A stretch of 64,000 nt of DNA from positions 62,001 through 126,000 of the IMG/VR virus record IMGVR_UViG_3300042147_000020. One strand, given 5' to 3'. The notes under the pieces were generated by a model that had not been told where the DNA came from, did no database searches, and was given only the letters and a program-made list of their open reading frames with translations. The translations under genes and the position numbers were made by a program. The first letter of the stretch is position 1, and every line of letters starts with the position of its first letter. Below are positions 1 to 64,000 of the stretch, one piece after another.

Positions 1-40
1 GCTGGACTACACTAGACACAGACCTACCTCCTTGTTCCCC

Positions 41-2017
41 TTACTGTTTGGTAAGATCCCCCATCATCAGGGCATCTAGCGGATGGTCAGGACGCTTCTT
101 CAAGATGAAGGTCTTAATGTCCTGCAACGTGGCTCCTTGACGCTCGTACGCCATACTGGCCGACAAGCTACGGAAGTCCATGTTGTCCTCGTAGTAACCC
201 ACTTCCCCGTTCACTCGATCCAGCGGCAGCCGGTGATCGCGACCTTCCACACTCTCAACCATGGTCGAAAGGATGATGCCTTCCAAGTGAGCAATGTTCA
301 CGCTCAGCTTAGAGCTGATCAGATCGTAGAAAGCAAACAACGCTTCCTCAGTGTTCGAGTAGGTGTTCGACGATTTAACCTTCGAACGTTTGCCACGTAC
401 TTTCCCAGACTTTGTAGGGGCCGCTTTGATGAAACGCTCAATGTCACCCATGTACTCCACCATGTTGGTGTGCTTCATTGGCAACTTGAACATCGTATCA
501 GAGTAATCCCACTGCGACAGATCAATGATGTAGTCGCCGCGAGAGTTGAGTTCCCAACCTACACGTTTAATGTAGATCAGGGCATCTTCGGTCAAGAAGC
601 TCAACCGGCTACCCATGGACACCGACAGGTTGACTTTATCCAAGTTCCCGTCATCAGCGACAATCTCCAGCGTGATGTCAATGATCTCGGAGAGTTTCTC
701 CAGAGGCAGGTTACGAATCGTGCGAACCCGATTGATGTCAGGCAAGCGCGGTGCGTATTCTGCTGAGATCACCATCTTCACGGAGGAACGCTCAGCCAAG
801 TCAGCGCTGAGTTTGATTTCTGCCCCAGTATTCCCCTGTCTGAGATACACAGCATCGTGCTCACAGATATAGAAGTCATCTACTACCGAACTACCGTCCA
901 AGTGTTTGGTCGACAGAACGTTCTGGGATACCAGCTCACATAGAGTGGTGGCACATACGTGACCCAATACAGTGTGTGGCGGAATCGAGAAGGAGATCTC
1001 ACCCAAGCAAACCGAGCAGACGCCGTAGCGATCTGGGTGACGACACTTCAGTACGGAACGCACTTCAATCTCTTCGCCAATCAGTTCACGTGACGACTTC
1101 AGGATTGGCTTCAAGCCTTCTGCCGTCTTGTAGTACTTACCTTCCAACGCTTGGAAGTTACCAGCCGTGACTTTCCACAGGATGGTGTCTTGAGTACCAC
1201 AGTCTTCGTAGTGCACATGCTGCAACGTCGCACAACCCAACTGCATCTTCCGGTTGAAGTACTCGGAGTCAGCCACTGGATCTTTAGCAGCCCAGAGAGC
1301 CTTGGAGGCCGAACGGGATTCTACCAGTGCGTCGTACAGGCTCACCAAGCCCTGGGTGTAGTTACGCATGACCGGATCGTGGAAGATCCGTGAGTCAATG
1401 TCAGTCAGGAAGCCCCGCAAGGAAACTACCTGCAACACCTGACCCAAGCTAACCAGTTTGGACTTTACCGCCTTACCGATAGGATTCCCTTGGAGTTCAT
1501 TGGGATCTTTCAGCACAGCAGACACACCACGATAGGTATCGTCGATGGAGTTCTGCGTAGGCTTAGCCGCAGCGTTCAACGCAGCGATCTTCGGGTGGCG
1601 GATTACGTCAACGAAGTCCGTGATGCAGATACTGGCCACTTCCTCTTCCAGTCCAGTCACGGTGTCGTTGTAGATGTCTTGCTCCACGTCGTAGATCCAA
1701 CCGGACCACTCAGTGTTGTCAAACGCCGTACGCGTGGTGTTGCAATAATCCATCGCTAGGCTACGACCAAACGCCAGCAGGTTGTTGAAGGTATCCTTCG
1801 TCAGGCGCTCATCACCCATGTGCGATTTCTTCAGACACGGAATCTGAGGATACGCACGGTTGAAGATGGCGCAGTACCAAGTAAAGATAGTGGCTTCACG
1901 CTCCACCACCATTTCACCATCGTCGAACACCATGATGAACTTCGCCTCTGGGGATTCCAAGTCCCAGATTTGTTTCTTCGTCAACTGGTAAATGTCACGG
2001 GCGTTGTAACGATTCAT
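41..2017 (-). CDS. Non-virion RNA polymerase beta' subunit, C-terminal part (phiKZ gp74-like)
   Basis: 658 aa. Beta'-type motifs: GLVSLYDALVESRSASKAL, Zn site C-x5-GVCSVCLG, LSTKH. Directly follows the beta C-terminal gene. Confidence 0.88.
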   Translation of the reverse strand: MNRYNARDIYQLTKKQIWDLESPEAKFIMVFDDGEMVVEREATIFTWYCAIFNRAYPQIPCLKKSHMGDERLTKDTFNNLLAFGRSLAMDYCNTTRTAFDNTEWSGWIYDVEQDIYNDTVTGLEEEVASICITDFVDVIRHPKIAALNAAAKPTQNSIDDTYRGVSAVLKDPNELQGNPIGKAVKSKLVSLGQVLQVVSLRGFLTDIDSRIFHDPVMRNYTQGLVSLYDALVESRSASKALWAAKDPVADSEYFNRKMQLGCATLQHVHYEDCGTQDTILWKVTAGNFQALEGKYYKTAEGLKPILKSSRELIGEEIEVRSVLKCRHPDRYGVCSVCLGEISFSIPPHTVLGHVCATTLCELVSQNVLSTKHLDGSSVVDDFYICEHDAVYLRQGNTGAEIKLSADLAERSSVKMVISAEYAPRLPDINRVRTIRNLPLEKLSEIIDITLEIVADDGNLDKVNLSVSMGSRLSFLTEDALIYIKRVGWELNSRGDYIIDLSQWDYSDTMFKLPMKHTNMVEYMGDIERFIKAAPTKSGKVRGKRSKVKSSNTYSNTEEALFAFYDLISSKLSVNIAHLEGIILSTMVESVEGRDHRLPLDRVNGEVGYYEDNMDFRSLSASMAYERQGATLQDIKTFILKKRPDHPLDALMMGDLTKQ

Positions 2018-2026
2018 AGTTCCTCC

Positions 2027-4228
2027 TCAGGACTCTTTCTTATAGACGAAGCGAATACCGGCACATTCAAGGATATGTCGCACGAACAGATTGTTACGAC
2101 CGTTGCCTACTGGATGTTCCTTACGGTCAATAACAGTTTGAATGTCGGTAGGCTTGTCAGCCCGCAAGAGATTGGCCAGAATCTCTTTACCCACGGTTGG
2201 ATTGTTCGACTGGTCGATAATGTCTGCCCAGACAGCACCACCACAAGTTGCCGCACCCAAACGCACTTCTGCTTCACCAGTCATCCGTACCGGCTGAGCT
2301 GCTCCAGGATAACTGTTCTTGTCGCCTTTGGTGATCTTGGCTGGAATGCCGTGGTGTTGCAGCTTCGGTGCAGAAACACCTGACCAATCGCCACCAGTCT
2401 TCTCCAACACAATGATGTCAGCACCGCCAATCAGGATATTCTCCTTCGTGACGATCTTGTTACCATTGATCCCGCCAAACGTAACCGGACCGTATACAGG
2501 AGGGAATTCCGCCCGCAGTTGGTCGATCATGGTTGGGTAATCCACTGGGGAGTTGTTAGGCATCCACAGGTAGATCCCATCACGCAGTACAGTCAGAACG
2601 TGAGGTTCCCCTTTGTTGAGGTAGTCAGGTTCATCCATCACCTGCACCATCCACGGAGAGACAATGAGGTAGAAGCGGCGCAGACGTTGCCAAGCAGCAT
2701 CGCACTTTGCAGGATCTAGACGCGGACCCCAGTTTGGCACTTGAGACTTGAACAGGCTCTGCTTGGCATCTTTAGGAATGTCAGAACCATCTTTCGCAAA
2801 ACCAAACTCAGCACGCAGTTGCTTGGTGAGGCGATCAGCACAGGCGTTGATGTAGGGTTCGTACAGACAGCCCAAGTTCATACGCTTGATCACGGAATAT
2901 GGTTCCATGATAATGTCCGCACGGTTGCCTTCAGCATCGACTGGCATCCGGTGGGCTGGCCACACTTGACAGATTACGCCCTTGTTACCGTGGAACCCAG
3001 ACAGCTTCGCACCATCAGTAGGCTGCGTTTCGAACTCAATGGTGATCTCAACACGCCAATCGTCCAGAGGCTGACGACGGTGAGTCTTGTTCACCTGAAC
3101 ACTTTGAGCACCGTGTGGACGGTTCACGTAACCCAAGGCTTCAAAGATCAAGCGATGGAACTCGTGGCTCAGGTTCAAGTTCGGGCCGTATTCCTTCTTG
3201 AGTTGCTTGTGGACTTCCAGAATCCGGTTGTAGAACCGCATGGCTGCCTGATGATACTTGCTCATCTGACGTTCCATACCCACTGGAGTCGGTGGGTTAC
3301 GGTTGGTATCATCGTGGTGTACCACAATGTCCACTACACGGGCCCGAGGCGTCACGTAGGTGAGTCGGTCGTAGACGTAGTCCACTTCCTTCAGTGCAGC
3401 CACCGACATCTCTACAGGAGCTAGCAGAGGGTTGTACGGACGGGTTGCAAACAACAGACCATCTGCACGGACGTAGTCACCAATGTCCGGGAATGGCTTG
3501 TACTCGTCAGGACGGTTGGGGTCAGCGTACAGGTTCAGGAACATGTGGTTCTTACCTGCGGACTCCACATACTTCTTGAAGCCCTTCGCGGTGATCTTCG
3601 GCAGCACGTCGTCTGCTACAATCACACCGTCTTCAATCACGCCTGCAAGTGACATGTACGCCACCTTCAGTTCCAGCGATGGCGTGTAGTTACCGTGTTC
3701 GTCAATGTTCGGCGAGTCAGCTACCACAGAACCGGCTGGGATACGACTACCAGCATACAGCTTGGTGGACAAGTCCTTGTTGAACTTGTACTTAAAGCCG
3801 AAGTACTGGTGGTTACAGTTGAAACGTGGGACAGACATCATCCCGACTTCTTTTGTTTCTGCATCTTCGTAGATGTAAATCGTTTCAGGGTTTTCGACAA
3901 TGGAGTCACCACCCATGGTCTGAGGGTACCGCTCAATCTCAGCAATGATGGTAACGTTGGTGTCGAACTTCTTTGCAAAGGTGAATTTACCAAACTCACG
4001 CTCAGTACCAGTCTGCTGGCGGCGTTTGCTGGCCCCTTTGATCACAAGGGCTTGGCCGAGCTGAGAGTTAACCATCTGCACCCGAGAAGCACTGTTACCA
4101 CGGATGTGGGTAATCATGCTGCCCATACCACCGATCTCTGGAAACAGTTGGTATTCTGTTGCCATCGGATCTTGGTTCATGTAGTGCGGAATCGGGTTAC
4201 CACTTGCGTCGACGGGTGATTCGTTCAT
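2027..4228 (-). CDS. Non-virion RNA polymerase beta subunit, C-terminal part (phiKZ gp71-73-like), uninterrupted
   Basis: 733 aa. GAKLSGFHGNKGV (GDKxxxRHGNKG equivalent), KLQHHG, RMTGEAEVRL (GEME equivalent). Confidence 0.9.
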   Translation of the reverse strand: MNESPVDASGNPIPHYMNQDPMATEYQLFPEIGGMGSMITHIRGNSASRVQMVNSQLGQALVIKGASKRRQQTGTEREFGKFTFAKKFDTNVTIIAEIERYPQTMGGDSIVENPETIYIYEDAETKEVGMMSVPRFNCNHQYFGFKYKFNKDLSTKLYAGSRIPAGSVVADSPNIDEHGNYTPSLELKVAYMSLAGVIEDGVIVADDVLPKITAKGFKKYVESAGKNHMFLNLYADPNRPDEYKPFPDIGDYVRADGLLFATRPYNPLLAPVEMSVAALKEVDYVYDRLTYVTPRARVVDIVVHHDDTNRNPPTPVGMERQMSKYHQAAMRFYNRILEVHKQLKKEYGPNLNLSHEFHRLIFEALGYVNRPHGAQSVQVNKTHRRQPLDDWRVEITIEFETQPTDGAKLSGFHGNKGVICQVWPAHRMPVDAEGNRADIIMEPYSVIKRMNLGCLYEPYINACADRLTKQLRAEFGFAKDGSDIPKDAKQSLFKSQVPNWGPRLDPAKCDAAWQRLRRFYLIVSPWMVQVMDEPDYLNKGEPHVLTVLRDGIYLWMPNNSPVDYPTMIDQLRAEFPPVYGPVTFGGINGNKIVTKENILIGGADIIVLEKTGGDWSGVSAPKLQHHGIPAKITKGDKNSYPGAAQPVRMTGEAEVRLGAATCGGAVWADIIDQSNNPTVGKEILANLLRADKPTDIQTVIDRKEHPVGNGRNNLFVRHILECAGIRFVYKKES

Positions 4229-4293
4229 AAAGCGCTCCTAACAGGGTGGAGTTAATACAGGAGATCTTGGATGCACGTACCCTTGATCCCATT

Positions 4294-4311
4294 AATAATA
4301 TAGGTTTCAAA
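4294..4311 (-). promoter_or_regulatory. Early (virion-RNAP) promoter, TATATTA(C/T) class
   Basis: Minus strand TTTGAAACCTATATTATT, ~70 nt upstream of the beta gene. Matches the phiKZ early consensus TATATTAC and recurs 9 times in the window. Confidence 0.7.
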
Positions 4312-4340
4312 AGCTTTTTAATGAACGTGAGGTTCTGACC

Positions 4341-4685
4341 ATGGCAATGCCAATAGACCAGTTGCAGGTTAACAGTGGGGCAGCTATCTATTACGATGCT
4401 GCGTTCCGTCGCGTGCTGGAAACCCACATGGGACTCCTACGCAACCTAGCCTCAACACAACTTGTACAGATCGAAGCACAACTGGCGTATAAGTACGAAT
4501 TCGACTTCTACGGACTGTTGCAGGAAAAGGGTGTGGCTGAACACATGCACTGGGTTATCCTTCGTGTGAACGATATGGTTGACCCGCGAGAGTTCAAGTC
4601 TACGATGGATCGGCTGTATGTTCCCTCGGCAGAAGTGGTTGACGCCATCCGAAAGCTTCACATGACCAGCGCTACAAAGATTTAA
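4341..4685 (+). CDS. Small conserved protein, possibly T4 gp53/LysM-like baseplate wedge type
   Basis: 114 aa against the main strand. YEFDFYGLL...HWVILRVNDMVDP resembles the gp53-like WxILxxNxxxDP pattern. Confidence 0.5.
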   Translation: MAMPIDQLQVNSGAAIYYDAAFRRVLETHMGLLRNLASTQLVQIEAQLAYKYEFDFYGLLQEKGVAEHMHWVILRVNDMVDPREFKSTMDRLYVPSAEVVDAIRKLHMTSATKI

Positions 4686-4691
4686 CAAGAC

Positions 4692-4731
4692 AAAAAAAGA
4701 AAGGGAGCGTGAGCCCCCTTTCTTTATGCCG
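4692..4731. terminator. Bidirectional intrinsic terminator with TTTATGCCG flank
   Basis: A-tract, AAAGGGAGC-GTGA-GCCCCCTTT hairpin, then TTTATGCCG, between convergent genes. Confidence 0.75.
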
Positions 4732-4732
4732 C

Positions 4733-6037
4733 TTAGATCCCGTTCGGGAACATTACCGCTGGCTGGTTAAAGCTTTGGGGTGTGTTGAAGAACCCCTGCG
4801 GTTGTGCCTGTTGAACGTAGCCGCCACGCGTTACTTGTTGTGGCTGCTGGAACTGTTGCTGCGGTTGGTTACGGAACAGCCCAGGTTGCTGGAACTGTTG
4901 TTGTTGCTTGAACAGCGCTTGCTGCTGTTGCAGAGCTGGGTTGTGCGAGACGACCGAGTTCCACGACAGACCAGAACCAGTGCTAGCAACAGGCGCTGGC
5001 GCTGGAGCAGGTTGCTGGGTGAAACCCGTTGGCGCTGGCTGTTCGTTCCATGGTGGAACAAACGCCGCCGGTTTGGCTTCGGACTCACGGTCAACCACAG
5101 CTTGTGCAAACTTGCTGGTGTCAACGTGTGGGTGCTGGTGCGGTTTTGCCTGAGTGGACTCAGCAGCTTCACCGGAATCGCCTTCGTTACCGGACAGCGA
5201 CGGGATCAGGTCACGATACTGGGCCAGATCAGCGATATGCTTCTCAAAACCCAACTCGATGTGCAGGTCCGCCGGGTTGTCCAAGTGTTTCTTGAACAGG
5301 TTAGTAACCTTGTTCAGTTTGCTGGCGATCTTCGCGTAGCTGGTCAGCAGTGCGTGCAGGTTCGGAGCAGCCAAGCTATTGCTACCGAAGGAGTAGGTTT
5401 CACCTTCAGCATCAGGTAGCACGTAGTTGAACAAGGCGGTGATGGCCTTCTTGTTCTTCAGGCTGTTCAGGTTTACGCCACAAGCGTAAGTACCTTCCGA
5501 CTTCAGTTGCTCGATCAGAGGGAAGTCCACTACGCACACGCGCTGGAACTTCTTACCCTTGTACTCGCCACCGCGCTTGACGTACATGTTGATCATGCGG
5601 TGTTCGCCGTCGATCGACACTACGTCCAGCAGTTTTTCCAGCTTGGTCAGAGTTTCTTCCTTGACGTTCGGGATCAGGTCGAGGAATTCATTCTGCGTTG
5701 GCGACAACTTCTTGTGGTAGTCGTGATCAACCGCGATGCCCATCAGCTCGGTCACCAAGCAGGTAGCCACGGTGGTCAGGCGGTTCAGGCAGGCGATCTT
5801 CAGTTTGCGGAACACTGGGGATTCGCCACGGATGATTGCTTCGGACAGTGGGTGGAACGCGAGGGTGTTCGCCCAGTCCGGATTCGCCAGCACGTCATGT
5901 ACTGGCAGAACCAGACGCTTGCCGCTCACTTGCACCGGAACTTTGTTGTTGCCGATCACGAAGCTGATCAAGTGGTTTTCATCGACCACGAAATTAACAG
6001 ACTTCAGGATCGACTGATACAACTCGATGATAGTCAT
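4733..6037 (-). CDS. picA: Candidate nuclear-shell import protein PicA/Imp1 (phiKZ gp69 position) with Q/P-rich C-terminal tail
   Basis: ~434 aa, ATGA-coupled to the gp68-like gene. Assignment is by synteny (gp68, this gene, small opposite-strand gene, beta). Confidence 0.6.
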   Translation of the reverse strand: MTIIELYQSILKSVNFVVDENHLISFVIGNNKVPVQVSGKRLVLPVHDVLANPDWANTLAFHPLSEAIIRGESPVFRKLKIACLNRLTTVATCLVTELMGIAVDHDYHKKLSPTQNEFLDLIPNVKEETLTKLEKLLDVVSIDGEHRMINMYVKRGGEYKGKKFQRVCVVDFPLIEQLKSEGTYACGVNLNSLKNKKAITALFNYVLPDAEGETYSFGSNSLAAPNLHALLTSYAKIASKLNKVTNLFKKHLDNPADLHIELGFEKHIADLAQYRDLIPSLSGNEGDSGEAAESTQAKPHQHPHVDTSKFAQAVVDRESEAKPAAFVPPWNEQPAPTGFTQQPAPAPAPVASTGSGLSWNSVVSHNPALQQQQALFKQQQQFQQPGLFRNQPQQQFQQPQQVTRGGYVQQAQPQGFFNTPQSFNQPAVMFPNGI

Positions 6038-7560
6038 AGTTGACCTTCCCAAGGATTGTGGATGTTGCCGCCAACAGGTGGGACGACGAGATTATTGGAC
6101 TGTGCGTGTTGATGGTGTTGAGCCATCCCTTGTTGCACAGAGTGTTTGATGTCCAAGTTGTTGGCCATCTGATCGAAGTCCTTCACCAGGCCGAAGACGG
6201 CTTCTTGGTTATACGACATCACCGGTGCAGTCAGTGCATCAGCGAACCCAGTGAAGCAGTGAGGAGCCATTGTCCCACCATTCAAAGAGATGTTGACGTA
6301 CGTCTCACCGAACATGTCCACTTGAACAGACATGTTGAACTTGGTCATGCGGTTGTTCGACAACCCTTGCAACACGCTGCCGATCAGCCGTTGTTTGAAC
6401 ATCTCGATATACCGAGTCATGTCCATCTGAGCGAACGACAGGTAGTTCGGTGCGATGTCCACCACGTACTCACCACCGAGGGTATCGTTGGTTGCAGTGA
6501 AGTTCAGACCGATCAGCATCAGTTCCGACATGATTGCAGGAACTTCGCGGGCCACCGTAGTAGCCGCCATGCATTCAGGTGTTGCTGCTGCAAGGTTAGC
6601 GGTTTGACCAGCTTGGTGCAATTGCTGCACGTACTTGGATTCACCACCAGTCACAGCAGCGACGTGGTCGAGGCCAGGGCTAACCTGACACAGCGAACCG
6701 TACGTGATGCTACCGTCTTCGTTGAAGTTCAACGTACGGCAGATCGCATGGAACAGCGGATCTTCGTTGATCACCGACTCAGCCACGTTACCGATGGCGT
6801 ACGACATGGCTTCCGCAGGAGAGGACATGCCACCCATTGCGTTGGTAACCGAATCCCGATAGTTGCTCAGGACGGTAGACATGTAGACGTTGGTCAGCTC
6901 GTTGCTACGGCGAGACTTCTTCGGCAGCAAGTCTGCGAAGAGCAGACGACCATCGTTGTAAGGCTCAGTCCCGGACTGCATCGACACTTCCATAATGCTG
7001 AAGATGTCTTCTGGGCGGGTGGACATTGCCACTTCCGACTGGTCTTGGTTGAAGCTTGGGTTGTACTTACCGAACAGCAGGTGACTGGAATCAATCACCG
7101 AGGAACGAACCGCGTTGCCGTGACCAGCATCGTAAGTGCTGTGTTGCAGTGTCACGGTGTTATTGAAGAACAGCTTCATGGCTGGGTCGAATACGACCTG
7201 ATTGTTGTTGGTGCGGTGGTAGCCTGGGTAATCGGTGTAGCCCGTCACGTAGCTGATCAGGTTGGCACCCATCGCTTGGCTATGGACTTCCATCATGAAA
7301 CGCAGGCGCTGTTCGCCCCAACCGTTTGCAATCTGGATGTTGGTCATCAAGTCTGCCTTCGGACGCAGCAGTTGACCAGAGAACGGTGCCAGAACACCGG
7401 CGTTGATGTTACGACCGCCTTTGGTTACTTCTTGCAGGATCGACATGGACTGGAAGTCGATGTTGTCGCCTAGGTAGAACGGACGGAGGAACTGGTCGCC
7501 GTAAGTACCGGTTGGGCAGAACAACAACTTGGTAATCTGGAAGCTTGCACGAGGGTTCAT
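6034..7560 (-). CDS. nvRNAP promoter-specificity (sigma-like) subunit, phiKZ gp68-like
   Basis: 508 aa. N-terminus ITKLLFCPTGTYGDQFLRPF, size and position typical of gp68 homologues. Confidence 0.7.
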   Translation of the reverse strand: MNPRASFQITKLLFCPTGTYGDQFLRPFYLGDNIDFQSMSILQEVTKGGRNINAGVLAPFSGQLLRPKADLMTNIQIANGWGEQRLRFMMEVHSQAMGANLISYVTGYTDYPGYHRTNNNQVVFDPAMKLFFNNTVTLQHSTYDAGHGNAVRSSVIDSSHLLFGKYNPSFNQDQSEVAMSTRPEDIFSIMEVSMQSGTEPYNDGRLLFADLLPKKSRRSNELTNVYMSTVLSNYRDSVTNAMGGMSSPAEAMSYAIGNVAESVINEDPLFHAICRTLNFNEDGSITYGSLCQVSPGLDHVAAVTGGESKYVQQLHQAGQTANLAAATPECMAATTVAREVPAIMSELMLIGLNFTATNDTLGGEYVVDIAPNYLSFAQMDMTRYIEMFKQRLIGSVLQGLSNNRMTKFNMSVQVDMFGETYVNISLNGGTMAPHCFTGFADALTAPVMSYNQEAVFGLVKDFDQMANNLDIKHSVQQGMAQHHQHAQSNNLVVPPVGGNIHNPWEGQL

Positions 7561-7590
7561 CTTTTCTTCGACCTTCTTTAGTCAGGGAGA

Positions 7591-9111
7591 TTAGGTTGGG
7601 ACGCGTTCGAGAATCAAGCGAGCCAACTGGTTCTTGATCTCAGCCGGAACGACCATGTCGCCGTTCACAACGTGCTTCGCTACATCTGGCAGCAACTCTT
7701 TAGGCAAGTTCAACGACCAATAGCACTTGGACATTTCGCTGGTCAGCAGGTTGATTGCACGGATAGCGACGTTGTTCTGACGATCCGACTGTGGTTTACC
7801 ACTCTGACGCTGGGCGTAAGGGTAGCGTTCCATCAAGGCTGCGATGTACTCTTTGGAGACGCGTGCACGGAAATCACCCGTGGTCAGTGCGTACTCTTCA
7901 TCGTAGACGGCAGGTTGGGCAGTCATCAGCGCTGCCAGTTCTTTGTAACCCCAGTGCCACAACAACGCTTGGGTTACCCCAATCGTGCGCAGTAGTGCTG
8001 GTTTGCTCAGGCTTGGGATAGCCCGTGCCGACAGCGAACGTGCCATTACCCACTGACACAAGGTCATGTGGTGTTGATCAACCCGCATGTTGGTCATCTG
8101 GATGGAAATCCCCACGAACCCTTCGACTAACTCGATTGGTACGGTTGGATCGACCTTTACCGCCATAGCAGTATAGTTCTCTGTATAAACAGACAGCATG
8201 ATGATGTCGCCGTTGGACACCTCTTGCTTGATCTTGTAGTTCTCAGCCGAAGACATGTTATCTTCTTCAGCCTTCTCCGCCGCATTGCGCTTTGGAATGA
8301 TGCTACCCGCTTTCCAGAAGTTCCGGTCGAGCGAGTTCAGGCTGGTGTCAATAGTGTGGAATACGTTGGAGATCACGCTGGAGTTGTTATCCTCCACGGT
8401 CACTTCACCAATACTCACCTTACGGACAATCACCTTTGCCAACAACCAGTCTGGCAATTCGGTAGATCCCAACGACTTGAACACGGCCCCGTTAGAGACT
8501 TTCTCCAGTTGTGCGTAGGAATCAATGTACACCCGCAGACGATCCATTGCTGGACAGTCGTAGATCCACGCTTCGCTGATCAGCGACATCGCGTACCATT
8601 CCTTGTAGTTGTTGCCAACTTCTCGGAAGATCTGTTCCACGTATTCGCCGAAGATTGGAACCATCGGACGGTGCGCTACCGACATCACACCCAACTGGTA
8701 GTAGTCGTCACGCAGATACGTTTTGTTTTGCGGCTTGTCGTCGTACTCGGTTTTGGTAGTCGTCGGGATTACTACCTTACCGTGCATCCGCATCCACGAG
8801 GTGAGGTCATCACTAGGGATACAGCCGTACATTTCCCGGACCAACTTGATCAGACGTTTCTTCATCCGATCTTTATCCGCTACAGTCTTGATGACTTCGT
8901 GGATTGCTACGTAGTGCGCCCAGATCGCATCCTGCTGGTGCGAAGGGAGAGATGCAAAGAATGCGTTGATCTGCGTGAACAGGTTCGGCAAGTCTTTGAA
9001 ATTGTTCCGACGATAGATAATCGAAACGCCCCAGTCCAGAAACTCATCGCCGTGCACGGTACGGAGAGTGGTGAGTTCGCTGGGCTTTTCACTGATGTTA
9101 TCAATACGCAT
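7591..9111 (-). CDS. Conserved chimallivirus protein (phiKZ gp67/Imp6 position)
   Basis: ~506 aa, AGGA RBS before ATG at 9111, own early promoter. Function inferred from synteny only. Confidence 0.55.
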   Translation of the reverse strand: MRIDNISEKPSELTTLRTVHGDEFLDWGVSIIYRRNNFKDLPNLFTQINAFFASLPSHQQDAIWAHYVAIHEVIKTVADKDRMKKRLIKLVREMYGCIPSDDLTSWMRMHGKVVIPTTTKTEYDDKPQNKTYLRDDYYQLGVMSVAHRPMVPIFGEYVEQIFREVGNNYKEWYAMSLISEAWIYDCPAMDRLRVYIDSYAQLEKVSNGAVFKSLGSTELPDWLLAKVIVRKVSIGEVTVEDNNSSVISNVFHTIDTSLNSLDRNFWKAGSIIPKRNAAEKAEEDNMSSAENYKIKQEVSNGDIIMLSVYTENYTAMAVKVDPTVPIELVEGFVGISIQMTNMRVDQHHMTLCQWVMARSLSARAIPSLSKPALLRTIGVTQALLWHWGYKELAALMTAQPAVYDEEYALTTGDFRARVSKEYIAALMERYPYAQRQSGKPQSDRQNNVAIRAINLLTSEMSKCYWSLNLPKELLPDVAKHVVNGDMVVPAEIKNQLARLILERVPT

Positions 9112-9141
9112 ACGTTCTATCCTAGTGGAGTACTGCAACTA

Positions 9142-9159
9142 GATGATATATACTTCAAA
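9142..9159 (-). promoter_or_regulatory. Early promoter variant
   Basis: Minus strand TTTGAAGTATATATCATC. Confidence 0.55.
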
Positions 9160-9262
9160 TATCTTTGTATGGCATACAGCCAACACATAGTCCGGCTATG
9201 AGAGACAGGAGGACTTAGAGTCGAGCCAGGTCGTATTGACCCAGCTCTCCTCTATTCAGTAG

Positions 9263-9994
9263 TTACATCGGGAAGTCGTCGTCGTCGAAGCCGCCAGCCT
9301 GAGTCTGGTTGCCGCCGCCTTCGTTACGCTGTTTCCAGCCACCACCATCACCGCCACCTTGGCGCTGTTGGCCACCGCCCTGAGGACGCTGCTGTTGACC
9401 GCCACCACCGTTGAAGTCTTTCTTCACCGGCTCAACGTACTCTTTCACAGCTACGGCAGCCATCATGTTGGCCAGCATGTTGCGATAGCCGCGCAGGAAG
9501 TAGTTGGACGCTTGGCGTTTGTCCATCGGATTACCGTCGGTGCCAATCATGGCGTGGTAGTTCGATGGTAGCAGGTTGAACTTCAGGTACGGGCGATCTT
9601 TCGCCACGACAGCCAAGAACAGGCAGCCTTCTTTGTCACGACCGACACAGGTAGTGGAAACCAGCTTCGGTTGGTCGGAACGCTTGCCTTCGAAGAAGGT
9701 GTGGTTCAGGTTCTGGATCTTCAGAACCATGCCGTCTTCCAGGGTCAGTGCGTCTTGCATCGCTTCGAGCAACATGTAGAACGTAGGCATGTCCATCGCA
9801 GCGCGGATGTTGCCGTTCATCTTGTCGTTCGGGACGTTGGTGTAAACGTCGATGCGCGGGTTGTTGCTTACCAGCGAGATCGCGAACGAGCCAGGCTTTT
9901 GTGCACCCTGAGCAGGTGGGCAAGACAGACGGAGTTTGAACTCGTCCATTGCGTTCTTGGCGCGAGGTGGGGCTTGAAATTGTGGACCGGCCAT
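9263..9994 (-). CDS. Putative single-stranded DNA-binding protein
   Basis: 243 aa. Beta-rich core, G/Q-rich linker and acidic tip DDDDFPM resembling bacterial SSB DDDIPF. Confidence 0.5.
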   Translation of the reverse strand: MAGPQFQAPPRAKNAMDEFKLRLSCPPAQGAQKPGSFAISLVSNNPRIDVYTNVPNDKMNGNIRAAMDMPTFYMLLEAMQDALTLEDGMVLKIQNLNHTFFEGKRSDQPKLVSTTCVGRDKEGCLFLAVVAKDRPYLKFNLLPSNYHAMIGTDGNPMDKRQASNYFLRGYRNMLANMMAAVAVKEYVEPVKKDFNGGGGQQQRPQGGGQQRQGGGDGGGWKQRNEGGGNQTQAGGFDDDDFPM

Positions 9995-10062
9995 TTTGAA
10001 TCTCCAGAACTTTTGTTTCGTACAAATTATGGGAGTTCCCCGTATTTCAATACAGGGAGTCG

Positions 10063-10914
10063 TTAAAACATCGAGAGAATGATACCTTTAAAGACCGGAT
10101 GTAGCGGTTCCGAACGGATGTCCGACTTCATCTTATCCAGCGACGTCGTGGGGTTCCAACGATGCGCTTCGGCTAACTCAATGATCTGTTTCTTTTCCTT
10201 TGCGGGGAAAGTGCCAAAATGAACTCCATCACCAAAGAACTGTAACGTCACATGGTTGAAGGGCATTCTCGCAAGGTCCTTACCTCCTGTCAGCTTGCTG
10301 TTCCAGGAAGTGTAGGACTTCACCTTGCCTGTGTGGGATTCCAACAGGCGAAGCTTGGTGAAGTTGTAGCGAGACAACAGATCCACAGGCATGTGGGTGA
10401 TGATCAAAGCATCGTCGTTGTTCCCGCTGAGTTTCAAGTCAGACATCAACACAGGGCGATCCTGCATGACACCTGACAATTTCTGAATCACTCCGTCCTC
10501 CAAACCTCGAAGGAACATCTGCTTTTCAGTTTTCAGTTCCCTATGAAAGCAGTGTGGGTATTCCCGCATGATGCTTTTATAAGACTGACAGTAAACAACC
10601 ACCTTACAACGGTCGTGGGTGTAACGATCCACAGCCGCTTGGATGATTTGAATTTCTGCGGTTAATGCATCCACCAGAGGATCGGGGAACACCTTACTGT
10701 GGTCAGCCGTTGGGATGGCGCCTAAGATGTTTCTTATTAATGTACGCACGTTGATCCAAAGCGCATTCGCACTGAGGATCGGGGGTTTGCTTTTATGCTC
10801 GGGCATTTCTTCCGAAATGCCAAAAGCACTCTCCAACGCTAAAGCCGTAGCAATGGAAACGGGAACTTGCGTCCCCACCTCACGATCAGCTAGGACTTGA
10901 TAGTACTTGTCCAT
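10063..10914 (-). CDS. Divergent FEN/PIN-like (T4 RNase H-type) 5' nuclease homologue
   Basis: 283 aa. INVRTLIRN, LIITHMPVDLL and LQFFGD resemble the FEN layout, but acidic sites are partly missing. Adjacent to SbcD. Confidence 0.4.
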   Translation of the reverse strand: MDKYYQVLADREVGTQVPVSIATALALESAFGISEEMPEHKSKPPILSANALWINVRTLIRNILGAIPTADHSKVFPDPLVDALTAEIQIIQAAVDRYTHDRCKVVVYCQSYKSIMREYPHCFHRELKTEKQMFLRGLEDGVIQKLSGVMQDRPVLMSDLKLSGNNDDALIITHMPVDLLSRYNFTKLRLLESHTGKVKSYTSWNSKLTGGKDLARMPFNHVTLQFFGDGVHFGTFPAKEKKQIIELAEAHRWNPTTSLDKMKSDIRSEPLHPVFKGIILSMF

Positions 10915-12022
10915 TCAACAACTCCTGAGTGGCTGCGATCAGCACGGGATCGTCGGTACGCTCCCGAACGCGTTTCATGACCATCTCAATAATATTGTCG
11001 GGGGTGATGGCAGCAGGAGTGAACGGAGTGATGATTGCGGAAACGGCTTCCCGATTAATCTTCTCCCCACCTACTGTCTTCTGGGTTAACCAGTGTAACC
11101 TGTAACGATCGGTAACTTCCTTGAAGCCCACCAGTATCGGTGCTCCCTTCTCGGCAATGATCCGCACATGACTATCAATCGGCATGGTGTTGATCAGGTT
11201 GTCGATCTTGGTTAAAGCTTCGTCTAAAGGCAGTCCCGTACAATCCACAGACTTATACAGCTTAGCCCCTTCAGTTACCACAAAACGAATCTCGTGGTCT
11301 ACGTTATCCCGATCCACCACTACACGGTAATGTCCTTTGTCTTCTTCTTCACCGTGAGTCAGGCGATCAAAGGAACCAGCAGCGAGAATGTTACCGTACT
11401 GCGAACGCTTGTGGATGTGGCCACCGAATACAAAGTACTTGGTGATCTCCATATAACGCTCAGGAATGTGGGTCGGCACTGGTACGTGAGAAGGAAGCTG
11501 GTAGTTGAACGCACCGTGTAGCACAGTGAAGTCTACCTGAGACAAGCCTTTCTCATGCAATTCCTTACACACGTCTTTCCAAACTTCGTCTGTCTCGTGT
11601 TTCCATTCGTCTGGGACGTACAGGACATTGATACCGAAACGTTCGATGTGTTCGATCGACAGGGACTCTACCCACTTGATGTCGCAGCCAATGTCAGCTA
11701 CGTCGTTCTCGGTGATAAAGTGTACCGACTGTTTCCAGTCGTGTGACGGAGTGCCTTCCAGAATGCGTACCACAATGTCCCTACGCTTACACATGTGCAG
11801 GAACAAGAACATCCAGCGACGAATCAGCGAGATGTTTGGATCAGGGTAATACACCAACCGATCAAACAGATCACCAGCAATGATGATCATGTCCAACTCA
11901 CCTGTCTCAGCGTTATCAGGAAACGCCTTTTGCAGGTTCTTCAGAATGTGGTCGGTTGATGTCTTGTTGTGCAGAAGGTGAACATCCCCCATTTCACCTA
12001 TACGCAACTTACGCCAAGTCAT
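10886..12022 (-). CDS. sbcD: SbcD/Mre11-type metallophosphoesterase nuclease
   Basis: GDVH, AGDLFD, EGTPSHD, LHGAF and GGHIH: complete calcineurin-like motif set. Confidence 0.9.
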   Translation of the reverse strand: MTWRKLRIGEMGDVHLLHNKTSTDHILKNLQKAFPDNAETGELDMIIIAGDLFDRLVYYPDPNISLIRRWMFLFLHMCKRRDIVVRILEGTPSHDWKQSVHFITENDVADIGCDIKWVESLSIEHIERFGINVLYVPDEWKHETDEVWKDVCKELHEKGLSQVDFTVLHGAFNYQLPSHVPVPTHIPERYMEITKYFVFGGHIHKRSQYGNILAAGSFDRLTHGEEEDKGHYRVVVDRDNVDHEIRFVVTEGAKLYKSVDCTGLPLDEALTKIDNLINTMPIDSHVRIIAEKGAPILVGFKEVTDRYRLHWLTQKTVGGEKINREAVSAIITPFTPAAITPDNIIEMVMKRVRERTDDPVLIAATQELLNGQVLSSPS

Positions 12023-12569
12023 AGTCGTCCGAAAGGAAATCACCAGTGGCCAAAGGAACAGCTACTGGTTTAGCGGCTGCGGCTGCAACTTCTTCAGGCG
12101 TGTCTGTGAAGCCCGTCACGTTGTAGTAGGCGAAGACTATACGCCACTCTGCGATCTCTTTAGGATCGAGTGCACCGTCCTTCACACGAGCTGTCAGCAC
12201 GTTCTTCAGGTAACGCTGACCGAGCTTCGGTACAATGTCATCCTTCTGCATCGCTTTGGAGATGTGTTCGAACATCGAGTCACGAGAACCACGCGCTTTG
12301 TGCAGGTTCATCGAACGACCAATCGCCGGACACTTGAACAGGAACTCGTTACCACGCCAGACCGTGATCGGACGCTGTACGGAATCGCTGTGACGCAACC
12401 AAGGCTCGTAAGACTTGATAGGTTCCCGGCTGATAATCATCGGGAGAATCGTGGTACGGAAGACCTCTTCCTGTACTCGGGGTAAATCTTCTTCGAATGC
12501 TTTTGCCAATACCTCGAACGCGTTTTTAACTTCGTCTGTATTGGGTACCGGTGCGCTTAGTGGGTTCAT
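12009..12569 (-). CDS. Hypothetical protein (conserved block)
   Basis: 186 aa in operon, RBS present. Confidence 0.75.
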   Translation of the reverse strand: MNPLSAPVPNTDEVKNAFEVLAKAFEEDLPRVQEEVFRTTILPMIISREPIKSYEPWLRHSDSVQRPITVWRGNEFLFKCPAIGRSMNLHKARGSRDSMFEHISKAMQKDDIVPKLGQRYLKNVLTARVKDGALDPKEIAEWRIVFAYYNVTGFTDTPEEVAAAAAKPVAVPLATGDFLSDDYDLA

Positions 12570-12657
12570 TAGTTATTTCTCCTACAAAACTCCTAGGGTT
12601 GTTATACCCTAGGAGTTTTGTATAAAGAGTTACGTTTGATAGATGGCGGTACTTTCT

Positions 12658-13200
12658 TCAGACAGCCTGGCCGACAGCAACGGACGTAGCATCCAGAGGC
12701 TCATCGGACAGACGGTGCACTTCAACGAAGTACACTTTGTTCGGCACTTGGCCGATCTTTGTAGCGAACTCGCGGCTGATCAGTTCAACCATGACCGGTT
12801 CCACAGGGACGGAGTCAAACACATCTTCGCCATCACGACGAGTATGGATGTTCAACTGGTTCGGGCAGATCGGATGATCGGCGGCGTCCTGGTATACGCG
12901 GTACATAGTATTAAGGCTCATGGCCTCCAGGAAGGTGAACACGATTTCAGGGGCTGCCGGAGCCTCTTCGTGATGGTGAAGACCATGCTGCAACGCGTTC
13001 AACTGAGTGCGGTGCATCTGGTTCACATTCATGGACAGGTCACGAATGGCCGACAACAGCGTGTTCTCCAACTCATCCTGACGCTGTTCCAGTCGAGCCA
13101 GACGTTCTGGGGTCGTCGGCGGACGCTGTGTTGGGGTCACTGGATCAGGAGTGTGGAGGTTGTGAAGGTCAGGAGCTTTGGTAAGGCCTGCATGAGACAT
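12658..13200 (-). CDS. Hypothetical protein
   Basis: 180 aa, GGA-containing RBS, fills the gap in the operon. Confidence 0.7.
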   Translation of the reverse strand: MSHAGLTKAPDLHNLHTPDPVTPTQRPPTTPERLARLEQRQDELENTLLSAIRDLSMNVNQMHRTQLNALQHGLHHHEEAPAAPEIVFTFLEAMSLNTMYRVYQDAADHPICPNQLNIHTRRDGEDVFDSVPVEPVMVELISREFATKIGQVPNKVYFVEVHRLSDEPLDATSVAVGQAV

Positions 13201-13211
13201 GGGTTCTTTCC

Positions 13212-13616
13212 TTAATTACCGTTGTTGGCGTCGAAGATCGCTACGACTTTCGAGTTGATGATTTGAAGTTGCTTACCCACACTGTAAGTTACCCCGTCTT
13301 GCCCCACTTGAGCATCCACCCGTAGGCTCAGCTCACCTGGCTTGTTGGCGTCTTCCACCGCAACTGTCACGTCCACTTGGACTCGGTCGAAGTACGGCCT
13401 TAGTAGGTTAGTCAGGACTTTGGTAGTTTCTGACAGCAGTAGGCTTTGATTCTCCGAACAGATTTTAATAATGTACGGAAGAGAAGCAATGTTGCCACGG
13501 TAAAGGTGGCTCTGGGAGAAATCACTTACAAAGAAGTAACCTACCAGCTTGTCGAGTTTCTCTGAAATGTTCCCTACCCAACCGGAAGCACTCAGACTAG
13601 GTACTTGCACTGCCAT
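13212..13616 (-). CDS. Conserved hypothetical protein
   Basis: 134 aa starting MAVQVPSLSASGWV, GGAG RBS. Confidence 0.75.
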   Translation of the reverse strand: MAVQVPSLSASGWVGNISEKLDKLVGYFFVSDFSQSHLYRGNIASLPYIIKICSENQSLLLSETTKVLTNLLRPYFDRVQVDVTVAVEDANKPGELSLRVDAQVGQDGVTYSVGKQLQIINSKVVAIFDANNGN

Positions 13617-13701
13617 GAGATGGCCCTCCTATGAGATCATAGAATGGCTCAAGACTGGCAACCCAACAAAAAAAGAAGGGGAGCCGAAGCTCCCTTTCAG
13701 T

Positions 13702-14319
13702 TTACAGTGAGGCGTTGTGCTTACTGGTCGGGTCATCCCGACGCTTACGGATTTCACGAATGATGTTCGAGATCGAATCTTTGAGATCCATCTGCTCGTC
13801 AAAGCGGAGTTCGTGATCACCTTCTAACAGTTCTTCGAAGAAGGTCCACGCTTCCCAGCCGCCATCATCGCGTTCTTCTACTATACCGTTGTTCAGGCGA
13901 CGGTAGTCGTAGTGGTCATGGCCAATCGCGTTCCCATGGATGTTCTGATAGGTATCAGAGTAACCATCCAACTGTTGACGCAGGAACATTGTACGGATTG
14001 TTGGGTCAGCCATGATGTAGCGCTGCATTACGATTGGAGCATGTTGCATTTGGGCGATCGTATTCAATTGCTTGATTACGTCGGCATCCCACATCGTCTG
14101 CACTGTACGTACGGCTGCACGTGCCGCACGCAAAGCGTTATCCCCGAAGAAATGTGCCCACTTCTCCCGAGCTGTGTCCATGAACAGTCGACCGGAGTCT
14201 GTCAGGTTCTGCGACAGGTTCATCGCTTGGTCTTTCAGATACTCAATCGTGTTCTGGTCACGTGGTGCGTACGCCAGCTCGTTAAAAGCTAGGGTACCAC
14301 CTTCAATGTAAATCGCCAT
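13702..14319 (-). CDS. Conserved hypothetical protein (near the phiKZ gp59/Imp3 position)
   Basis: 205 aa, strong AGGAAGGAG RBS, followed by a terminator. Confidence 0.7.
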   Translation of the reverse strand: MAIYIEGGTLAFNELAYAPRDQNTIEYLKDQAMNLSQNLTDSGRLFMDTAREKWAHFFGDNALRAARAAVRTVQTMWDADVIKQLNTIAQMQHAPIVMQRYIMADPTIRTMFLRQQLDGYSDTYQNIHGNAIGHDHYDYRRLNNGIVEERDDGGWEAWTFFEELLEGDHELRFDEQMDLKDSISNIIREIRKRRDDPTSKHNASL

Positions 14320-14362
14320 GGTTACGCTCCTTCCTCACATACCTTACGGACGGGATGTAAGA

Positions 14363-14641
14363 TTAAACAAGGGAGAAGCCCCGCTGTTCCAGCCATTCTG
14401 CCGAAGAGTTAGAAGCCACCAGTGCCATTGACTCATCGTCGCCGGTTACTAGGTACAGGTCGTACTGGATCTTTCCGTCAGCTTCACGTTTACGAGCAGT
14501 GAAGGAGATCTTGCGGGTCTTCAGTTCATCGCGCATCTTGGCGAAGTCTTCAGGGGTTTGCTTTACCAGGGTAAGGTACATGGCGGGCGTGCTACATTGC
14601 CCGGACTTAACCATCTCCACTATTTTATCAACATTACACAT
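14363..14641 (-). CDS. Hypothetical protein
   Basis: 92 aa between beta' and the 205-aa gene. Confidence 0.65.
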   Translation of the reverse strand: MCNVDKIVEMVKSGQCSTPAMYLTLVKQTPEDFAKMRDELKTRKISFTARKREADGKIQYDLYLVTGDDESMALVASNSSAEWLEQRGFSLV

Positions 14642-14694
14642 AATCGACTTTTCCTTAAAAGCGTGGGGACACTTAGATCCCCACAGATTCGGGG

Positions 14695-16116
14695 TTACTT
14701 GCCGTGATGGATAAAGTTGGCGATCGTGGCGATCATTGTGGAGGAAAGACTAACGTGTCCCGAGATTGCTCGTGGGGTACGTAGGTCCAACACACCGTTC
14801 TTGGGCGCCAGCGGGTCCAGCTTCACCAGGGTATCGTGGTCCAGAATCACAATGCCGTTCAAGGCATCGCCGTCAAAGTCAGCGTTCATACCGGAAAGGA
14901 TGTTCACAGACGGACTGATGGTGTTGATCGCTGGGTTCGTTTTAACGCGTTTCACGTAGAGCCGTTGCGCTGACAGACGAGTCAGGGTCGGGTTCCGCTG
15001 GAAGATCACTGGGATGCCGCCACGTGGGGCTTCAGCAATCAGTTCCTTGAACAGCTCATCAAGGAGCGGGTGATAGCACAGGGTGTTCTCGAAGAGGAAC
15101 TTGTTGGCCTCGTTCGGGGTGTAGCCTCGTTTCAGTAGCTTGTTGGTCAAGTGAACCTTGAACGTCATCACCGATAGAGACCATGGAAGTTCCAAGTCTT
15201 CGTAGTGGTGAGGATCAGACAGCGAGGAAATCACTGCACGGAAGGAGAAGCTATCCCGTGATCCAAAGATGTGCTTACGATACCAACCAGGCTTCCCACC
15301 CAACTGGGTAGAGATGAATGGGGCATAATAAGCGACCAACATGTTCAACGCTTTGATCGTTCGCAACTCGATCTCACGCTGACGCAGGGGTGTAGGCGAA
15401 TTCTCAATACTGCTGAACGCTCGCATGGCGTTTACGGCAGGAGTCATCCCGGTGTCGGCGTAAGTGCCGGTAGCGGTGTTCTCCGTGATAAACGTGATAC
15501 GTGAGGGACAGGGCAGATACTTACAGAAGATCTCCTTACGGTACATCTCAATGAACGTGAGAGTGTCGTCCATTTGCTGCTGGTTCTTGTTGTTCGGAAG
15601 GATCTCCCGCAAGAACAGGTTCATCAGTTGATCGAAGTTACGGTAGAAGGTGTTGATCCCTCGACCGAGTTGCAACGACTTGATGTAGTCCAGGACGTTG
15701 TTAGCGTCTTGGTTAGGTGGTTGATAGCCTGGGTTTGTAATCCAGTCTAGCAAGTTCACACCCTTGTACAGGAAGATTGGCTTCAGTACGTGGAATGCCC
15801 ACGGGTTGATCAGTGTGTCCACGCCACGGGGTGTGGTGATCCACAGGAGCGATTCTAGCGGTCGTTCCGTAACAGACATGCAGGTGAACCCGCAGTCGTC
15901 GCAGACAACCCCTACGTTGTGCTCGTACTTAACCTTCTTGCACTCACATGACGGAATCACGTCCAAGGTATCACCCTCGTAACGCGACATGATCATGCGG
16001 TTCAGCTTCTCCCGGTCTTCTTCGGTGGTGACATCGAAGTCGTTGATAATCACTGGAGCCGACGTCAAGCTATTGAACAGCTCATCGTGATCAACAATAA
16101 CTGCTTCTACACCCAT
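14695..16116 (-). CDS. Non-virion RNA polymerase beta' subunit, N-terminal catalytic part (phiKZ gp55-56.1-like), uninterrupted
   Basis: 473 aa. N-terminal CxC...CxxC Zn finger, QRNPTL and catalytic NADFDGD. Confidence 0.93.
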   Translation of the reverse strand: MGVEAVIVDHDELFNSLTSAPVIINDFDVTTEEDREKLNRMIMSRYEGDTLDVIPSCECKKVKYEHNVGVVCDDCGFTCMSVTERPLESLLWITTPRGVDTLINPWAFHVLKPIFLYKGVNLLDWITNPGYQPPNQDANNVLDYIKSLQLGRGINTFYRNFDQLMNLFLREILPNNKNQQQMDDTLTFIEMYRKEIFCKYLPCPSRITFITENTATGTYADTGMTPAVNAMRAFSSIENSPTPLRQREIELRTIKALNMLVAYYAPFISTQLGGKPGWYRKHIFGSRDSFSFRAVISSLSDPHHYEDLELPWSLSVMTFKVHLTNKLLKRGYTPNEANKFLFENTLCYHPLLDELFKELIAEAPRGGIPVIFQRNPTLTRLSAQRLYVKRVKTNPAINTISPSVNILSGMNADFDGDALNGIVILDHDTLVKLDPLAPKNGVLDLRTPRAISGHVSLSSTMIATIANFIHHGK

Positions 16117-16190
16117 GGGGTTCTCCTGAAAATACCGGACATAAAAAGAAAAGGGGCGCGAACGCCCCTTTCATTACCGCTTAGCCGAAA

Positions 16191-18194
16191 TCAGTTACGA
16201 CCCCAGTTGCCGGTGAACGGCGAGCTGAAGAGGCGGGAGTTCTGCTGGGTAGCGGTGCCGTAGTTGAAGAAGTTGCCCACGTTCTGATTAACAACCAGGT
16301 GGTCCAGAGCGTAACCGCCGCGCTGTACTTGACCTGCGTTGTCATCCAGACCTTTGGCCGGACGGACGTTCAGACCCGACTTCACGATCGCTTCCGACAG
16401 TGCGTCCAAGAACGTGTTGTCGAACGATACGCGACGAGCGAAGCCCTTGATCACGATGTCGCCAGAGATCAGTTGACGCAGGATTGCCTTGCGCTGATCC
16501 AGACGGACTTCCAGTGCGATGTTGGTGTTGCGGTGGGTGTCTTCCCACGCTTCAACCAGCTTCGGATTGGTTTTGCCAGCCAGGTTCAGGATTGCGACGT
16601 AGTCCAGCTCACGCAGGTCACGACGATTGCCTTCGCGATCGTAGTAGTAGCCCAGGTGGATGCGATCCTGATCGTCGTAGCAGACCGGAGCCGCTGCGTT
16701 GAACAGATTCTGGAAGTGACCCATGGTCAGGTTGTTCGCCGCTTGCAGGATTGCCATGCGGGCATCTTCGTTGCCGTTGGCGGCAGCGATGAAGGTTTGG
16801 TGAATCCAGCTCAGCTCACCAGCTTCTTCGATGTCCAGGGTGTAGATCAGCTTTGGAGCGATCAGCATGTTGATCAGTTGGCGCATTTCGTTGTCGCCGA
16901 ATTCGGCGCTACGAGTGTCCAGACGATCAGGCTTGGCTTGCGGATCACCGGTCAGGTTGATTTCGTAGCCCAGTGCGCCCAGGTCTTTCAGGTCAACGTC
17001 GTTGCCTTTACCTTTGTGGGTGCGGAAGGTACCGGACCAGTGCATGTTGCGGTTCAGACCCAGTGCAGTGCTGAGTGCCAACAGTTGCAGTTCCATGGTG
17101 ACGGCGTCAGTCATGGTGTCGATGGTGGTCATGACCAGACGAGGCTGGTACATTTGAGTAGCCATCGGCTGCTGCTGTTGGAACATGTTGCCCATCTGCG
17201 GCGCTTGCTGGAAACCGGCAGCGGCAGGTTGGTACATCAGATCAACGTACGCAGTAACGCGAGTGAGCTGACGGGACTGTTGCAGGCCGAACTGTGCATC
17301 GGTTTGGGTCTGTGCCGACATGCCGACAATGATGTCGCCACGAACTGGCAGGCCGACGATGTTCTCTTCATGTTGACGAGTGAAGTCAACACGAGCGATC
17401 ATTTGGTCGTTAGCACCAACTTCACCCAGGGTGAACGGTTCTTCAACCGAGCCCAGCTTGTTGTCCATGATGGTGTACACCGCCTGAGTGGCGTTGTGCA
17501 ACAGACGGTTGAAGCGGGTTTCGGTGAAGTCTTCGGTTTCGCTGTTGACGATCACGCAGCCGCCGTCGTGAACCAAGGCATTGATGCCGTAGCTGTCGAT
17601 GACGAACTTTTCCAGAACCGACCAGTACGACTTGTGCAGGTAGATGTCACCGGCAACAACGTCGACTTCGACCTGAGCACCGTTCAGGTTCAGGGTCGAG
17701 CTTTCCAGCGGAGAACCCGAGGATTCAATCATCAGGCTGTAGACCGCGATGTGGTTCTGACCGCCGACGGCTTCCTTGTAGCAGACCAGGATCGAGCTGT
17801 AGGTAACTGGGGTAGCGTTGTTGTCCAGAACCAGGAGACGGAAGTCAGCCTTCTGCTGTTCGTTCATGGTTTTGGCGATGCGGTCTTTCAGGCCTTGAAA
17901 GATGACGCTGACGTCTTCACCGGCCATGTTACGGCCAACTGGACGACGGTGGTTGGCGTTGATGTCGAGGACCGAACGGCCACGGCTACCGACGCGAGAA
18001 GAAGGCTGGTTCACGTTTGCACCTGCTTGAGCGAAAGACTGTTGTTGGGATTGTTGAGCTTGTGGTTGAACTTGTGGCTGCTCAGCCTGCGGAGCCGACT
18101 GAGATGCCTGGGGATTCAAACCTGCCGTACGCATGGCATCAGCCATTGCATTGTTCGGAGGAGTTTGTTCGTTACGGTTCTTCTGGACGGCCAT
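16191..18194 (-). CDS. chmA: Chimallin, major nuclear shell protein
   Basis: 667 aa, immediately upstream of beta'-N. Q-rich disordered N-terminus, aromatic C-terminal tail, strongly biased codons, early promoter. Confidence 0.85.
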   Translation of the reverse strand: MAVQKNRNEQTPPNNAMADAMRTAGLNPQASQSAPQAEQPQVQPQAQQSQQQSFAQAGANVNQPSSRVGSRGRSVLDINANHRRPVGRNMAGEDVSVIFQGLKDRIAKTMNEQQKADFRLLVLDNNATPVTYSSILVCYKEAVGGQNHIAVYSLMIESSGSPLESSTLNLNGAQVEVDVVAGDIYLHKSYWSVLEKFVIDSYGINALVHDGGCVIVNSETEDFTETRFNRLLHNATQAVYTIMDNKLGSVEEPFTLGEVGANDQMIARVDFTRQHEENIVGLPVRGDIIVGMSAQTQTDAQFGLQQSRQLTRVTAYVDLMYQPAAAGFQQAPQMGNMFQQQQPMATQMYQPRLVMTTIDTMTDAVTMELQLLALSTALGLNRNMHWSGTFRTHKGKGNDVDLKDLGALGYEINLTGDPQAKPDRLDTRSAEFGDNEMRQLINMLIAPKLIYTLDIEEAGELSWIHQTFIAAANGNEDARMAILQAANNLTMGHFQNLFNAAAPVCYDDQDRIHLGYYYDREGNRRDLRELDYVAILNLAGKTNPKLVEAWEDTHRNTNIALEVRLDQRKAILRQLISGDIVIKGFARRVSFDNTFLDALSEAIVKSGLNVRPAKGLDDNAGQVQRGGYALDHLVVNQNVGNFFNYGTATQQNSRLFSSPFTGNWGRN

Positions 18195-18280
18195 CTCTGG
18201 TTCCTTTTCTTTTCGAGGGTTACTAGCACAACATTAGCCAATGCACTATTCTAATACATTTACTGCTAAGTGTTCATGTT

Positions 18281-18298
18281 GGTAATATGTGGCTCAAA
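18281..18298 (-). promoter_or_regulatory. Early promoter (chmA)
   Basis: Minus strand TTTGAGCCACATATTACC. Confidence 0.7.
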
Positions 18299-18412
18299 TT
18301 GCTTTGAATCAACTATTACCGATTCTTTGGATCATGCGCCCATATTCACTAAGTGCTCATCGCACCCAGAAGGATCATTTTCCTTATAAGATATAGTGGC
18401 GTATGTATTCTT

Positions 18413-18703
18413 TTACTTAATCAGGGTATTGCTGATCACACAGTGCACGTAATGTCCTGCGGCTTTAGCTGCTTTGCGAGCATCTATCTCAGCCAACGAT
18501 TCCATCAGTTGCTTGGAATCGAAAGGGAACTCGGTGATGGTGTGACCACGATCCTTGGAGATTCCTAGGACAACGTGTCGTTCGAACTTCTTGCGCTTAG
18601 CCTTCTTAGGCTGTTCTGGGATTTCCACTTCCGGAGCCTTACCGGTTGCACGAGCAATATCAAGGCGCATCTGTGCTTCCCAGTCTTTCAATTCTTTGGT
18701 CAT
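18413..18703 (-). CDS. Small basic hypothetical protein
   Basis: 96 aa with GGAG RBS and an upstream early promoter. Confidence 0.65.
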   Translation of the reverse strand: MTKELKDWEAQMRLDIARATGKAPEVEIPEQPKKAKRKKFERHVVLGISKDRGHTITEFPFDSKQLMESLAEIDARKAAKAAGHYVHCVISNTLIK

Positions 18704-18763
18704 AGCGGTTCAACTCCATAGTTGAGATAGATTAATGATAGATTCAGTGTGGTCTATCACGAG

Positions 18764-18781
18764 GATAATATGTATTTCAAA
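18764..18781 (-). promoter_or_regulatory. Early promoter
   Basis: Minus strand TTTGAAATACATATTATC. Confidence 0.6.
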
Positions 18782-18812
18782 TTCCTTTGAATCCAGTTTA
18801 AGGGCGCCTACC

Positions 18813-19913
18813 ATGTACACCCTCTTTAATGAAACAATCTGGGGTTCGAGCGGTGTTACTATTACTTACCCCAAATACGAGCAAGCCCTCAAAGGTCTAC
18901 GTTTGAATTTGGAGCGAGTGGTTGACTACAACCGCCAATACCCCAGAGCTACCAACAGTAATCACTTCCTCGTGAAATTGCTGCAATCCCTTAACGTACC
19001 ATTATCCATGGACGTCAACATTTACAGGGACAGAGTCACAGAGGTGGCTGAAGGCGTGGGTATGGCCTTGAACCTAACCTCTTCCTTATATAGAGGCCGT
19101 GTGTTCAGTCCCGGTGTGTTCTACGGGAAAGGGTCTTACGAGATCATCATTGCTCACTCTGAGGATTGGGACATCAGCAACATCGAGGATGAATGGGAGA
19201 ACTATCGCCCAGTTACCTTTCTGACTCACCCCAAGAGTGACCTCGACATTGATCTCCCAGAAGGAATGCAGAACAGCTCAGAGACTGGGTTGTCAGTAAT
19301 TCTGGTTAACGTTCCTATGTTGGCCTGTCAGTACAAGATGTGGCGGATGCGGGAGTGGTCACAGAACAGTACAGCACAACGCACCAAGATGCAGTTTGTG
19401 GCCTCGTACCCGTTGACCAACAGTCTGCACTCCCAGTTGGACATCGCTCTCCTCAATCGCTTCCAGCGCATCTACAGGGGTGATCCTGCGGTGCGCTCAC
19501 TACTCACCCGTCCGTTTGCTTTGACTGATTGGTATCGTCATGTGGACTTTGCTTTGGATCAGATGTCTGTGGACTTCCGTAAAAGGAAGATGTCTATGGA
19601 TCAAGCACTGATGTGGATCAAGGGTGTGTCGAACTGGACACTGCGAGATGCTGTACGGATTCCTGCAATGGCACCTACCCGACAAGTGGTATGGGCTTTG
19701 GGGATGGCTCGGGCGACTCTGGTCAAGTTCTTATTGGACTGGACTGTGGAAACTGGGAACGACCGCAATAAACAGTACGCCAACATCATCCAGTTGGAAA
19801 CCAGTCGCATGTTGAATGACAGTGCACTGCGTGGTGCTCTACCACCGGCGGCATACAAAATCTGGGAAGAGATCTTTGAAGAGATCGTCATAAAAGCTAA
19901 ATCGGTACGGTAA
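18813..19913 (+). CDS. Putative virion structural protein (phiKZ gp52 position)
   Basis: ~366 aa on the opposite strand between ChmA and DNA polymerase, as in phiKZ-like genomes. Confidence 0.6.
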   Translation: MYTLFNETIWGSSGVTITYPKYEQALKGLRLNLERVVDYNRQYPRATNSNHFLVKLLQSLNVPLSMDVNIYRDRVTEVAEGVGMALNLTSSLYRGRVFSPGVFYGKGSYEIIIAHSEDWDISNIEDEWENYRPVTFLTHPKSDLDIDLPEGMQNSSETGLSVILVNVPMLACQYKMWRMREWSQNSTAQRTKMQFVASYPLTNSLHSQLDIALLNRFQRIYRGDPAVRSLLTRPFALTDWYRHVDFALDQMSVDFRKRKMSMDQALMWIKGVSNWTLRDAVRIPAMAPTRQVVWALGMARATLVKFLLDWTVETGNDRNKQYANIIQLETSRMLNDSALRGALPPAAYKIWEEIFEEIVIKAKSVR

Positions 19914-19914
19914 G

Positions 19915-19961
19915 CTAAACAGCCAGGGCCGCGAAGCCCTGGCTGTTTAGCCTTTATGCCG
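19915..19961. terminator. Bidirectional terminator with TTTATGCCG flank
   Basis: GCTAAACAGCCAGGGC-CGCGAA-GCCCTGGCTGTTTAGC, a 16-bp hairpin between convergent genes. Confidence 0.8.
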
Positions 19962-22182
19962 CTGGTGAGGCTTCGATGAAGTCCGATACAAGCTTGGTGT
20001 TATTGTCGTTAGACAGGAAAACGCCGAGTGATTCCAAAATCAGATAGAACGGACGCACAGTCGAGTACACGAGTTTACGGATGTTCATTGCAGACAGTAC
20101 TTCAGTCGGCAGGCCAGTCAGCTCCACCACATCTTTCGGCAACAGCAAAGTAGTCGCGTTAGGTTTCCCTTCGTACTGCGATGCTAGAGCTGCTTTGATG
20201 TGCGGGTCTTGAATACCTTCAATCCAACCAGCAATGGCTGTCTTGTTCGGTAGATCCAGCGAAACCTTGATTGCAGCGTACGGTGGCTTTGGGGCCTCGC
20301 CGTATTTATCACGGAACACACGTTCCCACAAGAGGTAGTGTTGATACGGTGATTGTCCAGCGTTGACGTAAGCGCCAGCATCTTTTACAGAAGCCCGAGC
20401 GAGGTACTTGGACTCAGCTCTCATCACCGAACTAATAATACCGTGTTCGATGTCAGCAACTTTCTGCATGATGTCGGTGATACGGATCTTTTGTCCAGCC
20501 ATCACGTTGTCCATGATACCACACATGGTGGCCGTCACTTCCTTCATGATGTTCGGTGGGCAGTTAGAGTCTTTGAGGTAAACCCCTTTGATCTCTTCTT
20601 CCAGCTCACTGAAGACGTTACCTTCTTTGGCAGCCTTGTAGGCGAAGTAGTGCTTAGCCATCGAAGTCAAACTGAAGACCGAGAATGCAAACTCGTTCTT
20701 CATAGCGAACACGTTGATCTTGTCCGGCACTACACCCAGCGTTGCGGACAGTTGAGCCAGAACGTGGATGATCGACTGAGTCGCCAGATACACCATGGTG
20801 TAGTTCACAGCAAAGGCTTCTTCGCTGAAGTCTACCTTACCACAGTACCACTGAACCCAGTTCTGTACGGTGAAGATCGTCGAGTCAGTGTCGGAGGTGA
20901 TGGCCACCTGACGCACAGAGTCACGAATCCAGGCTACCGAAGCAGGCATGTTGTCCGTTACCCAGAACGCGTTGATCAGGTAGACGTAGTCATTCAGCAC
21001 TTGGTGGATGTTCTTCACCGTAGCACCGATGATGCAGTAGTCATCAGGACGCTGTTCCAACAACTTACCCAGACCCAGACCACCCAGCTCGTTGGAGCAC
21101 AGTAGGCTCACGAACGCTTTGAGGTCGTTGTCCATAGCCTTGATGTAGGACTTGGCTTCTTCCAGCTCAATGCCGATTGTAGCCTTGGTGGACAGACGTG
21201 CCATGAACACACGCATCGGTAGGTCGTTGAACTTAGACAGGTGCCACATGTCACCGACGTAAGCAAACGCCGAGCGCTCGAGGTCATTCAGACCTTCTAC
21301 CAGCAAGCGGATCTCAGCGACTTGACGCTTGTTCACCCAGTAGTGTTGCGTGGAGTACACAATCAACTCCATCACTTCATCTACAGTGGGTGCCCGTAGA
21401 CCGTAAAGCTCCATGGTCTTTTTGATCAAGTCGTAATCAACGTGACCAATGATGCTGACAATGTTAGCCTTCACCACGTCTGGAGACCAGTAGTGTCGGT
21501 TACCGGCCAAGAACTTCTCGTTGTTAGCATTGCCCAAGCTGGTACCTACCCGACAGGTAGATGTCAGACTAGAGTGTGCAGACTTGTTGTGGAGGATCGT
21601 GGAAGCCGAAGCTTGACCGCCAGACAGACTGTTGTTCGCAATCTTGTACGTGGTCTGTTCGTTTTCCTTGAGGTCTTCCAGTTCACCCATGGTCGCCGCT
21701 TGACGATTCATGAAACGAGCTTGAACTGTGTCACCTGCTTTCAAGAACTCTTCAGCTTTGAGTTTGAACTCTTGGCCAGCCATCTTGGCTTCCAGACCTT
21801 CATGCTTCACCTTACCACGACCGACGATGTTGCCGGTGATGTATTCTGAGAGCAGGGAAGGTAGGACATCAGGGTGTTCGTAGACTGTCATGCTTGGTGC
21901 AAACAGCCAACGGTTCTGAATGATGTCTTTCAGGTACTGCGTGAAAGTGGTTTCATGTTGACCACGATCACCCACTTCATTGCGATGTAAGCAAAGTAGT
22001 GCAGGGTCGACTATTTCAAACTTCCCCCCAGGGCCAGTCTGACGCTGTACGTAAGCCACACAGTCTTCAATCGGTTTACCTGTACGTTTGCTTAGGAAAA
22101 TCGCCATGTCCCGTCGATAGTTCCCTACGACGTCCAGATCACGCTTATACGCGGACGCTGGCTTAACAAAATGGTTCTCCAT
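19954..22182 (-). CDS. Family B DNA polymerase, polymerase-domain subunit (phiKZ gp50-like, split enzyme)
   Basis: 742 aa. KIANNSLSG (motif B) and TSDTDST (motif C), plus KHYFA and EIKGV. Confidence 0.88.
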   Translation of the reverse strand: MENHFVKPASAYKRDLDVVGNYRRDMAIFLSKRTGKPIEDCVAYVQRQTGPGGKFEIVDPALLCLHRNEVGDRGQHETTFTQYLKDIIQNRWLFAPSMTVYEHPDVLPSLLSEYITGNIVGRGKVKHEGLEAKMAGQEFKLKAEEFLKAGDTVQARFMNRQAATMGELEDLKENEQTTYKIANNSLSGGQASASTILHNKSAHSSLTSTCRVGTSLGNANNEKFLAGNRHYWSPDVVKANIVSIIGHVDYDLIKKTMELYGLRAPTVDEVMELIVYSTQHYWVNKRQVAEIRLLVEGLNDLERSAFAYVGDMWHLSKFNDLPMRVFMARLSTKATIGIELEEAKSYIKAMDNDLKAFVSLLCSNELGGLGLGKLLEQRPDDYCIIGATVKNIHQVLNDYVYLINAFWVTDNMPASVAWIRDSVRQVAITSDTDSTIFTVQNWVQWYCGKVDFSEEAFAVNYTMVYLATQSIIHVLAQLSATLGVVPDKINVFAMKNEFAFSVFSLTSMAKHYFAYKAAKEGNVFSELEEEIKGVYLKDSNCPPNIMKEVTATMCGIMDNVMAGQKIRITDIMQKVADIEHGIISSVMRAESKYLARASVKDAGAYVNAGQSPYQHYLLWERVFRDKYGEAPKPPYAAIKVSLDLPNKTAIAGWIEGIQDPHIKAALASQYEGKPNATTLLLPKDVVELTGLPTEVLSAMNIRKLVYSTVRPFYLILESLGVFLSNDNNTKLVSDFIEASPAA

Positions 22183-22274
22183 TACAACTCCTAAGCTTGA
22201 GGTCTCTACATTCTATTGGCCGGGTACGGATTTTAATACTTAAGGGCATAACAGGGCGGTGACCCGCCCCGCTA

Positions 22275-22892
22275 TCAATCAGCAATGGCTTCTTCAGGTT
22301 CGGCTTTCTCAGCCACTACCTTAATAGTCCATTCTTCAAACAGGCTGCTGATCTTGGCCTTTTCTTCGTCCGTGCGTTTGGCAGGTTGGTTAACAATCAC
22401 CTGCTTCATCGGGAACGGGAACTTCGGCAGTTCAGTCTCGGCGTTGGGAACTTCCAAGTCGATCTTGATCCACGGGTGACGCTCACCAGACTGCGTGGTG
22501 TACACGTCTACTTCCCACTTCAGGTCAGTGCCTTCGATTGGGAAGAGGTAGCGGATCTTGTTCAATCCCTTGTCGGCGAAGAAGCGGTATTGCTCGAAGA
22601 AGTCCTTAGAGCAAATCTGCTCTACCTCTTTCTTACCGAGTTCCCCAGGAGTCTTGGTCTTGACGCACATCTGGTACGTCTGGTTGTCGATGGCCCGGAC
22701 ACGACACTGAGCAAAGCTACCCTCACCGGTATCGCGGTAAGATTCCCACTGCTCTTGCTGCTCCTTACCACCGGCTTGTTCGATCCAGTCCCAGTTCTGG
22801 ACTTCGCCAAAGAAGGCGTATTCGATCTCTTGCTGTACCGCTCCATCAGCACCGTCTTCCAGTGAGATGTTCAAACGTCTTAATGACGACAT
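22275..22892 (-). CDS. CYTH-domain (triphosphate tunnel metalloenzyme) protein
   Basis: ExE motif EIEY, K.R..F, WEVDVY and IDLEV. Start at 22892 with GGAG RBS. Confidence 0.75.
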   Translation of the reverse strand: MSSLRRLNISLEDGADGAVQQEIEYAFFGEVQNWDWIEQAGGKEQQEQWESYRDTGEGSFAQCRVRAIDNQTYQMCVKTKTPGELGKKEVEQICSKDFFEQYRFFADKGLNKIRYLFPIEGTDLKWEVDVYTTQSGERHPWIKIDLEVPNAETELPKFPFPMKQVIVNQPAKRTDEEKAKISSLFEEWTIKVVAEKAEPEEAIAD

Positions 22893-22911
22893 AAAAACTC
22901 CAAAATGGACA

Positions 22912-22942
22912 AAGAAAAAAGATAGGGGCCGAAGCCCCGTAT
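22912..22942 (-). terminator. Intrinsic terminator
   Basis: Minus strand GGGGC-TTCG-GCCCC followed by a T-tract. Confidence 0.8.
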
Positions 22943-23028
22943 CTAATCCCACCAACCAAGAACCAACAACCCAAGCTAGTCCTAATGGCGACACGGCCCA
23001 ACGTGTCATAGATTAAGGAGACCAGTAT

Positions 23029-23439
23029 TTAATTACCGGCGGTGAGTTCTACTTGGTTGTAGCCGTTCGAACCCAACAGTGCCAGAATCTGATCCCAGTC
23101 GGAAGGCTTGACCCCAGAGATCTTGGCGTTGATCACCGTGTAGTCAGACAACACGATGCTCGATTCCTTGATCCACGGGAGACCTAGGATCTGGCGTTGA
23201 CCCGACGGGAACTCGATCCGTACGTACAGGTAGGCGTCAGGGTCGTTCGGCGTACCGCTTGGCAGTGAACCGAATACGTTGGCGTGGATCTCATCGACCC
23301 CAGTACCCAAGTCGCGGGCAGTGGACGAATCAATCACAGCCAGAACCTTGACGTTCTTGAATTGCGAGTTCAGTACAGCAGTCGGCCAGACCGAGAAACT
23401 CACAACAGATTTCTGAACCAACAAGTCTTGTGTAGCCAT
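23029..23439 (-). CDS. Conserved hypothetical protein upstream of DNA polymerase
   Basis: 136 aa, GGAG RBS, biased codons. Confidence 0.75.
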   Translation of the reverse strand: MATQDLLVQKSVVSFSVWPTAVLNSQFKNVKVLAVIDSSTARDLGTGVDEIHANVFGSLPSGTPNDPDAYLYVRIEFPSGQRQILGLPWIKESSIVLSDYTVINAKISGVKPSDWDQILALLGSNGYNQVELTAGN

Positions 23440-23882
23440 GGGTGTTGAAACTCCTTGAACTCTACCATGATCAACCCATGTGAGTTGATCAGTTTGATGG
23501 AATGAAGAGTACCCCTAACGAGTCGCCGGTAAAGTAGTTCCTCACGTATTCTCTCGACTGTCTCCCAGAATAGCACTAGGAGGTCGTGATCTAACGTTTC
23601 GGTGTCGAGATCGAATGGATCTTCTAACCCTAGGACCGTACTCACCAACAGTTCAAAATCTTGAGTCCGGTCTTCTTCTTCGCCTAAAACGTCGAAGTTG
23701 TCAGGACAAATCATTTTGAATATCTTCAGGGCCTCAATTAAGTTGGTGGACACAAAAGCAGCACGACCCACGATAACCTCACTTAGCCAATAAATTCCAG
23801 GATAATGGTGGAACTCACCAGCGACTGGAAACGGTACATCAGTTGACCGTTCGGTTTGTAGAGCTTCATCTGTGTCATACAC
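23400..23882 (-). CDS. Hypothetical protein (small-gene array)
   Basis: 160 aa in an overlapping operon. Confidence 0.65.
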   Translation of the reverse strand: MYDTDEALQTERSTDVPFPVAGEFHHYPGIYWLSEVIVGRAAFVSTNLIEALKIFKMICPDNFDVLGEEEDRTQDFELLVSTVLGLEDPFDLDTETLDHDLLVLFWETVERIREELLYRRLVRGTLHSIKLINSHGLIMVEFKEFQHPWLHKTCWFRNLL

Positions 23883-24136
23883 TTCAGAAGACTCAGTCCG
23901 TATTGCTTCAAAGCGTTGGCCATGATCTCACCATCAGTGGTGAACACACCGTCTACGGCTTTGGAATTCAACACTAACAAACAGTAACGATCTAACTCGC
24001 TCATGTTATTACCGTCAGACAAGTGAGTAATTACATTTCGGGTCTCTTGGAGTAGGTCGTACCCCACCACTTCCATCATCGACATAGTAGTGCGGAACTG
24101 CTTTACGGCAGCGGCGCTATTCAGTGCGACATTCAT
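23783..24136 (-). CDS. Hypothetical protein (small-gene array)
   Basis: 117 aa, GAG RBS. Confidence 0.65.
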   Translation of the reverse strand: MNVALNSAAAVKQFRTTMSMMEVVGYDLLQETRNVITHLSDGNNMSELDRYCLLVLNSKAVDGVFTTDGEIMANALKQYGLSLLKCMTQMKLYKPNGQLMYRFQSLVSSTIILEFIG

Positions 24137-24175
24137 AATTCACTCGTCATAAAACGAGGAGTGCCGCAACACTCC

Positions 24176-24592
24176 TCAATAGTAAGATTCAACCAGCACG
24201 TTACCACCAATCCATTGACGGGTTAGGCGATACCCGAATCCTGGGGTTTTGAAGTATTGACTCGTCATGTCAGAGATCAGCATGTGAATCTCTAAGGCTA
24301 GGTTCGTCAGGTTGTGGAGGGCGATGGCTTCATCGTCAGTCAGTTCACAGAGGTTCTGTTGCCCTTTAACATTACAAAGGAAGTGATCCTCTATAATGCC
24401 CATCACTGTCCACGTCTTATCGTACCGTACGTGGAGGTCAGAGATGCTGAAGGAGAGTTCGGCTAGCCCTTTAAGGCTCACCTCATGCTCCAACAGATAG
24501 GGCTCGAGATGCCAGTAGTCCCGGAGGATACGACTCACCGGGATCAAGATTGGATTTGAACGCACAATTTTAAAATCGCTCATGATAGTCAC
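24176..24592 (-). CDS. Hypothetical protein (small-gene array)
   Basis: 138 aa. Confidence 0.65.
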   Translation of the reverse strand: MTIMSDFKIVRSNPILIPVSRILRDYWHLEPYLLEHEVSLKGLAELSFSISDLHVRYDKTWTVMGIIEDHFLCNVKGQQNLCELTDDEAIALHNLTNLALEIHMLISDMTSQYFKTPGFGYRLTRQWIGGNVLVESYY

Positions 24593-24610
24593 TCACTCGA
24601 GTGCATTCGC

Positions 24611-24982
24611 TTAACAACGAGTCAGGTCTACGTAGTGTCCGTGGTTAGGATTCAACCGTAGATCGAAGTCGTAGTTCCCGTGCTTGATGATCGGTTTCAG
24701 GTAACGTGCTACCATTGCCTGTGCCCGCAAGTAGTTATCTTCGTATGCCAACAGTTGGGCCTTGTGGACCCTGAAGTATGCGTACTCCAGTTCCGTCAGG
24801 TGCTGCACCAAGAAGTCATCCATGGAGCAGATCACACTGGCATCGTAGTCGCTAGGGTCGCGGGTGAGTTCCCCATAGATCACGCTACTAAGGAACTCGT
24901 CACGATCAACCCCGAGTTGGTCCAGAATGTCTTTATCCACTGGTGGTAGTAAAGCATCCCGGATATACAAACGCATGGACAT
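24611..24982 (-). CDS. Hypothetical protein (small-gene array)
   Basis: 123 aa, AGGAG RBS. Confidence 0.7.
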   Translation of the reverse strand: MSMRLYIRDALLPPVDKDILDQLGVDRDEFLSSVIYGELTRDPSDYDASVICSMDDFLVQHLTELEYAYFRVHKAQLLAYEDNYLRAQAMVARYLKPIIKHGNYDFDLRLNPNHGHYVDLTRC

Positions 24983-24983
24983 G

Positions 24984-25478
24984 TCAGACTCCTAGGTATT
25001 CTCGCAAGCCTGATGCTACCCAGTCACCGTTCTCCAAACTGCTCTCTACATCCTTCCTCAGGAGTTCGATGTGGTTCTGGGGGTTGTGGGGGCGACACCG
25101 TGCTAATTGTAACAGCTTGATGTCACCTCGTGGGGTCAGGTCAAAGTGCCAACTCCAATCGTCAGCATTCTCTTTGATCATTCTCCAGATGTAACGCTTA
25201 ATGAAATCAATAGCTTCTTCAACCATATCCTCCACTTCATCTTGAGGGATCTTGTCGGAGTAGCTACGGATCTGATTTACCACAATCTCGCGGGCTGCCA
25301 TCACGTTGCCGTAAAAGCAGTTCTCCACCGTACCAGAGAGAATCCCCATCAGGTTCAGGTAGTTAGCACCCACACCCAAGTATGGACGTAGGCGGCCTTC
25401 TAGCTGCTTAATGATTGGTGTCCCAGGTATGACGTACGTCGCCGCGAGAGTAATGCCAATCCCAAATTCGGTAGTCAC
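24984..25478 (-). CDS. Hypothetical protein (small-gene array)
   Basis: 164 aa. Confidence 0.7.
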   Translation of the reverse strand: MTTEFGIGITLAATYVIPGTPIIKQLEGRLRPYLGVGANYLNLMGILSGTVENCFYGNVMAAREIVVNQIRSYSDKIPQDEVEDMVEEAIDFIKRYIWRMIKENADDWSWHFDLTPRGDIKLLQLARCRPHNPQNHIELLRKDVESSLENGDWVASGLREYLGV

Positions 25479-25950
25479 CTTTGAACTCCAGCATCAAGTT
25501 ATTGCCTAAAGGCTTGATCACGCAGACTTTCCACGTAGGTTCAGTCAGTAGCTTCATCATGATCTGGTTAACCCCACCCGCAATCGGATCGAGGACTTGG
25601 TTGTCCAGTTCAGAGAAGAAGCAGTCACCTTCACCACGGGAGACAGGAACCCCGATCGTCTGCTCGTAGCCAGGCATCAGTCGAGCCAGTGCACCAGCGA
25701 TGTAACCTACTTCAAAGAATTCACGAGGGTAGTCACCAAATACTCGGGTCAGCTTACGAGTGTTCATTTCCAGCTCATACCACTGGAACCAATGACGCAG
25801 TTCCCGACAGACAATCGCTTGCGCCAACAGACGACACTTGTTGACAGTGATATTAGGCACCATCTCAGGATGGCCGACCGATAACAAGAAGTTATCAAAG
25901 TGATACTTCAGGGTTAGCGCTGTAGCATCAACAGGGAATAGGAAGTTCAT
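25408..25950 (-). CDS. Hypothetical protein (small-gene array)
   Basis: 180 aa, AAGG RBS. Confidence 0.7.
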   Translation of the reverse strand: MNFLFPVDATALTLKYHFDNFLLSVGHPEMVPNITVNKCRLLAQAIVCRELRHWFQWYELEMNTRKLTRVFGDYPREFFEVGYIAGALARLMPGYEQTIGVPVSRGEGDCFFSELDNQVLDPIAGGVNQIMMKLLTEPTWKVCVIKPLGNNLMLEFKGDYRIWDWHYSRGDVRHTWDTNH

Positions 25951-25960
25951 TGGGTAGCCT

Positions 25961-26323
25961 TTAAAGGTACAGATACAAACCCGAGGGTCTGATCATCAAC
26001 GTCAATTCACCTTCTGGAATCAAGTGGTGGTTACACGCCTTGATCTTTCGGTAAAGCTGAGTACGTAACAAGTTTTGCTTGTCTAACTGGTGGATGAGTT
26101 TGTACACGTCTGTTGGAGCTGTGTCCTCTTGGAACATCAACAGCAGCGTACTTTCGATGCAGTCTTTGAGCCACGTTGTTTCGATGGTGATCATCAACCA
26201 CTGTGGATCGTGTTGGTGTAATAGATGTCGAAACTGGGGAGTACTCAACGCATCCCTGATCTCGCAGTGGAGCATGACCTGCATGTTGCGGTAATCGGTT
26301 ACTAACTGAAAGTCCATAGCCAC
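25961..26323 (-). CDS. Hypothetical protein, paralogue of 26327..26683
   Basis: 120 aa, C-terminus LMIRPSGLYLYL. Confidence 0.75.
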   Translation of the reverse strand: MAMDFQLVTDYRNMQVMLHCEIRDALSTPQFRHLLHQHDPQWLMITIETTWLKDCIESTLLLMFQEDTAPTDVYKLIHQLDKQNLLRTQLYRKIKACNHHLIPEGELTLMIRPSGLYLYL

Positions 26324-26326
26324 TCC

Positions 26327-26683
26327 CTAACTGTACAAGTACAACCCCGTAGGCTTGATGTGTAAGGATATAGTCTCGTGGAACTTCCTTGGTGTAATGT
26401 ATCTTGCTATACGTTTACGCAGAAGATGATCACGATCCAAGAAGCGCAAGACCCCATGAAGCACATTGATAAAATGAGAGGAGTAGTGGTGTTCCACTCT
26501 GATCCCCGTGAGTTCTTCAATGGTCTCCGTTAGCCAGAGGTGTTCAATTAGCTCCACCAGTTCTTCGTAGTCTCCGAAGGCTTGGGTGAGGTATTGAAAC
26601 TTGACCATCCCTAGTGCCACATCAATGTCATCCCTGAGGTGCACTTGAATCTGCCGAAACCCCATAACGAATTGAAGCCGCAT
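26327..26683 (-). CDS. Hypothetical protein, paralogue of 25961..26323
   Basis: 118 aa, C-terminus LHIKPTGLYLYS. Confidence 0.75.
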   Translation of the reverse strand: MRLQFVMGFRQIQVHLRDDIDVALGMVKFQYLTQAFGDYEELVELIEHLWLTETIEELTGIRVEHHYSSHFINVLHGVLRFLDRDHLLRKRIARYITPRKFHETISLHIKPTGLYLYS

Positions 26684-26715
26684 GATTCTAACCTTTCTGA
26701 AGGTTTGTTCAATTG

Positions 26716-26733
26716 GATAATATAGGTCTCAAA
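26716..26733 (-). promoter_or_regulatory. Early promoter driving the small-gene array
   Basis: Minus strand TTTGAGACCTATATTATC. Confidence 0.7.
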
Positions 26734-26859
26734 CTAATTAGGATGACCCCTATGCCCTTCTACTCTATACTATCTGGGGTTGGTGTGAACTTATACACGG
26801 AGTCGCTCACAGAGGCTCACAGAGGGCATAAAGCCCCTCACCGGATAACCAGCAAGGGG

Positions 26860-27670
26860 CTCGATGCTTTACACTGCCGTCGGTCGGCTATCTGTGAGTG
26901 GAGTCAGGTCCCCTCTCGGCCAACCTAGTGGGGTCGGAGTAGCCAGGCGTGTTTTCCCACCGAGCGCCCCTGACGGCGACAAGGATTACGGCTAGAACGT
27001 ACGCACCCCTCCAAATGCCCGGCTCGGCTGGTAAAGGTAGGATTCCAATGCGTACGCGATTTACTTAAAGTAAACCCCCTAATGAATTACCCTGTGTCTG
27101 GCCAGACCAAAGGAGCAACACATTAGAGGCTGCACTTTACCAGACGGCTGCCATATAGAGGCTGCGCACCGGTTTGTTACAACTTGAGCCCTTCGCGGGG
27201 GCCCCGTACCTTTTGTCTTACTGGTCGAGTGCGAGTCAACCTATACGACTTCCTGTTATACGTCCGGTTATCCAAGGTTAGGTTGCGGACGCCCCACCCT
27301 TGCCGGGCAGAGATACGTGATCTCCCGCGCTCGCAGGAGACGACGATTTAAGACCCCTGATCCTACCGGCTCTCTGGACAGAGTAGTCACTAGGTTTTGA
27401 CCGTGGTCAGGGGAATTCAAGCTACCCTCTCTCTTAGAGCTGTCTACACTTACACAATGACTCGGGTTAGACCCAAGGTCGTGATTTGGGGTTTGGTCCT
27501 AAAAGTAGTAACCATTCCTACGACAGACAGGGGATTAGCCTGTGAGGGTACAACTTAGGGTGAGTGGGAAAGCCTAAACCTTCCAGACAGTAGTGTGACC
27601 CGACGGGTTGGAGTCACCTGTCCTAGTGGGTAGATAAAGTCCACTTGGCGTTACCGCTACACTCACTTGG
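26860..27670 (-). ncRNA. Candidate large structured non-coding RNA (~800 nt)
   Basis: No credible CDS over ~1 kb. Many hairpins, long-range helices and a crossing helix. Followed by a terminator-like hairpin at ~26825-26870. Confidence 0.6.
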
Positions 27671-27673
27671 GGT

Positions 27674-28126
27674 TTAACGACCGCACCAACTCTTCTTGGT
27701 GCCACCGTCGTACGCAACTGCAAGACCATTCTTGATCAGCAGTTGTGCGATGTCTATGTCATCCACCATCACTGTGGAGACGATGCGGAAGTACTTATCA
27801 CGTTCAGGGTTCACCAGTGTAATCTGGTTGGCTGCGTCGATGTACTTCTTCAGCAACAGTCGGGCTTGACGTGCTTTGGCTTTCTCAGCTTCTTGCTCAG
27901 CGACTACTTTACAAGTGCTACGCATTTCAGGAGTATCAATCCCAGCCAAGCGAATCCCGATGTTCTTTCCGAAGAGGTCAGGAACCTCAGGGATGTTCAC
28001 ATAGAGAGTATCGCCATCGTAAATCCTAACCACTTGGGACGACTTCAGGTTGAAGTCCCCGAAGGCAAAGACGCTGAATGAAGCCAGCATCAGTACCAAT
28101 GTTGCCACAATGTTTCTAACCTTCAT
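27674..28126 (-). CDS. Thermonuclease (SNase-like) with N-terminal signal peptide
   Basis: VVRIYDGDTL, IRLAGIDTPE and DKYFRI motifs. MKVRNIVATLVLMLASFSVFA is a Sec-type signal. Confidence 0.88.
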   Translation of the reverse strand: MKVRNIVATLVLMLASFSVFAFGDFNLKSSQVVRIYDGDTLYVNIPEVPDLFGKNIGIRLAGIDTPEMRSTCKVVAEQEAEKAKARQARLLLKKYIDAANQITLVNPERDKYFRIVSTVMVDDIDIAQLLIKNGLAVAYDGGTKKSWCGR

Positions 28127-28184
28127 ACTAAACTCCAAGGGATATAGGACATACTATCCTTGGGTCGTCTGTAGGCTTCTTAAA

Positions 28185-28380
28185 GGGTGCCTTCTCTCTA
28201 CGTCGGGAAGGTTTATGTTCCGTTGCGCAGTACCATGACCTCGTTTGACCGAGAGAAGACATTACTCTTTACCCCATTAGTTCCCCTAGTTCTGATTACC
28301 CTGCGCGTCAGGTCGGTCGTAACTAGGGTAGGCGCGACAATGGCGCCTCGTTTTACTTCTGTTCCCTAAGGAACCTTCTA
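28185..28380 (-). ncRNA. Candidate structured RNA (~190 nt) downstream of a tRNA-like element
   Basis: No credible ORF. Minus-strand helices CCCTAGTT/AACTAGGG, GGCGC/GCGCC and CTGA/TCAG. Confidence 0.35.
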
Positions 28381-28381
28381 A

Positions 28382-28510
28382 TGGGCATCCCCGACAAGCC
28401 TCGAACTTGCGACCTCCAGCGCTCCTCTCGTTAAACCATCTTCACTACTGGAGAGTTAATGATGGAACTTGAGGTTGGACTGGTGCTCTAACCGACTGAG
28501 CTACGGGGAC
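28382..28510 (-). ncRNA. tRNA-like RNA with a 58-nt insert in place of the anticodon loop
   Basis: Acceptor GTCCCCG/CGGGGAT, D arm GCTC/GAGC, T arm GCAAG-TTCGAGG-CTTGT. Stem CCAGT/GCTGG encloses 58 nt. Ends G-CCCA. Confidence 0.8.
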
Positions 28511-28519
28511 GACTACAAA

Positions 28520-28607
28520 TGGCGGAAGAACAGAGATTCGAACTCTGGGGGCTGTTACACCCGACGGTTTTCAAGACCGTTGCCTTAAACCACTCGGCCA
28601 TCCTTCC
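28520..28607 (-). tRNA. trnS: tRNA-Ser(TGA)
   Basis: Cloverleaf with long variable arm, loop CT-TGA-AA, G73-CCA. Confidence 0.95.
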
Positions 28608-28611
28608 AAAA

Positions 28612-28955
28612 CAAGCCTCGATACTATTCCTCGAGGAAGTCACCGTACAGCCAAGGCGTTAGCTGTAATCCATTGGGAACTGAGCAAGAGTCGAATGGAA
28701 CTCGAAGTCAACATGCTCACTCCATCACTTCGGGACGGAGCACTCACCACCTGTCGTGTAGCCAGTGGATTTGTGGTTGGGTGACACCAGGCAGGGCAGG
28801 CGCTCGGTGTTTGGTCTCGTCGCTCGGTACCACCAAGTCATGCTGAGTTGCCACACGAAGCTCTCTTCTGTAGGCTGTAACAATCCCTACTCGAACCTAT
28901 GAGCCTCGGTCTCAGTGCATTGATAAATGCTATCGACAAGATTTGTGGGCTTAAG
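28612..28955 (-). ncRNA. Candidate structured RNA (~340 nt) in the tRNA leader
   Basis: No ORF. End pairing AAGCC/GGCTT and TCGAT/ATCGA. Hairpins TGAGC/GCTCA, TACAGC/GCTGTA and CTCC/GGAG. Confidence 0.4.
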
Positions 28956-29060
28956 CCTTAGCTCGAGCCATTAACTTTAGCAAGCCTTTTGCCAAGGGCT
29001 TGGTCTTCACCATGCGGCGAGGACGGTAGATCTGGAAGCACGGCATCGCTATTCTCCATT

Positions 29061-29735
29061 TCACTCGTGGGTTGTGGACAACTCACTGATGATGCACACT
29101 GACCCGTCTTCCACAGGAGTAGTATCGCTGTAGTCGACTTGATTGTAGACGCCCCCGTGGAACTGAAGAACACGATCGTTCCAAGAGCTGTCCAACCGTA
29201 GGGCTGGACAGATGGACTTACGACCTTGACACAGAACCGAAACGGATACGGAACCACCGGCGGTCACGTGAACACTGATCTTGAAAGGTACCCCAAGTGG
29301 GACATTCTCCAAGATGGTGGCGTTCATGATTACCGGATCGTCAAAACTAGCACGGAACCCGATCGTGAGCTTACCTTTGTTCCAGAACACCTTAAGCGGC
29401 GGGGTGTTCGAGTCTTTGACATGAAGCTGTGCTACCACAACCTTCTGGGCCCAGTTGACCTTGGTCAACGTCATTGTCTGGCGGCTCCAGTGATGGGCGG
29501 CACTTGACAAGGACCAGTAGTCAGCCTCTTTCCATTCCGTACGAGTACGGTGTACGCTTTTACTCGAAGCCCCCTTTGTGGGAGCAGTGAACTGAATGGA
29601 ACCGTCTTCGAGACGGAGCACGCAGCTTGCACAGTTGGCTAAAGCGTAGTCACCCATGACTTCTAGAGCCACTGGGTCAGTCGGAGAAACAGGTAGCGGT
29701 GTAGCGATGATGTACTGCGATATGTCGACAAACAT
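29061..29735 (-). CDS. Polysaccharide lyase family 7 (alginate lyase-like)
   Basis: ~224 aa. RTEWKE, AQLH and FHGGVYNQ correspond to the PL7 motifs R(S/T)ELR, QIH and YFKAGxYxQ. Confidence 0.8.
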   Translation of the reverse strand: MFVDISQYIIATPLPVSPTDPVALEVMGDYALANCASCVLRLEDGSIQFTAPTKGASSKSVHRTRTEWKEADYWSLSSAAHHWSRQTMTLTKVNWAQKVVVAQLHVKDSNTPPLKVFWNKGKLTIGFRASFDDPVIMNATILENVPLGVPFKISVHVTAGGSVSVSVLCQGRKSICPALRLDSSWNDRVLQFHGGVYNQVDYSDTTPVEDGSVCIISELSTTHE

Positions 29736-29780
29736 TCTGTCATCTCCAGTTAGGACCATAAGATGACGGAACGGGGAATG

Positions 29781-29869
29781 TGGCAGTAGATGAGAGATTC
29801 GAACTCTCGAGGCTGTTACACCTACACCCTTAGCAGGGGCGCTCCTTAATCCATCTCAGACAATCTACT
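29781..29869 (-). tRNA. trnS: tRNA-Ser(GCT)
   Basis: AGTAGAT/ATCTACT acceptor, CT-GCT-AA loop, long variable arm, GCCA end. Confidence 0.92.
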
Positions 29870-29877
29870 GTAAAGCA

Positions 29878-30030
29878 TTTGATCAAGACCCGGTGTGTTG
29901 TCTGTTGTATCCCTAAGGAGCCCCAAGCAGGATTTCGGGTTGTACCTGCAATACGACCTTTGTAGGCCTGTTATACCGTTTAGATAGGTTTTTAACTACT
30001 GGGGCACTTCTACAACACCACTGATCAAAA
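29878..30030 (-). ncRNA. Rod-like structured RNA directly after the tRNA-Asn CCA
   Basis: Terminal helices TTTGATCA/TGATCAAA, GGTGTTGT/ACAACACACC and GCCCCAG/TTGGGGC, with internal hairpins. Confidence 0.5.
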
Positions 30031-30031
30031 C

Positions 30032-30107
30032 TGGCTCCATGACCTGGACTCGAACCAGGGACATCTTAATTAACAGTCAAGCGCTCTACCAACTGAGCTA
30101 CCATGGA
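30032..30107 (-). tRNA. trnN: tRNA-Asn(GTT)
   Basis: Canonical cloverleaf, CT-GTT-AA loop, GCCA end. Confidence 0.95.
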
Positions 30108-30152
30108 ATTTATTCGGTAGTTCTACAAATCATACTGGTTTGCAGTATTTAT

Positions 30153-30476
30153 TTACACATCTTCAATCGGTCGTACTGAACCCTGGAGGTAAACGGAGAC
30201 ATTAGCAGCCGCAGAGTTAGCTAAAACACAACGACCAATGAAAGGGAACACACCGATGGTGTACATACCCACTTCAGCGAATGTCAGGTCTACTACCGGT
30301 ACGTAGGTGCCATCAGGAGCAAGGGCCTCTATCGTCACGTTACCACCACCCAAGGCTCCGGTGATGTAGATGTTCATGGGGTGGGTGTTGTCCATGTAGT
30401 CAAAATGTAAGGACGTGGCGTTCTCAGTGATGTGGTCAAACGCGGTGAAGATGTTACCACGGAGTTTGTTTGACAT
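30153..30476 (-). CDS. Hypothetical beta-rich protein
   Basis: 107 aa. Confidence 0.7.
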   Translation of the reverse strand: MSNKLRGNIFTAFDHITENATSLHFDYMDNTHPMNIYITGALGGGNVTIEALAPDGTYVPVVDLTFAEVGMYTIGVFPFIGRCVLANSAAANVSVYLQGSVRPIEDV

Positions 30477-30585
30477 TTCAGGGACTTCCTAAAGATAGGG
30501 GAAATAAAGGATCGACATACCATAAACGGCATAAAACCGAGCCCGAAGGCTCGGTTTTACTAATTACACGAAGGAGACGTAAAAC

Positions 30586-30768
30586 TTAAGTAGCCTTCAG
30601 GACTTCGGTCACCTTGATCTCGCGATCGTCGTAGACAACGCGCTGAGCTTGTTCACCGTCTTGTAGGATGAACTTCTCGTACACTTCGCCTGTAACGCGA
30701 TTCACGATAACCACTTCAACTTCTTTATCGGAAGCGCAGTGGGCTTGAGTAATTACAGTGGTAGTCAT
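30586..30768 (-). CDS. Small hypothetical protein
   Basis: 60 aa, AAGGAG RBS, followed by a terminator at ~30533-30558. Confidence 0.75.
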   Translation of the reverse strand: MTTTVITQAHCASDKEVEVVIVNRVTGEVYEKFILQDGEQAQRVVYDDREIKVTEVLKAT

Positions 30769-30777
30769 GACGACTCC

Positions 30778-31602
30778 TTAACGACGGTTGTAGTTGATGC
30801 GCTTAACTTCAAGTTCAGCGAACAAGTCCATCGGGTAATCGTCTGGCAGGTGAGCAGCAACTGTAGAGTTGGTGGTCTGCGGGTCGATCACAATGCTGAA
30901 CGGCAGCCGAACGAGGTTGCCCAGTGCACCGTTGATGATGATGTCGCGGTTGATCTTGGTCGCATTGCTGAATCGGGCCGCAACCTCTACACCGTCTTTG
31001 GTAACGATGCGCAGTAACTTGATCGAGTCGATGCTGTCAGTGGAGTCAATCGCTACACCACTGGCTCCGATCAGGCCGAACAGAGACTTGCGATCGCCGT
31101 CCTTCAACGGGAGACGGATCACCGAAGTGTCGCTCACGATGGTAGGTTCGTGTAGGATCTGCCAGTCTTCAGCCAGTTGATCCGATTGTGCCGGAGTCCA
31201 CGGGGTGAATACGTTCTGTGCAGTCTTCATGCCGACCCATGGTGCGAGTGTTGGACACTCGTTCTCACCGGGCTTGTAACCGACAGTTCCACAACCCACG
31301 TCGTAATGACCAGGCTGAACCATTACCAACCACATACCTTGACCATTCCACGAAGGACGCGTAACACGCTTGCCTTGCTTCAGGGCTTCGATGGCTAACC
31401 CGAAGGTCAGAGAATCGCACGGACGGTAGCTGTCCTCGAACACGGCTTTAGGCGACCAAGACTGGTGACCGTTGTCGTATTCCACAAGGTAGCCTTCATC
31501 GGCACCGTTTTCGTCAGCAGGTAACTCCCAGCCTTTGAGTTGGTTGTAGTCCAACCGAGACATCGGAGTTCCGATAACCTTCTTGGTACCAATGTAGTTC
31601 AT
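30778..31602 (-). CDS. tad2: DUF2829 / Tad2-family protein with N- and C-terminal extensions
   Basis: LTFGLAIEALKQGKRVTRPSWNGQGMWL...MKTAQNVFTPWTPAQSDQLAEDW is the DUF2829 signature. Confidence 0.8.
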   Translation of the reverse strand: MNYIGTKKVIGTPMSRLDYNQLKGWELPADENGADEGYLVEYDNGHQSWSPKAVFEDSYRPCDSLTFGLAIEALKQGKRVTRPSWNGQGMWLVMVQPGHYDVGCGTVGYKPGENECPTLAPWVGMKTAQNVFTPWTPAQSDQLAEDWQILHEPTIVSDTSVIRLPLKDGDRKSLFGLIGASGVAIDSTDSIDSIKLLRIVTKDGVEVAARFSNATKINRDIIINGALGNLVRLPFSIVIDPQTTNSTVAAHLPDDYPMDLFAELEVKRINYNRR

Positions 31603-31624
31603 GTTATCTACCTTGAATGAATGA

Positions 31625-31703
31625 GGGTCCCCCTACCGGATTCGAACCGATGCTCGCTACCCACGAAGGGCGGCAGCTCTAACCGACTGAGCTTAAGGGC
31701 GAC
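31625..31703 (-). pseudogene. Degenerate tRNA
   Basis: D arm and T arm (ATCGG-TTCGAAT-CCGGT) intact. G:G mismatch in the acceptor, irregular anticodon arm, no CCA. Confidence 0.6.
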
Positions 31704-31710
31704 ATTAAAA

Positions 31711-31872
31711 CTAGCAAACCATCACAGGGACGGGAATGCCTTGTTCTTTGCAAACACGCTCAAGGTTAGCCTGAGCATCCTGCCATTGTTTTAGTCTGGC
31801 GAGGGTTTCCTCACGAGACTGGGGTTTGATCTTGGAACGATCCAGATCACTTAAGCGAAATGTACGTACCAT
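31711..31872 (-). CDS. 53-aa hypothetical protein (below the ORF-track cutoff)
   Basis: MVRTFRLSDLDRSKIKPQSREETLARLKQWQ..., GGGAG RBS. Confidence 0.6.
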   Translation of the reverse strand: MVRTFRLSDLDRSKIKPQSREETLARLKQWQDAQANLERVCKEQGIPVPVMVC

Positions 31873-31881
31873 GACTACTCC

Positions 31882-32133
31882 CTAATCAATAGCGATGCGA
31901 CCGTAAAGGGTTCGCCCGCCGACTTTGACGTCGAAGTGATGGAAGTAACGACCGGTATCGCTACCGAGCCATTTGTCAGTTCCGTTGTCTAGTTCAACTG
32001 CATAACAATCGCCTTTCCATTTACGGATGGCTTGACTCACCTTATTACAAGAGTAAGTCACTTGCCTTGCAGAGAACGTAGGGAACAGTTGCTTAACGAT
32101 CCGACGCATCGCTGCGAAGTGTCCTTCAGACAT
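31882..32133 (-). CDS. Hypothetical protein
   Basis: 83 aa, AGGAG RBS. Confidence 0.75.
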   Translation of the reverse strand: MSEGHFAAMRRIVKQLFPTFSARQVTYSCNKVSQAIRKWKGDCYAVELDNGTDKWLGSDTGRYFHHFDVKVGGRTLYGRIAID

Positions 32134-32149
32134 TGACTGCTCTCCTGAA

Positions 32150-32225
32150 TGGCTCCGGGCCTTGGGTTCGAACCAAGGACCAACGCATTAACAGTACGCT
32201 GCTCTACCAACTGAGCTAACCCGAA
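32150..32225 (-). tRNA. trnN: tRNA-Asn(GTT), second divergent copy
   Basis: Canonical cloverleaf, CT-GTT-AA loop, GCCA end. Confidence 0.93.
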
Positions 32226-32231
32226 AGAATT

Positions 32232-32365
32232 TGGTGGTCAGTACCGGACTCTTAACCGGCTGCATCCATCTTACGACTAAAACTGCCCCGACTCGTAAGC
32301 AGTGGAAGGTTTCTAACGTAGAACGCGTTGTTTTCCCTAGGTTATCGCTACATGAGTCAGCGACC
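32232..32365 (-). ncRNA. ACCA-ending RNA with acceptor and T-like arms and an internal pseudoknot
   Basis: GGTCGCT/ACTGACC-ACCA, CCGG-TTAAGAGT-CCGG arm, crossing helices ACTGC/GCAGT and CTTACGA/TCGTAAG. Confidence 0.45.
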
Positions 32366-32395
32366 AGTGTGATCCTAGTTTCTCTCTACGTTGAT

Positions 32396-32530
32396 TTTTT
32401 GAAGTTGACAGGGGAGAAGGGCGGCTCGTTTTATCTCCCGACTTGTACCCATGCACCTTAATGAACCACTGGGCGGCTCCTTTGAGTGCGGTTCGGCTGT
32501 ACCCTACCGTCTGTCAATCAACTTCAAAAA
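32396..32530 (-). ncRNA. Rod-like structured RNA directly after the tRNA-Asp CCA
   Basis: TTTTTGAAG/CTTCAAAAA, TTGACAG/CTGTCAA and AGGG/CCCT stacked helices. Confidence 0.5.
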
Positions 32531-32532
32531 AG

Positions 32533-32609
32533 TGGCGCCTCCGAACGGACTCGAACCGTCGACCCCTAGCGTGACAGGCTAGTGCTCTAACCAACTGAGC
32601 TACGGAAGC
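32533..32609 (-). tRNA. trnD: tRNA-Asp(GTC)
   Basis: Canonical cloverleaf, CT-GTC-AC loop, GCCA end. Confidence 0.95.
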
Positions 32610-32692
32610 AATGAAAAGTCCTGCTGGGCTTGCAGCGAGCTAACGGCGAACCGTTTGGTGCAAGAGCTGATCCAGCAGGGTGTTCTTGAAAT

Positions 32693-33126
32693 TGGCTCTG
32701 GCTTGCTTCCCGTTTGAATCGGGTCACTGAACTCGTTGTACGTAGGTACCCGCCAGACCGGTCGAAGACAAGGCTACTTCCTAAGACATCGCCAAGTCAC
32801 AATCTCGTTATCCTAAGCCACCCCCTAGGCACCTAATTGGATAACGTTACTACGTACGAGTTTGGGTGATCCTCCCGGCGTCTGAACGCCGAGTTAATGC
32901 ACAGTGAGCCGGATTTTCGTAACGCACAAAGGCAAACGACACGGCATGGCAAAGGATCATGTTCTACTCTACTTGCCCGTGGGTTAGAAGTCCTAGACTT
33001 ATTTTCCCTGATCACCGTAGATCAATGACGTAGCTCCGTGGCCTACTCCTTTCTAGGGGAGAGCAAACTTCGCGTTACAGGGTAAAACCATTACGTAGCC
33101 AGCAAGGGTCTCCGCAATGTTAAAAG
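32693..33126 (-). ncRNA. Structured RNA after tRNA-Gln (element B, up to ~430 nt)
   Basis: Shares ordered motifs with element A. Further helices AACTCG/CGAGTT, TACGTAG/CTACGTA, GTTATCC/GGATAAC and CGGCGT/ACGCCG. Confidence 0.5.
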
Positions 33127-33205
33127 TGGAAGAGGGAGATGGATTCGAACCATCGAATGTCGGGATCAAAACCCGATGCCTTTGGCCAGACTTGGCGATC
33201 CCTCT
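33127..33205 (-). tRNA. trnQ: tRNA-Gln(TTG)
   Basis: AGAGGGA/TCCCTCT acceptor, TT-TTG-AT loop, CCA end. Confidence 0.92.
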
Positions 33206-33209
33206 AGAA

Positions 33210-33351
33210 TTTTCTCACCTCGCCGCTAGGACGGCCCTAGCGACTTATTTTGCCGTGACCCCGGAGTTCAAGGTTGTCGACTCGGCTCGTTACGCCTTGC
33301 CCTACACGGTAAAACCCATGTGTAGGCACGAAGGCCAGCACATGTTAAAAG
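33210..33351 (-). ncRNA. Structured RNA after tRNA-Tyr (element A, ~140 nt)
   Basis: Hairpins CCTACAC/GTGTAGG and CGCTAGG/CCTAGCG, with motifs shared with element B. Confidence 0.55.
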
Positions 33352-33437
33352 TGGTGGGTGAGGTAGGATTCGAACCTACGAAGCACACGGCGTCAGATTT
33401 ACAATCTGATAACTTTGAACCACTTGTATACTCACCC
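33352..33437 (-). tRNA. trnY: tRNA-Tyr(GTA)
   Basis: GGGTGAG/CTCACCC acceptor, TT-GTA-AA loop, variable arm, ACCA end. Confidence 0.93.
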
Positions 33438-33444
33438 GATAAAG

Positions 33445-33566
33445 CTGCCGGTGTCGTGCATCGAAGCACTGCTAGTTCCCGGACCGCACTAGCTTTCCAT
33501 TAACGAAGGCTGACGCGTTGTCAGCTATGGCCCTCGGTAATGACTCCCCTGGAGTACACCTGCACA
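33445..33566 (-). ncRNA. Multibranch structured RNA (~120 nt) with a T-loop-like arm
   Basis: Closing helix GCAGGTGT/ACACCGGC. Arms ACTCC/GGAGT, GCTGAC/GTCAGC, GCTAGT/ACTAGC and GTGC-TTCGAT-GCAC. Confidence 0.5.
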
Positions 33567-33572
33567 ATAGAT

Positions 33573-33730
33573 TGCCCCTTGGTTGGATTCGAACCAACGA
33601 CCCTATCCGTTCAACCGACTCCGTTTAACGGGAGAGTTTAGTTACACCCGCTCAGTCAACTCCACCTTACGGTTCATGTTGCGAATACGAATGCTCTCGG
33701 ACTGTTCTACCAGACTGAACTACAAGAGGC
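33573..33730 (-). ncRNA. tRNA-like RNA with an 88-nt insert in place of the anticodon loop
   Basis: Acceptor CCTCTTG/CAAGGGG with a possible G-1:C73 pair, D arm GTTC/GAAC, T arm GTTGG-TTCGAAT-CCAAC. GTCCG/CGGAT encloses 33610-33697. Confidence 0.8.
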
Positions 33731-33747
33731 ACAAACCTTTAAAACTA

Positions 33748-33848
33748 GGCCCCTAGGATCAGATTCGAACTGATGACCTTCACAGAGACACTACCTCAAT
33801 TCAGTAGGCGTGTCTCTACAGCGCTCTAACCATCTGAGCTACCCAGGG
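33748..33848 (-). ncRNA. tRNA-like RNA with a 42-nt extended anticodon arm
   Basis: Acceptor CCCTGGG/CCTAGGG, D arm GCTC/GAGC, T arm ATCAG-TTCGAAT-CTGAT. Arm AGAGACAC/GTGTCTCT plus CTAC/GTAG. Confidence 0.8.
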
Positions 33849-33856
33849 AGAAACCT

Positions 33857-34009
33857 TTAAAACTCACCACGTTCTGGGCGAGCCTTAGTGGCTGCGATAC
33901 CAACAAAGAACACGACTGCGAATACACCCAGTCCTGCTGTTGGGTTAAACGCTGCCGGAATCGCTGCCGTGATTAGCGCTGGTACAAAAACAAACACTGC
34001 ACGCATCAT
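33857..34009 (-). CDS. 50-aa membrane protein (below the ORF-track cutoff)
   Basis: MMRAVFVFVPALITAAIPAAFNPTAGLGVFAVVFFVGIAATKARPERGEF, GGGAG RBS. Confidence 0.65.
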   Translation of the reverse strand: MMRAVFVFVPALITAAIPAAFNPTAGLGVFAVVFFVGIAATKARPERGEF

Positions 34010-34029
34010 GACAACAACTCCCTATTAAA

Positions 34030-34310
34030 TTAACCGCTACCCCGACCTACGGACTGCAATACAACAAGTGTGTCCCAAAAGGAAAAGAAAGAAAACCTTT
34101 GGGGGATGTGGTATGCAAGCACATCGTAGAGCACACTGTTGCCGGGTCACGCTCGACTAAACCGTAGTTTCACTGATACCCGTCGAACCAGTGTATCCCT
34201 GACCAGGGAAACCCCCCTAGAGCCGTGAAGAACTAGGTCGTGCTGGAGTCACTACTATCAGTCGATAACGCGTTAGTCTCTCAATAGATGCGCGGAGTAT
34301 GTAAAATAAT
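34030..34310 (-). ncRNA. Candidate structured RNA (~280 nt) at the head of the tRNA operon
   Basis: No ORF. Helices TCGACT/AGTCGA, CCCTG/CAGGG, GATAC/GTATC, GATGTG/CACATC and CCCAAAGG/CCTTTTGGG. Confidence 0.4.
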
Positions 34311-34323
34311 ACGTAATCTCAGG

Positions 34324-34353
34324 CAAAAAAAAAAGGGTTCTCGAAAGAACCCC
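34324..34353 (-). terminator. Intrinsic terminator
   Basis: GGGTTCT-TTCG-AGAACCC followed by T10. Confidence 0.85.
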
Positions 34354-34366
34354 TGAAGGGAGGATG

Positions 34367-34777
34367 TTACGGAATCGCAGGAAAGCCTACAATCTTGAGG
34401 ATCAGGTTACGCTTACGGCGGTACCAACCAGCGGACTTGGCAGGGAAGCCTCTCTCAGTGCTCTGCTTGCGGATCTGAGGGTCGTCTTCGAACAACAGGG
34501 GCACTGGGAAGTATCTCCAGTGTTTCGGTTCGCCAGAGCGCACCAGAGCGTGCAGGGTACGTTTGCTCCACTTACTGGTAGTGATACCAGTGATCAGTTC
34601 TTGACGGATCTCTTCGTGGTCAGCTTCGGTTGGGTACACGGCGAAGATGTTCTTGTAGTGGGCAACAGTCGTCTTGTCTTCATTGGTTGTCTTGTCCATT
34701 ATAAAGAGGACGCCACCAATGTCGTGGAGAGAGATGTTACCATTCTCGTATTTGTGTGTTACGTAATCTGCGGACAT
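34367..34777 (-). CDS. Early hypothetical protein
   Basis: 136 aa with RBS and an upstream early promoter. Confidence 0.75.
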   Translation of the reverse strand: MSADYVTHKYENGNISLHDIGGVLFIMDKTTNEDKTTVAHYKNIFAVYPTEADHEEIRQELITGITTSKWSKRTLHALVRSGEPKHWRYFPVPLLFEDDPQIRKQSTERGFPAKSAGWYRRKRNLILKIVGFPAIP

Positions 34778-34830
34778 GATTCGGGCCTTCTAAGGTATGG
34801 GGGGATTAAAGGTACTATCCTATTCACTTG

Positions 34831-34848
34831 GGTAATATAGATCTGAAA
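34831..34848 (-). promoter_or_regulatory. Early promoter
   Basis: Minus strand TTTCAGATCTATATTACC. Confidence 0.7.
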
Positions 34849-34906
34849 CTTATTTGCTTCAACCCAAATAGAATGTAGGTACAAACTTTAATCACGGGGT
34901 GTCCAC

Positions 34907-35524
34907 ATGGGGCGTTTAGAAAATCTGCTCAAGGAAGCGATGTTTACCTTGACGTACAGTGCAGAAGGAATCGCTTTGCTGGATGCTAGCGAAGCCGAAG
35001 TTCCTACCAAGGATATTTATATCCTGTTAACCGACACCAAGACCTTAGTAAGTAAGGTGAGTCGCATGGTGACCGGTGATCCGTACAACCACGTATCGCT
35101 GATGCTGTCCGATGACTTTGACAAGGGTATCTATACCTTCAGTCTCTCGAACGGTTTAAACGGCATCTTTGGTGGCTTCATGGTGGAAGATCGTAAGAAC
35201 CTGAAAGGCTCTCACTACTCCATGTACCGTATGGCCGTCACCAGTAGCGTCTACGACAAGATCCGGGCTAAGGTGAGTGACTATGTTAACGCGGTAGACA
35301 AAACCTCCTACAACCACCTTGGGTTGTTCAATGCGATCTTCAAGAAAGGCATCTTCAAGTCTGAGGATGGCCAAGCTGCGATCTGTTCTGAATTCGTAGT
35401 GGAAGTGCTTAAGTTCGCTGGCGTAGAACTCTTCGCCAAAAGATTAGCGAGCACTGTAAGACCTTACGAGATGGTTAAATCCAAGTTGCTGAAGTTCTAC
35501 AAGCGTGGCGTCATAAAAGGTTAA
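34907..35524 (+). CDS. Permuted papain-like NlpC/P60 (YiiX/YaeF-type) hydrolase, possibly virion-processed
   Basis: His-before-Cys order YNHVSL...CSEFV, N-terminal S-A-E motif. Confidence 0.65.
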   Translation: MGRLENLLKEAMFTLTYSAEGIALLDASEAEVPTKDIYILLTDTKTLVSKVSRMVTGDPYNHVSLMLSDDFDKGIYTFSLSNGLNGIFGGFMVEDRKNLKGSHYSMYRMAVTSSVYDKIRAKVSDYVNAVDKTSYNHLGLFNAIFKKGIFKSEDGQAAICSEFVVEVLKFAGVELFAKRLASTVRPYEMVKSKLLKFYKRGVIKG

Positions 35525-35574
35525 ACCCTCCGGCTCACTTCGGTGGGTCGGTTTATGACGGCATAGAAGGGATG

Positions 35575-36125
35575 CTCGAGGGCCACTTAGGAAAGTCCAT
35601 AGATACACCCTCACGATCGGAGGAGTATCGTCACAATCCTGAAGAGTCCCTGCGGCTTCCATGATCTTCTATGTTTCTTACTGTTAAGTAGAACTGGCTT
35701 GTCGTACCCGTGATCGTCTTCCCTCCAACGCGTTAGGAGAGTACTGGCTCATTCGAGCACTACCTTAGATCCACACTGTTTTTGTGCTTACACCGTCGTG
35801 CTACTCCGGCCCCAAACTGAGGCTCTATCACATTGAAATGCTCGTGAACCTCTAAGCGCTATAAGGTGGCCAAGAGGTATGCTTACCCGGCCCTTTGCCG
35901 AGTGCATTACCACCGAACCACTTAAAGGTGATCTTAGAAAGGCGCAAGGCGTTTGATTGTGGTTTGCCGGAATCTCTCCCTATGTCGGGTATCAAACTGA
36001 ACACGAGCGTGTGCATCAGTCTGAAAAGAGCGAACTCTCTAACCCAACTAGAAATCCCCAACCAAAGCCAGTTCTTCAACTCTTCTGTCACGGTGTGCGC
36101 GTAAACCGTTGGCTTCAGGCTCAAG
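35575..36125 (-). ncRNA. Candidate large structured non-coding RNA (~550 nt)
   Basis: Nested long-range helices: 11 bp at 35690-35700/36065-36075 and 7 bp at 35641-35647/36079-36085. TATAAT at 36126-36131. No convincing ORF. Confidence 0.55.
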
Positions 36126-36135
36126 ATTATACTTT

Positions 36136-36474
36136 TCAGAAGTCCTCTATGCCAGACCACGTACCACGAACGTGCGGCTGTCGGTACTCCTCCAAGTTAC
36201 TACGCAGTAACTCAGGCCTGTGGTGCGCATGCCATCGCCGTTCTACTTCTACCACCGGGTCGTAGTCTAAGACCATCCCGGCTGTGAGTGAAGGCACAAT
36301 GGCACCGCAATCCAAGTGATTGAAAATTCCAGGGTCAACGCCAATGAAGATCCGTTGACGTGATTCAGCCTGGTATTCATCTTCCGTAACCACGTCAATG
36401 CCGTGGTCCACTAGAAGTCTCACTAAACCTAGTGCGCAACCGCCGAGGATCAAGATCTTTCGGCTGCTACTCAA
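36136..36474 (-). CDS. Hypothetical protein
   Basis: 112 aa, AAGGA RBS. Confidence 0.7.
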   Translation of the reverse strand: MSSSRKILILGGCALGLVRLLVDHGIDVVTEDEYQAESRQRIFIGVDPGIFNHLDCGAIVPSLTAGMVLDYDPVVEVERRWHAHHRPELLRSNLEEYRQPHVRGTWSGIEDF

Positions 36475-36486
36475 TAGACATCCTTA

Positions 36487-36678
36487 TCAGCCCAGCCCGA
36501 CACCAGAAGGACGGTTCTCGACCTGATGTTTCGCAGGATCGTAAACTACCTTCTCGTAACAGTTGTGCCAAGGTTTACCCAAACAGCAAGTGCAATGGAA
36601 CGGGGCTGCCACTGGATTGCTCAGGAGTTCAATGACTCCGCACTTGTCGCAAGCGTATTCCAGCAGCGTACCGCTCAT
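36487..36678 (-). CDS. Small Zn-ribbon protein
   Basis: CxxC (CDKC) and CxCC. Start overlaps the phuZ stop. Confidence 0.7.
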   Translation of the reverse strand: MSGTLLEYACDKCGVIELLSNPVAAPFHCTCCLGKPWHNCYEKVVYDPAKHQVENRPSGVGLG

Positions 36679-37640
36679 TACAACACCAGGCCGTCGTCAG
36701 TAGTGGCAGTGTCGCCCACCAGATCGACAGCAGCAGCACGGCCTTCACGACGACGAATGAAGTCGTCCAGAGTCTTCTGGAGTTTCTCGTAAGTAGCATC
36801 GAGATTCTCGGTGGACACTACGAGGTGAACTTCTTTGACGCCTTCGATAGCAGTCGTGAAGTAACCGGTGCACGGATATTCCGGGATCGGCTCTTCGAGA
36901 TGCTTCTGATCACGGTCGCTGTACAACGAAGCGATGGTGATCGGGTCCTTGATGACCTTGACGTCTTCCGGGTTGTAGAAGATGTCCAACATCGCCAGTT
37001 GTGCAGGCACGCTGGTCGAGTGGTTGAAACGCAACCAGTTGGCAACGTCTTTGGTATCCAGCTCGTCGTTCTGACGCGAAGTCAGGTAGCACAGGCTGGA
37101 GATGGCCAGGTTGATTTGACCGTCGACTACCGAACGAGTGCAGTCGCCGCCGTTGTGGCGGTAGTACATGACGATCGGGGTATCGACTTGCTTGGAGATG
37201 GCTGCCAGCGACTTGATGGTGTTCAAGGTGTTCTGTGCAGTGATGGTCGATTCCGAAGAACCAGCCAACAGCACAACTACCGAGTGACCGCGAGCTGCCA
37301 GTTCTTTTGCCAGCAACGGACCGATGACCGAACCCGAACCGCCGGACGCCGAGAAGACCACGATGTTGAAATCTTCGGGGGCTTGCTTCAGCAGGATTTG
37401 CTTGACCGCTGCGGAGATCTGCGCGTGGTTCTCTTTACGCACTTTACCGGAGCCATCAGTTTTGTCGAGGACGTAGATCGAGTCTTCGTTGGTGATACCG
37501 GCCAAGTTGGAACGGCTGGTGTCAATGAAGCTGACCAGAGGGGTCGCGAAGCCAGGAGCTGGCGGACGGTCGATGTAGGCCTTGACGATGTTCGTACCCA
37601 GACCACCACAGCCGTACAGACGCACTTTACCTTGTTCCAT
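36678..37640 (-). CDS. phuZ: PhuZ phage tubulin
   Basis: 320 aa. GCGGLG, tubulin signature SASGGSGS and C-terminal DDGLVL tail. Confidence 0.93.
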   Translation of the reverse strand: MEQGKVRLYGCGGLGTNIVKAYIDRPPAPGFATPLVSFIDTSRSNLAGITNEDSIYVLDKTDGSGKVRKENHAQISAAVKQILLKQAPEDFNIVVFSASGGSGSVIGPLLAKELAARGHSVVVLLAGSSESTITAQNTLNTIKSLAAISKQVDTPIVMYYRHNGGDCTRSVVDGQINLAISSLCYLTSRQNDELDTKDVANWLRFNHSTSVPAQLAMLDIFYNPEDVKVIKDPITIASLYSDRDQKHLEEPIPEYPCTGYFTTAIEGVKEVHLVVSTENLDATYEKLQKTLDDFIRRREGRAAAVDLVGDTATTDDGLVL

Positions 37641-37798
37641 GTTTTTAACTTCCTAGCTAATTCGATTAAGACGGGAGATATAGCAAGAGCGCATTACTCT
37701 CAATAGATACATCCCATATATCTTTTTTTACAGACGTACCGCCTATGGTGCGTTATTGAATGACCGCAGGGTCTTCTTTATTAACCCGGAGGTGCTAA

Positions 37799-38614
37799 GT
37801 GAATCCAATTCAGAAAGCAATCTCGGACGTGAAAGCGGCGATCCCTCGGGAGATCCTCGAACGAACGTTCATGAAACCTGATAACGTAGCTCTAGGGCAG
37901 CGTCAGAGTTTCACACCGACCTCCTTGGACTTCCGTATTCGTACGCTGGTCATTGAAGGTAACGTACTCCCCGACTGTAACTTGGTGGGTGGTACCGAAG
38001 TAACAATCCCGTTGGTAGAAGTGTTGCCACAGTGGATCTCTGACTACAACGTGTTGTACCGTATTCCGAAACACCTGACTCAGAACCGCAGCATCATGCG
38101 TCTGATTCACATGACCTTCGGTGACGGTGGTGTGGTCGGTAGTATGAACCTCGCTATCCAAGGTCGCTCTGCGATGATGGACGGGGCTCAAGGTGTACTG
38201 CAAGCTCACTTACCTATTCCGATCGTCTCTACGGCGAACATGGAACTGGTGGGTGAGAACACGGTACTGGTGAAAGACAACATCACGATGCCGGGCAACC
38301 CGTATCTGCGGTGTGTGATTGAGGGCGATACTGAACTCAACCACTTACAGCCAACCTCCTACCGTCACTTCAGCAAACTGGTGATCTTGGCGACTAAACA
38401 ATATATCTTCAACAACATGGCGGTTGCTACTGACCAAGCTGCGTTGTCGGGTGGTATGGCGTTGGGTCGGATTCGTGAAATCATTGACGGTTACTCGGAT
38501 GCTTACGAACAGTACGAGGAATACTTCGAGACTGTCTGGCGTAAAGTGGCTCTGTTCAACGATCCTGAAGCGAACAAGCGTCATCTGAAGTACATCACTG
38601 GGGGTCGCTGGTAA
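37799..38614 (+). CDS. Conserved putative virion structural protein
   Basis: 271 aa divergent from phuZ, TATG element upstream (~37744), GGAGG RBS. Confidence 0.6.
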   Translation: MNPIQKAISDVKAAIPREILERTFMKPDNVALGQRQSFTPTSLDFRIRTLVIEGNVLPDCNLVGGTEVTIPLVEVLPQWISDYNVLYRIPKHLTQNRSIMRLIHMTFGDGGVVGSMNLAIQGRSAMMDGAQGVLQAHLPIPIVSTANMELVGENTVLVKDNITMPGNPYLRCVIEGDTELNHLQPTSYRHFSKLVILATKQYIFNNMAVATDQAALSGGMALGRIREIIDGYSDAYEQYEEYFETVWRKVALFNDPEANKRHLKYITGGRW

Positions 38615-39366
38615 TGACCTACCAAGAAGGTAAGTACAGTACGTTCACCCACAACGGTAAGGAGTACCCTCTCGACCCGTTTCTGAAGCGTGCTGAGAAG
38701 CTCCACGCTAAGTCAGTTTCTATGGCGAAGCTGGAGTGGAACGTACAAACAGCACAGCCTGATCCGAAACGGGTGGCCACTGCTGACATCAATTACCCAA
38801 TCCTCTACACGATTGACCCTAAGTGGGGATACGTTGTAGTGGATGGCCTGCACCGTTTGACCAAAGCTTACCAAATGGGTAAGCGGTCGATCATGGGTAA
38901 AGAAATACCTCAAGAGTGGTTTGACGAGATAGGTACTGTTTCAATGGAAGACTCAAGCAATCCATCCTACACCGTTGGTCAGGTGACTCGTGAGCGAGCA
39001 TTCGACTGGCTCGCACAAAACCGTCAGCAACGCCCTGAGCCGCTGTTACAAGATTCCTATAGCTCAGGTGGTACTGGGGTGGATCGTGTGTACGCCTTCG
39101 CTTACCAAGGGGACGAGATCGTAGGTTACGCTAGCCTGTTGAATGGTCAGCGCTACCTGATCGACATGTACGTCCCTGAGTCACTGCGGGGTCAGGGTAT
39201 CGGTCGCCAACTGATCGACTCGCTGTTGGTGGATCTGGTGGTAGTTCGTAAAGATCAGGAAGACATCATTGCTTTCCTGAAGGCTACAGGCTTCTCGCTG
39301 GAGAACGACTTTGTTAATACCAAGGTCTATCGGAAGTATCATGGACCTAAAGTCCACGCTTACTGA
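38614..39366 (+). CDS. ParB-N-like / GNAT acetyltransferase two-domain protein
   Basis: VVVDGLHRL in the N half, MYVPESLRGQGIG (acetyl-CoA-binding motif A) in the C half, linker VSMED. Confidence 0.65.
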   Translation: MTYQEGKYSTFTHNGKEYPLDPFLKRAEKLHAKSVSMAKLEWNVQTAQPDPKRVATADINYPILYTIDPKWGYVVVDGLHRLTKAYQMGKRSIMGKEIPQEWFDEIGTVSMEDSSNPSYTVGQVTRERAFDWLAQNRQQRPEPLLQDSYSSGGTGVDRVYAFAYQGDEIVGYASLLNGQRYLIDMYVPESLRGQGIGRQLIDSLLVDLVVVRKDQEDIIAFLKATGFSLENDFVNTKVYRKYHGPKVHAY

Positions 39367-39407
39367 CGGCATAGAGAGAGGCTCCCCGCCTCTCTCTTTT
39401 ATGCGCT

Positions 39408-39761
39408 TTACGGATGACGGCGACTACGGAACCAGAACGGATCGTGTCCGGCGTACGGTTCGTGACCAGCAGTAGCGAACTCAAAGAAGCCCACACTGGT
39501 CTGCACTTTGATCGCAGCAGGGTCACGAGCATCAATCGACCATTCCACTTTACTGGTAGTGTTCTCGTAAGAGGCTCCTAGAGAGGCGTGGTGTTTACGA
39601 CCATATTCCATGATAGCGCCAGTGGCTTTGAGCTTCACAGGGTCTAACAGGCTGACTGTGTCCAGGTTACGAGTAGGACAACGGCCAATGCGACCAGTCA
39701 GGACAACAATCAATGCTTCGAATTGTTTCTGCTGATACGGTTGGGTGGGGGTTGGAGTCAT
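39408..39761 (-). CDS. Hypothetical protein
   Basis: 117 aa. Confidence 0.65.
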   Translation of the reverse strand: MTPTPTQPYQQKQFEALIVVLTGRIGRCPTRNLDTVSLLDPVKLKATGAIMEYGRKHHASLGASYENTTSKVEWSIDARDPAAIKVQTSVGFFEFATAGHEPYAGHDPFWFRSRRHP

Positions 39762-40149
39762 TCTAGGGCTTCTTAGCTAGTGGATGGATAGTGGCCTTTC
39801 ATAATCATGAAGCACTATCTGTATTTATTTAACGAAAATTCGGAATTTTTTATTTTTGTTAGTTCTAAAGCTCCTAGTGTAGACATTGACACGCAGTCTG
39901 GTCGTACTCGCGTACTAGCCTGCTGTAGTCTACTGGTGTAGCGTAAACTCCCTGCGGGAGAAAAAGGCTAGCATAGACTATGGAGTAGGCTATGCTAACG
40001 CAGCCACTCAATAAACAATATTGTTAAAGCTTCGCTTTGTGTTTATTGCCATCCCCCAAACCCCCTTCCACTACTGAAAAAACTTGTTACTACAAAAGAT
40101 ATAACAACCGAACTATTCTTTTACACAAGCAGGGGCTAAACCCCTGCGT

Positions 40150-40554
40150 TTACGTGTAGAAGTAATCAGTGGTGTCAACATCGAGGAATGTCACAGTCAC
40201 TTGGAACAACAACGACTTGAAGTCCTGAGGTGAGACTTGAAACAACTCCCCGTCTACCACAACGTAGTAGCTATCGTAGAACAACCGACGGAGCTGAGTA
40301 CAGATCTCTGAACGAGCGAGGAACACATTGGGACGAACCTTAATGTCATCCTTCATGCTTACACGTTTCAGGTAATCGTAGATATATAGGTGGATATTCT
40401 TACGACCTACCGCTTGGTCAACCCCCACCTCACGCAAAGCTGCAAATCCATCCACCGTACCCTCTAGGAAGCTCTCTAACGAACGTTCAGTCCGATTGAG
40501 TACAAGGCCTAAGGATTCAGCAAGAACCTCTCCAGTGTCTCTACAATCACTCAT
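40150..40554 (-). CDS. Hypothetical protein
   Basis: 134 aa. Confidence 0.7.
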   Translation of the reverse strand: MSDCRDTGEVLAESLGLVLNRTERSLESFLEGTVDGFAALREVGVDQAVGRKNIHLYIYDYLKRVSMKDDIKVRPNVFLARSEICTQLRRLFYDSYYVVVDGELFQVSPQDFKSLLFQVTVTFLDVDTTDYFYT

Positions 40555-40604
40555 CTAAAGCCCCCAGCATAATGAGGCCACCGGGATGGCAGCCTCAGAA
40601 TGAT

Positions 40605-41099
40605 TTAGATAGCACACGCAATGTAGAGCGCAGCGTCTTCCATACTTGCCACTACCACAGCACCGGAGTCGGTAAGCTGAGTATGTAAGCGAGAGTGATC
40701 AGGCCGTCCAACAGGCAACACCACCAAGGTGTCCTCAGGGTTAGCCATGGCCGCCGACGCCAGTTCTTCGTAAGCAGAGAAACCCGTCTGCTCTTCTGGC
40801 AACACAAACACCTTGGTAGCCGCACTGAGCTGACTCAGGACATCGGCAACAGCCGCCTCCTGTAGCTGTACGGTTTCCAGGGAAGGTTGAGCACCAGCGC
40901 TAACGTTCCAGACTTTAACTTCCTTGTGGCACTCCATGAGTACCGTTTCCCATTCACCGGACTGCACGCCACCGTAAATGATTACGTTGCGTTCGTTCTT
41001 GATCCCGTCAACGTCTGCCAACTCGTCATTAGGAGCGGCAACGTGATCTGGACTTTCATCAGCTTCGTCAGAAGCATCGAAGTAATCACTGAGAGACAT
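40605..41099 (-). CDS. Acidic hypothetical protein
   Basis: ~164 aa, AAGGAG RBS before ATG at 41099. Confidence 0.7.
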   Translation of the reverse strand: MSLSDYFDASDEADESPDHVAAPNDELADVDGIKNERNVIIYGGVQSGEWETVLMECHKEVKVWNVSAGAQPSLETVQLQEAAVADVLSQLSAATKVFVLPEEQTGFSAYEELASAAMANPEDTLVVLPVGRPDHSRLHTQLTDSGAVVVASMEDAALYIACAI

Positions 41100-41191
41100 C
41101 TTAGACTCCTTAAGTACAGTTGGTCTCATAACCTATATCGGAACAAAAAAAAGAAAGGGAGTGCAAACCCCCTTTTCTCTTTAGAACCACC

Positions 41192-41782
41192 TTACACCTT
41201 CTGGCGTAAGGCAGCTTTACCACGCACCACCTGAATGAACCCGCCATCGAGGGTCACAGACATGTGGGCTTCTTCGCAACGTTTGACGTTCTCAGTATTG
41301 AGTGTACCGCCTTGGTTGATCAGGCAACGGTGAATGCGTTCGCCCAGCAGCTTCAGCTCTTTGAGCGTAGGCTGTGCTTCTTTCGGGTACCCTTCTAACA
41401 AGTACACGTGTTCATAGAAGATACCGAAGTGACGAATCAAATCGCCAACAGGGTCTTCCACAATCGACTTTGGATCTGGCATGGTCGGGGTTCCTACATG
41501 TGCCCAGCGGTCCTTGAGTTCTTGTACGGCGAGCTTGGTGTTCTCTGGCCCCATCATCTCAGCCAGCGCTCGAGACATTCCATTCATGACACTTTCTTGA
41601 GTGAAGGTCACGTCCGGGTTGTCTTCGACGTATTGCTCAAAGAACGTCTTGGGTCGTTTGTAGCTATCTGTCAGTAGCGGTTCTTCGCCAGTGTAGTTGG
41701 GTGCAGCCATGAATGGGGTATCCATGATGCTGCTGAAGTCGCATTGGATTTCGTCTTCTGAGACGTGTGGCTGATTATTCAT
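41192..41782 (-). CDS. Hypothetical protein
   Basis: 196 aa, GGAG RBS. Confidence 0.75.
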   Translation of the reverse strand: MNNQPHVSEDEIQCDFSSIMDTPFMAAPNYTGEEPLLTDSYKRPKTFFEQYVEDNPDVTFTQESVMNGMSRALAEMMGPENTKLAVQELKDRWAHVGTPTMPDPKSIVEDPVGDLIRHFGIFYEHVYLLEGYPKEAQPTLKELKLLGERIHRCLINQGGTLNTENVKRCEEAHMSVTLDGGFIQVVRGKAALRQKV

Positions 41783-41855
41783 GCGGTAGTGCTCCAGTAA
41801 AAAAAGAAAACCACGAGAGCCCCGAAGGACTCCCGTAGCTATAAGAATCGACCAG

Positions 41856-42461
41856 TTAGATGGAGGACTCTTGGTTGTTGGCCAACTCGTTCATGGCACG
41901 AGCCACAATGTCATCGGCAGTTTCCACAGTCGCATCCGCCGCAGGCAGTGGCGAAGCGATCTGGTAGAGCGCTTGACGCAGTTCATCGGTCAGTTCCGCA
42001 CCCAGCGTACCGGGTACGTTGGTACCGTGCATCACGTTCAACAGGTCTTTGTCCACCGGGTCGATTTTGGTGTGACCGGTGAGTTCATCAACCTGTTCCC
42101 AGACGCGAGCCGTGAAGCCCGCCTCTTTCAGCTCGTGTTGCTCACACAACCCTGCGATCTTGGCGATCTCATGGTCGACCACGGCCAGAGCCGCTGGGTC
42201 GTTGTTATGATCGGCCTTTTTGTGGGCGTCGTGTAGAACCACGATTTCTTTAACGATCCGATCTTTCGGCCAGTTCTTCAACATGGTTTCCAAGACCGGA
42301 CCTGGTTGACTGCGTGGTACCACAGCCTCACGACGGACAGCTACAGGAACTGTCGAAGGCCGAGATTTAGGAGCGTTGTTTTGTGCGAAGATCGCCGAGA
42401 TGATTGCGTTGTTTTGGGCACGCATATTGGCGATGAGGTTGCTGCTACGTACTACTTGCAT
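41856..42461 (-). CDS. Hypothetical protein
   Basis: 201 aa, AAGGAG RBS. Confidence 0.75.
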   Translation of the reverse strand: MQVVRSSNLIANMRAQNNAIISAIFAQNNAPKSRPSTVPVAVRREAVVPRSQPGPVLETMLKNWPKDRIVKEIVVLHDAHKKADHNNDPAALAVVDHEIAKIAGLCEQHELKEAGFTARVWEQVDELTGHTKIDPVDKDLLNVMHGTNVPGTLGAELTDELRQALYQIASPLPAADATVETADDIVARAMNELANNQESSI

Positions 42462-42529
42462 GGTGACTCTCCTTAGAGCAAAAGGTTAAGTAGAGCCAAC
42501 ACTATTGTCGGCCCTACCAGTACAGGGTG

Positions 42530-43552
42530 TTACTTGCCGTCTACACGAGTCAGTTCCCACAGGATGTTGTGGTCGTAATCGTGGTAGGTTTTCAGGCGCT
42601 GTTCCATCGAGTGGTCGGCAAAGTTCAGATTACCGCCGACCGAGTTCACACTCAGGAACGGTTCATCGTGATCCAGCTCGATAGGATTGATGCAGAACAG
42701 TTTGCCGTCCAACAGGCAGACAACTTGTTCTTTGTAGCCAGGTACGCCGAACAGTGCCACGTGAGTAACCTGGATCATTGCTTCGAAGCGATGGGTGTCG
42801 CGGATGTTGCCACCAGCGGCTTTCACGGCTTCGATGATCTTGTGGTTACGTAGGTGACGGGACAGTTTGATAGGGCTCCAGTTCAAACGATCAGGAGTTG
42901 GCCATGGGTTAGCTTCAACCACCGGCTCATCTTGATCGAGACCCAAACCGTCTACACGGGTCAAGTCCCAGATCACGTTGCCGCTGAAGTCTTTGTAACC
43001 GGCCACGGCTTCTTCCACCGACATCGACACGGTGTCCATGGTGCCACCCACAGAGCAGGTGCTCAGGAACACTTTACCGTCTTCGCTGAGGCCGAGTTCG
43101 TTGACGCTGAAACGGTTATCGGTGTAGATAGCAATCACAGTTTCACGACCACCTTTCTCGCCGAAGCGAGCGATGTGCGACAGTTGGGTGAAGCTGTTAC
43201 CGGCGTGGGAGTCTTCTACAAAGCCATTGGCCATGGCCACGGCGATGAAGATCGCTTCGTTCTGGATAATGCGTTTAGACCGAATGCGCTCTTGGCGAGT
43301 TTCCATTGGCAGCCACAGAGGTTCCAGTTTAGCTGCGAACTCCGGAGAGGCCTCAGTATCAACCACCATTGCTTGGTCGCCCAACATGTAGACATTGTGG
43401 ATCAGACCTTTGTCGTCACGCACGTAAACCACAGGGGTGTTCAGGACATCGGATACAACGCAGTGTTCAACTACGTTGAGGTAATTCAGTTCGCGCATAG
43501 CAATGACGATGGCGTCAACTACAGCGTTTACAGCTTGAGTGGAGTTATTCAT
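42530..43552 (-). CDS. Early protein with an internally duplicated domain
   Basis: 340 aa. Two ~95-aa units, each ending SVGG...W(D/E)LTRVDG. Confidence 0.8.
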   Translation of the reverse strand: MNNSTQAVNAVVDAIVIAMRELNYLNVVEHCVVSDVLNTPVVYVRDDKGLIHNVYMLGDQAMVVDTEASPEFAAKLEPLWLPMETRQERIRSKRIIQNEAIFIAVAMANGFVEDSHAGNSFTQLSHIARFGEKGGRETVIAIYTDNRFSVNELGLSEDGKVFLSTCSVGGTMDTVSMSVEEAVAGYKDFSGNVIWDLTRVDGLGLDQDEPVVEANPWPTPDRLNWSPIKLSRHLRNHKIIEAVKAAGGNIRDTHRFEAMIQVTHVALFGVPGYKEQVVCLLDGKLFCINPIELDHDEPFLSVNSVGGNLNFADHSMEQRLKTYHDYDHNILWELTRVDGK

Positions 43553-43613
43553 GATGCGTTTCCTACTGAGGATTTGAGGTTAGTGAACGTGATATTGCTA
43601 TCCTATTCACCTG

Positions 43614-43631
43614 AGTAATATGTATCTGAGA
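43614..43631 (-). promoter_or_regulatory. Early promoter
   Basis: Minus strand TCTCAGATACATATTACT. Confidence 0.6.
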
Positions 43632-43641
43632 TTTTTTTAAT

Positions 43642-44001
43642 TCAAGTCCTAGGGTTGTAGTAAATATCCAGTACAAACTTCACCGGATCGTTCACACAAC
43701 TGGCCTTCAACATCAAGTAAAAATCAGGACACTGATCCAACCCTTCTTTTACTAGGTTACGCAACAATACACGCCGCAGCAAATAAGCACCCAAGGTACC
43801 TAAGTCACAAAGCTGTAACGCCAGATTGTATTTTCGTTCGAAGTCTTCTATCTCTAATACCACTTTAACGGCAACGGGATCAACATAACTACGACCTAAC
43901 ATCCGTAATAGGCCTAAGCGGATCTTTACATCTTCGTCAGCGTCAGCGATAACTGCAAGGGAATTAAACAACTGTCGAGTCTTTTCCTTTTGAACGACCA
44001 T
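43642..44001 (-). CDS. Hypothetical protein
   Basis: 119 aa, GAGG RBS. Confidence 0.6.
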   Translation of the reverse strand: MVVQKEKTRQLFNSLAVIADADEDVKIRLGLLRMLGRSYVDPVAVKVVLEIEDFERKYNLALQLCDLGTLGAYLLRRVLLRNLVKEGLDQCPDFYLMLKASCVNDPVKFVLDIYYNPRT

Positions 44002-44116
44002 GTTGGAACCTCACTTGAAGTGAAGGGGGTAATACTTGCACACAGGTAATATAGGTCCGAAATACTTTTTAATGAGCGGTATTTTGTGACTACAGTTACT
44101 CCTGAGGAACGACGGC

Positions 44117-45343
44117 ATGTCTTCTAGTATTAAGGAGGTCTTTAAGCGACAGCTATCAGACCTCGAGCTTGACAGCAAGCTCGTTAAACGTTTGTCCCAC
44201 TTCAAGCACGCCTTCATCAACAAGAACGACGATCACATCAAGTTCTTCGGCGGTAACTTGCTGGGTGTGGAAGTTGTGCGGTATCTCCAAGCTGACCGTG
44301 ATGAATGGTTCAGTGAAGTCCTCGACGTGGATGACGTATCCCTGACTGAGGCTCTCTACTCGCTGGAGGTGATCAACGAGGAATACAAGCGCACCTCTGA
44401 TGTGGTTAACTTGACCAGCGTCTGGTTGCTCCATGCGATCTACAACTCCAAACAGCTCAGTGCTTTGGAGAAAGAGAAGTCGATGATCGACGTGGTGTAC
44501 ATGCTACAGGTGAAGTTTATCACCAGTATCTTTGCCCACTACTTTAAGTTCCCTGCCGACAAAGAGATTGCTCAGGCAGTCTACGAGTCCTTGAGCCGTA
44601 AGTACGCCCTCAAGCAAGCCGGTAGCTGGAACGCTTTGTTTACCGAACGTTCCAAAGATGTGATCGGCCACACCAGTATCCACCTGAAGACCATTAAGAA
44701 CTTCGACGATGACGATGCGATCTTGTACATGATCACAGACATCCAAGGCCGGATTCGTGAAGTGGTCAAGAAGATGTACGCGGTGTTGATCCAGATGCGG
44801 GACAACAAAGACCGTATCTCCAGTACCTCCAGCGTAGGTCTCACGACCGATGGCGAGGCGATCCTTAAAGACCGTCAGCGTAGCTTCTCAACGTACAAGC
44901 GTTACATCCACAGCGTGATCCCGGACAGACAGACGTTTATCCGTGATGAGGTGGTGTCAGTTATTACAGATGCCATGCACACTATGTCCCCGAAGTTATT
45001 TATCGACGTGTTGGAACACTGTAGCACCAACTACGGTAAAGCCAACCACGCTGAGATCGGCGACCTCTGCGATGAAACGTTACTCCATGCTTTCGAGTTC
45101 TTGTCTACTAACCGTGCGCTGCTGCGTAACCAAGGCGACCTGAGCAAACTGTTGACCCGACTGCGTTCGCTGTATATGGCGTCCCGAATGGTTGACCCTT
45201 CCTTGCTGAAGATGCGTGATCTGGCAGACTCTATTGTAGCCAAAGCTTCCATCAGTAAGAACAAAGCCATGCAAGCCAGTCTTCGTACCGGCCTGGAGTT
45301 GTACATCGTCCTACGTACCTTTACCATGAACTACTACTCGTGA
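44117..45343 (+). CDS. Conserved putative virion protein
   Basis: 408 aa helical protein convergent with terminase, GAGGA RBS. Confidence 0.6.
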   Translation: MSSSIKEVFKRQLSDLELDSKLVKRLSHFKHAFINKNDDHIKFFGGNLLGVEVVRYLQADRDEWFSEVLDVDDVSLTEALYSLEVINEEYKRTSDVVNLTSVWLLHAIYNSKQLSALEKEKSMIDVVYMLQVKFITSIFAHYFKFPADKEIAQAVYESLSRKYALKQAGSWNALFTERSKDVIGHTSIHLKTIKNFDDDDAILYMITDIQGRIREVVKKMYAVLIQMRDNKDRISSTSSVGLTTDGEAILKDRQRSFSTYKRYIHSVIPDRQTFIRDEVVSVITDAMHTMSPKLFIDVLEHCSTNYGKANHAEIGDLCDETLLHAFEFLSTNRALLRNQGDLSKLLTRLRSLYMASRMVDPSLLKMRDLADSIVAKASISKNKAMQASLRTGLELYIVLRTFTMNYYS

Positions 45344-45350
45344 GGCCGTA

Positions 45351-45719
45351 ATGCTGCGAATCGCCAAGGCACTTGGAACCCAGTTCAATTCGGAATCGTC
45401 ACAAACGATGCTGCTAATAGATCGTCTCCCACATGGCGCCGAGCTTCGACGTTTGATGAAGCACAGTAAGCTGGTGATCAAGCGCCGTCGTAAGACCGAA
45501 GAAGTTTCACTGTTCTGGTATAGTAACATCAAGGTGTCTTGGCACATCGACTACTTCGTGGTTCACTACCTCAAAGATGGTCGGTTCTTGAGTTACTCTA
45601 AGCGAGAACACAATGTACCGATGTCCTTCGAAACAATGGAATCGTTGTATTTGGAATCCCTTGAAGTCGTCAGGACTCAACTGAAATCAGAAGGTGTGTG
45701 GTCATCTCTTGGTTCTTAA
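45351..45719 (+). CDS. Hypothetical protein
   Basis: 122 aa, GAGG RBS. Confidence 0.65.
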   Translation: MLRIAKALGTQFNSESSQTMLLIDRLPHGAELRRLMKHSKLVIKRRRKTEEVSLFWYSNIKVSWHIDYFVVHYLKDGRFLSYSKREHNVPMSFETMESLYLESLEVVRTQLKSEGVWSSLGS

Positions 45720-45759
45720 GCGCATAACGAGGGAGGCCCAAGGCCTCCCTCTATGCCGT

Positions 45760-47970
45760 CTATCGACGCATCAGTGCTTGCCAGTGACTGGTGTTCGGTT
45801 TGGTCGAACTACCACCCCAGTTGATTCCCTTCGAGAAGAAATCGCTTTGGGTTTGTCGCTGAGACTTCTGGTTACGAGCCAGTCGTTCATCAGCCGCACG
45901 TTTGATCAAGGAGTCCATGTTAGTGATCTCCTCGGTGTCCTCAGTTACCCGAGTACTCAAGAACCGCAAACGAGCCTCACACTTAGTTACCGTGAAGGTA
46001 TCGTTAGCCTCACTGAGTTGCTCGTACAGATCGTCAATCTCCTTGCGGAACAACTTCTGCATTTGCTTCTCGTAGATTTCTTCTTGAGTCATCTGCTTAC
46101 TGTTGTCACTGACCCCAATCATTACCTGACTGCGGTCGATGCCATAGAACTCGAGGTTCCTCCCCAACGTAAGCAACCAGTTAGCCAACAGCCACGCGAC
46201 TACCGTGTCATCGTGCCCAGAAGCTTCGTGGTCAATCCGCCCTCGTTTCACTACCAACGCTCGGATCTCTCCTGACAGCACCTTGTCCCTTACCAGATGG
46301 CCTGACTTCTTCGCCGCGTTCTGCAACACAGTGGAGTAGAGGGTCATGCGTGATTCAGCAGAGGTGTTGAAACCAAAGTATTTCTTGGTAGCATCGTAGA
46401 ACGTGCTGGTACGACTGGTTGCCGGTTTCGAGATCTCCTTGAACAGATCCGGCTTCTCGTTCGCGTCATCAACGATACGGTTGAAAATACGACGGAAAGG
46501 ATCAATCCCGTGCTTAGGCAGAATCATCAACAGGGCGTCAACGATCATCTGGCCAGTCGACTTCTTCTCTGGGATCAAGGTCATGTTAGGGTACTTAACC
46601 ATGATCTCAGCCAGAGCGTTCGAGAAGCGGATCAAGTTGGTTTCGTTCACAGTGAACGCACCGACTACAGACAGATCACGCGCAGAGATAATAACACCCG
46701 CGATAGCATCTCGACCCACGGCTTCTGAAGTATCGAGACCGAGGATGAACGTGTCGTTGCGTTTGGCGACTTCCAGTTCCTTCTCGTCCAAGTACCAACG
46801 AATGCAGTACAGCTCTTTCGTGATCTCGGTGTACTTGACATCCCGAATCGAATCGCGGATCTTTTCGTTGAGTGCAGGAGTGAGTGGGGAACTCTGAGTA
46901 CCAGAAGTCCATACGTTGAAGAAGTCACGGTCAGCAGCCTCACCAAACGAGGAAGCCTGTGCCATCGCTTCGTACAACCATTCATCCGTGTAGCCCAACT
47001 GACGGTGACTGAAGGTGGCGTTGATCATCAACTTACGTCCAGCGCAGTTGACTTTAACCATTTGCTTCAGAGCGTCAATGTCCACACAGTCGTAGAACAA
47101 CTCAGTCCACGATGCAGCACCGTGAATCATGTCGTACATGAACTTACCGTCCCGGTCATCCTTCTTACCGGCGGTTGTGGTAAAGATGTTGCCGTGTGGT
47201 CGACCGTATTGCTTGGCCTCAGCACGAGCAGTGGTAGCAGCAGCCAGTGCAGCAGGTAGCGTGGTACCGATGTGGTTAATGAAGGGACCTTCGTCGATGT
47301 GGGTGATCGGTGCAGTCAGACCACGACCTAGGTTGTTTGCAGTGGACTCGGAGTTTTGTGCAACACCAGTGGTGTACTGGTTATCGTGAGTCTTACAAGT
47401 CACCTCGAATTGGTTGTCCGAGTCATCACGGTGTTTAGGCACCAAGTACTGCGGCAACAGATCACGCAGCTTCTTGATACGCTCAACGTTCTTCTTACGA
47501 AGCCCGTCATCCTTGGTGATCATGTTGATGATGGAGTTACCAGCACCAATGAACAGAAGCCACAACATCACACAGTCAGTAGACACTGACTTACCTGTCT
47601 GTCGAGGCTGGATCAACGCGATGTCGATACTGTTCAAGAACGCCCATGTTATCGCAATGTTACCCCGGTTAGCTTTGTACTGAATCGGGTTAGGACCAGA
47701 CACCGGAGGAATACGTACGACTTCACGCAGGAAGTACCAGATGTTGTAACGACACTCGATACCGATCGCAATCTTGGTCGCATCAGAAAGAATGGCGGAG
47801 TGTGGATCAACGCCCTTCAGGTCTTGGTTAATCAGTGCGAGTGGAAAATATCGGTTCTGGATCTTCATCTCCCCATACAGGGAAACCAGTCGTAGAAAGG
47901 ATTCGTTCTTGGTGTCGAAGTCCGGTCTAGCTGTCGTGAACCGATTCCAATCTTTGGCAAATAGAATCAT
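45760..47970 (-). CDS. terL: Terminase large subunit
   Basis: Walker A PRQTGKS, Walker B IDEG, coupling motif TTAG, nuclease LGLDTS and HDDTVVA. Start MILF at 47970. Confidence 0.92.
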   Translation of the reverse strand: MILFAKDWNRFTTARPDFDTKNESFLRLVSLYGEMKIQNRYFPLALINQDLKGVDPHSAILSDATKIAIGIECRYNIWYFLREVVRIPPVSGPNPIQYKANRGNIAITWAFLNSIDIALIQPRQTGKSVSTDCVMLWLLFIGAGNSIINMITKDDGLRKKNVERIKKLRDLLPQYLVPKHRDDSDNQFEVTCKTHDNQYTTGVAQNSESTANNLGRGLTAPITHIDEGPFINHIGTTLPAALAAATTARAEAKQYGRPHGNIFTTTAGKKDDRDGKFMYDMIHGAASWTELFYDCVDIDALKQMVKVNCAGRKLMINATFSHRQLGYTDEWLYEAMAQASSFGEAADRDFFNVWTSGTQSSPLTPALNEKIRDSIRDVKYTEITKELYCIRWYLDEKELEVAKRNDTFILGLDTSEAVGRDAIAGVIISARDLSVVGAFTVNETNLIRFSNALAEIMVKYPNMTLIPEKKSTGQMIVDALLMILPKHGIDPFRRIFNRIVDDANEKPDLFKEISKPATSRTSTFYDATKKYFGFNTSAESRMTLYSTVLQNAAKKSGHLVRDKVLSGEIRALVVKRGRIDHEASGHDDTVVAWLLANWLLTLGRNLEFYGIDRSQVMIGVSDNSKQMTQEEIYEKQMQKLFRKEIDDLYEQLSEANDTFTVTKCEARLRFLSTRVTEDTEEITNMDSLIKRAADERLARNQKSQRQTQSDFFSKGINWGGSSTKPNTSHWQALMRR

Positions 47971-48055
47971 AAGGGAACCCGTGGGTATAGGGAAGTATTC
48001 ATAGGTATACTCCACAGGGCATAAACGGAGCCCTAAGGCCCCGCCTATGTTTACA

Positions 48056-49744
48056 TCACGCCGTAGCGTCAACTTGTAGGGTAATCATGCCACCGATACC
48101 CAACTGGAGATCGCCTTCTGGTAGTCGACGGATGAAGCGAATGAACAACGGTTCGCCATCTGCCGGTACTTCTGGAACCAGCAATTCGGTGTTCCAACGG
48201 TCGAGTGGGTAGGTGTACTCGTTAGTCCCGATCATCACAACGAAGTGGTTAGGCTCCGGTGCTACCGTCTCAGACTGAGTATTGACCAACGGCTCGGCGT
48301 TGTAGAACACTTTATTCAGCCAAGTCGATTGCAGTTCGAGACCACAGTCAACCTTAAGCTTCCAGTTGTTAACGTTCACGAACGTAGTAATGGCCCGCAG
48401 ACCTTTACCGTACAACTCAGTTTGACCTGGACTGTACTCAATGTTCCAACCGTTACTGATCGAATTCCCTGGAGTCAAAAGCGCAATGCCTACTCGTTGG
48501 GAATGTCGCCAGTTACTGTAGCTGGAGTTGAGGTCGTTCATGTTGATACCGACGTCTACCCGCTGGATCGGACCGTAAGAGGTCGGATCGAACGGAGCCG
48601 AGTTCACACCGAACGTAACCAACGACGTAACTTCGAGGAACTCTGAACGGTTCAGGTTGAACAGGAACCAGCGCAGCTTGTAACCCAGGACTGCATCCAC
48701 CCACTGAGGGAAGCAGAACAGCTTGACCGAATACGCCCCATCGAGACGAGTAGTGGTTGCCCAATACGGTTCCGACAAGTGTTTCTGCAAGCTCGCCGAA
48801 GCCCCGTAGACGTACTCGTCTGATGAGAGCTTGTACGACAAGGCCAACTCGATCTTCTGCCCCACAATCGAAGCAATGAAGTTCTGAAGGCCATACAGGT
48901 TGAACTTGGTACCATCAACCGGCATGATCTTCTTCGAGCCGTCGCTGTAGGTCACAACACCACGAGCGTTGAGTGCTTCGACCGGCATGTTGATAGCAAA
49001 CTTCAACAGACTGTCGTCGCCTTCCGAGATAAACGGAGACTCGAGGTGGATGCTGGTGATGAACTTCTTCGACGCGTCCGTAGTACGGATAAACGACGTG
49101 TTCATGATCAGCAGCTTAGCGATTGAGGTAACGTTGCCGACGTCGTCATACATCACGACGGTTACGACTTCGTTATCAGGAAGTGCTTGACTGGTGTAAC
49201 CAACCATCGGGGTTTTCACCGCGTAGTTGATTGCCGCTGGAACGCCCGACTGTGGGTTGTTCGGCATCTGCACCAGTTCGAGTGGGATGTTCTCTCCCAG
49301 CAAAGTACCACCTTGGTCATACATCGCCGAGATGACTTTGGACTCGTCACTGATGTCAGTACCCCAGAACACTTTGATAGCCGACACGCTGGTACCGTAC
49401 ACCCGCAGACGCGAGTCAACAGCCAGTACGTGTGGGATCACCGAAGTGTCCAGATACACACGGTAGGATTCAGACTGGTAGCCAGGACCAACACCCAGAA
49501 GGATGTCTTCCTCGGATACAGACTCACCGATGTTCGGTGGAATGTACTGAACCAATTGACTCAAACCAGTGGACAGGTTCGTAGCAACACAACGCCACAG
49601 ACCAGTGTCCCAATCCCAGACTTCGTCGTTTACGTTGGGAACGTAGCGACCGGTGCCAGAAGGCCCCGTATAGATTTCATGCTTCTGCCACCGCGATGGA
49701 CCCCGGTTGGGATCACTAACGGGAATAATGGCCGCATCACTCAT
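48056..49744 (-). CDS. Virion structural protein (phiKZ gp26 position)
   Basis: ~562 aa beta-rich protein in the terminase-sheath block. Confidence 0.65.
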   Translation of the reverse strand: MSDAAIIPVSDPNRGPSRWQKHEIYTGPSGTGRYVPNVNDEVWDWDTGLWRCVATNLSTGLSQLVQYIPPNIGESVSEEDILLGVGPGYQSESYRVYLDTSVIPHVLAVDSRLRVYGTSVSAIKVFWGTDISDESKVISAMYDQGGTLLGENIPLELVQMPNNPQSGVPAAINYAVKTPMVGYTSQALPDNEVVTVVMYDDVGNVTSIAKLLIMNTSFIRTTDASKKFITSIHLESPFISEGDDSLLKFAINMPVEALNARGVVTYSDGSKKIMPVDGTKFNLYGLQNFIASIVGQKIELALSYKLSSDEYVYGASASLQKHLSEPYWATTTRLDGAYSVKLFCFPQWVDAVLGYKLRWFLFNLNRSEFLEVTSLVTFGVNSAPFDPTSYGPIQRVDVGINMNDLNSSYSNWRHSQRVGIALLTPGNSISNGWNIEYSPGQTELYGKGLRAITTFVNVNNWKLKVDCGLELQSTWLNKVFYNAEPLVNTQSETVAPEPNHFVVMIGTNEYTYPLDRWNTELLVPEVPADGEPLFIRFIRRLPEGDLQLGIGGMITLQVDATA

Positions 49745-49746
49745 GG

Positions 49747-52317
49747 TTAGACCCATCCGTCTTTAATAGAGACAAAGTGACTGATGTCAACTTTAGAATC
49801 AAGGTAGAAGGCAATAGCCCGGTTCAGGAAGTTGTACCGATAGATGTCCAACTCAACTTCGTACGACAGGTGGTGAGGGTGGATACTCACGTAACGTTCA
49901 TCGACGCCTAGCTTGCACGGATCGAATGCCAACAGGTACTCGTAATCGGTCAGCCAACGTTTGATGTCCATGTCACCGTAGAACGAAGTCATCTGTTCGT
50001 CCCAGATCGCACCATTGATCAAGTCGAATAGCACCTTACACGCAAACGGGCTGAACACCTCGTAACGTTCTTGGATGATATTCGGATCAGTGATCACAGG
50101 CTCTGGTAACTTCAGAGTCATGTAGTCGGAGAGGGCTTGGTCGATCACCCGAGACTTATTACGCAACGAGTACGTGTTTTCGTCTACTAGATTGCGCAGT
50201 GGAACCACTACGTCATCAATCAGGTACGGGCTACCGTTCTTCACGACATCAGTCAGATACACCCCACTGTGATCCTCGGCGAACACCAGATGCTCACGAG
50301 TCAGGGTTTTACCACGAACGATCATCCGCATGACTTTGTCGTCACGAATGTCGAAGCGTTTGTTACGACTGAGCAAACCGTTTTCAACGAACCCGAATTC
50401 AGCAGCCGGTTCCATCGTCATGTCGTCGTCAGGGAAACCCGTCACACGAACTACGATTTGCTGCGTGTCACTGGGCACGAGGAACTCGCGGTTAGTTAAC
50501 GTCACAAAGGGCCAGTTCAAGTAATAGTCCAAGCCTTCAATCAAGGCATGTCGATTCAAGAACAGTTCCAGTTTACCCATCCGCAGGTTCATGTCCTGCT
50601 TGTAGTAGTTCCCGTCACTACGCTTCTCTGATACTTGGATTGGGAAGTAGTACAACCCATCCGGTGCAATGAGGTCCTGACTGTAGGTCACGAACTTACG
50701 GTCGTCTCGAACAGCCGTGTACCAGTTGACGCGGTCCAGCAACCAAATAACCTTACCGTCCACGAAGCCGTAGTCCACATCTTTAACCGCAGACACCCAG
50801 TCATAAGAAGGCGTACCAGCCACCATCGAACACTTGTAGTACCGGTAGTTGTAAACAGGGTCGATGTCGCTCTGTGCCGCGTTGTAGATCGTCTCCAAGC
50901 TATCAGAAGCGATCCCCACCAAAGCTTCGATCAAACGACAGTCTTTGTTCCGAGGGTTGTAGTACACCCCCGTGCTGTGCGGGTAGTAACCGAGCAACAA
51001 ACCAGCACTGTCAAACTCGTAGCACGTTGCCGAATTCTGCAAAGCAAACGGCATCTTCACGAAACTGTCGTTAGCCAGAATCGTAACGTGTTGAGGAGTG
51101 TCGGCTACCAGCTTACTGATTGCGTTGTAGCCGTAAGCGTTCTGCACCAGCTCACGAGTGATCCCCGGACCTAGGTCACGCATTACCTTGGGATACATTG
51201 CTGCTTCCAAGTTGTCTGCCCGCCACACGGCTACAGTTGACTCAACCCCGAGCATGGCTTTAGGGATGTCGGCCAACGGAAGTTTGTACAACTCCTTAAT
51301 GCGGGAGTTCTCATTCACCAGTGGTCGTTTCCAACCAGACTCGCGAATGCACAAACGAACAGTGATGTCACCAGGGTCTGACCAGTCCGGATGAGCTGCG
51401 ACGAAACCGACTACGTAAGGCACTACCAGCGAGTAGTCCTTGTGCGTAACCATTCGCATCGAGTCGTCCTGATTCTTGTGGTGGTACACACCCTCAAAGC
51501 GACCGCTGGTCTCTTTCTTGATCAGATAGATGTCGATGTCGTCACGGTAGTCAATCGTGTCCTGTTGTGCGTCAGGGTAGTGGAGCAGGTATTTAAACTT
51601 GTTATCCACCAGACTGTTGAACGTACTGAGGTCACTGATCTTCAGGTCGACCACACGACGAATCGTGGAATCGTACACGTACTCGACCACGTCCCCTACC
51701 TTGAAGCGGTCGGGTTGGAAGTCGTCGATCAGATAACCGTTCTTGTAAGCAAAGGTGTGCCCAACCTTAGCCCTCAACGCTTGATACGCACGTTGATAGT
51801 TCAACAGCTTTGCACGGTCGCCATCGTAGGTGTAGCCGTCAATCAAGACGGTGTTCTCGATGTTGTACGAACGCTCAGAAGCGAAGTAGGCGTTGGAGTA
51901 GACCCGGAAGAACACGGGCTGGTTGTACAGGCTATCAAACTGCTCGTTACGCTTAATGGCGATCACGAGGTTTCGATCACCCATCACTTGGAGATACGCC
52001 AAGTGGCGAGGAATCTGAACACCGTCGATGTTGTACAAATCCACCATCATCTTCGCCTTGTTACAGACGGTAGAGAACGGTGTCCAAGTCTTCCATGAGT
52101 TCAACAACCCAAGAAGCTTCGGATGAATCTGTCCAATCCAGTAAACGTTATACAGGTTAGTGCGGTCTGGCAACGCGATGGTCTGCCATTCCACATCAAC
52201 CAAACGAGAGACGCCGTAAGGTCCAGTGATGTGAGCCAAACGGTAGATGTATTGATAGTCCTGATCGGGAGTACACCAGACATTGTCCAGTGCGTGCTCA
52301 ATCAAGTAATCAGACAT
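49747..52317 (-). CDS. Virion structural protein (phiKZ gp27 position)
   Basis: 856 aa in the terminase-sheath block. Confidence 0.65.
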   Translation of the reverse strand: MSDYLIEHALDNVWCTPDQDYQYIYRLAHITGPYGVSRLVDVEWQTIALPDRTNLYNVYWIGQIHPKLLGLLNSWKTWTPFSTVCNKAKMMVDLYNIDGVQIPRHLAYLQVMGDRNLVIAIKRNEQFDSLYNQPVFFRVYSNAYFASERSYNIENTVLIDGYTYDGDRAKLLNYQRAYQALRAKVGHTFAYKNGYLIDDFQPDRFKVGDVVEYVYDSTIRRVVDLKISDLSTFNSLVDNKFKYLLHYPDAQQDTIDYRDDIDIYLIKKETSGRFEGVYHHKNQDDSMRMVTHKDYSLVVPYVVGFVAAHPDWSDPGDITVRLCIRESGWKRPLVNENSRIKELYKLPLADIPKAMLGVESTVAVWRADNLEAAMYPKVMRDLGPGITRELVQNAYGYNAISKLVADTPQHVTILANDSFVKMPFALQNSATCYEFDSAGLLLGYYPHSTGVYYNPRNKDCRLIEALVGIASDSLETIYNAAQSDIDPVYNYRYYKCSMVAGTPSYDWVSAVKDVDYGFVDGKVIWLLDRVNWYTAVRDDRKFVTYSQDLIAPDGLYYFPIQVSEKRSDGNYYKQDMNLRMGKLELFLNRHALIEGLDYYLNWPFVTLTNREFLVPSDTQQIVVRVTGFPDDDMTMEPAAEFGFVENGLLSRNKRFDIRDDKVMRMIVRGKTLTREHLVFAEDHSGVYLTDVVKNGSPYLIDDVVVPLRNLVDENTYSLRNKSRVIDQALSDYMTLKLPEPVITDPNIIQERYEVFSPFACKVLFDLINGAIWDEQMTSFYGDMDIKRWLTDYEYLLAFDPCKLGVDERYVSIHPHHLSYEVELDIYRYNFLNRAIAFYLDSKVDISHFVSIKDGWV

Positions 52318-53221
52318 TCAGAGCCTCGATAAGACGTGAAGTGTTCAGGAGGAAACTCTTCCCGGCGTTGTTACGATCGGACGCTTGAACGATCTTGGCA
52401 ATACCAGAGTTCCGGTAGCTGCGGTCGAGCAACGACATGTAAACCATCCCCAGGAAAGTAGGGAGGTGTTCCAGTGCCACGGCCATGGTTTCTTTCTGGT
52501 TCAGCCCGAACCAACCACCGCCGACAATAGCAAACAACAGAGGAACGTTGAGGTTCTCGCCACGCTTGTTGTTCAGTACTTCTTTGATGACGTCAACCAG
52601 GTCTTGTGGACCGTCCATGTAACGCAGAGCGCCAGCATGATCGAATACCACATCAGCCGGAATGCGAGTGGCACGGGCTACCTTCAACGCGATCTTTTGC
52701 AGTTCACGTTCGTCGATCTCACCCGCTGGTCGGAACATGCAGGCGTAATAAACAGCCGCAACCATGGTGATCAACATTTGTTCTTGTGGAGAGAACGCCA
52801 GACGCTTGGTGATGTTCTCACCGAGGTAACGGGCAAAGACAGTCATCGGCAAGTCACCGAGGCCAGCCATATCTTCCACACCGTGTTGTTGGGCATAAAC
52901 AGTCAACGCAGCTCGTACGACGTTGAAGTTGTATTCACCCATGTTACTGATGCTCAACTCATCGCCCTTGCGACCACGAGTGTAACCCCGAACGTCCAGA
53001 ACTACCAGCTCACCGCCATCACGCGCTTTGAAGAACAACGGGTGGGCAAAGCCTGGAACTTCTTTGTTTTCTGGGATGACACCCCAAACAGAATTGACAT
53101 ACTTGCCGTTCATCTTGAGAGGTTGGATCTCGCCTTCAATTTCAGCGAGGGCCAGAGCCTTTCTGATGCTGTCCATCTGGTACCCAGCACAGGGTTTTGT
53201 TTCATACGGTGAGATCTTCAT
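52310..53221 (-). CDS. Virion structural protein (phiKZ gp28 position)
   Basis: 303 aa, divergent from the sheath gene. Confidence 0.6.
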   Translation of the reverse strand: MKISPYETKPCAGYQMDSIRKALALAEIEGEIQPLKMNGKYVNSVWGVIPENKEVPGFAHPLFFKARDGGELVVLDVRGYTRGRKGDELSISNMGEYNFNVVRAALTVYAQQHGVEDMAGLGDLPMTVFARYLGENITKRLAFSPQEQMLITMVAAVYYACMFRPAGEIDERELQKIALKVARATRIPADVVFDHAGALRYMDGPQDLVDVIKEVLNNKRGENLNVPLLFAIVGGGWFGLNQKETMAVALEHLPTFLGMVYMSLLDRSYRNSGIAKIVQASDRNNAGKSFLLNTSRLIEALNV

Positions 53222-53432
53222 TCGCTCAGGTCCCCAATGGAATGTAGGTGTAAAAGTTTACAAAACCGACATATGTACTTTAATACTTAGAATAGTATGA
53301 TGTATTACATCGGTACGGTAACTATACCATTCAAGTCAATTCTCTCTCTAAAGGACCATGGCCTCTTAGGGATGAGAGACTGGGATGGGTTCCCACAGCG
53401 GTAACTTAGATAGATCTATCACAGGAGCTGTT

Positions 53433-55502
53433 ATGATCAATATCAGAAACGCTGCTCCTCGCTCAATCCTGAAGGGCTTTAAAGATGAGAGCGGTCGCGC
53501 TCCGGTTGTAGAACCGGAACAGCTTCCTTCTCACTTGGCGCACACGTTCATCTTTTCTGAACGCGGTCCGCTCTTGCCCCAACTGGTTGTCGGGGACAGC
53601 CTGACCACTACTTACGGTGCGAAATCCTTCGACTACCGTTCGAAGTATGCCAACCACCAAACCGTGCTGGTTAACACCATCAACGGCGAGGGTAACTCGC
53701 AGTTGGTTCAACGTTTGGTTCCTGCTGACGCCAAGACCGCTACACTGGTTCTCTGGCTCGACGTGGTTGCCGACGAAATCCCGCAATTCGAGCGTAATCT
53801 CGACGAGTCGTTCAAGCTCTCCGAGCTGGGCGAGCGTATTGCAGTTGCCGCTGGTGCTCCAGTAGTTAACGGTTTCCGTGGGCGTTGGGTTGTCGAGGCT
53901 CTGCCTGCTGACAAATCCCTAGGCGAACTGGACACCAAAGCTGGCGCGCTGACCTCGGTCAAAACCGGTCTCCAGTCCGAGATGTACCCAATCCACGCGT
54001 TCACCGTTGCCTCCCCAGGCTCGTACGGTAACCTGGTTGGTATCCGTCTCTCTGCCCCGACTACCGAATCGTCTTCGCCAATCGACGACACCACCGCAGA
54101 AGAGGCGAAAGCCTACCTGTACCGGTTCGCGCTGGTTGAACGTCCAGACGAGTTCTCCACTCCGAATGTGAAAGAAACCATTCAGGGTGAGCAGTCGGTC
54201 GACTTCGCTTACAAACCGGGCGTGATCAACACCCGTACCGATAAGCTGGTCTCTGTTGAAGACATCCTGCTGCAATCGTGGAACGCTCCGGCAATCAACG
54301 GTATCCCAGCAACTGTCGGTGTGATCAACGACCAACACGTCTACCACGAAAACATCGCTTTGCTGCTGGCACAGTTCCAAGCCGCAGAAGAGCAGTACGG
54401 TCTGATCTCGGATTCCGAAGACGACACGCACTTGTTCAACTTCGTGGGTGGTAGCTCCATTAACAACGTTCCGTACTACTCGTTCGTTGTTGAAGGTCCT
54501 GCCTCTGGCGGTGTACTGTTGACCGAAACCTCTAGCCATTACGCTAAAGGTGGTTCCGACGGCACCATGGACTTCGCTACCTTCGACGCACTCGTTGCTA
54601 ACGCCACCGCCAACTACGGCGACCTGGCTGGCTTCGACTTCCTCGATACCGCGATCTACCCACAGAGCTGCATCTACGACACCGGTTTTACTCTGCCGAC
54701 GAAGAAGAAGCTGCTGACTGTGCTGGGTCGTCGTAAGGACATGTACGTCGTACTGTCTACCCAAGATGTGTCTGCCAAGCAGAACACCCCGTCCGAAGAA
54801 TCCAGCATCGCCGTCGCTCTGCGTACTGCCGCGCGGATGTTCCCGGAATCGGAAATCTACGGTACGTCGGTTTGCCGTGCTATCGTGATCGGCCACTCTG
54901 GCTACCTGATCAACTCCCAATGGACCAAGTTGACCCCGCTGACCATCGAGTTCGCGGCCAAGTCGGCTCGTTACATGGGTGCTGGTAACGGTATCTGGAA
55001 ATCGGCTCAGTCGTTCTCGATCTCCCCTGCCAACCAAGTCACCATGTTCCGTGACGTTAACGCCAGCTTCAAGAAAGTTGACGTGCGTTCTCAGGACTGG
55101 GAAAACGGCCTGGTGTGGGTACAGAACTACGATCGCCGTAGCCTGTTCTTCCCTGCGTTCCAAACCGTCTACGATGACGACTCCTCGATCCTGAACAGTT
55201 TCTTCAACATGGCTGTAGGTGTTGAACTGGAAAAGATCGCAGACCGCGCCTGGCGTGATCTGACCGGTATCGACTCGTTGACCCCGGACCAGTTCATTGC
55301 TCGTTCCAACCGCATCATCAGTGAAGCCGCTGCTGGCCGTTTCGACGGTCGTGTAGTGATTGAGGTCGAAACCGTCTTGACGGCTGCCGATACTCAGCGT
55401 GGCTACTCGTGGTCGTGTAACATCATCATGTACGGTAACAACATGATGACCGTTGGTTCGTTCACCATCGTTGCCCGTCGTCGTGAGGACCTCGACCAAT
55501 GA
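53433..55502 (+). CDS. Tail sheath protein (phiKZ gp29-like)
   Basis: ~689 aa. N-terminus INIRNAAPRS, YDTGF motif, sheath-type C-terminus, upstream of the tube gene. Confidence 0.85.
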   Translation: MINIRNAAPRSILKGFKDESGRAPVVEPEQLPSHLAHTFIFSERGPLLPQLVVGDSLTTTYGAKSFDYRSKYANHQTVLVNTINGEGNSQLVQRLVPADAKTATLVLWLDVVADEIPQFERNLDESFKLSELGERIAVAAGAPVVNGFRGRWVVEALPADKSLGELDTKAGALTSVKTGLQSEMYPIHAFTVASPGSYGNLVGIRLSAPTTESSSPIDDTTAEEAKAYLYRFALVERPDEFSTPNVKETIQGEQSVDFAYKPGVINTRTDKLVSVEDILLQSWNAPAINGIPATVGVINDQHVYHENIALLLAQFQAAEEQYGLISDSEDDTHLFNFVGGSSINNVPYYSFVVEGPASGGVLLTETSSHYAKGGSDGTMDFATFDALVANATANYGDLAGFDFLDTAIYPQSCIYDTGFTLPTKKKLLTVLGRRKDMYVVLSTQDVSAKQNTPSEESSIAVALRTAARMFPESEIYGTSVCRAIVIGHSGYLINSQWTKLTPLTIEFAAKSARYMGAGNGIWKSAQSFSISPANQVTMFRDVNASFKKVDVRSQDWENGLVWVQNYDRRSLFFPAFQTVYDDDSSILNSFFNMAVGVELEKIADRAWRDLTGIDSLTPDQFIARSNRIISEAAAGRFDGRVVIEVETVLTAADTQRGYSWSCNIIMYGNNMMTVGSFTIVARRREDLDQ

Positions 55503-56359
55503 GCCGCTTAGCCGATACGATCCTTGAAAACAAGGCGTACAACCAGTACGGTCGTCAGGCCATGGTTGACATCCGCAAGGGTGGTCAGAACGGTGTAGCA
55601 CCAGATTTCTCGACGTACATCAGCAACGCTGCTTACGTTCGCCGGAACCTGATCGCCATTCTGATCGAAGCTCCACGTGGCTTCCAGGATCTCGAGAACC
55701 CAGACTACTGGGTATCGACTCTGAAGAACCTCGTCGAGCTGGCGCCAAAATCCATCGAGGGTCTCCAGCAGACCCTCAGCGTTGAGCACATCGAAAACCC
55801 ATTCGGTGGCGCTGGTGAAGTTCAACAGGACATCTCCAACGTTACTCGTGCTCGTTCGGCACCTTCGTTCACCTGGACCGAGAAATACGGTAAGGCGATC
55901 GCTGCGTTCCTGAACGGCTGGGTACTCAACCTGATCATGGACCCAGAAACCAAATACCCTCGTGTGGTCAACAACGCTGAAAAGCCGACTGACCTGCTGC
56001 CGGACTACACCGGCATGACGGTATTGTTCCTGGAGCCAGATCCAACCGGCACCAAAGTGATCACTGCTTGGTTGTCTACCAACATGCGGCCTAACAGCCA
56101 AGTGGCGGAGATCACCGGTAACCGTGACGTCACTGCGGCGCTGCAAGGTCAGGACTACAGCGTGGAGTTCACTGCTCTGACTCAGGTCGGTGAAGGCGTA
56201 AACACCTTCGCTCAAGAGCTGCTGGACAACATGACTCTGACCGGTGCTAACCCTAACCTGCAAGAAGCGTTCGTCAAAGAAATTGACGCGGACGTTAAAG
56301 CAGGCGAAAGCGGTTACGCCGAACAGATCCAGAAGATGGCTGATTCAGCTATCTCCTAA
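55499..56359 (+). CDS. Tail tube protein (phiKZ gp30-like)
   Basis: 286 aa, ATGA-coupled to the sheath gene, biased codons. Confidence 0.8.
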   Translation: MSRLADTILENKAYNQYGRQAMVDIRKGGQNGVAPDFSTYISNAAYVRRNLIAILIEAPRGFQDLENPDYWVSTLKNLVELAPKSIEGLQQTLSVEHIENPFGGAGEVQQDISNVTRARSAPSFTWTEKYGKAIAAFLNGWVLNLIMDPETKYPRVVNNAEKPTDLLPDYTGMTVLFLEPDPTGTKVITAWLSTNMRPNSQVAEITGNRDVTAALQGQDYSVEFTALTQVGEGVNTFAQELLDNMTLTGANPNLQEAFVKEIDADVKAGESGYAEQIQKMADSAIS

Positions 56360-56458
56360 GTCTGGTGTGAAGCGGGAGCCTTCGGGCTTCCGTTTTATGC
56401 CGTATTTAATGAGGACTTTACTGTCTATCCCCTTCCCCACCAATAAGGATTTTGTTCC

Positions 56459-57736
56459 ATGGCCCTTAGTGAATATTTTGAAGAGCTTCCTAAAAGCAAG
56501 CTGACGGTGTCGTTCGAGAACTTCGACGCCCTGCGTGCTGTTGCCCGTGATCGTGTAGACGACCCACTGCAAGCCGACGTATCGCTGGAAGCCCTAGCTG
56601 ACGACGTCGATACCTTTGTATGCTCACTGGAGTCGATCATTGATTCCGGCCAGTGCACCATGGGCACCGCTACCATGGTCTGGGCATCGCTGGAAAGTAT
56701 CTCTGCCCGTATGGGTGTGGTGCTGACTGTTCCGTCGTTGGAAGACGCTGGTACTGATCCAGAAGTCATCCACAACATCGCCATGGAAGCGTTCGGTGAC
56801 ATCCTCGGACGTATCATCCAAGGCTACGTGAACAAGTACAAGACCATGTTCGCGGCTTTGATCATCCTGTTCCAAGGCCGTGCTAAGTTGGCACAACGCC
56901 ACAAGCGTCGCATTGGCGAATACCGCCAAGAGTGGAAAGAGAAGGAAAAGGATCTGTACAAGATCCGTCAGACCGGTAGCTCCAACGGGATGATGACCCA
57001 ACAGATGTTCTACCGCAACAACAAGGTCGAAACTGACCCGATGGCTGCGATGGCTTCTGACATGGCCTTCTACCGCTGGATGTTCGGTCCGTACTCCCGC
57101 ACCCTAGAACAAATGGCCAAGACTGTGGGTTCTACCTTCAAGTCGGTCAAGATCCAAGGCGAGAAAGACATCGACACTCTGGTGGGTAAACTGGTCAAGC
57201 TGAAGCGTCCAATCGACGTGTTCGACCAGAAGTACCTGAACAAAGGTCCGATCCTGATGGGTAACGTAGGCTTCACTCTGCGTACCAGTAAGGCACCGAA
57301 ACCAGCAGGCCGTACTCCTGAGTATGAGCGGCTGGCAGAGATGTCGGGCAAGGCGATGGTATACCCAGTGATCAAAGTGTTGAAGAAAGCCTTCGACCCA
57401 AGCTTCATCTGGAAAGACGTGGTCATCAAGAACGACGACGTGCTCAAGTACCTCGACCTGTTGGAAGAGTCCTGCGACATCATCATCGACTACGTAGAGC
57501 GCATGAAGATCCACACCGCTCCTTACTGGGCGATGGTTGATGACATGAAGCACGTGGCTGGTGCTGCTGATGGCGTGGGTAACAACGCCAAGCGTGCGAT
57601 CAAGCAGTGCATCGGTTACGGTGACTCGATCCGTTACCAACACTTCTTCCTCGTCAAGCAAATGTCGATGGTGTTGAACGACATGTCGACTGCCGGTACG
57701 TACTTCATCTCCCGTCTGATTGCTCGTTCGAAATAA
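56459..57736 (+). CDS. Internal head protein with a processed propeptide
   Basis: Cluster of S/A-x-E prohead-protease motifs (VSFE, VSLE, CSLE, ASLE, PSLE, IAME) in the N-terminal ~110 aa. Confidence 0.7.
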   Translation: MALSEYFEELPKSKLTVSFENFDALRAVARDRVDDPLQADVSLEALADDVDTFVCSLESIIDSGQCTMGTATMVWASLESISARMGVVLTVPSLEDAGTDPEVIHNIAMEAFGDILGRIIQGYVNKYKTMFAALIILFQGRAKLAQRHKRRIGEYRQEWKEKEKDLYKIRQTGSSNGMMTQQMFYRNNKVETDPMAAMASDMAFYRWMFGPYSRTLEQMAKTVGSTFKSVKIQGEKDIDTLVGKLVKLKRPIDVFDQKYLNKGPILMGNVGFTLRTSKAPKPAGRTPEYERLAEMSGKAMVYPVIKVLKKAFDPSFIWKDVVIKNDDVLKYLDLLEESCDIIIDYVERMKIHTAPYWAMVDDMKHVAGAADGVGNNAKRAIKQCIGYGDSIRYQHFFLVKQMSMVLNDMSTAGTYFISRLIARSK

Positions 57737-57738
57737 CG

Positions 57739-57792
57739 CGGCATAAAGGCAAAAAAAAAGAGGGGGCCCGAAAGCCCTCTCTTTTATGCCGC
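57739..57792. terminator. Bidirectional terminator flanked by GGCATAAAG / CTTTTATGCC
   Basis: AAAAGAGGGGGC-CCGAAA-GCCCTCTCTTTT between convergent genes. Confidence 0.8.
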
Positions 57793-58167
57793 TTTCAAAC
57801 GACGGTAATCCAGCACCAACTCGTGTATCGTGTTAAAGAGTTTCAGTCTGGCTAGATACTCTTTATCCATGGTAAACGATTTGATGTAGTTGTTCTTCAA
57901 CGCGTAGTCGTAGAACTGCTTATAACACAAAGAACGATCAGCCCAACGGTCACTGAAAGCCAAACACCACTGGAAGTAGAACACCGCCAATGGACCGCTA
58001 CAGCTAACTTGGTGTACACGCATGGGTCGCAACTCTTTAGCGAACTCTCGCTCTAGGTCAGCAAACACATTGCGTTCGGTAATGGACTTCCCCCGAAGAT
58101 CCACCGCCTCGTAACTTACCCCCGCCATGATGGCGATCAACAATGTCCTATAACGTTCTACGTCCAC
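57784..58167 (-). CDS. Hypothetical protein
   Basis: 127 aa. Confidence 0.65.
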   Translation of the reverse strand: MDVERYRTLLIAIMAGVSYEAVDLRGKSITERNVFADLEREFAKELRPMRVHQVSCSGPLAVFYFQWCLAFSDRWADRSLCYKQFYDYALKNNYIKSFTMDKEYLARLKLFNTIHELVLDYRRLKAA

Positions 58168-58204
58168 GGTCTTGCCCCTAAGGTTATTTCTTCATACGGT
58201 AGGT

Positions 58205-58561
58205 TTAGATTTCACCCATGTACTCACAGATCAAGCCACGTTCTTCCGCGTAGGCTAAGATCTTGTCTTTACACAGATGTCGATGACAGAACACCCCAGC
58301 TCGACACATGCACCCAATGGCAACCTTGTCTTGTTGGAAGAGGGCTTCCCACTCATGCGGGGAATCTTCCTGAGACTTACACAACATCGCATTGTAGCGC
58401 TCGGTGTACTCTTCCTGCGACATGCTCCCGTACTTGTACGCGTGCACGATTTCCTTCGTAGGTGAGAAGGCTGTTTCTTTCTTGAAGGTGGTATCTACAA
58501 AGAGAATACCGAGGGGAGCGCAGCGTCTCCATTGAGCCATTTGTATCGTGTACAGTTCCAT
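58205..58561 (-). CDS. DUF488-like protein
   Basis: LYTIQ N-terminus, EEYTERY and CMCRAGVFCHRH motif. Confidence 0.65.
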   Translation of the reverse strand: MELYTIQMAQWRRCAPLGILFVDTTFKKETAFSPTKEIVHAYKYGSMSQEEYTERYNAMLCKSQEDSPHEWEALFQQDKVAIGCMCRAGVFCHRHLCKDKILAYAEERGLICEYMGEI

Positions 58562-58634
58562 GGCAACCTCAACAAAAAATAAGACTCAGCATAAAAGCGG
58601 TAGGGTTGGCCCCTACCGCTTTTACACAGATTAC

Positions 58635-59510
58635 TTAGGCCTTGGCCAGAGCTTCAGCAGCACGCTTGTTGATGCCGTCGCGGACTTTCTTCAGCGAACC
58701 TTTATTGCTGTGGGCGTTCACGCCGTACTTCATCGACACGATGCCGTACTTGGTGACGGTTGCGTTCGGGTCACGAACTTCGCCTTCTTTCGGGATGCCA
58801 CCAGCCGGGTAGTCTTTCGAGCGCTGGATGGTACCGGCCAGGGAGTCGCTGCCGCAGCCGAATTCGACCGACAGTTGTTCCAGCTTCTCGTCGGCTTGGA
58901 AAGCCGGGATAGCGATGTTGGCGAGAGCTTCAGCAGTACCGGCAACCAGGTCGGTGGTGTGATCCTGGTAGGCCTTGACGATTTCTGGGGTCAGGGTTTC
59001 AGGCAGCAGCTTGTTGTACAGATCGCCACTGACTTCGACGATGCCCGCTTCACCGATTTTCATTTCGGCTTGGATAGCTGCGGCCAGGTCCAGAACGTTC
59101 TTTTTGATGTCGCTCATTGCACGATTTCCTTGCGGTTGATTATGTACTTCGGATTTATGAGGGGTAACTACATACACTTGTTCAGCGCAGTAATCTTTTA
59201 CTGGTTGATTAGAGTGTTGCAGGGCACTAGCAACAGTGTCCTTTACAGCTTTATCGACGATCTCATTGATCTCGTCTTGGGTGAGTTCCCTTGGTATAGG
59301 GAACACTGCTTCGATTACTTCGGCCACTTCAAAAACGATCTCCTCACGGATCTCGTCATCAAGGTTGTCGAACCAATGGTCAAACCCGCGCCGCATGCCC
59401 AGTTCAACTAGGACAGCATTAGCAGCTCTTACAGGAGGGACAGTCAGATCAAGGTCATCTAGAACAGGACACTTGTCTGCGATCTCCAACAGCGCTTTAG
59501 CAGTAGACAT
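58635..59510 (-). CDS. Early protein with a probable in-frame internal start at 59117 (160-aa C-terminal product)
   Basis: AAGGA RBS before the internal ATG. Codon usage changes at that point. Confidence 0.7.
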   Translation of the reverse strand: MSTAKALLEIADKCPVLDDLDLTVPPVRAANAVLVELGMRRGFDHWFDNLDDEIREEIVFEVAEVIEAVFPIPRELTQDEINEIVDKAVKDTVASALQHSNQPVKDYCAEQVYVVTPHKSEVHNQPQGNRAMSDIKKNVLDLAAAIQAEMKIGEAGIVEVSGDLYNKLLPETLTPEIVKAYQDHTTDLVAGTAEALANIAIPAFQADEKLEQLSVEFGCGSDSLAGTIQRSKDYPAGGIPKEGEVRDPNATVTKYGIVSMKYGVNAHSNKGSLKKVRDGINKRAAEALAKA

Positions 59511-59552
59511 TACTGTCTCCCGGTAATAGATTCAAGCTGGTTATTGCACTTA

Positions 59553-59570
59553 AGTAATATATACCTAAGT
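59553..59570 (-). promoter_or_regulatory. Early promoter
   Basis: Minus strand ACTTAGGTATATATTACT. Confidence 0.6.
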
Positions 59571-59588
59571 TTTCTTCGAATCGACTCT

Positions 59589-59912
59589 TCAGTTACGCTC
59601 AGCTAACACCGTGATCATTCCACGGTCATGACCGATGGCTGTGATCGAGAGTAGAGACTCCTTCTCATTATAGCCAACCCGTAGGAACCAGATACGCTTG
59701 AGGTTCTTGCGCACGTATTCAACCCAACGCTGGGCAACGTGACTGGTCGGACGTGGATTGTCTTGATACCACTTCTCAATGGTGCTCAGGATGTCACGCT
59801 TGACACGATCGTGTCGTTCCCAGTGTGGATGTATCTCTAACTCGTAGTGCAGCGCCTTAGCGTCCTCAGCCATTCTTAACTTCCACCGTTGGTTCAGGAC
59901 GTTCCACTTCAA
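59589..59912 (-). CDS. Hypothetical protein
   Basis: About 95-107 aa, start uncertain. Confidence 0.6.
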   Translation of the reverse strand: MKWNVLNQRWKLRMAEDAKALHYELEIHPHWERHDRVKRDILSTIEKWYQDNPRPTSHVAQRWVEYVRKNLKRIWFLRVGYNEKESLLSITAIGHDRGMITVLAERN

Positions 59913-60213
59913 ACCGGGATGGAATCTCTTCCCGCTTCCAAGGTACAGTCAGTTTCCCTGAAGAATGGACATTCAGGATCAGTGCTTGCTTAGCCAGAAT
60001 TACTCGACTGTCACTCAGCGTGAACATGGTGTTCTGTTTGATCTTTAAGTAACGCCCAGCCTTGATGTGCTTTACGCCCACCACGTACGCATCCAAGTGA
60101 ATGATGCGATCACCCAGTTGTAGCTGATGACAGTTTACGGAGACCCTAGCCATGACGACCACTCCACATGGATTACAATAATGCACACGAACAATCATTG
60201 GGTGGTGGATCAC
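59866..60213 (-). CDS. Hypothetical beta-rich protein
   Basis: About 95-115 aa, LQLGD motif, start uncertain. Confidence 0.55.
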   Translation of the reverse strand: MIHHPMIVRVHYCNPCGVVVMARVSVNCHQLQLGDRIIHLDAYVVGVKHIKAGRYLKIKQNTMFTLSDSRVILAKQALILNVHSSGKLTVPWKREEIPSRFEVERPEPTVEVKNG

Positions 60214-60520
60214 GCTCGAGTACCTTCAACACAGGTTCAAGCTTCTTCTCCCAAACGATGTGTTCGTGGTAACCATTGCTCTTAACAGCCACAGCCAACC
60301 CCGACTCTGGGAAGATGTATCCGTACCAAGCCCCAGCCGAATAAAACTTCAGGCGCAGAACTTTCTTGATCTCGCCCTCAGTGATGCGACCTAAAGCATT
60401 GACCTGGACTGTGGTGTTTGGTTGGTAGACCAGGTCTTCTTCAATGATCTCCCAACTCTCATTGACCAAGACGTCTCCTTTACGAAGACGAACCACTTCC
60501 ATCATTACGGGTTCTTTCAT
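60173..60520 (-). CDS. Hypothetical beta-rich protein
   Basis: GAGGAG RBS before ATG at 60520, LRKGD motif. Confidence 0.65.
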   Translation of the reverse strand: MKEPVMMEVVRLRKGDVLVNESWEIIEEDLVYQPNTTVQVNALGRITEGEIKKVLRLKFYSAGAWYGYIFPESGLAVAVKSNGYHEHIVWEKKLEPVLKVLERDPPPNDCSCALL

Positions 60521-60732
60521 TACGCACTCCTCATCAACAACCAACCCAGACCACGTCGTACAGGCTTAAAGACCACGATGCTCGCTAGAAACAGAATTTG
60601 AAGGATTGTCACCAGCAGGCTCAGTTTTAGGAACAGTAGGACGAACACGTCTACAATCAAGAAGCCTAATAGCACGATCAAGATAAACTTGGAGATGGCT
60701 GATTTCATGGGTTTGTTTTTCTTCTGGGTCAT
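60520..60732 (-). CDS. Small two-helix membrane protein
   Basis: Basic N-terminus, long hydrophobic run, PVRR motif. Confidence 0.6.
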   Translation of the reverse strand: MTQKKNKPMKSAISKFILIVLLGFLIVDVFVLLFLKLSLLVTILQILFLASIVVFKPVRRGLGWLLMRSA

Positions 60733-60928
60733 GCTTGAATACCATACGACGAACTGGGTCGTAGACTAAGGGTAGGAAGAGTATAGCTACATAGAAGACT
60801 TGGGCTAAGATGACACTAATCCCCAGAGGGATAAACTGAGCTAAGATAGCTATCAGACACAAGTAGCTAACTGAGCAGGCGAGCAAGTACCAAGCCTTAC
60901 GAGATATACTGCGGATGTATGCTTTCAT
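60566..60928 (-). CDS. Small two-helix membrane protein
   Basis: Two hydrophobic segments then PVRR. The C-terminal tail overlaps the next gene. Confidence 0.6.
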   Translation of the reverse strand: MKAYIRSISRKAWYLLACSVSYLCLIAILAQFIPLGISVILAQVFYVAILFLPLVYDPVRRMVFKHDPEEKQTHEISHLQVYLDRAIRLLDCRRVRPTVPKTEPAGDNPSNSVSSEHRGL

Positions 60929-60985
60929 GGTAAGAATACCTGATTGATTAAAAGACTATGCTACAACTTTGTAGTTCATCACCTA

Positions 60986-61003
60986 AGTAATATAGGTTTC
61001 AAA
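60986..61003 (-). promoter_or_regulatory. Early promoter
   Basis: Minus strand TTTGAAACCTATATTACT, a perfect TATATTAC. Confidence 0.75.
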
Positions 61004-61080
61004 TAAATTTGAACAGAATCAGTTTTAAAGGGCATAAAAGCCCCAAGGGCTACACACCCTTGGGGTCTTATGCGATCGTG

Positions 61081-61794
61081 TCACCAGTGAGCGCTGGGAG
61101 GCTCCTGATGGGATAGGAGATCAGCCGTCTGGCCTTTCACCTTACCCCACTCAGCCGCTGAGAGTTTAGTGAGGTTTGCTACCTCACACTTGTCCCACGT
61201 CTTCCCACTCCGCTCAAAACGGAAGGTCCAATACCCTTCGGTCAAGATCACGTCCTGACTGAAATGTACATTGGCACCCTTACTCACTTCAAAGTAAGCT
61301 TCGATGGTTCTCGAGATCTTACTGTTGAGTTGGGTCTCAATCACAGACCGGTAGAAGAACTTTCCGATGATCTCGGATGCGTACTGCCACTTCTCTGGCT
61401 TATAAGGAACCAACCAACGTTCGTCTGTCCAATCTGCATCGAACAGAACTTTAACCGAAGGTTTAACAGAGACTTCATTGCGGAAACCGTAGATGTACCA
61501 ACCGTCTTTCCACTGTTTCTCTGAACGACCCCAGCGCCAGTCGCCGTCGTCATTCACATACCCCAAGATACAACCAAAGATCGTCGGCGCCACACTGACG
61601 CGAGGAACCGAACGGTCTTCGTTCATTGCTGAACGTTGAGTCAATTGGGGAATGAACTTTTTGATCGCAGGGTTAATCGAGATGTGGTACAGAAACTCCT
61701 GACCCAACTCTTCAGGTGACACAACCTTACAGCTTTTACCCACACCGTTGCGAAACGATTCGATGTACGCCTTGCAGGCTTCAACATCATTCAT
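61081..61794 (-). CDS. Conserved protein downstream of the protease
   Basis: 237 aa with LYHIS...EDRSVPRVSVAPT. Confidence 0.7.
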   Translation of the reverse strand: MNDVEACKAYIESFRNGVGKSCKVVSPEELGQEFLYHISINPAIKKFIPQLTQRSAMNEDRSVPRVSVAPTIFGCILGYVNDDGDWRWGRSEKQWKDGWYIYGFRNEVSVKPSVKVLFDADWTDERWLVPYKPEKWQYASEIIGKFFYRSVIETQLNSKISRTIEAYFEVSKGANVHFSQDVILTEGYWTFRFERSGKTWDKCEVANLTKLSAAEWGKVKGQTADLLSHQEPPSAHW

Positions 61795-61803
61795 ACAACC
61801 CCC

Positions 61804-62568
61804 TTACCAGCGGGCCGAAGGTGGCAACACCAAACCAGCAGGGCCAGTTTTCTTCCAACCGAAGTCAACGAAGATCGAACCGCTGCTCACGCCACCATTG
61901 TCTTCCATCGACACACCTTCGCCAACACCGCTTTCCATCGCTTCGATGTGATCACGGGTGAACTCGGCTTCCTCGAAGGATTCCAAAGAAGGAGAGTTCC
62001 ACTTACGAGCAATGTCAATACCAGGCTCGTTCACGTAGTCCCAGGTGACGATCGTACGGATGTGCTTGACCAGACGTCCGCCTTCGATCTTGTCGTCCGT
62101 CAGTGAGCGTACAGAGAAGCACACGCTTTCGTTCGGATTCTCCATCGACTCGCCCAACGCCTGACCTTTCGGACCAGATGGCTTGACGTGACCGATGACA
62201 GCAACCACACGATTACCTGACTTGTCTTTGATAGCGTCCTTCTCGATGCGAACATCTTTGAAGTGGCAGCAGACGTTATCTTCGTAGATCGTTGACACAC
62301 GACGCAGGAAGCTGCGCATGTCTTGACCCGGCAGTTGTTTGGGGTGACCATACTCGCCACGGCAAGCACCAGTCTCGATACGACGCATCAGGTTCGAGGA
62401 TTGCTCGAACAGTGACTGAGCCGATTTCAGCGGATAGAAAGCACCACCGCTGTTGTAGGTGTCCAAACCGCCCAGAACGAACTCGTAATAGCCGTCACTG
62501 TCTGCGGTCATCTTCCCTACTTTGTTTGTGCCACGCAACGCGACACAACCGTAACTTACACGTTCCAT
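61804..62568 (-). CDS. Prohead (head maturation) serine protease, phiKZ gp175-like
   Basis: GEYGHP, CFSVRSL and TWDYVNEPG catalytic motifs. C-terminal SLE/SME autocleavage motifs. Confidence 0.85.
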   Translation of the reverse strand: MERVSYGCVALRGTNKVGKMTADSDGYYEFVLGGLDTYNSGGAFYPLKSAQSLFEQSSNLMRRIETGACRGEYGHPKQLPGQDMRSFLRRVSTIYEDNVCCHFKDVRIEKDAIKDKSGNRVVAVIGHVKPSGPKGQALGESMENPNESVCFSVRSLTDDKIEGGRLVKHIRTIVTWDYVNEPGIDIARKWNSPSLESFEEAEFTRDHIEAMESGVGEGVSMEDNGGVSSGSIFVDFGWKKTGPAGLVLPPSARW

Positions 62569-62575
62569 AAGGCAC

Positions 62576-63301
62576 CTACCTTCTCAAGAGTCCTTCGATA
62601 GGCTCCACTGTGTCAGATGGATTCACCAAAGCAGAGGTGAGGCCTTCTTCCCAGTAAGCACCTACCAGTTTTGCTGTAGTGTTACTTGCCCCGTACGTCA
62701 CGCTTCGCAGAGGGATGTAGAACGCGGGGATAGTCCCCAGATCCTTTTCCAACTTCAAAGCGTGGCGATAGAACATTGACCGGTCTGCGGACAAACGACT
62801 GATCGCAGCGATGATCATTTCCACGATGGCGAAGTTAGCACCCACAGACACACCAGCATGTTTCGGTGCACTCTCGAAGATACGCCCCAAGTCCTCGTAA
62901 GACATGAACCAAGGAACGTGTCCCTTGGCAATGATCTCCGAATAGACTCGGTAAATGAAAGTGTCTCGTCTAACCAGGTTGAGGTCAGCAATAACCACAC
63001 TACCCGGATCGAAGACAAACTCAATGTAGTCCTCATCATCCAGTTTGATGTAGTTAGTACTTGTGGGTTCAATGCGCATCATGGCGTTGACCAACGACAC
63101 ACCGTAGTAGGCGTCATCGACCGTGATTGCAAAGATACCAGAGATCGAAGTCTCGGTACCTAAGAACGCCATCTGTTGTTCTGTAAAACGGGCAGGGATG
63201 TAAATCTTACACCCCTTCGTTGTTACCAACGTTCCGTCTTCCATCTCCCGCAGATACGCATGAACCTTCGAAGGATCTCGTTTGAACTTTCTCGGGTCCA
63301 T
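62576..63301 (-). CDS. Conserved putative virion protein upstream of the protease
   Basis: 241 aa in operon with the protease. Confidence 0.65.
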   Translation of the reverse strand: MDPRKFKRDPSKVHAYLREMEDGTLVTTKGCKIYIPARFTEQQMAFLGTETSISGIFAITVDDAYYGVSLVNAMMRIEPTSTNYIKLDDEDYIEFVFDPGSVVIADLNLVRRDTFIYRVYSEIIAKGHVPWFMSYEDLGRIFESAPKHAGVSVGANFAIVEMIIAAISRLSADRSMFYRHALKLEKDLGTIPAFYIPLRSVTYGASNTTAKLVGAYWEEGLTSALVNPSDTVEPIEGLLRR

Positions 63302-63312
63302 CGGTTATTTCC

Positions 63313-64000
63313 TTAGGCGGACGGATTGACTTTGTCAGCGGTGATCAGAGTAGCAACCCAGTTCGGGATGTATTCGATCATTGCCAGCAGACCAGCCTCA
63401 CGAATGTCCAGGGTTGGGTTTTCTTTGGCCGCTGTGTCGAGCATGGTCAGAATTTCCAGTGCGTCGGTGTGCGGGAACATGACGTTGCAGACCACTTTGC
63501 GGCAGGTGAGGAACAGGCAGTCTTCGTACCAGTTGTTCGGCATGTCGCGCACGTAAGCGTGCAGGGCCGTGACGTAGATGCTGCGCTCGGTAACCAATAG
63601 GTCATCCGGCAGAGCAGCGATCTGTTGTTCAACCGCACGTACCAGACCAGTCAGGTAGTGGTTCGCCTTTTGCAGACGCAGGTTGGTCGACATCACACGC
63701 TCTTGGCTTTCCCAGATCTTGACGTACTGGTCTTTGCGATCGAGTAGCATGTCGAAGCTGTAGTTGCGGTCGGTCAGGAAAGCACCGAACAGAACTTCAG
63801 GAGAACCACCGGCTTCCAGGAACTTGCCGTACATGTCGCCGTTCACGCGGATCGCAATCGGAGTGATACCGATGTCGTCTTCACGGAACTGAGTCCAGTC
63901 GTTGATCAGAGTCTTCTTGCTAACAGCAGACTCACGACGCTCGAGCACACGCACCATCGCACGACCCGATTGGGCAACGATTTCAGCAACGAACTCTTTG
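63313..64000 (-). CDS. C-terminal part of a larger gene truncated by the window end
   Basis: The reading frame stays open to the window edge, with biased codons. Confidence 0.7.
   Translation of the reverse strand, partial: KEFVAEIVAQSGRAMVRVLERRESAVSKKTLINDWTQFREDDIGITPIAIRVNGDMYGKFLEAGGSPEVLFGAFLTDRNYSFDMLLDRKDQYVKIWESQERVMSTNLRLQKANHYLTGLVRAVEQQIAALPDDLLVTERSIYVTALHAYVRDMPNNWYEDCLFLTCRKVVCNVMFPHTDALEILTMLDTAAKENPTLDIREAGLLAMIEYIPNWVATLITADKVNPSA

What the first reader, a model, noticed from the sequence alone, without database searches (positions are those of the whole stretch)
26860..27670. ~800-nt gene-free, highly structured region: candidate large ornate ncRNA
Seen: nearly 1 kb without a credible CDS, starting right after the thermonuclease stop and ending at a terminator-like hairpin. 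Helices include CCCCTGA/TCAGGGG (27354-60/27407-13), TCTCCCGCG/CGCAGGAGA and GTACGCA/TGCGTAC (26999-27005/27049-55). That last helix is crossed by CTGGTAAAG/CTTTACCAG (27028-36/27135-43), a pseudoknot. A possible end-to-end helix is GTGAGTG/CACTCAC (26894-900/27660-66). Established: large ornate RNAs such as GOLLD and ROOL occur near phage tRNA clusters. Inference: a member of one of these classes or of a new class; I could not match it to a known family.
Basis: partly seen in the sequence, partly recalled or inferred. Interest (0 to 1): 0.8.

Follow-up and report, generated by a model that had tools for sequence, protein, structure and literature searches.

The report
New giant structured RNA in jumbo phage
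The gene-free stretch encodes a large, intricately folded non-coding RNA of a family not yet in any RNA database; it sits at the end of the transfer-RNA gene array of an uncultured nucleus-forming jumbo phage, the same setting as the enigmatic GOLLD and ROOL RNAs.

Summary
The gap is real (26684-27673, no credible CDS). It holds an 844-nt structured RNA on the MINUS strand, window 27668-26825.

Evidence:
- 27 distinct homologues from soil, rhizosphere and wastewater jumbo-phage contigs, in a long form (825-844 nt) and a short form (641-663 nt).
- The gap is better conserved than the flanking genes.
- Substitutions show no codon periodicity, and indels are mostly not multiples of three.
- 80 of 232 (long) and 71 of 178 (short) predicted pairs carry compensatory double changes.
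- The 245-position 5' core is 98% paired, against 85% in shuffles (0 of 500 reach it).
- G-U pairs outnumber A-C about 10:1, which fixes the strand.

Context: in most relatives the RNA starts 1-3 nt after the CCA end of tRNA-Leu(UAA). Here an SNase gene is inserted between them.

Rfam 15 gives no match for 12 members, so it is neither GOLLD, ROOL, an intron, RNase P nor tmRNA. The closest cultured phages lack it.

The pseudoknot and the end-to-end helix are not.

Function is unknown. Best guess: a stable, trans-acting RNA released from the tRNA transcript, analogous to GOLLD/ROOL. Transcription is not yet shown.

The parts
26825..27668 (-). The RNA gene (844 nt). The 5' end AAGUGAG is at 27668. 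The 3' end is the hairpin plus CUUUAUGCC at 26825.
   Evidence: The homology boundary is sharp at 27668 in loci with different upstream neighbours. 27 distinct homologues. Covariation.
27560..27666 (-). Domain 1. Helix P1 (27666-27660 / 27566-27560) closes over four hairpins. These include the loop with invariant AUCUACCC and the apical CCCGUCGG.
   Evidence: P1 is 100% paired with a U-A to C-G exchange. Hairpin 27584-27578/27573-27567 has 3 compensatory pairs.
27421..27551 (-). Domain 2. Helix P2 GUACCCUC/GAGGGUAG closes a multi-branch junction. It contains invariant GUAAGUGUAGAC and UACUAC..UUAGGAC.
   Evidence: 6 of 7-8 P2 pairs show compensatory changes, e.g. ACCCUC/GAGGGU to GUUUCC/GGAAAC.
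27354..27414 (-). It is absent from the 14 short-form members.
   Evidence: 9 bp, 96% paired, 1 compensatory pair. Deleted as a block in short forms.
27316..27345 (-).
   Evidence: 8 bp, 6 compensatory pairs.
27208..27278 (-). Sub-domain closed by ACCUU/AAGGU, with two inner hairpins and invariant CUCGCA.
   Evidence: The 5-bp closing helix has 2 covarying pairs and is found in both the all-sequence and the long-form scans. Inner helices have 5 and 3 compensatory pairs.
27186..27204 (-). Hairpin with a conserved GCGAA-containing loop, followed by invariant CAAGUUGU.
   Evidence: 6 bp. 5-6 of 6 pairs show compensatory changes across 27 sequences.
27077..27129 (-). Long covarying arm whose tip is an invariant, self-complementary GGCC loop (27100-27103).
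   Evidence: 21 distinct arm sequences all fold with GGCC at the apex. 9 of 15 pairs are compensatory.
26997..27057 (-).
   Evidence: 10 bp, 6 compensatory pairs, 95% paired.
26882..26925 (-). Long-form 3' domain with the nearly invariant block GGCCGAGAGGGGACCUGACUC.
   Evidence: The block GAGAGGGGACCUGACUC is identical in all 13 long forms, and the leading GGCC reads GGCU in four of them. Helix 26925-26919/26888-26882 is 93% paired.
26826..26867 (-). Terminal GC-rich hairpin (core 26833-26862) followed by CUUUAU. Candidate terminator and 3' end.
   Evidence: 17 bp, 3 compensatory pairs. Different hairpins occupy the same place in short forms. Not called by the strict terminator scan.
26819..26833 (-). 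Motif CTTTATGCCCTCTGT, conserved in all homologues. It is not part of the fold.
   Evidence: Recurs just after gene ends at 39362-39376 (-) and 45749-45763 (+).
26684..26789 (-). Promoter-like leader of the next gene: TTCACA-N16-TAGAGT (26789-26762) and ACCTATATTATCC (26727-26715).
   Evidence: The second motif recurs upstream of other minus-strand genes (4293, 34830, 44044).
27674..28138 (-). SNase-family nuclease gene. It is an insertion between the tRNA array and the RNA.
   Evidence: PF00565, E = 2.7e-11. Present in 6 of 27 lineages and absent in the others, where tRNA-Leu(UAA) abuts the RNA.
28190..28211 (-). Small hairpin CCUUC..GAAGG. In relatives it precedes tRNA-Leu(UAA) or directly abuts the RNA.
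   Evidence: L011, L087, L055, L059.
28520..33437 (-). Array of tRNA genes in the same orientation as the RNA.

Best explanation
SHOWN. Window 27668-26825 (minus strand) is the gene of a previously unclassified family of large structured non-coding RNAs.
- The family has a long form of 825-844 nt and a short form of 641-663 nt.
- It is carried by a clade of uncultured jumbo phages that encode chimallin (the phage-nucleus shell protein).
- The fold is modular. A strongly conserved 5' core of about 250 nt forms two multi-branch domains. A middle region includes an arm tipped by an invariant GGCC loop. A variable 3' region is swapped between the long and short forms.
- The gene is the last unit of the phage's tRNA array and has the same orientation as the tRNAs.

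INFERRED.
- The RNA is transcribed together with the tRNAs.
- Its 5' end is set free by the 3'-end processing of the preceding tRNA. That tRNA is ancestrally tRNA-Leu(UAA), whose CCA lies 1-3 nt upstream.
- Helix P1, which starts at nucleotide 3, protects that 5' end.
- The 3' end is formed at the terminal GC-rich hairpin.
- The RNA then acts in trans as a stable structural RNA, the way GOLLD and ROOL are thought to. Most likely it does so as an RNA-only assembly or RNA-protein assembly linked to tRNA or translation during infection. The self-complementary GGCC loop is a candidate contact between or within molecules.

Confidence that it is a genuine structured ncRNA of a new family is about 0.9. 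Confidence in the GOLLD/ROOL-like mode of action is about 0.35.
For: - Conservation: the gap is better conserved than the flanking CDS. Homology stops exactly at 27668 and at the next start codon.
- Homologues: 27 distinct sequences.
- Covariation: RNAalifold gives 83 pairs, 45 of them compensatory, on all 27 sequences. The long set has 80 of 232 pairs compensatory and the short set 71 of 178. Paired cells are 93-95%, against 36-46% when partners are slid.
- 5' core: a covariance model finds exactly one copy per phage and nothing significant (one marginal match, E = 0.36) in about 45 unrelated loci. 98.0% of cells are paired, against 85.4% in shuffles. 31 of 47 pairs change on both sides, against 17.9 in shuffles; 0 of 500 shuffles reach either value.
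- Strand: G-U/U-G 361 against A-C 41 in the long set, and 294 against 22 in the short set. Fold z-score is -3.07 on the minus strand and +0.16 on the plus strand.
- Not coding: substitutions by position mod 3 are 814/800/856, and 198 of 213 indels are not multiples of three. The SNase CDS gives 82/45/197.
- tRNA abutment.
- Phage type: nuclear shell protein and split RNAP beta subunits.
- GGCC loop.
- Literature: GOLLD and ROOL are phage RNAs often near tRNA islands. GOLLD env-38 lies downstream of tRNA-Met (PMC12286853).
Against: - No direct evidence of transcription or of the RNA ends. The runs that hold relatives are kept as contigs. Those contigs also span the flanking genes at the same depth, so they may be DNA or polycistronic RNA.
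- The terminal hairpin is followed by only a short U-run, and the terminator scan did not call it.
- No sequence or structure similarity to GOLLD or ROOL.
- The conservation pattern (5' conserved, 3' variable) is the opposite of GOLLD's.
- A four-base loop is short for a kissing contact.
- The family is known only from one narrow uncultured clade.
Confidence: 0.55

Rival explanations
1. Cis-acting 3' module of the tRNA operon. A structured trailer would terminate transcription, block 3' exonucleases or guide processing of tRNA-Leu, possibly also acting as a sponge. It would have no independent trans function.
For: It directly abuts the CCA end of the last tRNA in most lineages. It ends in a hairpin. 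Own knowledge: the 3' external transcribed spacer of the E. coli leuZ operon acts as an sRNA sponge.
Against: - 640-845 nt with about 40 conserved helices is far more than termination or protection needs.
- The fold is kept unchanged where SNase or HNH genes, or only a small hairpin, separate it from any tRNA.
Confidence: 0.15
2. Decoy or scaffold RNA in phage counter-defence or host takeover. It would bind host proteins such as RNases, anticodon nucleases or ribosomes, or bind phage proteins.
For: The tRNA array carries accessory and anti-defence genes, including a Tad2-like gene at 30778..31602 and the SNase. Long invariant unpaired blocks, such as GGCCGAGAGGGGACCUGACUC and AUCUACCC, suit protein or RNA binding.
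Against: No partner has been identified. The neighbouring small proteins have no recognisable RNA-binding family.
Confidence: 0.15
3. A ribozyme, for example one that cleaves itself at the tRNA junction to release both RNAs, or one with another catalytic activity.
For: The 5' boundary is sharp, 1-3 nt after CCA. The element starts with GUGAGYG inside helix P1. Size and conservation are in the range of large ribozymes.
Against: No match to any ribozyme or intron model in Rfam. The boundary is explained just as well by ordinary tRNA 3' processing.
Confidence: 0.08
4. A very divergent member of GOLLD or ROOL that the Rfam models miss.
For: Same genomic niche and a similar size.
Against: No match at E up to 10 for the window, or up to 5 for 11 further members. 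The conservation pattern is opposite to GOLLD's.
Confidence: 0.05
5. A decayed or recoded protein-coding gene, or a DNA-level element such as an origin or packaging site.
For: Frame 0 of the minus strand has no TGA codon. The region is GC-richer than its flanks.
Against: - No codon periodicity, and indels are not in threes.
- That frame has 14 TAA/TAG stops.
- Compensatory pairing and a 9-13-fold excess of G-U over A-C point to single-stranded RNA of one strand.
Confidence: 0.02

Closest known systems
GOLLD RNA (Rfam family; Weinberg 2009; cryo-EM structure in PMC12286853)
   Same: - Very large (>800 nt in the long form), ornate, multi-domain RNA.
- Encoded by phages, next to or linked with tRNA genes.
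- Function unknown.
- Modular, with a conserved half and a variable half.
   Different: - No match to the GOLLD covariance model.
- Here the 5' part is conserved and the 3' part variable, the reverse of GOLLD.
- The host phages are chimallin-encoding jumbo phages of soil and wastewater.
- Oligomeric state unknown.
ROOL RNA (Rfam family; PMC5737381, PMC12286853)
   Same: A large structured RNA of phages and prophages, often near tRNA islands. No known protein partner and no known function.
   Different: No match to the ROOL model. Different length and architecture. Abundance and nanocage formation are untested here.
Phage T4 RNAC and RNAD (stable RNAs of the T4 tRNA region; PMC3014915)
   Same: Non-tRNA RNAs transcribed from a phage tRNA gene cluster, of unknown role.
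   Different: The T4 species are small (own knowledge: about 140 nt). This RNA is 5-6 times larger, with dozens of conserved helices.
3' external transcribed spacer of tRNA operons (e.g. E. coli 3'ETS-leuZ; own knowledge)
   Same: A functional RNA made from the sequence just downstream of a tRNA-Leu gene and released by tRNA processing.
   Different: 3'ETS RNAs are short and act by base-pairing. This RNA is a large, autonomous fold that is kept even when it is separated from the tRNA.

Membership tests
GOLLD | Scores against the Rfam GOLLD covariance model | tested here: not met
   cmscan at gathering threshold on the window. At E<=10 on 26500-27900. At E<=5 on 11 loci holding diverse members. 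No GOLLD hit in any.
GOLLD | Encoded by phages or prophages, often beside or enclosing tRNA genes | tested here: met
   Jumbo-phage contig. The RNA ends the tRNA array and abuts tRNA-Leu(UAA) in most relatives.
GOLLD | Universally conserved 3' region and less conserved 5' region (PMC12286853) | tested here: not met
   Identity to the window sequence is 0.70-0.85 over the first 240 nt and 0.39-0.64 beyond. The 3' domain differs between the long and short forms.
GOLLD | Self-assembles into a 14-mer nanocage | not testable with these tools
   Needs in-vitro transcription plus cryo-EM or SEC-MALS.
ROOL | Scores against the Rfam ROOL covariance model | tested here: not met
   no hit.
ROOL | Phage or prophage location near tRNA islands | tested here: met
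ROOL | Closed homo-oligomeric nanocage; very high cellular abundance | not testable with these tools
   Only contig-level depth is available, and it is similar to that of the flanking genes.
Group I / group II introns | Match to the intron covariance models, and interruption of a host gene with conserved exon flanks | tested here: not met
   No Rfam hit. The upstream flank varies: tRNA-Leu, tRNA-Ser, an SNase gene, an HNH gene or a hairpin.
RNase P RNA / tmRNA / rRNA fragments | Match to the Rfam models or to the ARAGORN tmRNA search | tested here: not met
Protein-coding gene (intact, decayed or recoded) | Open frame, third-position bias of substitutions, indels in multiples of three | tested here: not met
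   12-22 stops per frame. Substitutions 814/800/856 by position mod 3, against 82/45/197 in the SNase CDS. 198 of 213 indels are not multiples of three.
Intrinsic terminator (the RNA's 3' end) | GC-rich hairpin followed by a U-run | tested here: inconclusive
   The hairpin is conserved, with 3 compensatory pairs. The tail is only CUUUAU, and the consensus scan did not call it.

The most novel reading that the evidence does not exclude
This would be a third, independent class of giant phage RNAs tied to tRNA arrays, and the first specific to nucleus-forming (chimallin) jumbo phages. It would have its own function, for example handling, sequestering or exporting phage tRNAs or other cargo across or around the phage nucleus, or an undescribed catalytic activity. 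That function would not be a variant of whatever GOLLD and ROOL do.
Probability: 0.25. Interest if true: 0.9.

Novelty: new variant of a known kind. Interest (0 to 1): 0.74.

Why it matters
GOLLD and ROOL are among the largest bacterial and phage RNAs without a known function. Both sit near phage tRNA islands and were recently shown to form RNA-only nanocages.

An unrelated family of 640-845 nt in the same niche suggests that a giant RNA at the end of a phage tRNA array is a recurrent solution to some general problem of phage infection. It gives a third, independent data point for working out what that problem is.

This family also has natural long and short forms and a sharply defined conserved core. 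Both make good starting material for structural and deletion studies.

It occurs in nucleus-forming jumbo phages, where RNA traffic between compartments is an open question.

Tried and rejected
- Rfam 15 at gathering and at permissive E-values, on the window and on 11 relatives. Only tRNAs matched.
- blastn of three family members against 50,697 cultured-phage records. No match.
- Megablast of 20 kb of the window. Only tRNA-sized and other short matches of 44-86 nt.
- Six-frame reading, including a look for stop-codon recoding. Rejected.
Not conserved.
- Seven IMG/VR pattern scans. These gave only 7 contigs of one clade, and an independent middle-domain pattern found no more distant members.
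- The genome-contig scan gave one hit (L061), which the covariance model rejects as chance.
- Covariance-model search of the syntenic 30 kb of the two closest cultured phages, Xanthomonas phages Xoo-sp14 and LucasX (DNA polymerase 42-44% identical), with filters off. Nothing found, and no tRNAs there either.
- Read laying on four runs. Relatives are present in wastewater 'RNA-Seq' libraries and in runs of a coded 'organism C'. They are present only as contigs that also cover the flanking genes, so transcription is neither shown nor excluded.
- The neighbouring small proteins (the 118-aa paralogue family and others). No Pfam, PHROG or Atlas lead to an RNA-binding partner.

Full report
**What is at the coordinates.**
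All local genes and the eight tRNAs called by default ARAGORN lie on the minus strand. The SNase-family nuclease gene (27674..28138; PF00565) and the next ORF (26327..26683) are separated by 990 nt. In that gap every frame has 12-22 stops and the longest ORF is 71 aa. The minus strand folds clearly better than dinucleotide shuffles (-367.9 kcal/mol, z = -3.07). The plus strand does not (z = +0.16). Rfam 15 gives nothing there, even at E <= 10.

**The genome.**
The window is part of IMG/VR contig 3300042147_000020, 238.8 kb. It encodes a nuclear-shell (chimallin) protein, split RNA-polymerase beta subunits, a tail sheath and a terminase. It is therefore a Chimalliviridae-like, nucleus-forming jumbo phage. 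Its DNA polymerase is at most 44% identical to that of any cultured phage; the best matches are Xanthomonas, Burkholderia and Ralstonia jumbo phages.

**Homologues.**
Three routes yielded 27 distinct copies of the element, all in related jumbo-phage contigs from rhizosphere, soil, compost, food and wastewater samples:
- searches with the flanking proteins;
- DNA-pattern scans of IMG/VR, JGI metagenomes and GTDB genomes;
- a protein-family route through the downstream 118-aa paralogues.

The copies fall into a long form (825-844 nt, 13 sequences) and a short form (641-663 nt, 14 sequences). Pairwise identity runs from about 52% to 97%.

The non-coding stretch is more conserved than the neighbouring CDS. 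Homology begins abruptly at AAGUGAG (window 27668), whatever lies upstream. The indel breakpoints seen in assembled relatives fall at 27668 and at 26686-26689.

**It is an RNA, on the minus strand, and not coding.**
- Substitutions between the window and the 12 other long forms are spread evenly over positions mod 3 (814/800/856).
- 198 of 213 pairwise indels are not multiples of three.
- The adjacent SNase CDS shows the usual third-position excess (82/45/197).
- RNAalifold on all 27 sequences predicts 83 pairs, 45 of them with compensatory double changes.
- On the long and short sets separately, 80 of 232 and 71 of 178 pairs are compensatory. 93.3% and 94.8% of cells are paired. When the 3' partners are slid by 1-3 columns these fall to 36-46% paired and 9-24 compensatory pairs.
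- A covariance model of the 245-position 5' core finds one copy per phage (222-274 bits for full-length copies). It finds nothing else in 700 kb that includes about 45 unrelated viral loci.
- On the resulting alignment 98.0% of cells pair, against 85.4% in shuffles. 31 of 47 pairs change on both sides, against 17.9 in shuffles. No shuffle in 500 reaches either value.
- In the predicted pairs G-U/U-G outnumber A-C/C-A by 361 to 41 in the long set and 294 to 22 in the short set. Only the minus-strand RNA can form these pairs.

**Architecture, in window coordinates on the minus strand.**
- Domain 1: helix P1 (27666-27660 with 27566-27560) closes four hairpins. These include a loop with invariant AUCUACCC.
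- Domain 2: helix P2 (GUACCCUC/GAGGGUAG, 27551-27544 with 27429-27421) has six covarying pairs and closes a multi-branch junction.
- Arm 27414-27354 is present only in the long form.
- Hairpins follow at 27345-27316, 27312-27292 and 27291-27261.
- A sub-domain is closed by ACCUU/AAGGU (27278-27208).
- A hairpin with a GCGAA-containing loop lies at 27204-27186.
- A 50-nt arm (27129-27077) has a stem that differs in 21 variants, while its tip is always the self-complementary GGCC (27100-27103).
- In the long form only, two further domains follow (27057-26997 and 26992-26882). They contain the nearly invariant block GGCCGAGAGGGGACCUGACUC.
- Both forms end in a GC-rich hairpin (here 26867-26826) followed by CUUUAUGCC.

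**What lies downstream.**
The remaining ~140 nt of the gap are not part of the fold. They hold a TATG-containing motif that recurs after other genes. They also hold a sigma-70-like hexamer pair and the motif ACCTATATTATCC, which recurs upstream of other genes. I read these as promoter signals for the downstream gene cluster; this is inference.

Three are confirmed with covariation: CCCCTGA/TCAGGGG, TCTCCCGCG/CGCAGGAGA and GTACGCA/TGCGTAC. The proposed pseudoknot CTGGTAAAG/CTTTACCAG is complementary in only about five of the 13 long forms and is not compensated. The 'end-to-end' helix is out-competed by the local P1, which covaries perfectly.

**Genomic context.**
- In 15 of the 27 lineages tRNA-Leu(UAA) ends 1-3 nt before the first base of the RNA.
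- In one lineage a type-II tRNA with an altered anticodon takes that place, and in one, tRNA-Ser(UGA).
- In six, including the window, an SNase gene is inserted between the tRNA array and the RNA. In one, an HNH endonuclease gene is inserted there.
- In the remaining three no tRNA abuts the RNA: in two only a small hairpin precedes it.

The fold is unchanged in all of these arrangements. The ancestral arrangement is therefore tRNA array, then tRNA-Leu(UAA), then the large RNA, then the hairpin. This points to co-transcription and to release of the RNA's 5' end by tRNA 3'-end processing; that is inference. Insertion of free-standing nuclease genes at this junction is what one expects next to a highly conserved target sequence.

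**Transcription.**
Two wastewater 'RNA-Seq' libraries and many runs of a coded 'organism C' hold relatives. The share of indexed words roughly doubles, from 0.09 to 0.17, when only the RNA region is used as the query. These runs are stored as contigs, however. The contigs also span the flanking genes at the same assembler depth, so DNA carry-over or polycistronic RNA cannot be separated. Expression is therefore not shown.

**Comparison with what is known.**
GOLLD and ROOL are large ornate RNAs of phages and prophages, often near tRNA islands. GOLLD env-38 lies downstream of tRNA-Met, and tRNAs can sit inside GOLLD. Both form RNA-only nanocages, and their function is unknown (PMC12286853). Phage T4 also transcribes two small RNAs of unknown role from its tRNA region (PMC3014915).

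The present RNA shares the niche, the size class and the modularity. It fails the membership tests: no hit to either covariance model for 12 members, and a conservation pattern opposite to GOLLD's. It also matches no intron, RNase P, tmRNA or ribozyme model. The syntenic regions of the two closest cultured phages have neither tRNAs nor this RNA.

**Verdict.**
This is a genuine new family of large structured phage ncRNA (confidence about 0.9). It works, as far as the anatomy says, like the GOLLD/ROOL kind: a stable RNA linked to the tRNA array. My best mechanistic guess has confidence of about 0.35. It is release from the tRNA transcript, followed by action in trans as a structural RNA or assembly, with the GGCC-tipped arm and the invariant single-stranded blocks as contact sites.

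The rivals remain open: a purely cis-acting operon trailer, a counter-defence decoy, and a ribozyme. Coding and DNA-level readings are rejected.

Noticed in passing
window 28386-28510 (-): A tRNA-like gene with an insertion of about 51-58 nt in the anticodon loop. Default ARAGORN and the Rfam gathering scan miss it. ARAGORN in intron mode finds it, and so does the Rfam tRNA model at 45.2 bits with permissive filters. Homologues of 129 nt are conserved in relatives (L011:1913-2041, L070:1097-1225, L088:52-180). The insert is too short for a group I intron, and its nature is unknown.
   Followed up: partly
window 33573-33730 and 33748-33848 (-): ARAGORN in intron mode proposes two more tRNAs with inserts of 81 and 19 nt, in the ~930-nt gene-free stretch upstream of the tRNA array. 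Rfam does not confirm them.
   Followed up: no
window 27674-28138; L068:1276-1809: Free-standing nuclease genes occupy the same junction between the last tRNA and the large RNA. An SNase gene is there in 6 lineages and an HNH_3 gene in one. The junction keeps an ACCA(G)-like remnant of the tRNA 3' end, which suggests repeated targeted insertion.
   Followed up: partly
window 29061-29759 and 30778-31602 (-): The tRNA array is interspersed with accessory genes: an alginate lyase (PF08787, E = 7e-40) and a Tad2-like anti-Thoeris domain protein (PF11195, E = 8e-23). Tad2-like genes hold the same place in most relatives.
   Followed up: no
window 4293, 26715, 34830, 44044 (-); 26819, 39362 (-), 45749 (+): Two recurring intergenic motifs. 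ACCTATATTAYC lies upstream of genes: 5 matches against 0.58 expected. CTYTATGCCGTCTNT lies just after gene ends: 3 matches against 0.27 expected. Both are candidate phage-specific promoter or terminator signals.
   Followed up: partly
window 25961-26683 (-) and relatives: A family of ~118-aa paralogues with an invariant C-terminal motif RP(T/S)GLYL. One to three copies lie directly downstream of the RNA. No Pfam, PHROG or Atlas annotation. 24 cluster representatives were found in 5.8 billion proteins, all from this phage clade.
   Followed up: partly
runs X26-X45 (coded 'organism C'): Many small runs from at least eight studies of one named organism, listed as RNA (flagged 'RNA?'), hold a relative of this phage. 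One of them holds a 94-kb contig that lacks both the SNase gene and the 118-aa paralogues. That organism's cultures may carry a related jumbo phage and could offer an experimental system. The identity is coded, so it could not be followed.
   Followed up: no

What the first reader, a model, noticed from the sequence alone, without database searches (positions are those of the whole stretch)
28382..28510. tRNA scaffold carrying a 58-nt hairpin instead of an anticodon loop
Seen: intact acceptor, D and T arms. The anticodon stem CCAGT/GCTGG closes a 58-nt insert that forms an extended hairpin (CCTC/GAGG, GTT/AAC, CCATC/GATGG). It has no U33-anticodon, ends G-CCCA and is too short for a group I intron. 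Inference: a natural version of the tRNA-scaffold design. It could protect and display an aptamer or antisense loop, or act as a decoy for anticodon nucleases (PrrC, RloC, PARIS-type) or tRNA-binding proteins.
Basis: partly seen in the sequence, partly recalled or inferred. Interest (0 to 1): 0.85.

Follow-up and report, generated by a model that had tools for sequence, protein, structure and literature searches.

The report
Anticodon-less tRNA-like domain fused to phage RNA
The tRNA look-alike with a hairpin in place of its anticodon loop is real and cannot decode, but it is the front half of a larger, conserved RNA found almost only in phages, apparently undescribed and of unknown function; the hairpin is a variable, dispensable part.

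Summary
On the minus strand, 28387-28510 is a complete tRNA body (Rfam tRNA 45.2 bits) whose 5-bp anticodon stem closes a 58-nt irregular hairpin.

Three points change the interpretation.

1. The "G-CCCA" end is not a CCA tail. It is a 1-nt linker plus the first strand of an 8-bp helix that closes a 113-nt structured domain, which I call X (28273-28385). X has 33 instances: 25 of 31 pairs show compensatory changes, 95.9% of cells are paired, and there is no Rfam family. It is phage-specific.

2. In 23 of 33 cases by a strict test (about 29 by eye), X sits directly behind the T arm and acceptor strand of a tRNA-like element. The anticodon arm of that element ranges from a 5-bp stem with a triloop to more than 70 nt.

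3. Four orthologues keep the long hairpin, with 14 of 37 pairs compensatory. The relative whose neighbouring nuclease is closest has only a 9-bp stem capped by UUCG, and the hairpin tip differs between orthologues.

The hairpin is therefore a lineage-specific expansion, not a conserved aptamer or antisense loop. No excision gives a shared anticodon, so it is not an intron.

Most likely the tRNA-like domain is an RNase P processing and stability handle for X. The function of X is unknown.

The parts
28504..28510 (-). Acceptor-stem 5' strand (GTCCCCG) of the tRNA-like domain. It starts 9 nt after the CCA of tRNA-Ser(UGA).
   Evidence: Compensatory changes with 28387-28393 in the orthologues.
28485..28501 (-). 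D arm (GCTC / AGTCGGTTA / GAGC) with G18 and G19.
   Evidence: The D-stem pair changes from C-G to U-A in orthologues.
28479..28483 (-). 5' strand (CCAGT) of the stem that stands in for the anticodon stem.
   Evidence: It pairs with 28416-28420, with compensatory changes in the orthologues.
28421..28478 (-). 58-nt insert forming an irregular rod: CCTC/GAGG, GTT/AAC, a UUU bulge, CCATC/GATGG, then a 20-nt apical part (28441-28460) that can fold into a small CUCC-capped hairpin. It is a lineage-specific expansion of a hypervariable arm.
   Evidence: It is absent from the orthologue L199, and the tip is replaced in L194 and L211. It is not a repeated element.
28416..28420 (-). 3' strand (GCTGG) of the anticodon-stem equivalent.
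28411..28415 (-). Variable loop AGGTC. It has G46, and C48 opposite G15.
   Evidence: Invariant in all the orthologues.
28394..28410 (-). T arm (GCAAG / TTCGAGG / CTTGT).
28387..28393 (-). Acceptor-stem 3' strand (CGGGGAT).
28386..28386 (-). One-base linker (G) between the acceptor stem and helix P1 of domain X. Across the family the linker is 1-4 nt and ends in G.
28273..28385 (-). Domain X, a 113-nt conserved structured RNA. It has a closing helix P1 (CCCATTAG/CTAATGGG), hairpin P2, hairpin P3 (GAGGCG...CGCCTA), long-range helix P4 and hairpin P5 (CCTG-ACGCG-CAGG). The single-stranded blocks AGAAsTAAAAC, ACGnnCGAC and GGTAATCAG are nearly invariant.
   Evidence: Model R1 scores 121.9 bits here. 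There are 33 family members with strong covariation. No Rfam family matches.
28520..28607 (-). Canonical tRNA-Ser(UGA) with an encoded CCA, immediately upstream. The order tRNA-Ser, then the tRNA-like domain, then X is kept in the orthologues.

Best explanation
The element is the 5' domain of a two-part phage non-coding RNA. A complete tRNA body (acceptor, D and T arms, variable loop) is joined through a single G to a 113-nt conserved structured domain X.

The RNA lies in the phage's tRNA operon, 9 nt behind tRNA-Ser(UGA). I infer that it is transcribed with the tRNAs and that host RNase P cuts at its 5' side, because everything RNase P reads (the acceptor/T-arm stack and the elbow) is intact.

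It cannot decode. Where a 7-nt anticodon loop should be there is a closed helix, here grown into a 58-nt rod. Across the family this arm is free to vary from a triloop to more than 70 nt, so the rod is a tolerated expansion. Compensatory changes keep it helical so that it does not disturb the tRNA fold. It is not the functional cargo.

Its 3' end is not a free NCCA, because it runs straight into helix P1 of X. The most likely role of the tRNA-like domain is therefore a processing and stability handle: it gives a defined 5' end buried in a very stable fold, and possibly a grip for tRNA-binding factors. X would carry the conserved activity.

Shown: the anatomy, conservation and covariation, the fusion to X, the variability of the arm, and the lack of any shared anticodon. 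Inferred: co-transcription, RNase P cleavage, that the two domains stay on one molecule, and the handle role. What X does is unknown.
For: 1. The tRNA body is intact: Rfam tRNA 45.2 bits against a gathering score of 29.
2. Five orthologues occupy the same slot after tRNA-Ser(UGA). The four that carry the rod show 14 of 37 compensatory pairs, in the acceptor, D, anticodon-equivalent and rod helices.
3. X is a real structured family. It has 33 matches of 52.8-125.5 bits, with 95.9% of cells paired against 31-47% when the partners are slid, 25 of 31 pairs changed on both sides, and 0 of 500 shuffles as good.
4. Helix P1 of X uses the supposed CCCA tail, and its partner strand changes to match in other phages.
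5. In 23 of 33 cases by a strict test, X is directly preceded by a T arm, a 7-nt acceptor strand and a 1-4-nt linker. About six more have a degenerate T arm (by eye).
6. The stretch between the D and T stems is 19, 23, 24, 28, 29, 47, 50 or 72-79 nt in different phages. L199, whose neighbouring SNase gene is the closest to the window's among the relatives retrieved (88% identical, against 75-79% for two rod-bearing phages), has only a 9-bp stem with UUCG.
7. In the Vibrio phage copy a plain hairpin stands in front of X in place of the tRNA-like domain. This fits a generic role as a structured 5' end.
8. There is a precedent: the tRNA-like module of Mycobacterium smegmatis YrlA is cut by RNase P, and its authors proposed that the fold protects the RNA (PMC4201824).
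Against: There is no expression or end-mapping data for any member. So it is not known whether the two domains stay on one molecule, or whether a 3' endonuclease separates them and CCA is then added.

Not every anticodon-less tRNA look-alike in these phages is followed by X. Two others in this window (33575-33729, 33751-33848) and those in L126, L127, L130, L131 and L134 are not. Such look-alikes may therefore have a function of their own.

Within the four rod-bearing phages, the CCAYC/GRTGG helix and its UUU bulge are conserved. That could be a binding site and not just structure.

A handle role does not explain why a full D arm and variable loop are kept. RNase P needs less than that.
Confidence: 0.5

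Rival explanations
1. Stand-alone tRNA mimic. A 3' endonuclease cuts between the linker and X, CCA is added, and the anticodon-less tRNA-shaped RNA acts by itself. It might titrate a tRNA-binding host factor, for example a defence nuclease or sensor that reads the tRNA body. In this reading X is a separate RNA that merely uses the neighbouring tRNA-like gene for its own 5' end.
For: The same cluster and its relatives hold several other anticodon-less tRNA look-alikes with no X behind them. This suggests that such molecules are useful in their own right. The full tRNA core, including the D arm, G18-G19, the variable loop and the Levitt pair, is kept. A Tad2-like anti-defence gene sits in the same island. 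RNase P-cleaved M. smegmatis YrlA receives CCA in vivo (PMC4201824).
Against: No free single-stranded trailer follows the acceptor stem. Helix P1 begins after 1-4 nt. An encoded CCA is absent or not conserved, whereas all seven canonical tRNAs of the cluster (every ARAGORN call except the odd Arg-like one) encode theirs. The tight, conserved junction (linker ending in G, P1 starting with C in 29 of 32 distinct sequences) looks like a built unit. No target is known.
Confidence: 0.22
2. One reading: a natural tRNA scaffold whose purpose is to protect and display the 58-nt hairpin, as an aptamer, an antisense loop or a protein-binding rod.
For: The rod is kept as a helix by compensatory changes in four phages. 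The CCAYC/GRTGG helix, the UUU bulge and the GYT/ARC helix are conserved among them. The 20-nt apical sequence is identical in two phages whose lower stems differ.
Against: The relative with the most similar neighbouring nuclease has no rod. The tip is a different capped hairpin in two others. Across the wider family this arm has any length. The window holds no near-full-length (within 3 mismatches) complement of the loop and the insert has no similarity in E. coli genomes.
Confidence: 0.08
3. An intron-containing tRNA gene. The insert is spliced out, for example by an endonuclease plus an RtcB-type ligase, to give a normal decoding tRNA.
For: The insert sits exactly where tRNA introns sit and extends the anticodon stem. 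The exon-like parts are more conserved than the insert. Phage Psa21 has an RtcB gene near its tRNA cluster.
Against: No single excision leaves a loop with U33 in the window copy. The best candidates in the orthologues give different anticodons (GGA or AGA, GUU, GAA), even though two of those orthologues have identical exons. There is no 3-4-3 bulge-helix-bulge, and the central helix is 4, 5, 3 or fused in the four copies. At 58 nt it is far too short for a group I intron, and no ribozyme family matches. The orthologue L199 has no insert and still no anticodon loop. The 3' end is paired into X.
Confidence: 0.03
4. A dead tRNA gene, disrupted by an insertion and decaying.
For: Standard tRNA finders do not call it. 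There is no anticodon.
Against: Compensatory changes occur in every helix across four phages. The same architecture recurs in unrelated phages. The insert is not a multi-copy element.
Confidence: 0.03
5. A Y-RNA-like (YrlA-type) partner of a Ro60/Rsr protein, with the long helix as the Rsr-binding stem.
For: YrlA RNAs also combine a tRNA-like module with a long helix. The scaffold is about 90% identical over 35 nt to the D-arm side of an unannotated YrlA-like element in Erwinia phages.
Against: The module here is not permuted. The GNCGAAN0-1G motif is absent. The ORFs scanned within 4 kb carry no TROVE domain (SNase, PL7 lyase, Tad2-like and others with no Pfam match). The Rfam YrlA score over this region is 17.4 bits against a gathering score of 69, and that alignment is the known tandem-tRNA artefact (PMC4201824).
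Confidence: 0.03

Closest known systems
YrlA / bacterial Y-RNA-like RNAs (Rfam RF02553; Chen et al. 2014, PMC4201824)
   Same: A non-coding RNA that embeds a tRNA-like module (acceptor, D and T arms) beside a non-tRNA functional part. The module is recognised by tRNA enzymes, and in M. smegmatis it is cut by RNase P. The authors proposed that the fold stabilises the RNA.
   Different: In YrlA the module is circularly permuted: the acceptor is closed by a loop and the RNA ends lie at the long helix. YrlA carries a GNCGAAN0-1G motif and lies within 4 kb of an Rsr gene. Here the module is in the normal order, the motif and Rsr are absent, and the partner domain (X) is unrelated.
Phage T4 stable RNAs C and D (species 1 and 2; rnaC, rnaD)
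   Same: Small stable RNAs encoded inside a phage tRNA cluster, next to tRNA genes, of unknown function (PMC3014915, PMC9697503). RNA C has a tRNA-type T arm with paired ends.
   Different: No sequence or model similarity was seen. Rfam gives only a 17.5-bit tRNA-Sec-like hit for rnaC, and model R1 did not match the T4 locus at E <= 0.1. The T4 RNAs lack a full tRNA body and lack X.
Engineered tRNA scaffolds for recombinant RNA (Ponchon and Dardel design; from my own knowledge)
   Same: The same topology: a foreign hairpin inserted in place of the anticodon loop of an otherwise intact tRNA, so that the cell processes and stabilises it like a tRNA.
   Different: In the design the insert is the payload and the CCA end is free. 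Here the insert is dispensable and variable, the conserved payload is fused to the 3' end, and there is no free CCA.
tmRNA, and tRNA-like processing signals such as mascRNA at the MALAT1 3' end (from my own knowledge)
   Same: A tRNA-like domain joined to a non-tRNA domain. RNase P recognition of the tRNA-like part defines an RNA end.
   Different: tmRNA splits its tRNA-like domain between the two RNA ends, is charged with alanine through G3-U70 and carries a tag reading frame. None of these is present, and ARAGORN finds no tmRNA. mascRNA lies 3' of its partner and is released.
Intron-containing tRNA genes (archaeal and eukaryotic bulge-helix-bulge introns; bacterial group I introns in anticodon loops)
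   Same: Extra sequence at the anticodon loop that extends the anticodon stem.
   Different: There is no bulge-helix-bulge, no group I core, and no conserved mature anticodon. The IMG/VR tRNA-Ile(UAU) genes with introns recovered (several on GVMAG giant-virus contigs) show what real ones look like: an intact CUUAUA loop start before the insert.

Membership tests
Canonical decoding tRNA | 7-bp acceptor stem, D arm with G18-G19, T arm with a TTCRA loop, and a variable loop | tested here: met
   Rfam tRNA 45.2 bits against a gathering score of 29. The arms were read directly.
Canonical decoding tRNA | 5-bp anticodon stem closing a 7-nt loop with U33 and a purine at position 37 | tested here: not met
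   The loop is replaced by 58 nt. No excision restores U33 in the window copy.
Canonical decoding tRNA | Single-stranded discriminator plus CCA at the 3' end (encoded in the seven canonical tRNAs of this cluster) | tested here: not met
   CCCA is the 5' strand of helix P1 of X, and it becomes CACA or CUCA in orthologues. Whether CCA is added after a cut cannot be tested here.
tRNA gene with a group I intron | Intron of roughly 200 nt or more with the conserved group I core | tested here: not met
   The insert is 58 nt. There is no Intron_gpI or other ribozyme match at E <= 10.
tRNA gene with a bulge-helix-bulge intron | Two 3-nt bulges separated by a 4-bp helix at the exon-intron borders, and the same mature anticodon in orthologues | tested here: not met
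   The internal loops are 4x3 and 2x2. The central helix is 4, 5 or 3 bp, or merged, in the four copies. The possible anticodons differ.
YrlA / Y-RNA-like | Permuted tRNA-like module (T arm, closed acceptor, D arm) | tested here: not met
   The order here is acceptor 5' strand, D arm, long arm, T arm, acceptor 3' strand. The Rfam YrlA hit of 17.4 bits spans the T arm of tRNA-Ser and the D arm of this element.
YrlA / Y-RNA-like | GNCGAAN0-1G motif near the 5' end | tested here: not met
   The motif was looked for by eye in the sequence and not found. Its definition comes from PMC4201824.
YrlA / Y-RNA-like | Ro60/Rsr (TROVE) gene within about 4 kb on the same strand | tested here: not met
   The flanking ORFs scanned are SNase, PL7 lyase, Tad2-like and ORFs with no Pfam match; small ORFs were not scanned. 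The rest of the 239-kb genome was not examined.
tmRNA | G3-U70 alanine identity, a tag reading frame, detection by ARAGORN | tested here: not met
   ARAGORN reports no tmRNA. The acceptor pairs are G1-U72, U2-A71 and C3-G70.
tRNA-like plus X bipartite phage RNA (family defined here) | Domain X with helices P1-P5 and the conserved blocks TAAAACGRGGCG and GGTAATCAG | tested here: met
   Model R1 scores 121.9 bits, E = 3.6e-35, at 28273-28385. The window sequence was one of the ten used to build the model.
tRNA-like plus X bipartite phage RNA (family defined here) | T arm and 7-nt acceptor strand directly 5' of P1, with a linker of 1-4 nt | tested here: met
   Window: T arm, then CGGGGAT, then G, then P1. 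The same holds in 23 of 33 members by the strict test.
tRNA-like plus X bipartite phage RNA (family defined here) | Both domains present on one mature RNA molecule | not testable with these tools
   This needs RNA end mapping in an infected host.

The most novel reading that the evidence does not exclude
The tRNA-like plus X unit is a phage-specific functional RNA of a kind not yet described. It could be a ribozyme, a ligand-binding RNA or a protein sponge that uses a tRNA body to enter or block host tRNA-handling machinery. One possibility is an RNA-based counter-defence element sitting in a tRNA and anti-defence island. The hypervariable anticodon-position arm might then be a lineage-specific specificity or evasion module.
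Probability: 0.15. Interest if true: 0.85.

Novelty: new variant of a known kind. Interest (0 to 1): 0.62.

Why it matters
Phage tRNA clusters are usually read as codon-usage or anti-defence supplements, and odd entries in them are ignored or annotated as 'tRNA-OTHER'.

This case shows that at least one such entry is the front half of a well-conserved, covariation-supported RNA family. The family is spread over unrelated phages: Pseudomonas nucleus-forming jumbo phages, roughly 45-kb phages of Vibrio and of unknown hosts, and a 455-kb contig. It is essentially absent from cellular genomes and has no Rfam entry.

The family offers:
- a concrete, testable example of nature using a tRNA fold as a chassis for another RNA;
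- a 110-nt domain with nearly invariant unpaired blocks, which is how ribozymes and ligand-binding RNAs typically look;
- two cultivable models (Psa21 and D6 on Pseudomonas syringae).

It also gives an annotation rule: an 'intron-like' insert in a phage tRNA gene does not imply splicing.

Tried and rejected
- **Antisense target of the apical loop.** Only the gene itself matches within 3 mismatches in the window. An exact-match scan of IMG/VR gave two phages and one chance hit inside a coding region.
- **Mimicry of a host RNA.** The insert has no match in E. coli genomes. The likely host is Pseudomonas, and no Pseudomonas collection was available.
- **Multi-copy palindromic element.** The insert has no second copy in the window or in about 200 loci.
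- **Known RNA families.** Rfam 15 finds nothing beyond tRNA for the element, and nothing for X, at E <= 10.
- **Metagenome scan with a scaffold pattern.** No hits.
- **Bacterial genome scan with the X pattern.** One true hit on a phage-like MAG contig and two chance hits in coding sequence.
- **A protein partner encoded next to X.** All-against-all comparison of ORFs within 5 kb of 33 copies found no family shared between the phage groups.
- **Neighbouring ORFs.** Ten have no Pfam match.
- **His-like identity from the CCCA end.** Dropped once CCCA proved to be part of P1. However, other look-alikes in L130, L131 and L134 do have G-1, C73 and CCA.
- **Parent tRNA of the scaffold.** No clear assignment. 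The best similarities are generic (Asp, Val, Thr, Ile, Arg, His).
- **Literature.** Eight full-text searches found no description of this element.
- **Promoter and terminator scan.** It was uninformative, apart from a strong terminator at 34333-34354 that ends the upstream unit.
- **Failed call.** One repeat finder failed on a strand argument and was not repeated.

Full report
**Where the window comes from.** The window matches IMG/VR contig IMGVR_UViG_3300042147_000020 (238.8 kb) at 99-100% protein identity. It encodes a chimallin-type nuclear shell protein (16191-18194), a PhuZ-type tubulin (36678-37640), split multisubunit RNA polymerase subunits and a phiKZ gp29-like protein. It is therefore a nucleus-forming jumbo phage. 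No cultured phage is close: chimallin is at most 31% identical. A PL7 lyase gene inside the tRNA cluster is 67% identical to that of Pseudomonas phage Psa21, which points to a Pseudomonas-type host.

**The tRNA cluster.** The region from 28.3 to 33.9 kb on the minus strand holds eight ARAGORN tRNAs. The seven canonical ones all encode CCA.

**The observation.** Read on the minus strand, 28510 to 28387 is a complete tRNA body. Rfam's tRNA model gives 45.2 bits (gathering score 29) with 57 unaligned bases in the anticodon loop. Standard ARAGORN skips it. With introns allowed, ARAGORN calls it but has to accept a loop without U33.

**Orthologues.** Four related contigs carry an element in the same slot, directly after tRNA-Ser(UGA) and a short spacer. 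They are L200 (the same contig as L123 and L191), L194, L211 and L199.
- Three of them keep a long rod. Aligned with the window copy, 14 of 37 predicted pairs show changes on both sides that keep the pair. These fall in the acceptor, D, anticodon-equivalent, rod and T helices.
- The middle of the rod is conserved: the GYT/ARC helix, a UUU bulge, and the CCAYC/GRTGG helix.
- The lower helix has a different sequence in each copy.
- The 20-nt apical part is identical only in L200. In L194 it is a GCTAC-TTCG-GTAGC hairpin, and in L211 it is another small hairpin.
- L199 comes from the phage whose neighbouring SNase gene is the closest to the window's among the relatives retrieved (88% identical, against 75-79% for two rod-bearing phages). 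It has no rod, only a 9-bp stem capped by UUCG.

The rod is thus maintained as a helix where it exists, but it is gained, lost and re-tipped over short evolutionary distances.

**Not an intron.** I enumerated every single excision that would leave a 17-nt stem-loop.
- The window copy never gets U33.
- The best options in the orthologues imply different anticodons, even though L200 and L194 have identical 'exons'.
- There is no 3-4-3 bulge-helix-bulge.
- 58 nt is far below the size of a group I intron.
- No ribozyme family matches.
- L199 has no insert and still no anticodon loop.

**The 3' end and domain X.** The about 110 nt downstream of the element are strongly conserved. They match unannotated DNA in Psa21 and Pseudomonas phage D6, but also in unrelated phages of about 47 kb: TPWB-08 and three Vibrio phages. 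Aligning ten copies gave a consensus with five helices, and 19 of 31 pairs were compensatory.

A covariance model built from that alignment (R1) finds one copy in the window at 28273-28385 (121.9 bits). It finds 33 copies over the loci I had fetched. On that alignment:
- 95.9% of cells pair, against 31-47% when the partners are slid;
- 25 of 31 pairs change on both sides;
- none of 500 shuffles reaches any observed measure.

That alignment was fitted to the model, so it leans towards the structure. The independent MAFFT alignment agrees with it.

The closing helix P1 is CCCATTAG/CTAATGGG in the window. In L199 P1 is CACATTAG/CTAATGTG, in Psa21 CTCAACAG/CTGTTGAG, and in TPWB-08 CACCGGAG/CTCCGGTG. 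So the element has no conserved CCA, and its acceptor stem is separated from X by a single G.

**A general architecture.** An IMG/VR scan for two invariant blocks of X returned 30 contigs of 4.5 to 455 kb. In 23 of the 33 X copies, a strict test finds a T arm, a 7-nt acceptor strand and a 1-4-nt linker ending in G directly in front of P1. About six more have a degenerate T arm, including Psa21. D6 annotates its copy as 'tRNA-OTHER'.

Where a full tRNA-like model could be fitted, the stretch between the D and T stems is 19 nt (a 5-bp stem with a triloop), 23, 24, 28, 29, 47, 50 or 72-79 nt. The anticodon-position arm is therefore a hypervariable region of a family, and the 58-nt rod is one of its states.

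In one Vibrio phage a plain hairpin takes the place of the tRNA-like domain.

X is essentially absent from one genome per species of 185,579 prokaryotic species. There is one true hit, on a phage-like MAG contig, and two chance hits in coding sequence. No Rfam 15 family matches X. Eight literature searches found no description of it.

**How it most likely works.**
- Shown: an intact tRNA core; no decoding loop; a 3' end paired into a conserved domain; a variable arm; a position inside a tRNA operon.
- Inferred: the unit is co-transcribed with the tRNAs, RNase P cuts at +1 of the acceptor stem, and the tRNA fold then serves as a stable, defined 5' end for X.

This parallels what was proposed for the tRNA-like module of YrlA, which RNase P cuts in M. 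smegmatis (PMC4201824).

The main rival is that the tRNA-like part is released and acts alone as a tRNA mimic. I cannot exclude it, because the same cluster and its relatives hold several anticodon-less look-alikes with no X behind them.

The activity of X is unknown. Its nearly invariant unpaired blocks are typical of catalytic or ligand- or protein-binding RNAs. No protein family is shared by the neighbourhoods of X across phage groups.

**Comparison with known classes.**
- It works most like YrlA-type RNAs and like engineered tRNA scaffolds.
- It is not a YrlA member: it is not permuted, it has no GNCGAA motif, and the ORFs scanned within 4 kb show no TROVE domain.
- It is not a tmRNA, not an intron-bearing tRNA and not a canonical tRNA.
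- T4 RNAs C and D are the classical case of unexplained stable RNAs in a phage tRNA cluster (PMC3014915 and PMC9697503). They show no detectable relationship to this element.

**Verdict.** The feature is real and was correctly described, but it was interpreted around the wrong part. It is a new variant of a known kind: a tRNA-like module built into a non-coding RNA. It belongs to an apparently undescribed, phage-specific bipartite RNA family whose conserved business end lies just outside the reported coordinates.

Noticed in passing
window 33751-33848 (-): A second anticodon-less tRNA look-alike ('B'). It has an intact acceptor, D and T arms and a long perfect arm ending in a GAATTGA loop. Look-alikes in L126 (7193-7279; same acceptor sequence as B) and L130 (5876-5963) have different stems but also end in loops containing the palindrome AATT. 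That loop could allow loop-loop dimerisation. No X follows it.
   Followed up: partly
window 33575-33729 (-): A third look-alike ('C'). It has an 8-bp acceptor stem and 88 nt between the strands of the GTCCG/CGGAT stem, folding into several hairpins. ARAGORN with introns forces a Gln(TTG) call without U33.
   Followed up: partly
window 31625-31702 (-): ARAGORN calls this 'tRNA-Arg(TCG)', but it scores only 25 bits in Rfam. It has a G-G mismatch in the acceptor stem, no CCA, and an arm that reads better as a 7-bp stem with a TTCGT loop. It is probably another non-decoding look-alike.
   Followed up: no
window about 32420-32530 (-), after tRNA-Asp; Psa21 locus L190 about 2170-2300: Another conserved non-coding block. 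It is closed by TTGACAG/CTGTCAA, contains GGGTACAAGTC, and ends in ATAAAACGAGCCGCC. It is shared by eye between the window and Psa21, and in both it lies just downstream of a tRNA-Asp (in Psa21 a tRNA-Pro intervenes). It is distinct from X, and Rfam finds nothing.
   Followed up: partly
window 26684-27673 (-): About 1 kb downstream of the SNase gene has no ORF of 60 aa or more on the gene strand (only a 51-aa one). It looks structured, and no Rfam family matches. Similar long non-coding gaps lie at 28608-29060 and 32610-33125.
   Followed up: no
window 30778-31602 (-): A 274-aa protein with a Tad2-like (Thoeris anti-defence 2) domain (Pfam PF11195, E = 7.5e-23) is encoded in the middle of the tRNA cluster. 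The cluster may double as an anti-defence island.
   Followed up: no
L130 6683-6833, L131 6683-6857, L134 2551-2728: tRNA look-alikes whose anticodon position holds a second, circularly permuted tRNA-like module (T arm, closed acceptor hairpin, D arm). The result is two tRNA bodies joined head to head. The outer acceptor ends have G-1, C73 and CCA, like tRNA-His.
   Followed up: partly
L130 7017-7142, L131 7448-7572, L134 2912-3037, L074, L048: A recurrent insert type that begins with a T-arm-like hairpin (ACAACGGTTCGAnTCCGT) inside the anticodon position of phage tRNA look-alikes from unrelated contigs.
   Followed up: no
L001 1466-1529 (Erwinia phage Deimos-Minion, KU886225 about 168726-168789): An unannotated YrlA-like permuted tRNA module (Rfam YrlA 44.5 bits, below the gathering score of 69). 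The same 34-35-nt D-arm match recurs in about 15 Agricanvirus-type Erwinia phage records (the module itself was only inspected in Deimos-Minion). Its D- and T-arm sequences closely resemble the window element's scaffold.
   Followed up: partly
L129 2056-2141; L133/L190 2771-2858 (Psa21): tRNA-Asn(GTT) genes of 86-88 nt with a long, class-II-like variable arm. This is unusual for Asn.
   Followed up: no
L129 1096-1205 and 1687-1796: One jumbo-phage contig carries two tRNA-like plus X units about 600 nt apart. The second one has a CCCGATAG/CTATCGGG P1 helix.
   Followed up: partly
L231 5043-5120 (MAG contig JALOAT010000029): A CTA-anticodon (amber suppressor) tRNA lies 2.3 kb from a tRNA-like plus X unit. 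The X copy is the same type as on the 455-kb IMG/VR contig (L223). This suggests a stop-codon-recoded large phage.
   Followed up: no
window 33857-34009 (-): A 50-aa hydrophobic small ORF sits at the head of the tRNA operon, just after the strong terminator at 34333-34354.
   Followed up: no
L002-L121: Most of the 120 or more IMG/VR hits for a D arm and T arm separated by 55-85 nt appear, by eye, to be tRNA-Ile(UAU) genes with an intron after an intact CUUAUA loop start, several on GVMAG giant-virus contigs. They make a useful contrast set for real tRNA introns.
   Followed up: partly

Follow-up and report, generated by a model that had tools for sequence, protein, structure and literature searches.

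Phage tRNA clusters have long been known for stable RNAs, from rnaC and rnaD of T4 to ROOL and GOLLD. In T4, rnaD (119 nt) and rnaC (139 nt) are annotated in tandem directly 3′ of tRNA-Arg within the phage tRNA cluster and correspond to species 2 and 1, small stable RNAs cut from a tRNA precursor. ROOL and GOLLD are noncoding RNAs of phages and prophages that lie in or beside tRNA islands and adopt complex pseudoknotted folds (PMC12286853). These RNAs are 500 to more than 800 nt long and self-assemble into cages. RNAs located 3′ to a tRNA are also set free by its processing enzymes, RNase E, RNase Z, or RNase P, in the cases of 3′ETS-leuZ of E. coli and the tRNA-miRNA units of MHV68, and the triple-helix stability elements of the ENE/MALAT1 type adjoin the tRNA-like mascRNA.

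The locus described here lies in a 64-kb stretch of DNA (hereafter the window) that is part of the 238.8-kb IMG/VR contig 3300042147_000020. A Pfam scan of the window ORFs detected a chimallin gene (16191-18194), a PhuZ-type tubulin gene (36678-37640), a divergent family-B DNA polymerase (PolB) with an SH3 partner, split RNA polymerase beta and beta′ pieces, and phiKZ virion proteins (gp28, gp29, tail-tube, and internal-head). Because chimallin, PhuZ, the divergent PolB, the split RNA polymerase, and the phiKZ virion proteins occur together, the source is identified as an uncultured nucleus-forming (chimallin/PhuZ, phiKZ-like) jumbo phage. Tad2-like, SNase, alginate lyase, and GNAT domains were also detected, the Tad2-like anti-Thoeris gene being carried in the same array as the RNA module described below. 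Megablast of 24 kb of the window found no close GenBank relative, only tRNA-sized fragments matching; the closest blastn matches of its tRNAs are in phages of Pseudomonas, Ralstonia, and Burkholderia. The tRNA array occupies the minus strand from ∼33850 down to 28386 (ARAGORN, Rfam). A noncoding block lies at 26690-27690. Arrays of this kind in other jumbo phages contain HNH endonuclease genes. Two copies of a structured module, termed T, are located between the following genes and blocks of the array (R1 is the covariance model described further below):

33352-33437, minus strand: tRNA-Tyr (GTA), by ARAGORN and the Rfam tRNA model (54.7 bits), CCA encoded
33206-33351, minus strand: T module copy 1 (type a), 146 nt, from the sequence and a match to R1
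33127-33205, minus strand: tRNA-Gln (TTG), by ARAGORN and the Rfam tRNA model (56.5 bits), CCA-bearing
32959-33126, minus strand: T module copy 2 (type b), 168 nt, from the sequence, R1 (166 bits), and covariation
32864-32958, minus strand: X module, adjoining copy 2 without a gap, closed by the helix GAUCC/GGAUC
32694-32863, minus strand: Y module (CUCGUA...GGGAAGCAAGCC), an optional structured block, from region comparison by eye
32533-32609, minus strand: tRNA-Asp (GTC), by ARAGORN and the Rfam tRNA model (68 bits)

Copy 1 fills the whole gap from the CCA of tRNA-Tyr to the first base of tRNA-Gln, and neither ARAGORN nor the Rfam tRNA model detects a tRNA within 33206-33351 or 32959-33126. 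The initial annotation had placed two related RNAs on the minus strand after the CCA of tRNA-Tyr and of tRNA-Gln, and both position and strand are correct; the lower bound of its range, 32985, was too short, as copy 2 extends ∼25 nt further, to ∼32959. In both copies, CTTTTAACAT begins one base after the CCA and is followed by a hairpin, (G)GGTTTTACC, an inner domain, AAAATAAGTC, and a further hairpin; both open with CUUUUAACAU, after which the order is hairpin, (G)GGUUUUACC, inner domain, AAAAUAAGUC, hairpin, and GGCRAG. Four of six ordered motifs listed earlier for the pair are homologous, and the other two, TGCTGGC and TAACG, lie at nonhomologous positions in the structural alignment and are coincidental. 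The exact 10- to 13-mers shared by the copies occur at these two places only in the 64-kb window. Across the family, T measures ∼145 to 180 nt and always starts 0 to 1 nt past the encoded CCA of tRNA-Tyr or tRNA-Gln. T is not coding, since its copies differ from each other by 1- and 2-nt indels in alignment and the one long ORF of the region, on the plus strand at 33117-33503, lies antisense across a pair of tRNA genes.

Homologues were sought by pattern scans of IMG/VR, JGI metagenomes, and GTDB (one genome per species), with matches checked by covariance model. This search, which the initial annotation had proposed, did yield further homologues and covariation: 11 distinct T copies are present in ∼7 related phage contigs of ∼240 kb and in metagenome fragments, with none elsewhere in the material searched. 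By pattern scan and covariance model together, true homologues are confined to L005, L009 (the window's own contig), L010/L063 (one and the same), L011/L019 (likewise identical), L013/L024/L027, L016, and L022/L023; all other pattern-scan matches, including loci in bacterial genomes, fail the covariance model. The copies fall into four types set apart by the inner domain. Type a comprises window copy 1, L011 copy 1, and L016; type b, window copy 2, L005, L022, and L023; type c, L010, L011 copy 2, and L013 copy 2; and type d, L013:234-382. R1 was trained on types b and c alone, with type a left out, and matches the copies of types a and d along their whole length (34-56 bits, E 1e-8 to 1e-14), among them copy 1 of the window (55.7 bits, E ∼1e-14). 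Because a model trained without type a finds copy 1, the two window copies are independently demonstrated to be paralogues. All R1 matches fall on the tRNA strand.

Outside this group of phages, R1 had no match in the tRNA arrays of Psa21, HPP-Temi, FLC9, FLC1-1B, D6, or pEa_SNUABM_9, and blastn of the region against GenBank phages and plasmids returned matches to the tRNAs alone. No Rfam family matched within T (32955-33354) at E ≤ 10. Under gathering and E-value thresholds, Rfam searches of the window and six related loci returned tRNAs plus weak chance matches only; one of the latter, to YrlA (23.6 bits), bridges two adjacent tRNA-like genes. A likeness to RNase P RNA, SRP RNA, or tmRNA noted by eye was unsupported by Rfam or ARAGORN. 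T is a real, undescribed, clade-restricted family of structured noncoding RNAs.

The fold shared by the copies runs from the single-stranded CUUUUAAC through P1, P2 around a variable inner domain, and the junction AAAAUAAGU to P3 and GCRAGG. The elements are located in the window as follows:

33351-33344, minus strand: copy 1, 5′ single strand CUUUUAAC
33344-33339 with 33322-33317, minus strand: copy 1, P1
33314-33305 with 33257-33248, minus strand: copy 1, P2
33251-33243, minus strand: copy 1, junction AAAAUAAGU
33241-33236 with 33230-33225, minus strand: copy 1, P3
33224-33218, minus strand: copy 1, GGCGAGG
33126-33119, minus strand: copy 2, 5′ single strand CUUUUAAC
33119-33113 with 33095-33089, minus strand: copy 2, P1
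33108-33102, minus strand: copy 2, P1 loop CCCUUGC
33087-33078 with 33010-33002, minus strand: copy 2, P2
33005-32997, minus strand: copy 2, junction AAAAUAAGU
32977-32972, minus strand: copy 2, GGCAAG, candidate pseudoknot partner of the P1 loop

P1 is a hairpin directly after CUUUUAAC whose pairs alternate among UU/AA, CC/GG, and AU/UA. Over the 11 copies, five of its seven pairs are doubly changed and 92% of cells pair, and its loop, GACCCTTGCTGGC, is invariant in seven copies, those of types b and c. The 26 to 28 "largely different" nucleotides that had been read as a variable segment are thus this self-complementary, covarying hairpin. P2 is a long-range helix of UUUUACCNUG with CANGGAAAA that encloses the variable inner domain (consensus UUUU(A)CCNUG with CANGG(N)AAAA); it is the GTTTTA...AAAAT helix of the initial annotation, which does covary. 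The compensatory change reported there, G33307-C33255 in copy 1 for C33080-G33008 in copy 2, holds at a position where the 11 homologues have U-A, C-G, G-C, or U-G and which has varied independently inside type b and inside type c; type d has A-U in place of the G-C at the end of P2. The junction AAAAUAAGU is invariant, and P3, which follows it, has double changes in five of six pairs.

In an alignment of the 11 copies that was itself fitted to the structure of the model, standard pairs fill 92.9% of cells of P1, P2, and P3 combined, as compared to 40 to 56% with the 3′ partners slid by 1 to 3 columns. Double-sided changes affect 12 of the 22 helix pairs in these 11 copies, a count that in part reflects kinship, since the carriers are ∼7 source genomes of one clade, and the observed covariation score was reached by none of 500 shuffles. 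Among the six type b and c copies aligned by MAFFT only, with no model fit, 93% of cells pair versus 43 to 54% when slid. The helices contain 18 G-U cells as compared to 6 A-C cells, which indicates that the folded strand is the tRNA strand.

The GCRAGG(G) after P3 is complementary to the P1 loop, which reads CCCUUGC in types b and c, CCUUCG in type a, and CCCUAG in type d. Between these two segments 86% of cells pair, versus 40 to 52% when slid, with covariation no better than shuffles because the columns hardly vary; the conserved complementarity makes a P1 loop-GCRAGG pseudoknot plausible. A local hairpin, GUUUUAC/GURRRRC, competes with P2. It is formable in nearly all copies, is predicted to lie within ∼2.5 kcal/mol of P2 (about equal stability), and was chosen over P2 by RNAalifold on raw MAFFT alignments. 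This hairpin may represent a folding intermediate or a switch. Minimum-free-energy folding of single sequences was uninformative (copy 1, z = -2.4; copy 2, z = 0.06), the covarying P2 being missing from both folds. Loops of the GGA type recognized by CsrA/RsmA were also considered and are not conserved across T types.

T, like rnaD and rnaC in T4, comes immediately after a tRNA gene of a phage tRNA cluster, and by analogy of arrangement rnaD/rnaC is the closest architectural precedent. The analogy does not extend to sequence: with filters off, R1 had no meaningful match at rnaC or rnaD in T4 69000-75000. In addition, rnaC ends in a tRNA-like T arm, which T lacks, and T4 differs from the phages carrying T in host and lineage. 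With ROOL and GOLLD, T shares being phage-encoded and adjoining tRNA genes; however, it is much smaller (146-180 nt) and matches neither Rfam model even at E ≤ 10. Release by tRNA processing is the principle that T would share with 3′ETS-leuZ and the MHV68 tRNA-miRNA units. These, however, are short or simple hairpins that act by base pairing (sponge, miRNA), whereas T has a large covarying fold for which no complementary target was found in GenBank phages, plasmids, and 840 kb of related sequence.

T is an optional cassette inserted exactly after the CCA and is missing from otherwise near-identical arrays. The relevant junctions read as follows, with a slash before the GATCC:

L010: tRNA-Tyr CCA-TTTCT-tRNA-Gln, T absent
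Window: CCA-(T copy 1)-TTCT-tRNA-Gln
L066: CCA-TTTAC/GATCC, X module directly after, T absent
L064: CCA-TTTCAC/GATCC, T absent
L016: CCA-(T)-TTAC/GATCC

The loci related through PhuZ, L064 (92% identity to the PhuZ of the window), L066 (67%), and L065, have arrays without T; L065 also lacks tRNA-Tyr and tRNA-Gln. Near-identical tRNA-Tyr genes in L064, L066, and L010 do without T, so T is dispensable for making tRNA-Tyr, and a purely cis-acting processing role is therefore disfavored.

The adjoining X module has an inner hairpin after (C/U)UUAAC, followed by ACCC, and its closing helix covaries by eye (GAUCC/GGAUC, GGUUCC/GGGAUC in L010, and GGUCU/AGACC in L005:13423-13519); RNAalifold on the X alignment failed to give a fold. 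Mimicry of the 16S rRNA 3′ end by GGAUCACC of X was considered and rejected: in one copy the segment reads AGACCACC and the 5′ strand has changed to match, which indicates that the helix counts and not the sequence. By eye, Y is present in the window, L010, L011, L005, L064, and L066 and absent from L013, L016, L022, and L065. The combinations include T-X only in L013, T-X followed by an ORF in L016 and L022, and X-Y without T in L064 and L066. X may be part of one processed RNA with copy 2, because no tRNA or terminator lies between them.

Our leaning, held at somewhat better than even, is that T is an undescribed structured-RNA family carried as an optional cassette in the tRNA arrays of nucleus-forming jumbo phages, released by tRNA processing, and acting in trans. 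T and the tRNAs would be transcribed from the minus strand in one polycistronic precursor, because a strong minus-strand terminator lies upstream, at 34354-34333, and the terminator scan finds no other on that strand from there to 28091. The nearest terminator-like hairpin downstream of T, noted by eye near 30550, is well past both copies. The 5′ end of T would be freed by 3′-end maturation of the upstream tRNA, possibly through cleavage by RNase E at CCAC/UUUU (slash at the cut) and trimming back to the CCA by exonucleases. This junction fits the preference of RNase E for U two bases downstream of the cut (PMC5222698). The release by tRNA processing that was proposed initially is plausible in that the upstream CCA defines where T begins and copy 1 would end at the tRNA-Gln cleavage site of RNase P; cutting there would yield copy 1 as a separate RNA of 146 nt. 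Copy 2 may remain attached to the X/Y/Z blocks, in an RNA of up to ∼517 nt, because the first RNase P boundary past it and these blocks is at tRNA-Asp (32609); it may be the 5′ domain of a larger T-X-Y-Z transcript and not an independent RNA.

Four single-stranded motifs of T are invariant beside freely covarying helices, a pattern suggestive of a defined tertiary fold or of a surface for protein binding. Because of this pattern an RNA acting in trans is favored, and our guess from conservation is that T is most likely a stable RNA that binds a protein, although confidence in any one partner is low. The product would act via its folded, sequence-invariant core, not as a base-pairing guide, and would serve an accessory function not needed for tRNA maturation. 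A more specific version, which we rate as a long shot, is that T is a decoy or effector RNA whose core docks a host factor (a tRNA-targeting defense nuclease, an RNA chaperone, or an RNase) in a counterdefense at the RNA level. An equally long shot is the proposed docking core, made up of CUUUUAAC, GG-UUUUACC, GG-AAAAUAAGU, GCRAGG, and the pseudoknot, as is the corollary that host tRNA-processing enzymes release the RNA and phages exchange the cassette. Anticodon nucleases attack tRNAs of the kinds Tyr, Asn, Asp, and Arg, and the array with T carries tRNAs of these kinds.

Two other explanations are unlikely. One is that T is a cis-acting element of the tRNA precursor, serving as an insulator, processing platform, or stability element, with no role once excised. 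T is indeed always joined to a tRNA 3′ end, with an invariant U-rich tract after the CCA, and junctions without T are also U-rich past the CCA; however, near-identical tRNA-Tyr genes lack it, and ∼150 nt with three covarying helices and four invariant single-stranded motifs is more than a spacer should require. An ENE-like U·A-U triplex between the 5′ UUUU and the UUUU/AAAA of P2 would be an example of such an element and is rated no higher. As in ENE/MALAT1, a stem (here P1) lies between two U tracts, an A tract follows, and a tRNA-type processing site adjoins. These strings are present and invariant in 9 of the 11 copies, invariant columns being uninformative on base triples, but L016 and L011 copy 1 have a break in the A tract (UAAUAAUAAGU), which makes a strict triplex less likely. 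Compared with ENE/MALAT1, the tRNA lies on the opposite side, the tracts are 4 nt long, and T has neither the lower stem nor an Rfam ENE match, so that the likeness is a lead only.

At the same low likelihood, copy 2 could be the 5′ domain of a ROOL/GOLLD-like composite RNA, the ∼517-nt T-X-Y-Z segment between tRNA-Gln and tRNA-Asp, with copy 1 as a duplicated fragment. The absence of any tRNA or terminator between T, X, Y, and Z, the conservation of X and Y, with helices that by eye seem compensated, and the occurrence of ROOL and GOLLD as phage RNAs near tRNA islands (PMC12286853) are consistent with this explanation. Against it, T, X, and Y assort independently in the combinations given above, copy 1, like its L011 and L013 orthologues, occupies the interval between its two flanking tRNAs by itself, and Rfam yields no ROOL or GOLLD match.

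It is improbable that T is a selfish or neutral mobile insertion, moving between tRNA 3′ ends by recombination or homing without a phage function. Exact presence or absence at CCA^TTT junctions, the several paralogous types per genome, and the HNH genes of other jumbo-phage arrays would suit such an element, but compensatory changes reflect selection on RNA structure that a DNA-level parasite would not need. Purifying selection on the T helices therefore disfavors a functionless parasite; moreover, terminal inverted repeats are absent and no endonuclease gene was found among the scanned ORFs of the array. Still more improbable is a self-cleaving ribozyme that cuts exactly after the CCA in an HDV-like manner and so provides host-independent tRNA 3′ ends. 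With its invariant junction at the CCA, its invariant unpaired nucleotides, and a fold that is compact and may contain a pseudoknot, T recalls a ribozyme; however, no Rfam ribozyme family matches (HDV-like, hatchet, pistol, twister, or hammerhead), the strand topology is unlike the nested double pseudoknot of HDV-like ribozymes, P1 does not start at +1, and sister phages have tRNAs without T.

The guide-like or sgRNA-like character that the initial annotation saw in T derives from GUUUUA...AAAAUAAG(U)C(U)AGG, which we take to resemble the repeat:anti-repeat junction plus nexus of the S. pyogenes sgRNA. With Cas9 sgRNA/tracrRNA junctions T has in common the GUUUUA...AAAAUAAG string and a hairpin just after it, and RNA anti-CRISPRs encoded by phages are an established concept that would suit a mimic. 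In T, unlike these junctions, the two halves pair in cis, GUUUUA with AAAAU at the base of the helix that closes a structured domain, and the supposed spacer, P1, is not a free guide, being a covarying hairpin with a conserved loop. The lack of Cas9, IscB, and TnpB noted initially was borne out by the Pfam scan, which found none of these, no reverse-transcriptase domain, and no RuvC/HNH effector of the kind suggested for follow-up among 39 window ORFs. No CRISPR array or cas gene was found in the 64-kb window, and no tracrRNA or CRISPR-DR model matches inside 32955-33354 at E ≤ 10; the sole Rfam match to a CRISPR repeat lies outside T, at 34072-34091 (E 9.4). A search for targets of the P1 segment, inner domain, and tail, also suggested by the initial annotation, returned no target-like match in GenBank phages, PLSDB plasmids, or 840 kb of related sequence. 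In the window, complements of the P1 loop number six at ≤2 mismatches, as compared to ∼1.3 expected, of which one is T itself and none is conserved; the others are imperfect and scattered. Repeats of the GTTTTA type belong to type II-A systems of Firmicutes, whereas the tRNAs of this phage are nearest to those of Pseudomonas, Ralstonia, and Burkholderia phages, and a Cas9 decoy would bring little benefit to a nucleus-forming phage, on which CRISPR systems that target DNA have little effect. T has none of the defining features of a tracrRNA or sgRNA that were tested, and the resemblance is a short-string coincidence, as the initial annotation itself had allowed, given the P1 hairpin, the pairing in cis, and the lack of an effector among the scanned ORFs, an Rfam match, or a target. 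It is scarcely credible that T is a guide-like RNA on the model of an sgRNA, tracrRNA, or omega-RNA, or that it mimics a CRISPR repeat so as to enter or inhibit an RNA-guided nuclease.

In kind, T is a stable RNA of a phage tRNA cluster and not a guide RNA, and the tempting CRISPR-like reading of the locus is corrected as wrong. T itself is of moderate interest; the whole locus is richer than the original finding suggested. Because it is small and clean and its fold is well supported, T is suitable for structure determination and pull-downs, and because sister phages differ only in its presence or absence, they offer a natural genetic test of tRNA-linked phage RNAs. Nucleus-forming jumbo phages carry a set of such RNAs, comprising T, X, Y, Z, U, D, and a ∼1-kb block, which behave as modules that can replace one another; every one of them shows covariation or a conserved structure, and Rfam includes none.

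Conserved non-coding blocks other than T, the structured RNA that follows the CCA of tRNA-Tyr and of tRNA-Gln, lie among the tRNAs of the minus-strand array:

32395-32532, minus strand: D module, a structured RNA of ~135 nt directly 3′ of the tRNA-Asp CCA
32864-32958, minus strand: X block, GAUCC...UUAAC-hairpin-GGAUCACCC
32694-32863, minus strand: Y block, with GGGAAGCAAGCC at its 3′ end
32620-32679, minus strand: Z block, CCUGCUGG...CCCAGCAGG
about 33438-33572, minus strand: U block, upstream of tRNA-Tyr

The D module is absent from Rfam and is found at 81 to 84% identity in the GenBank jumbo phages Psa21, D6, and HPP-Temi (Pseudomonas) and pEa_SNUABM_9 (Erwinia), each time 3′ of a tRNA. Its consensus fold comprises 31 pairs, seven with double changes, and presents the invariant loops AAAGGAGCCGCCC, GGGUGCAUGGGUACAAGU, and GAUAAAACGAGCCGCC. 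In the pEa_SNUABM_9 annotation, the sequence is part of a hypothetical protein. Blocks X, Y, Z, and U assort independently among relatives: the closing helix of X covaries, a 67-residue ORF (MLESIEE...) of relatives stands at the position of Z, and U is kept in the T-bearing loci L010 and L011 as well as in L064, L065, and L066, relatives recognized via PhuZ.

Unusual tRNA-like genes were observed both in the array and in related phage loci carrying T (L005, L022):

about 33748-33849, minus strand: tRNA-like gene, ~25-nt insertion in the anticodon-arm region
about 33573-33730, minus strand: tRNA-like gene, ~85-nt insertion in the anticodon-arm region
28386-28510, minus strand: tRNA-like gene, ~50-nt insertion in the anticodon-arm region
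L005, 13690-13775: degenerate tRNA-Tyr-like gene before T
L022, upstream of 2766: degenerate tRNA-Tyr-like gene before T

None of the three insertion-bearing genes was called by ARAGORN; the last scores 45 bits, insertion included, with the Rfam tRNA model, and comparable genes are present in two other T-bearing loci, L011 (7739-7866) and L016 (63-191). The insertions, which may be introns or expansions, are too short to be group I introns. The degenerate tRNA-Tyr-like genes, likewise uncalled by ARAGORN, retain an anticodon loop with GTA and have an imperfect acceptor stem.

Within T, the 5′ strand of P2, the long-range GUUUUA/AAAAU helix, can alternatively pair locally, in the window copies and in nearly all T homologues:

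33305-33316 and 33078-33089, minus strand: local hairpin GUUUUAC-CNU-GURRRRC

Across T copies, the purines facing its U's change only between A and G. This hairpin may form in passing during transcription, as a folding intermediate, or act as a conformational switch.

Three protein genes are embedded in the array:

30778-31602, minus strand: Tad2-like (Thoeris anti-defence 2) domain protein, E 7.5e-23
29061-29759, minus strand: alginate lyase family protein, E 6.7e-40
27674-28138, minus strand: staphylococcal-nuclease-like protein, domain match

Jointly, these genes point to the array region serving as an island of accessory or counter-defence functions. Between the nuclease-like ORF and an ORF at 26327-26683 lies a long non-coding block:

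26690-27690, minus strand: non-coding block of ~1 kb, no minus-strand ORF of at least 60 residues
26839-26866, minus strand: hairpin within this block, loop GCCCCUUGCUGGU

At 75 to 85% identity, the block is kept in all relatives compared; its conserved parts, at the 5′ end (~270 nt), in the centre (44 nt), and at the 3′ end (~140 nt), are separated by variable middles. In L022 it starts 28 nt past tRNA-Leu, the final tRNA of the array. It returned no Rfam match at E ≤ 10 and no match among GenBank phages. The hairpin loop resembles GACCCUUGCUGGC, the loop of the P1 hairpin near the 5′ end of T, and R1, a covariance model trained on type b and c copies of T, matches the hairpin weakly (8.8 bits, E 0.9). 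RNAalifold folds the 5′ 260 nt of the block into 65 pairs, 22 of them with double changes. Its setting is like that of ROOL and GOLLD, and the block is a candidate for a giant non-coding RNA, one of possibly greater interest than the T trailers themselves.
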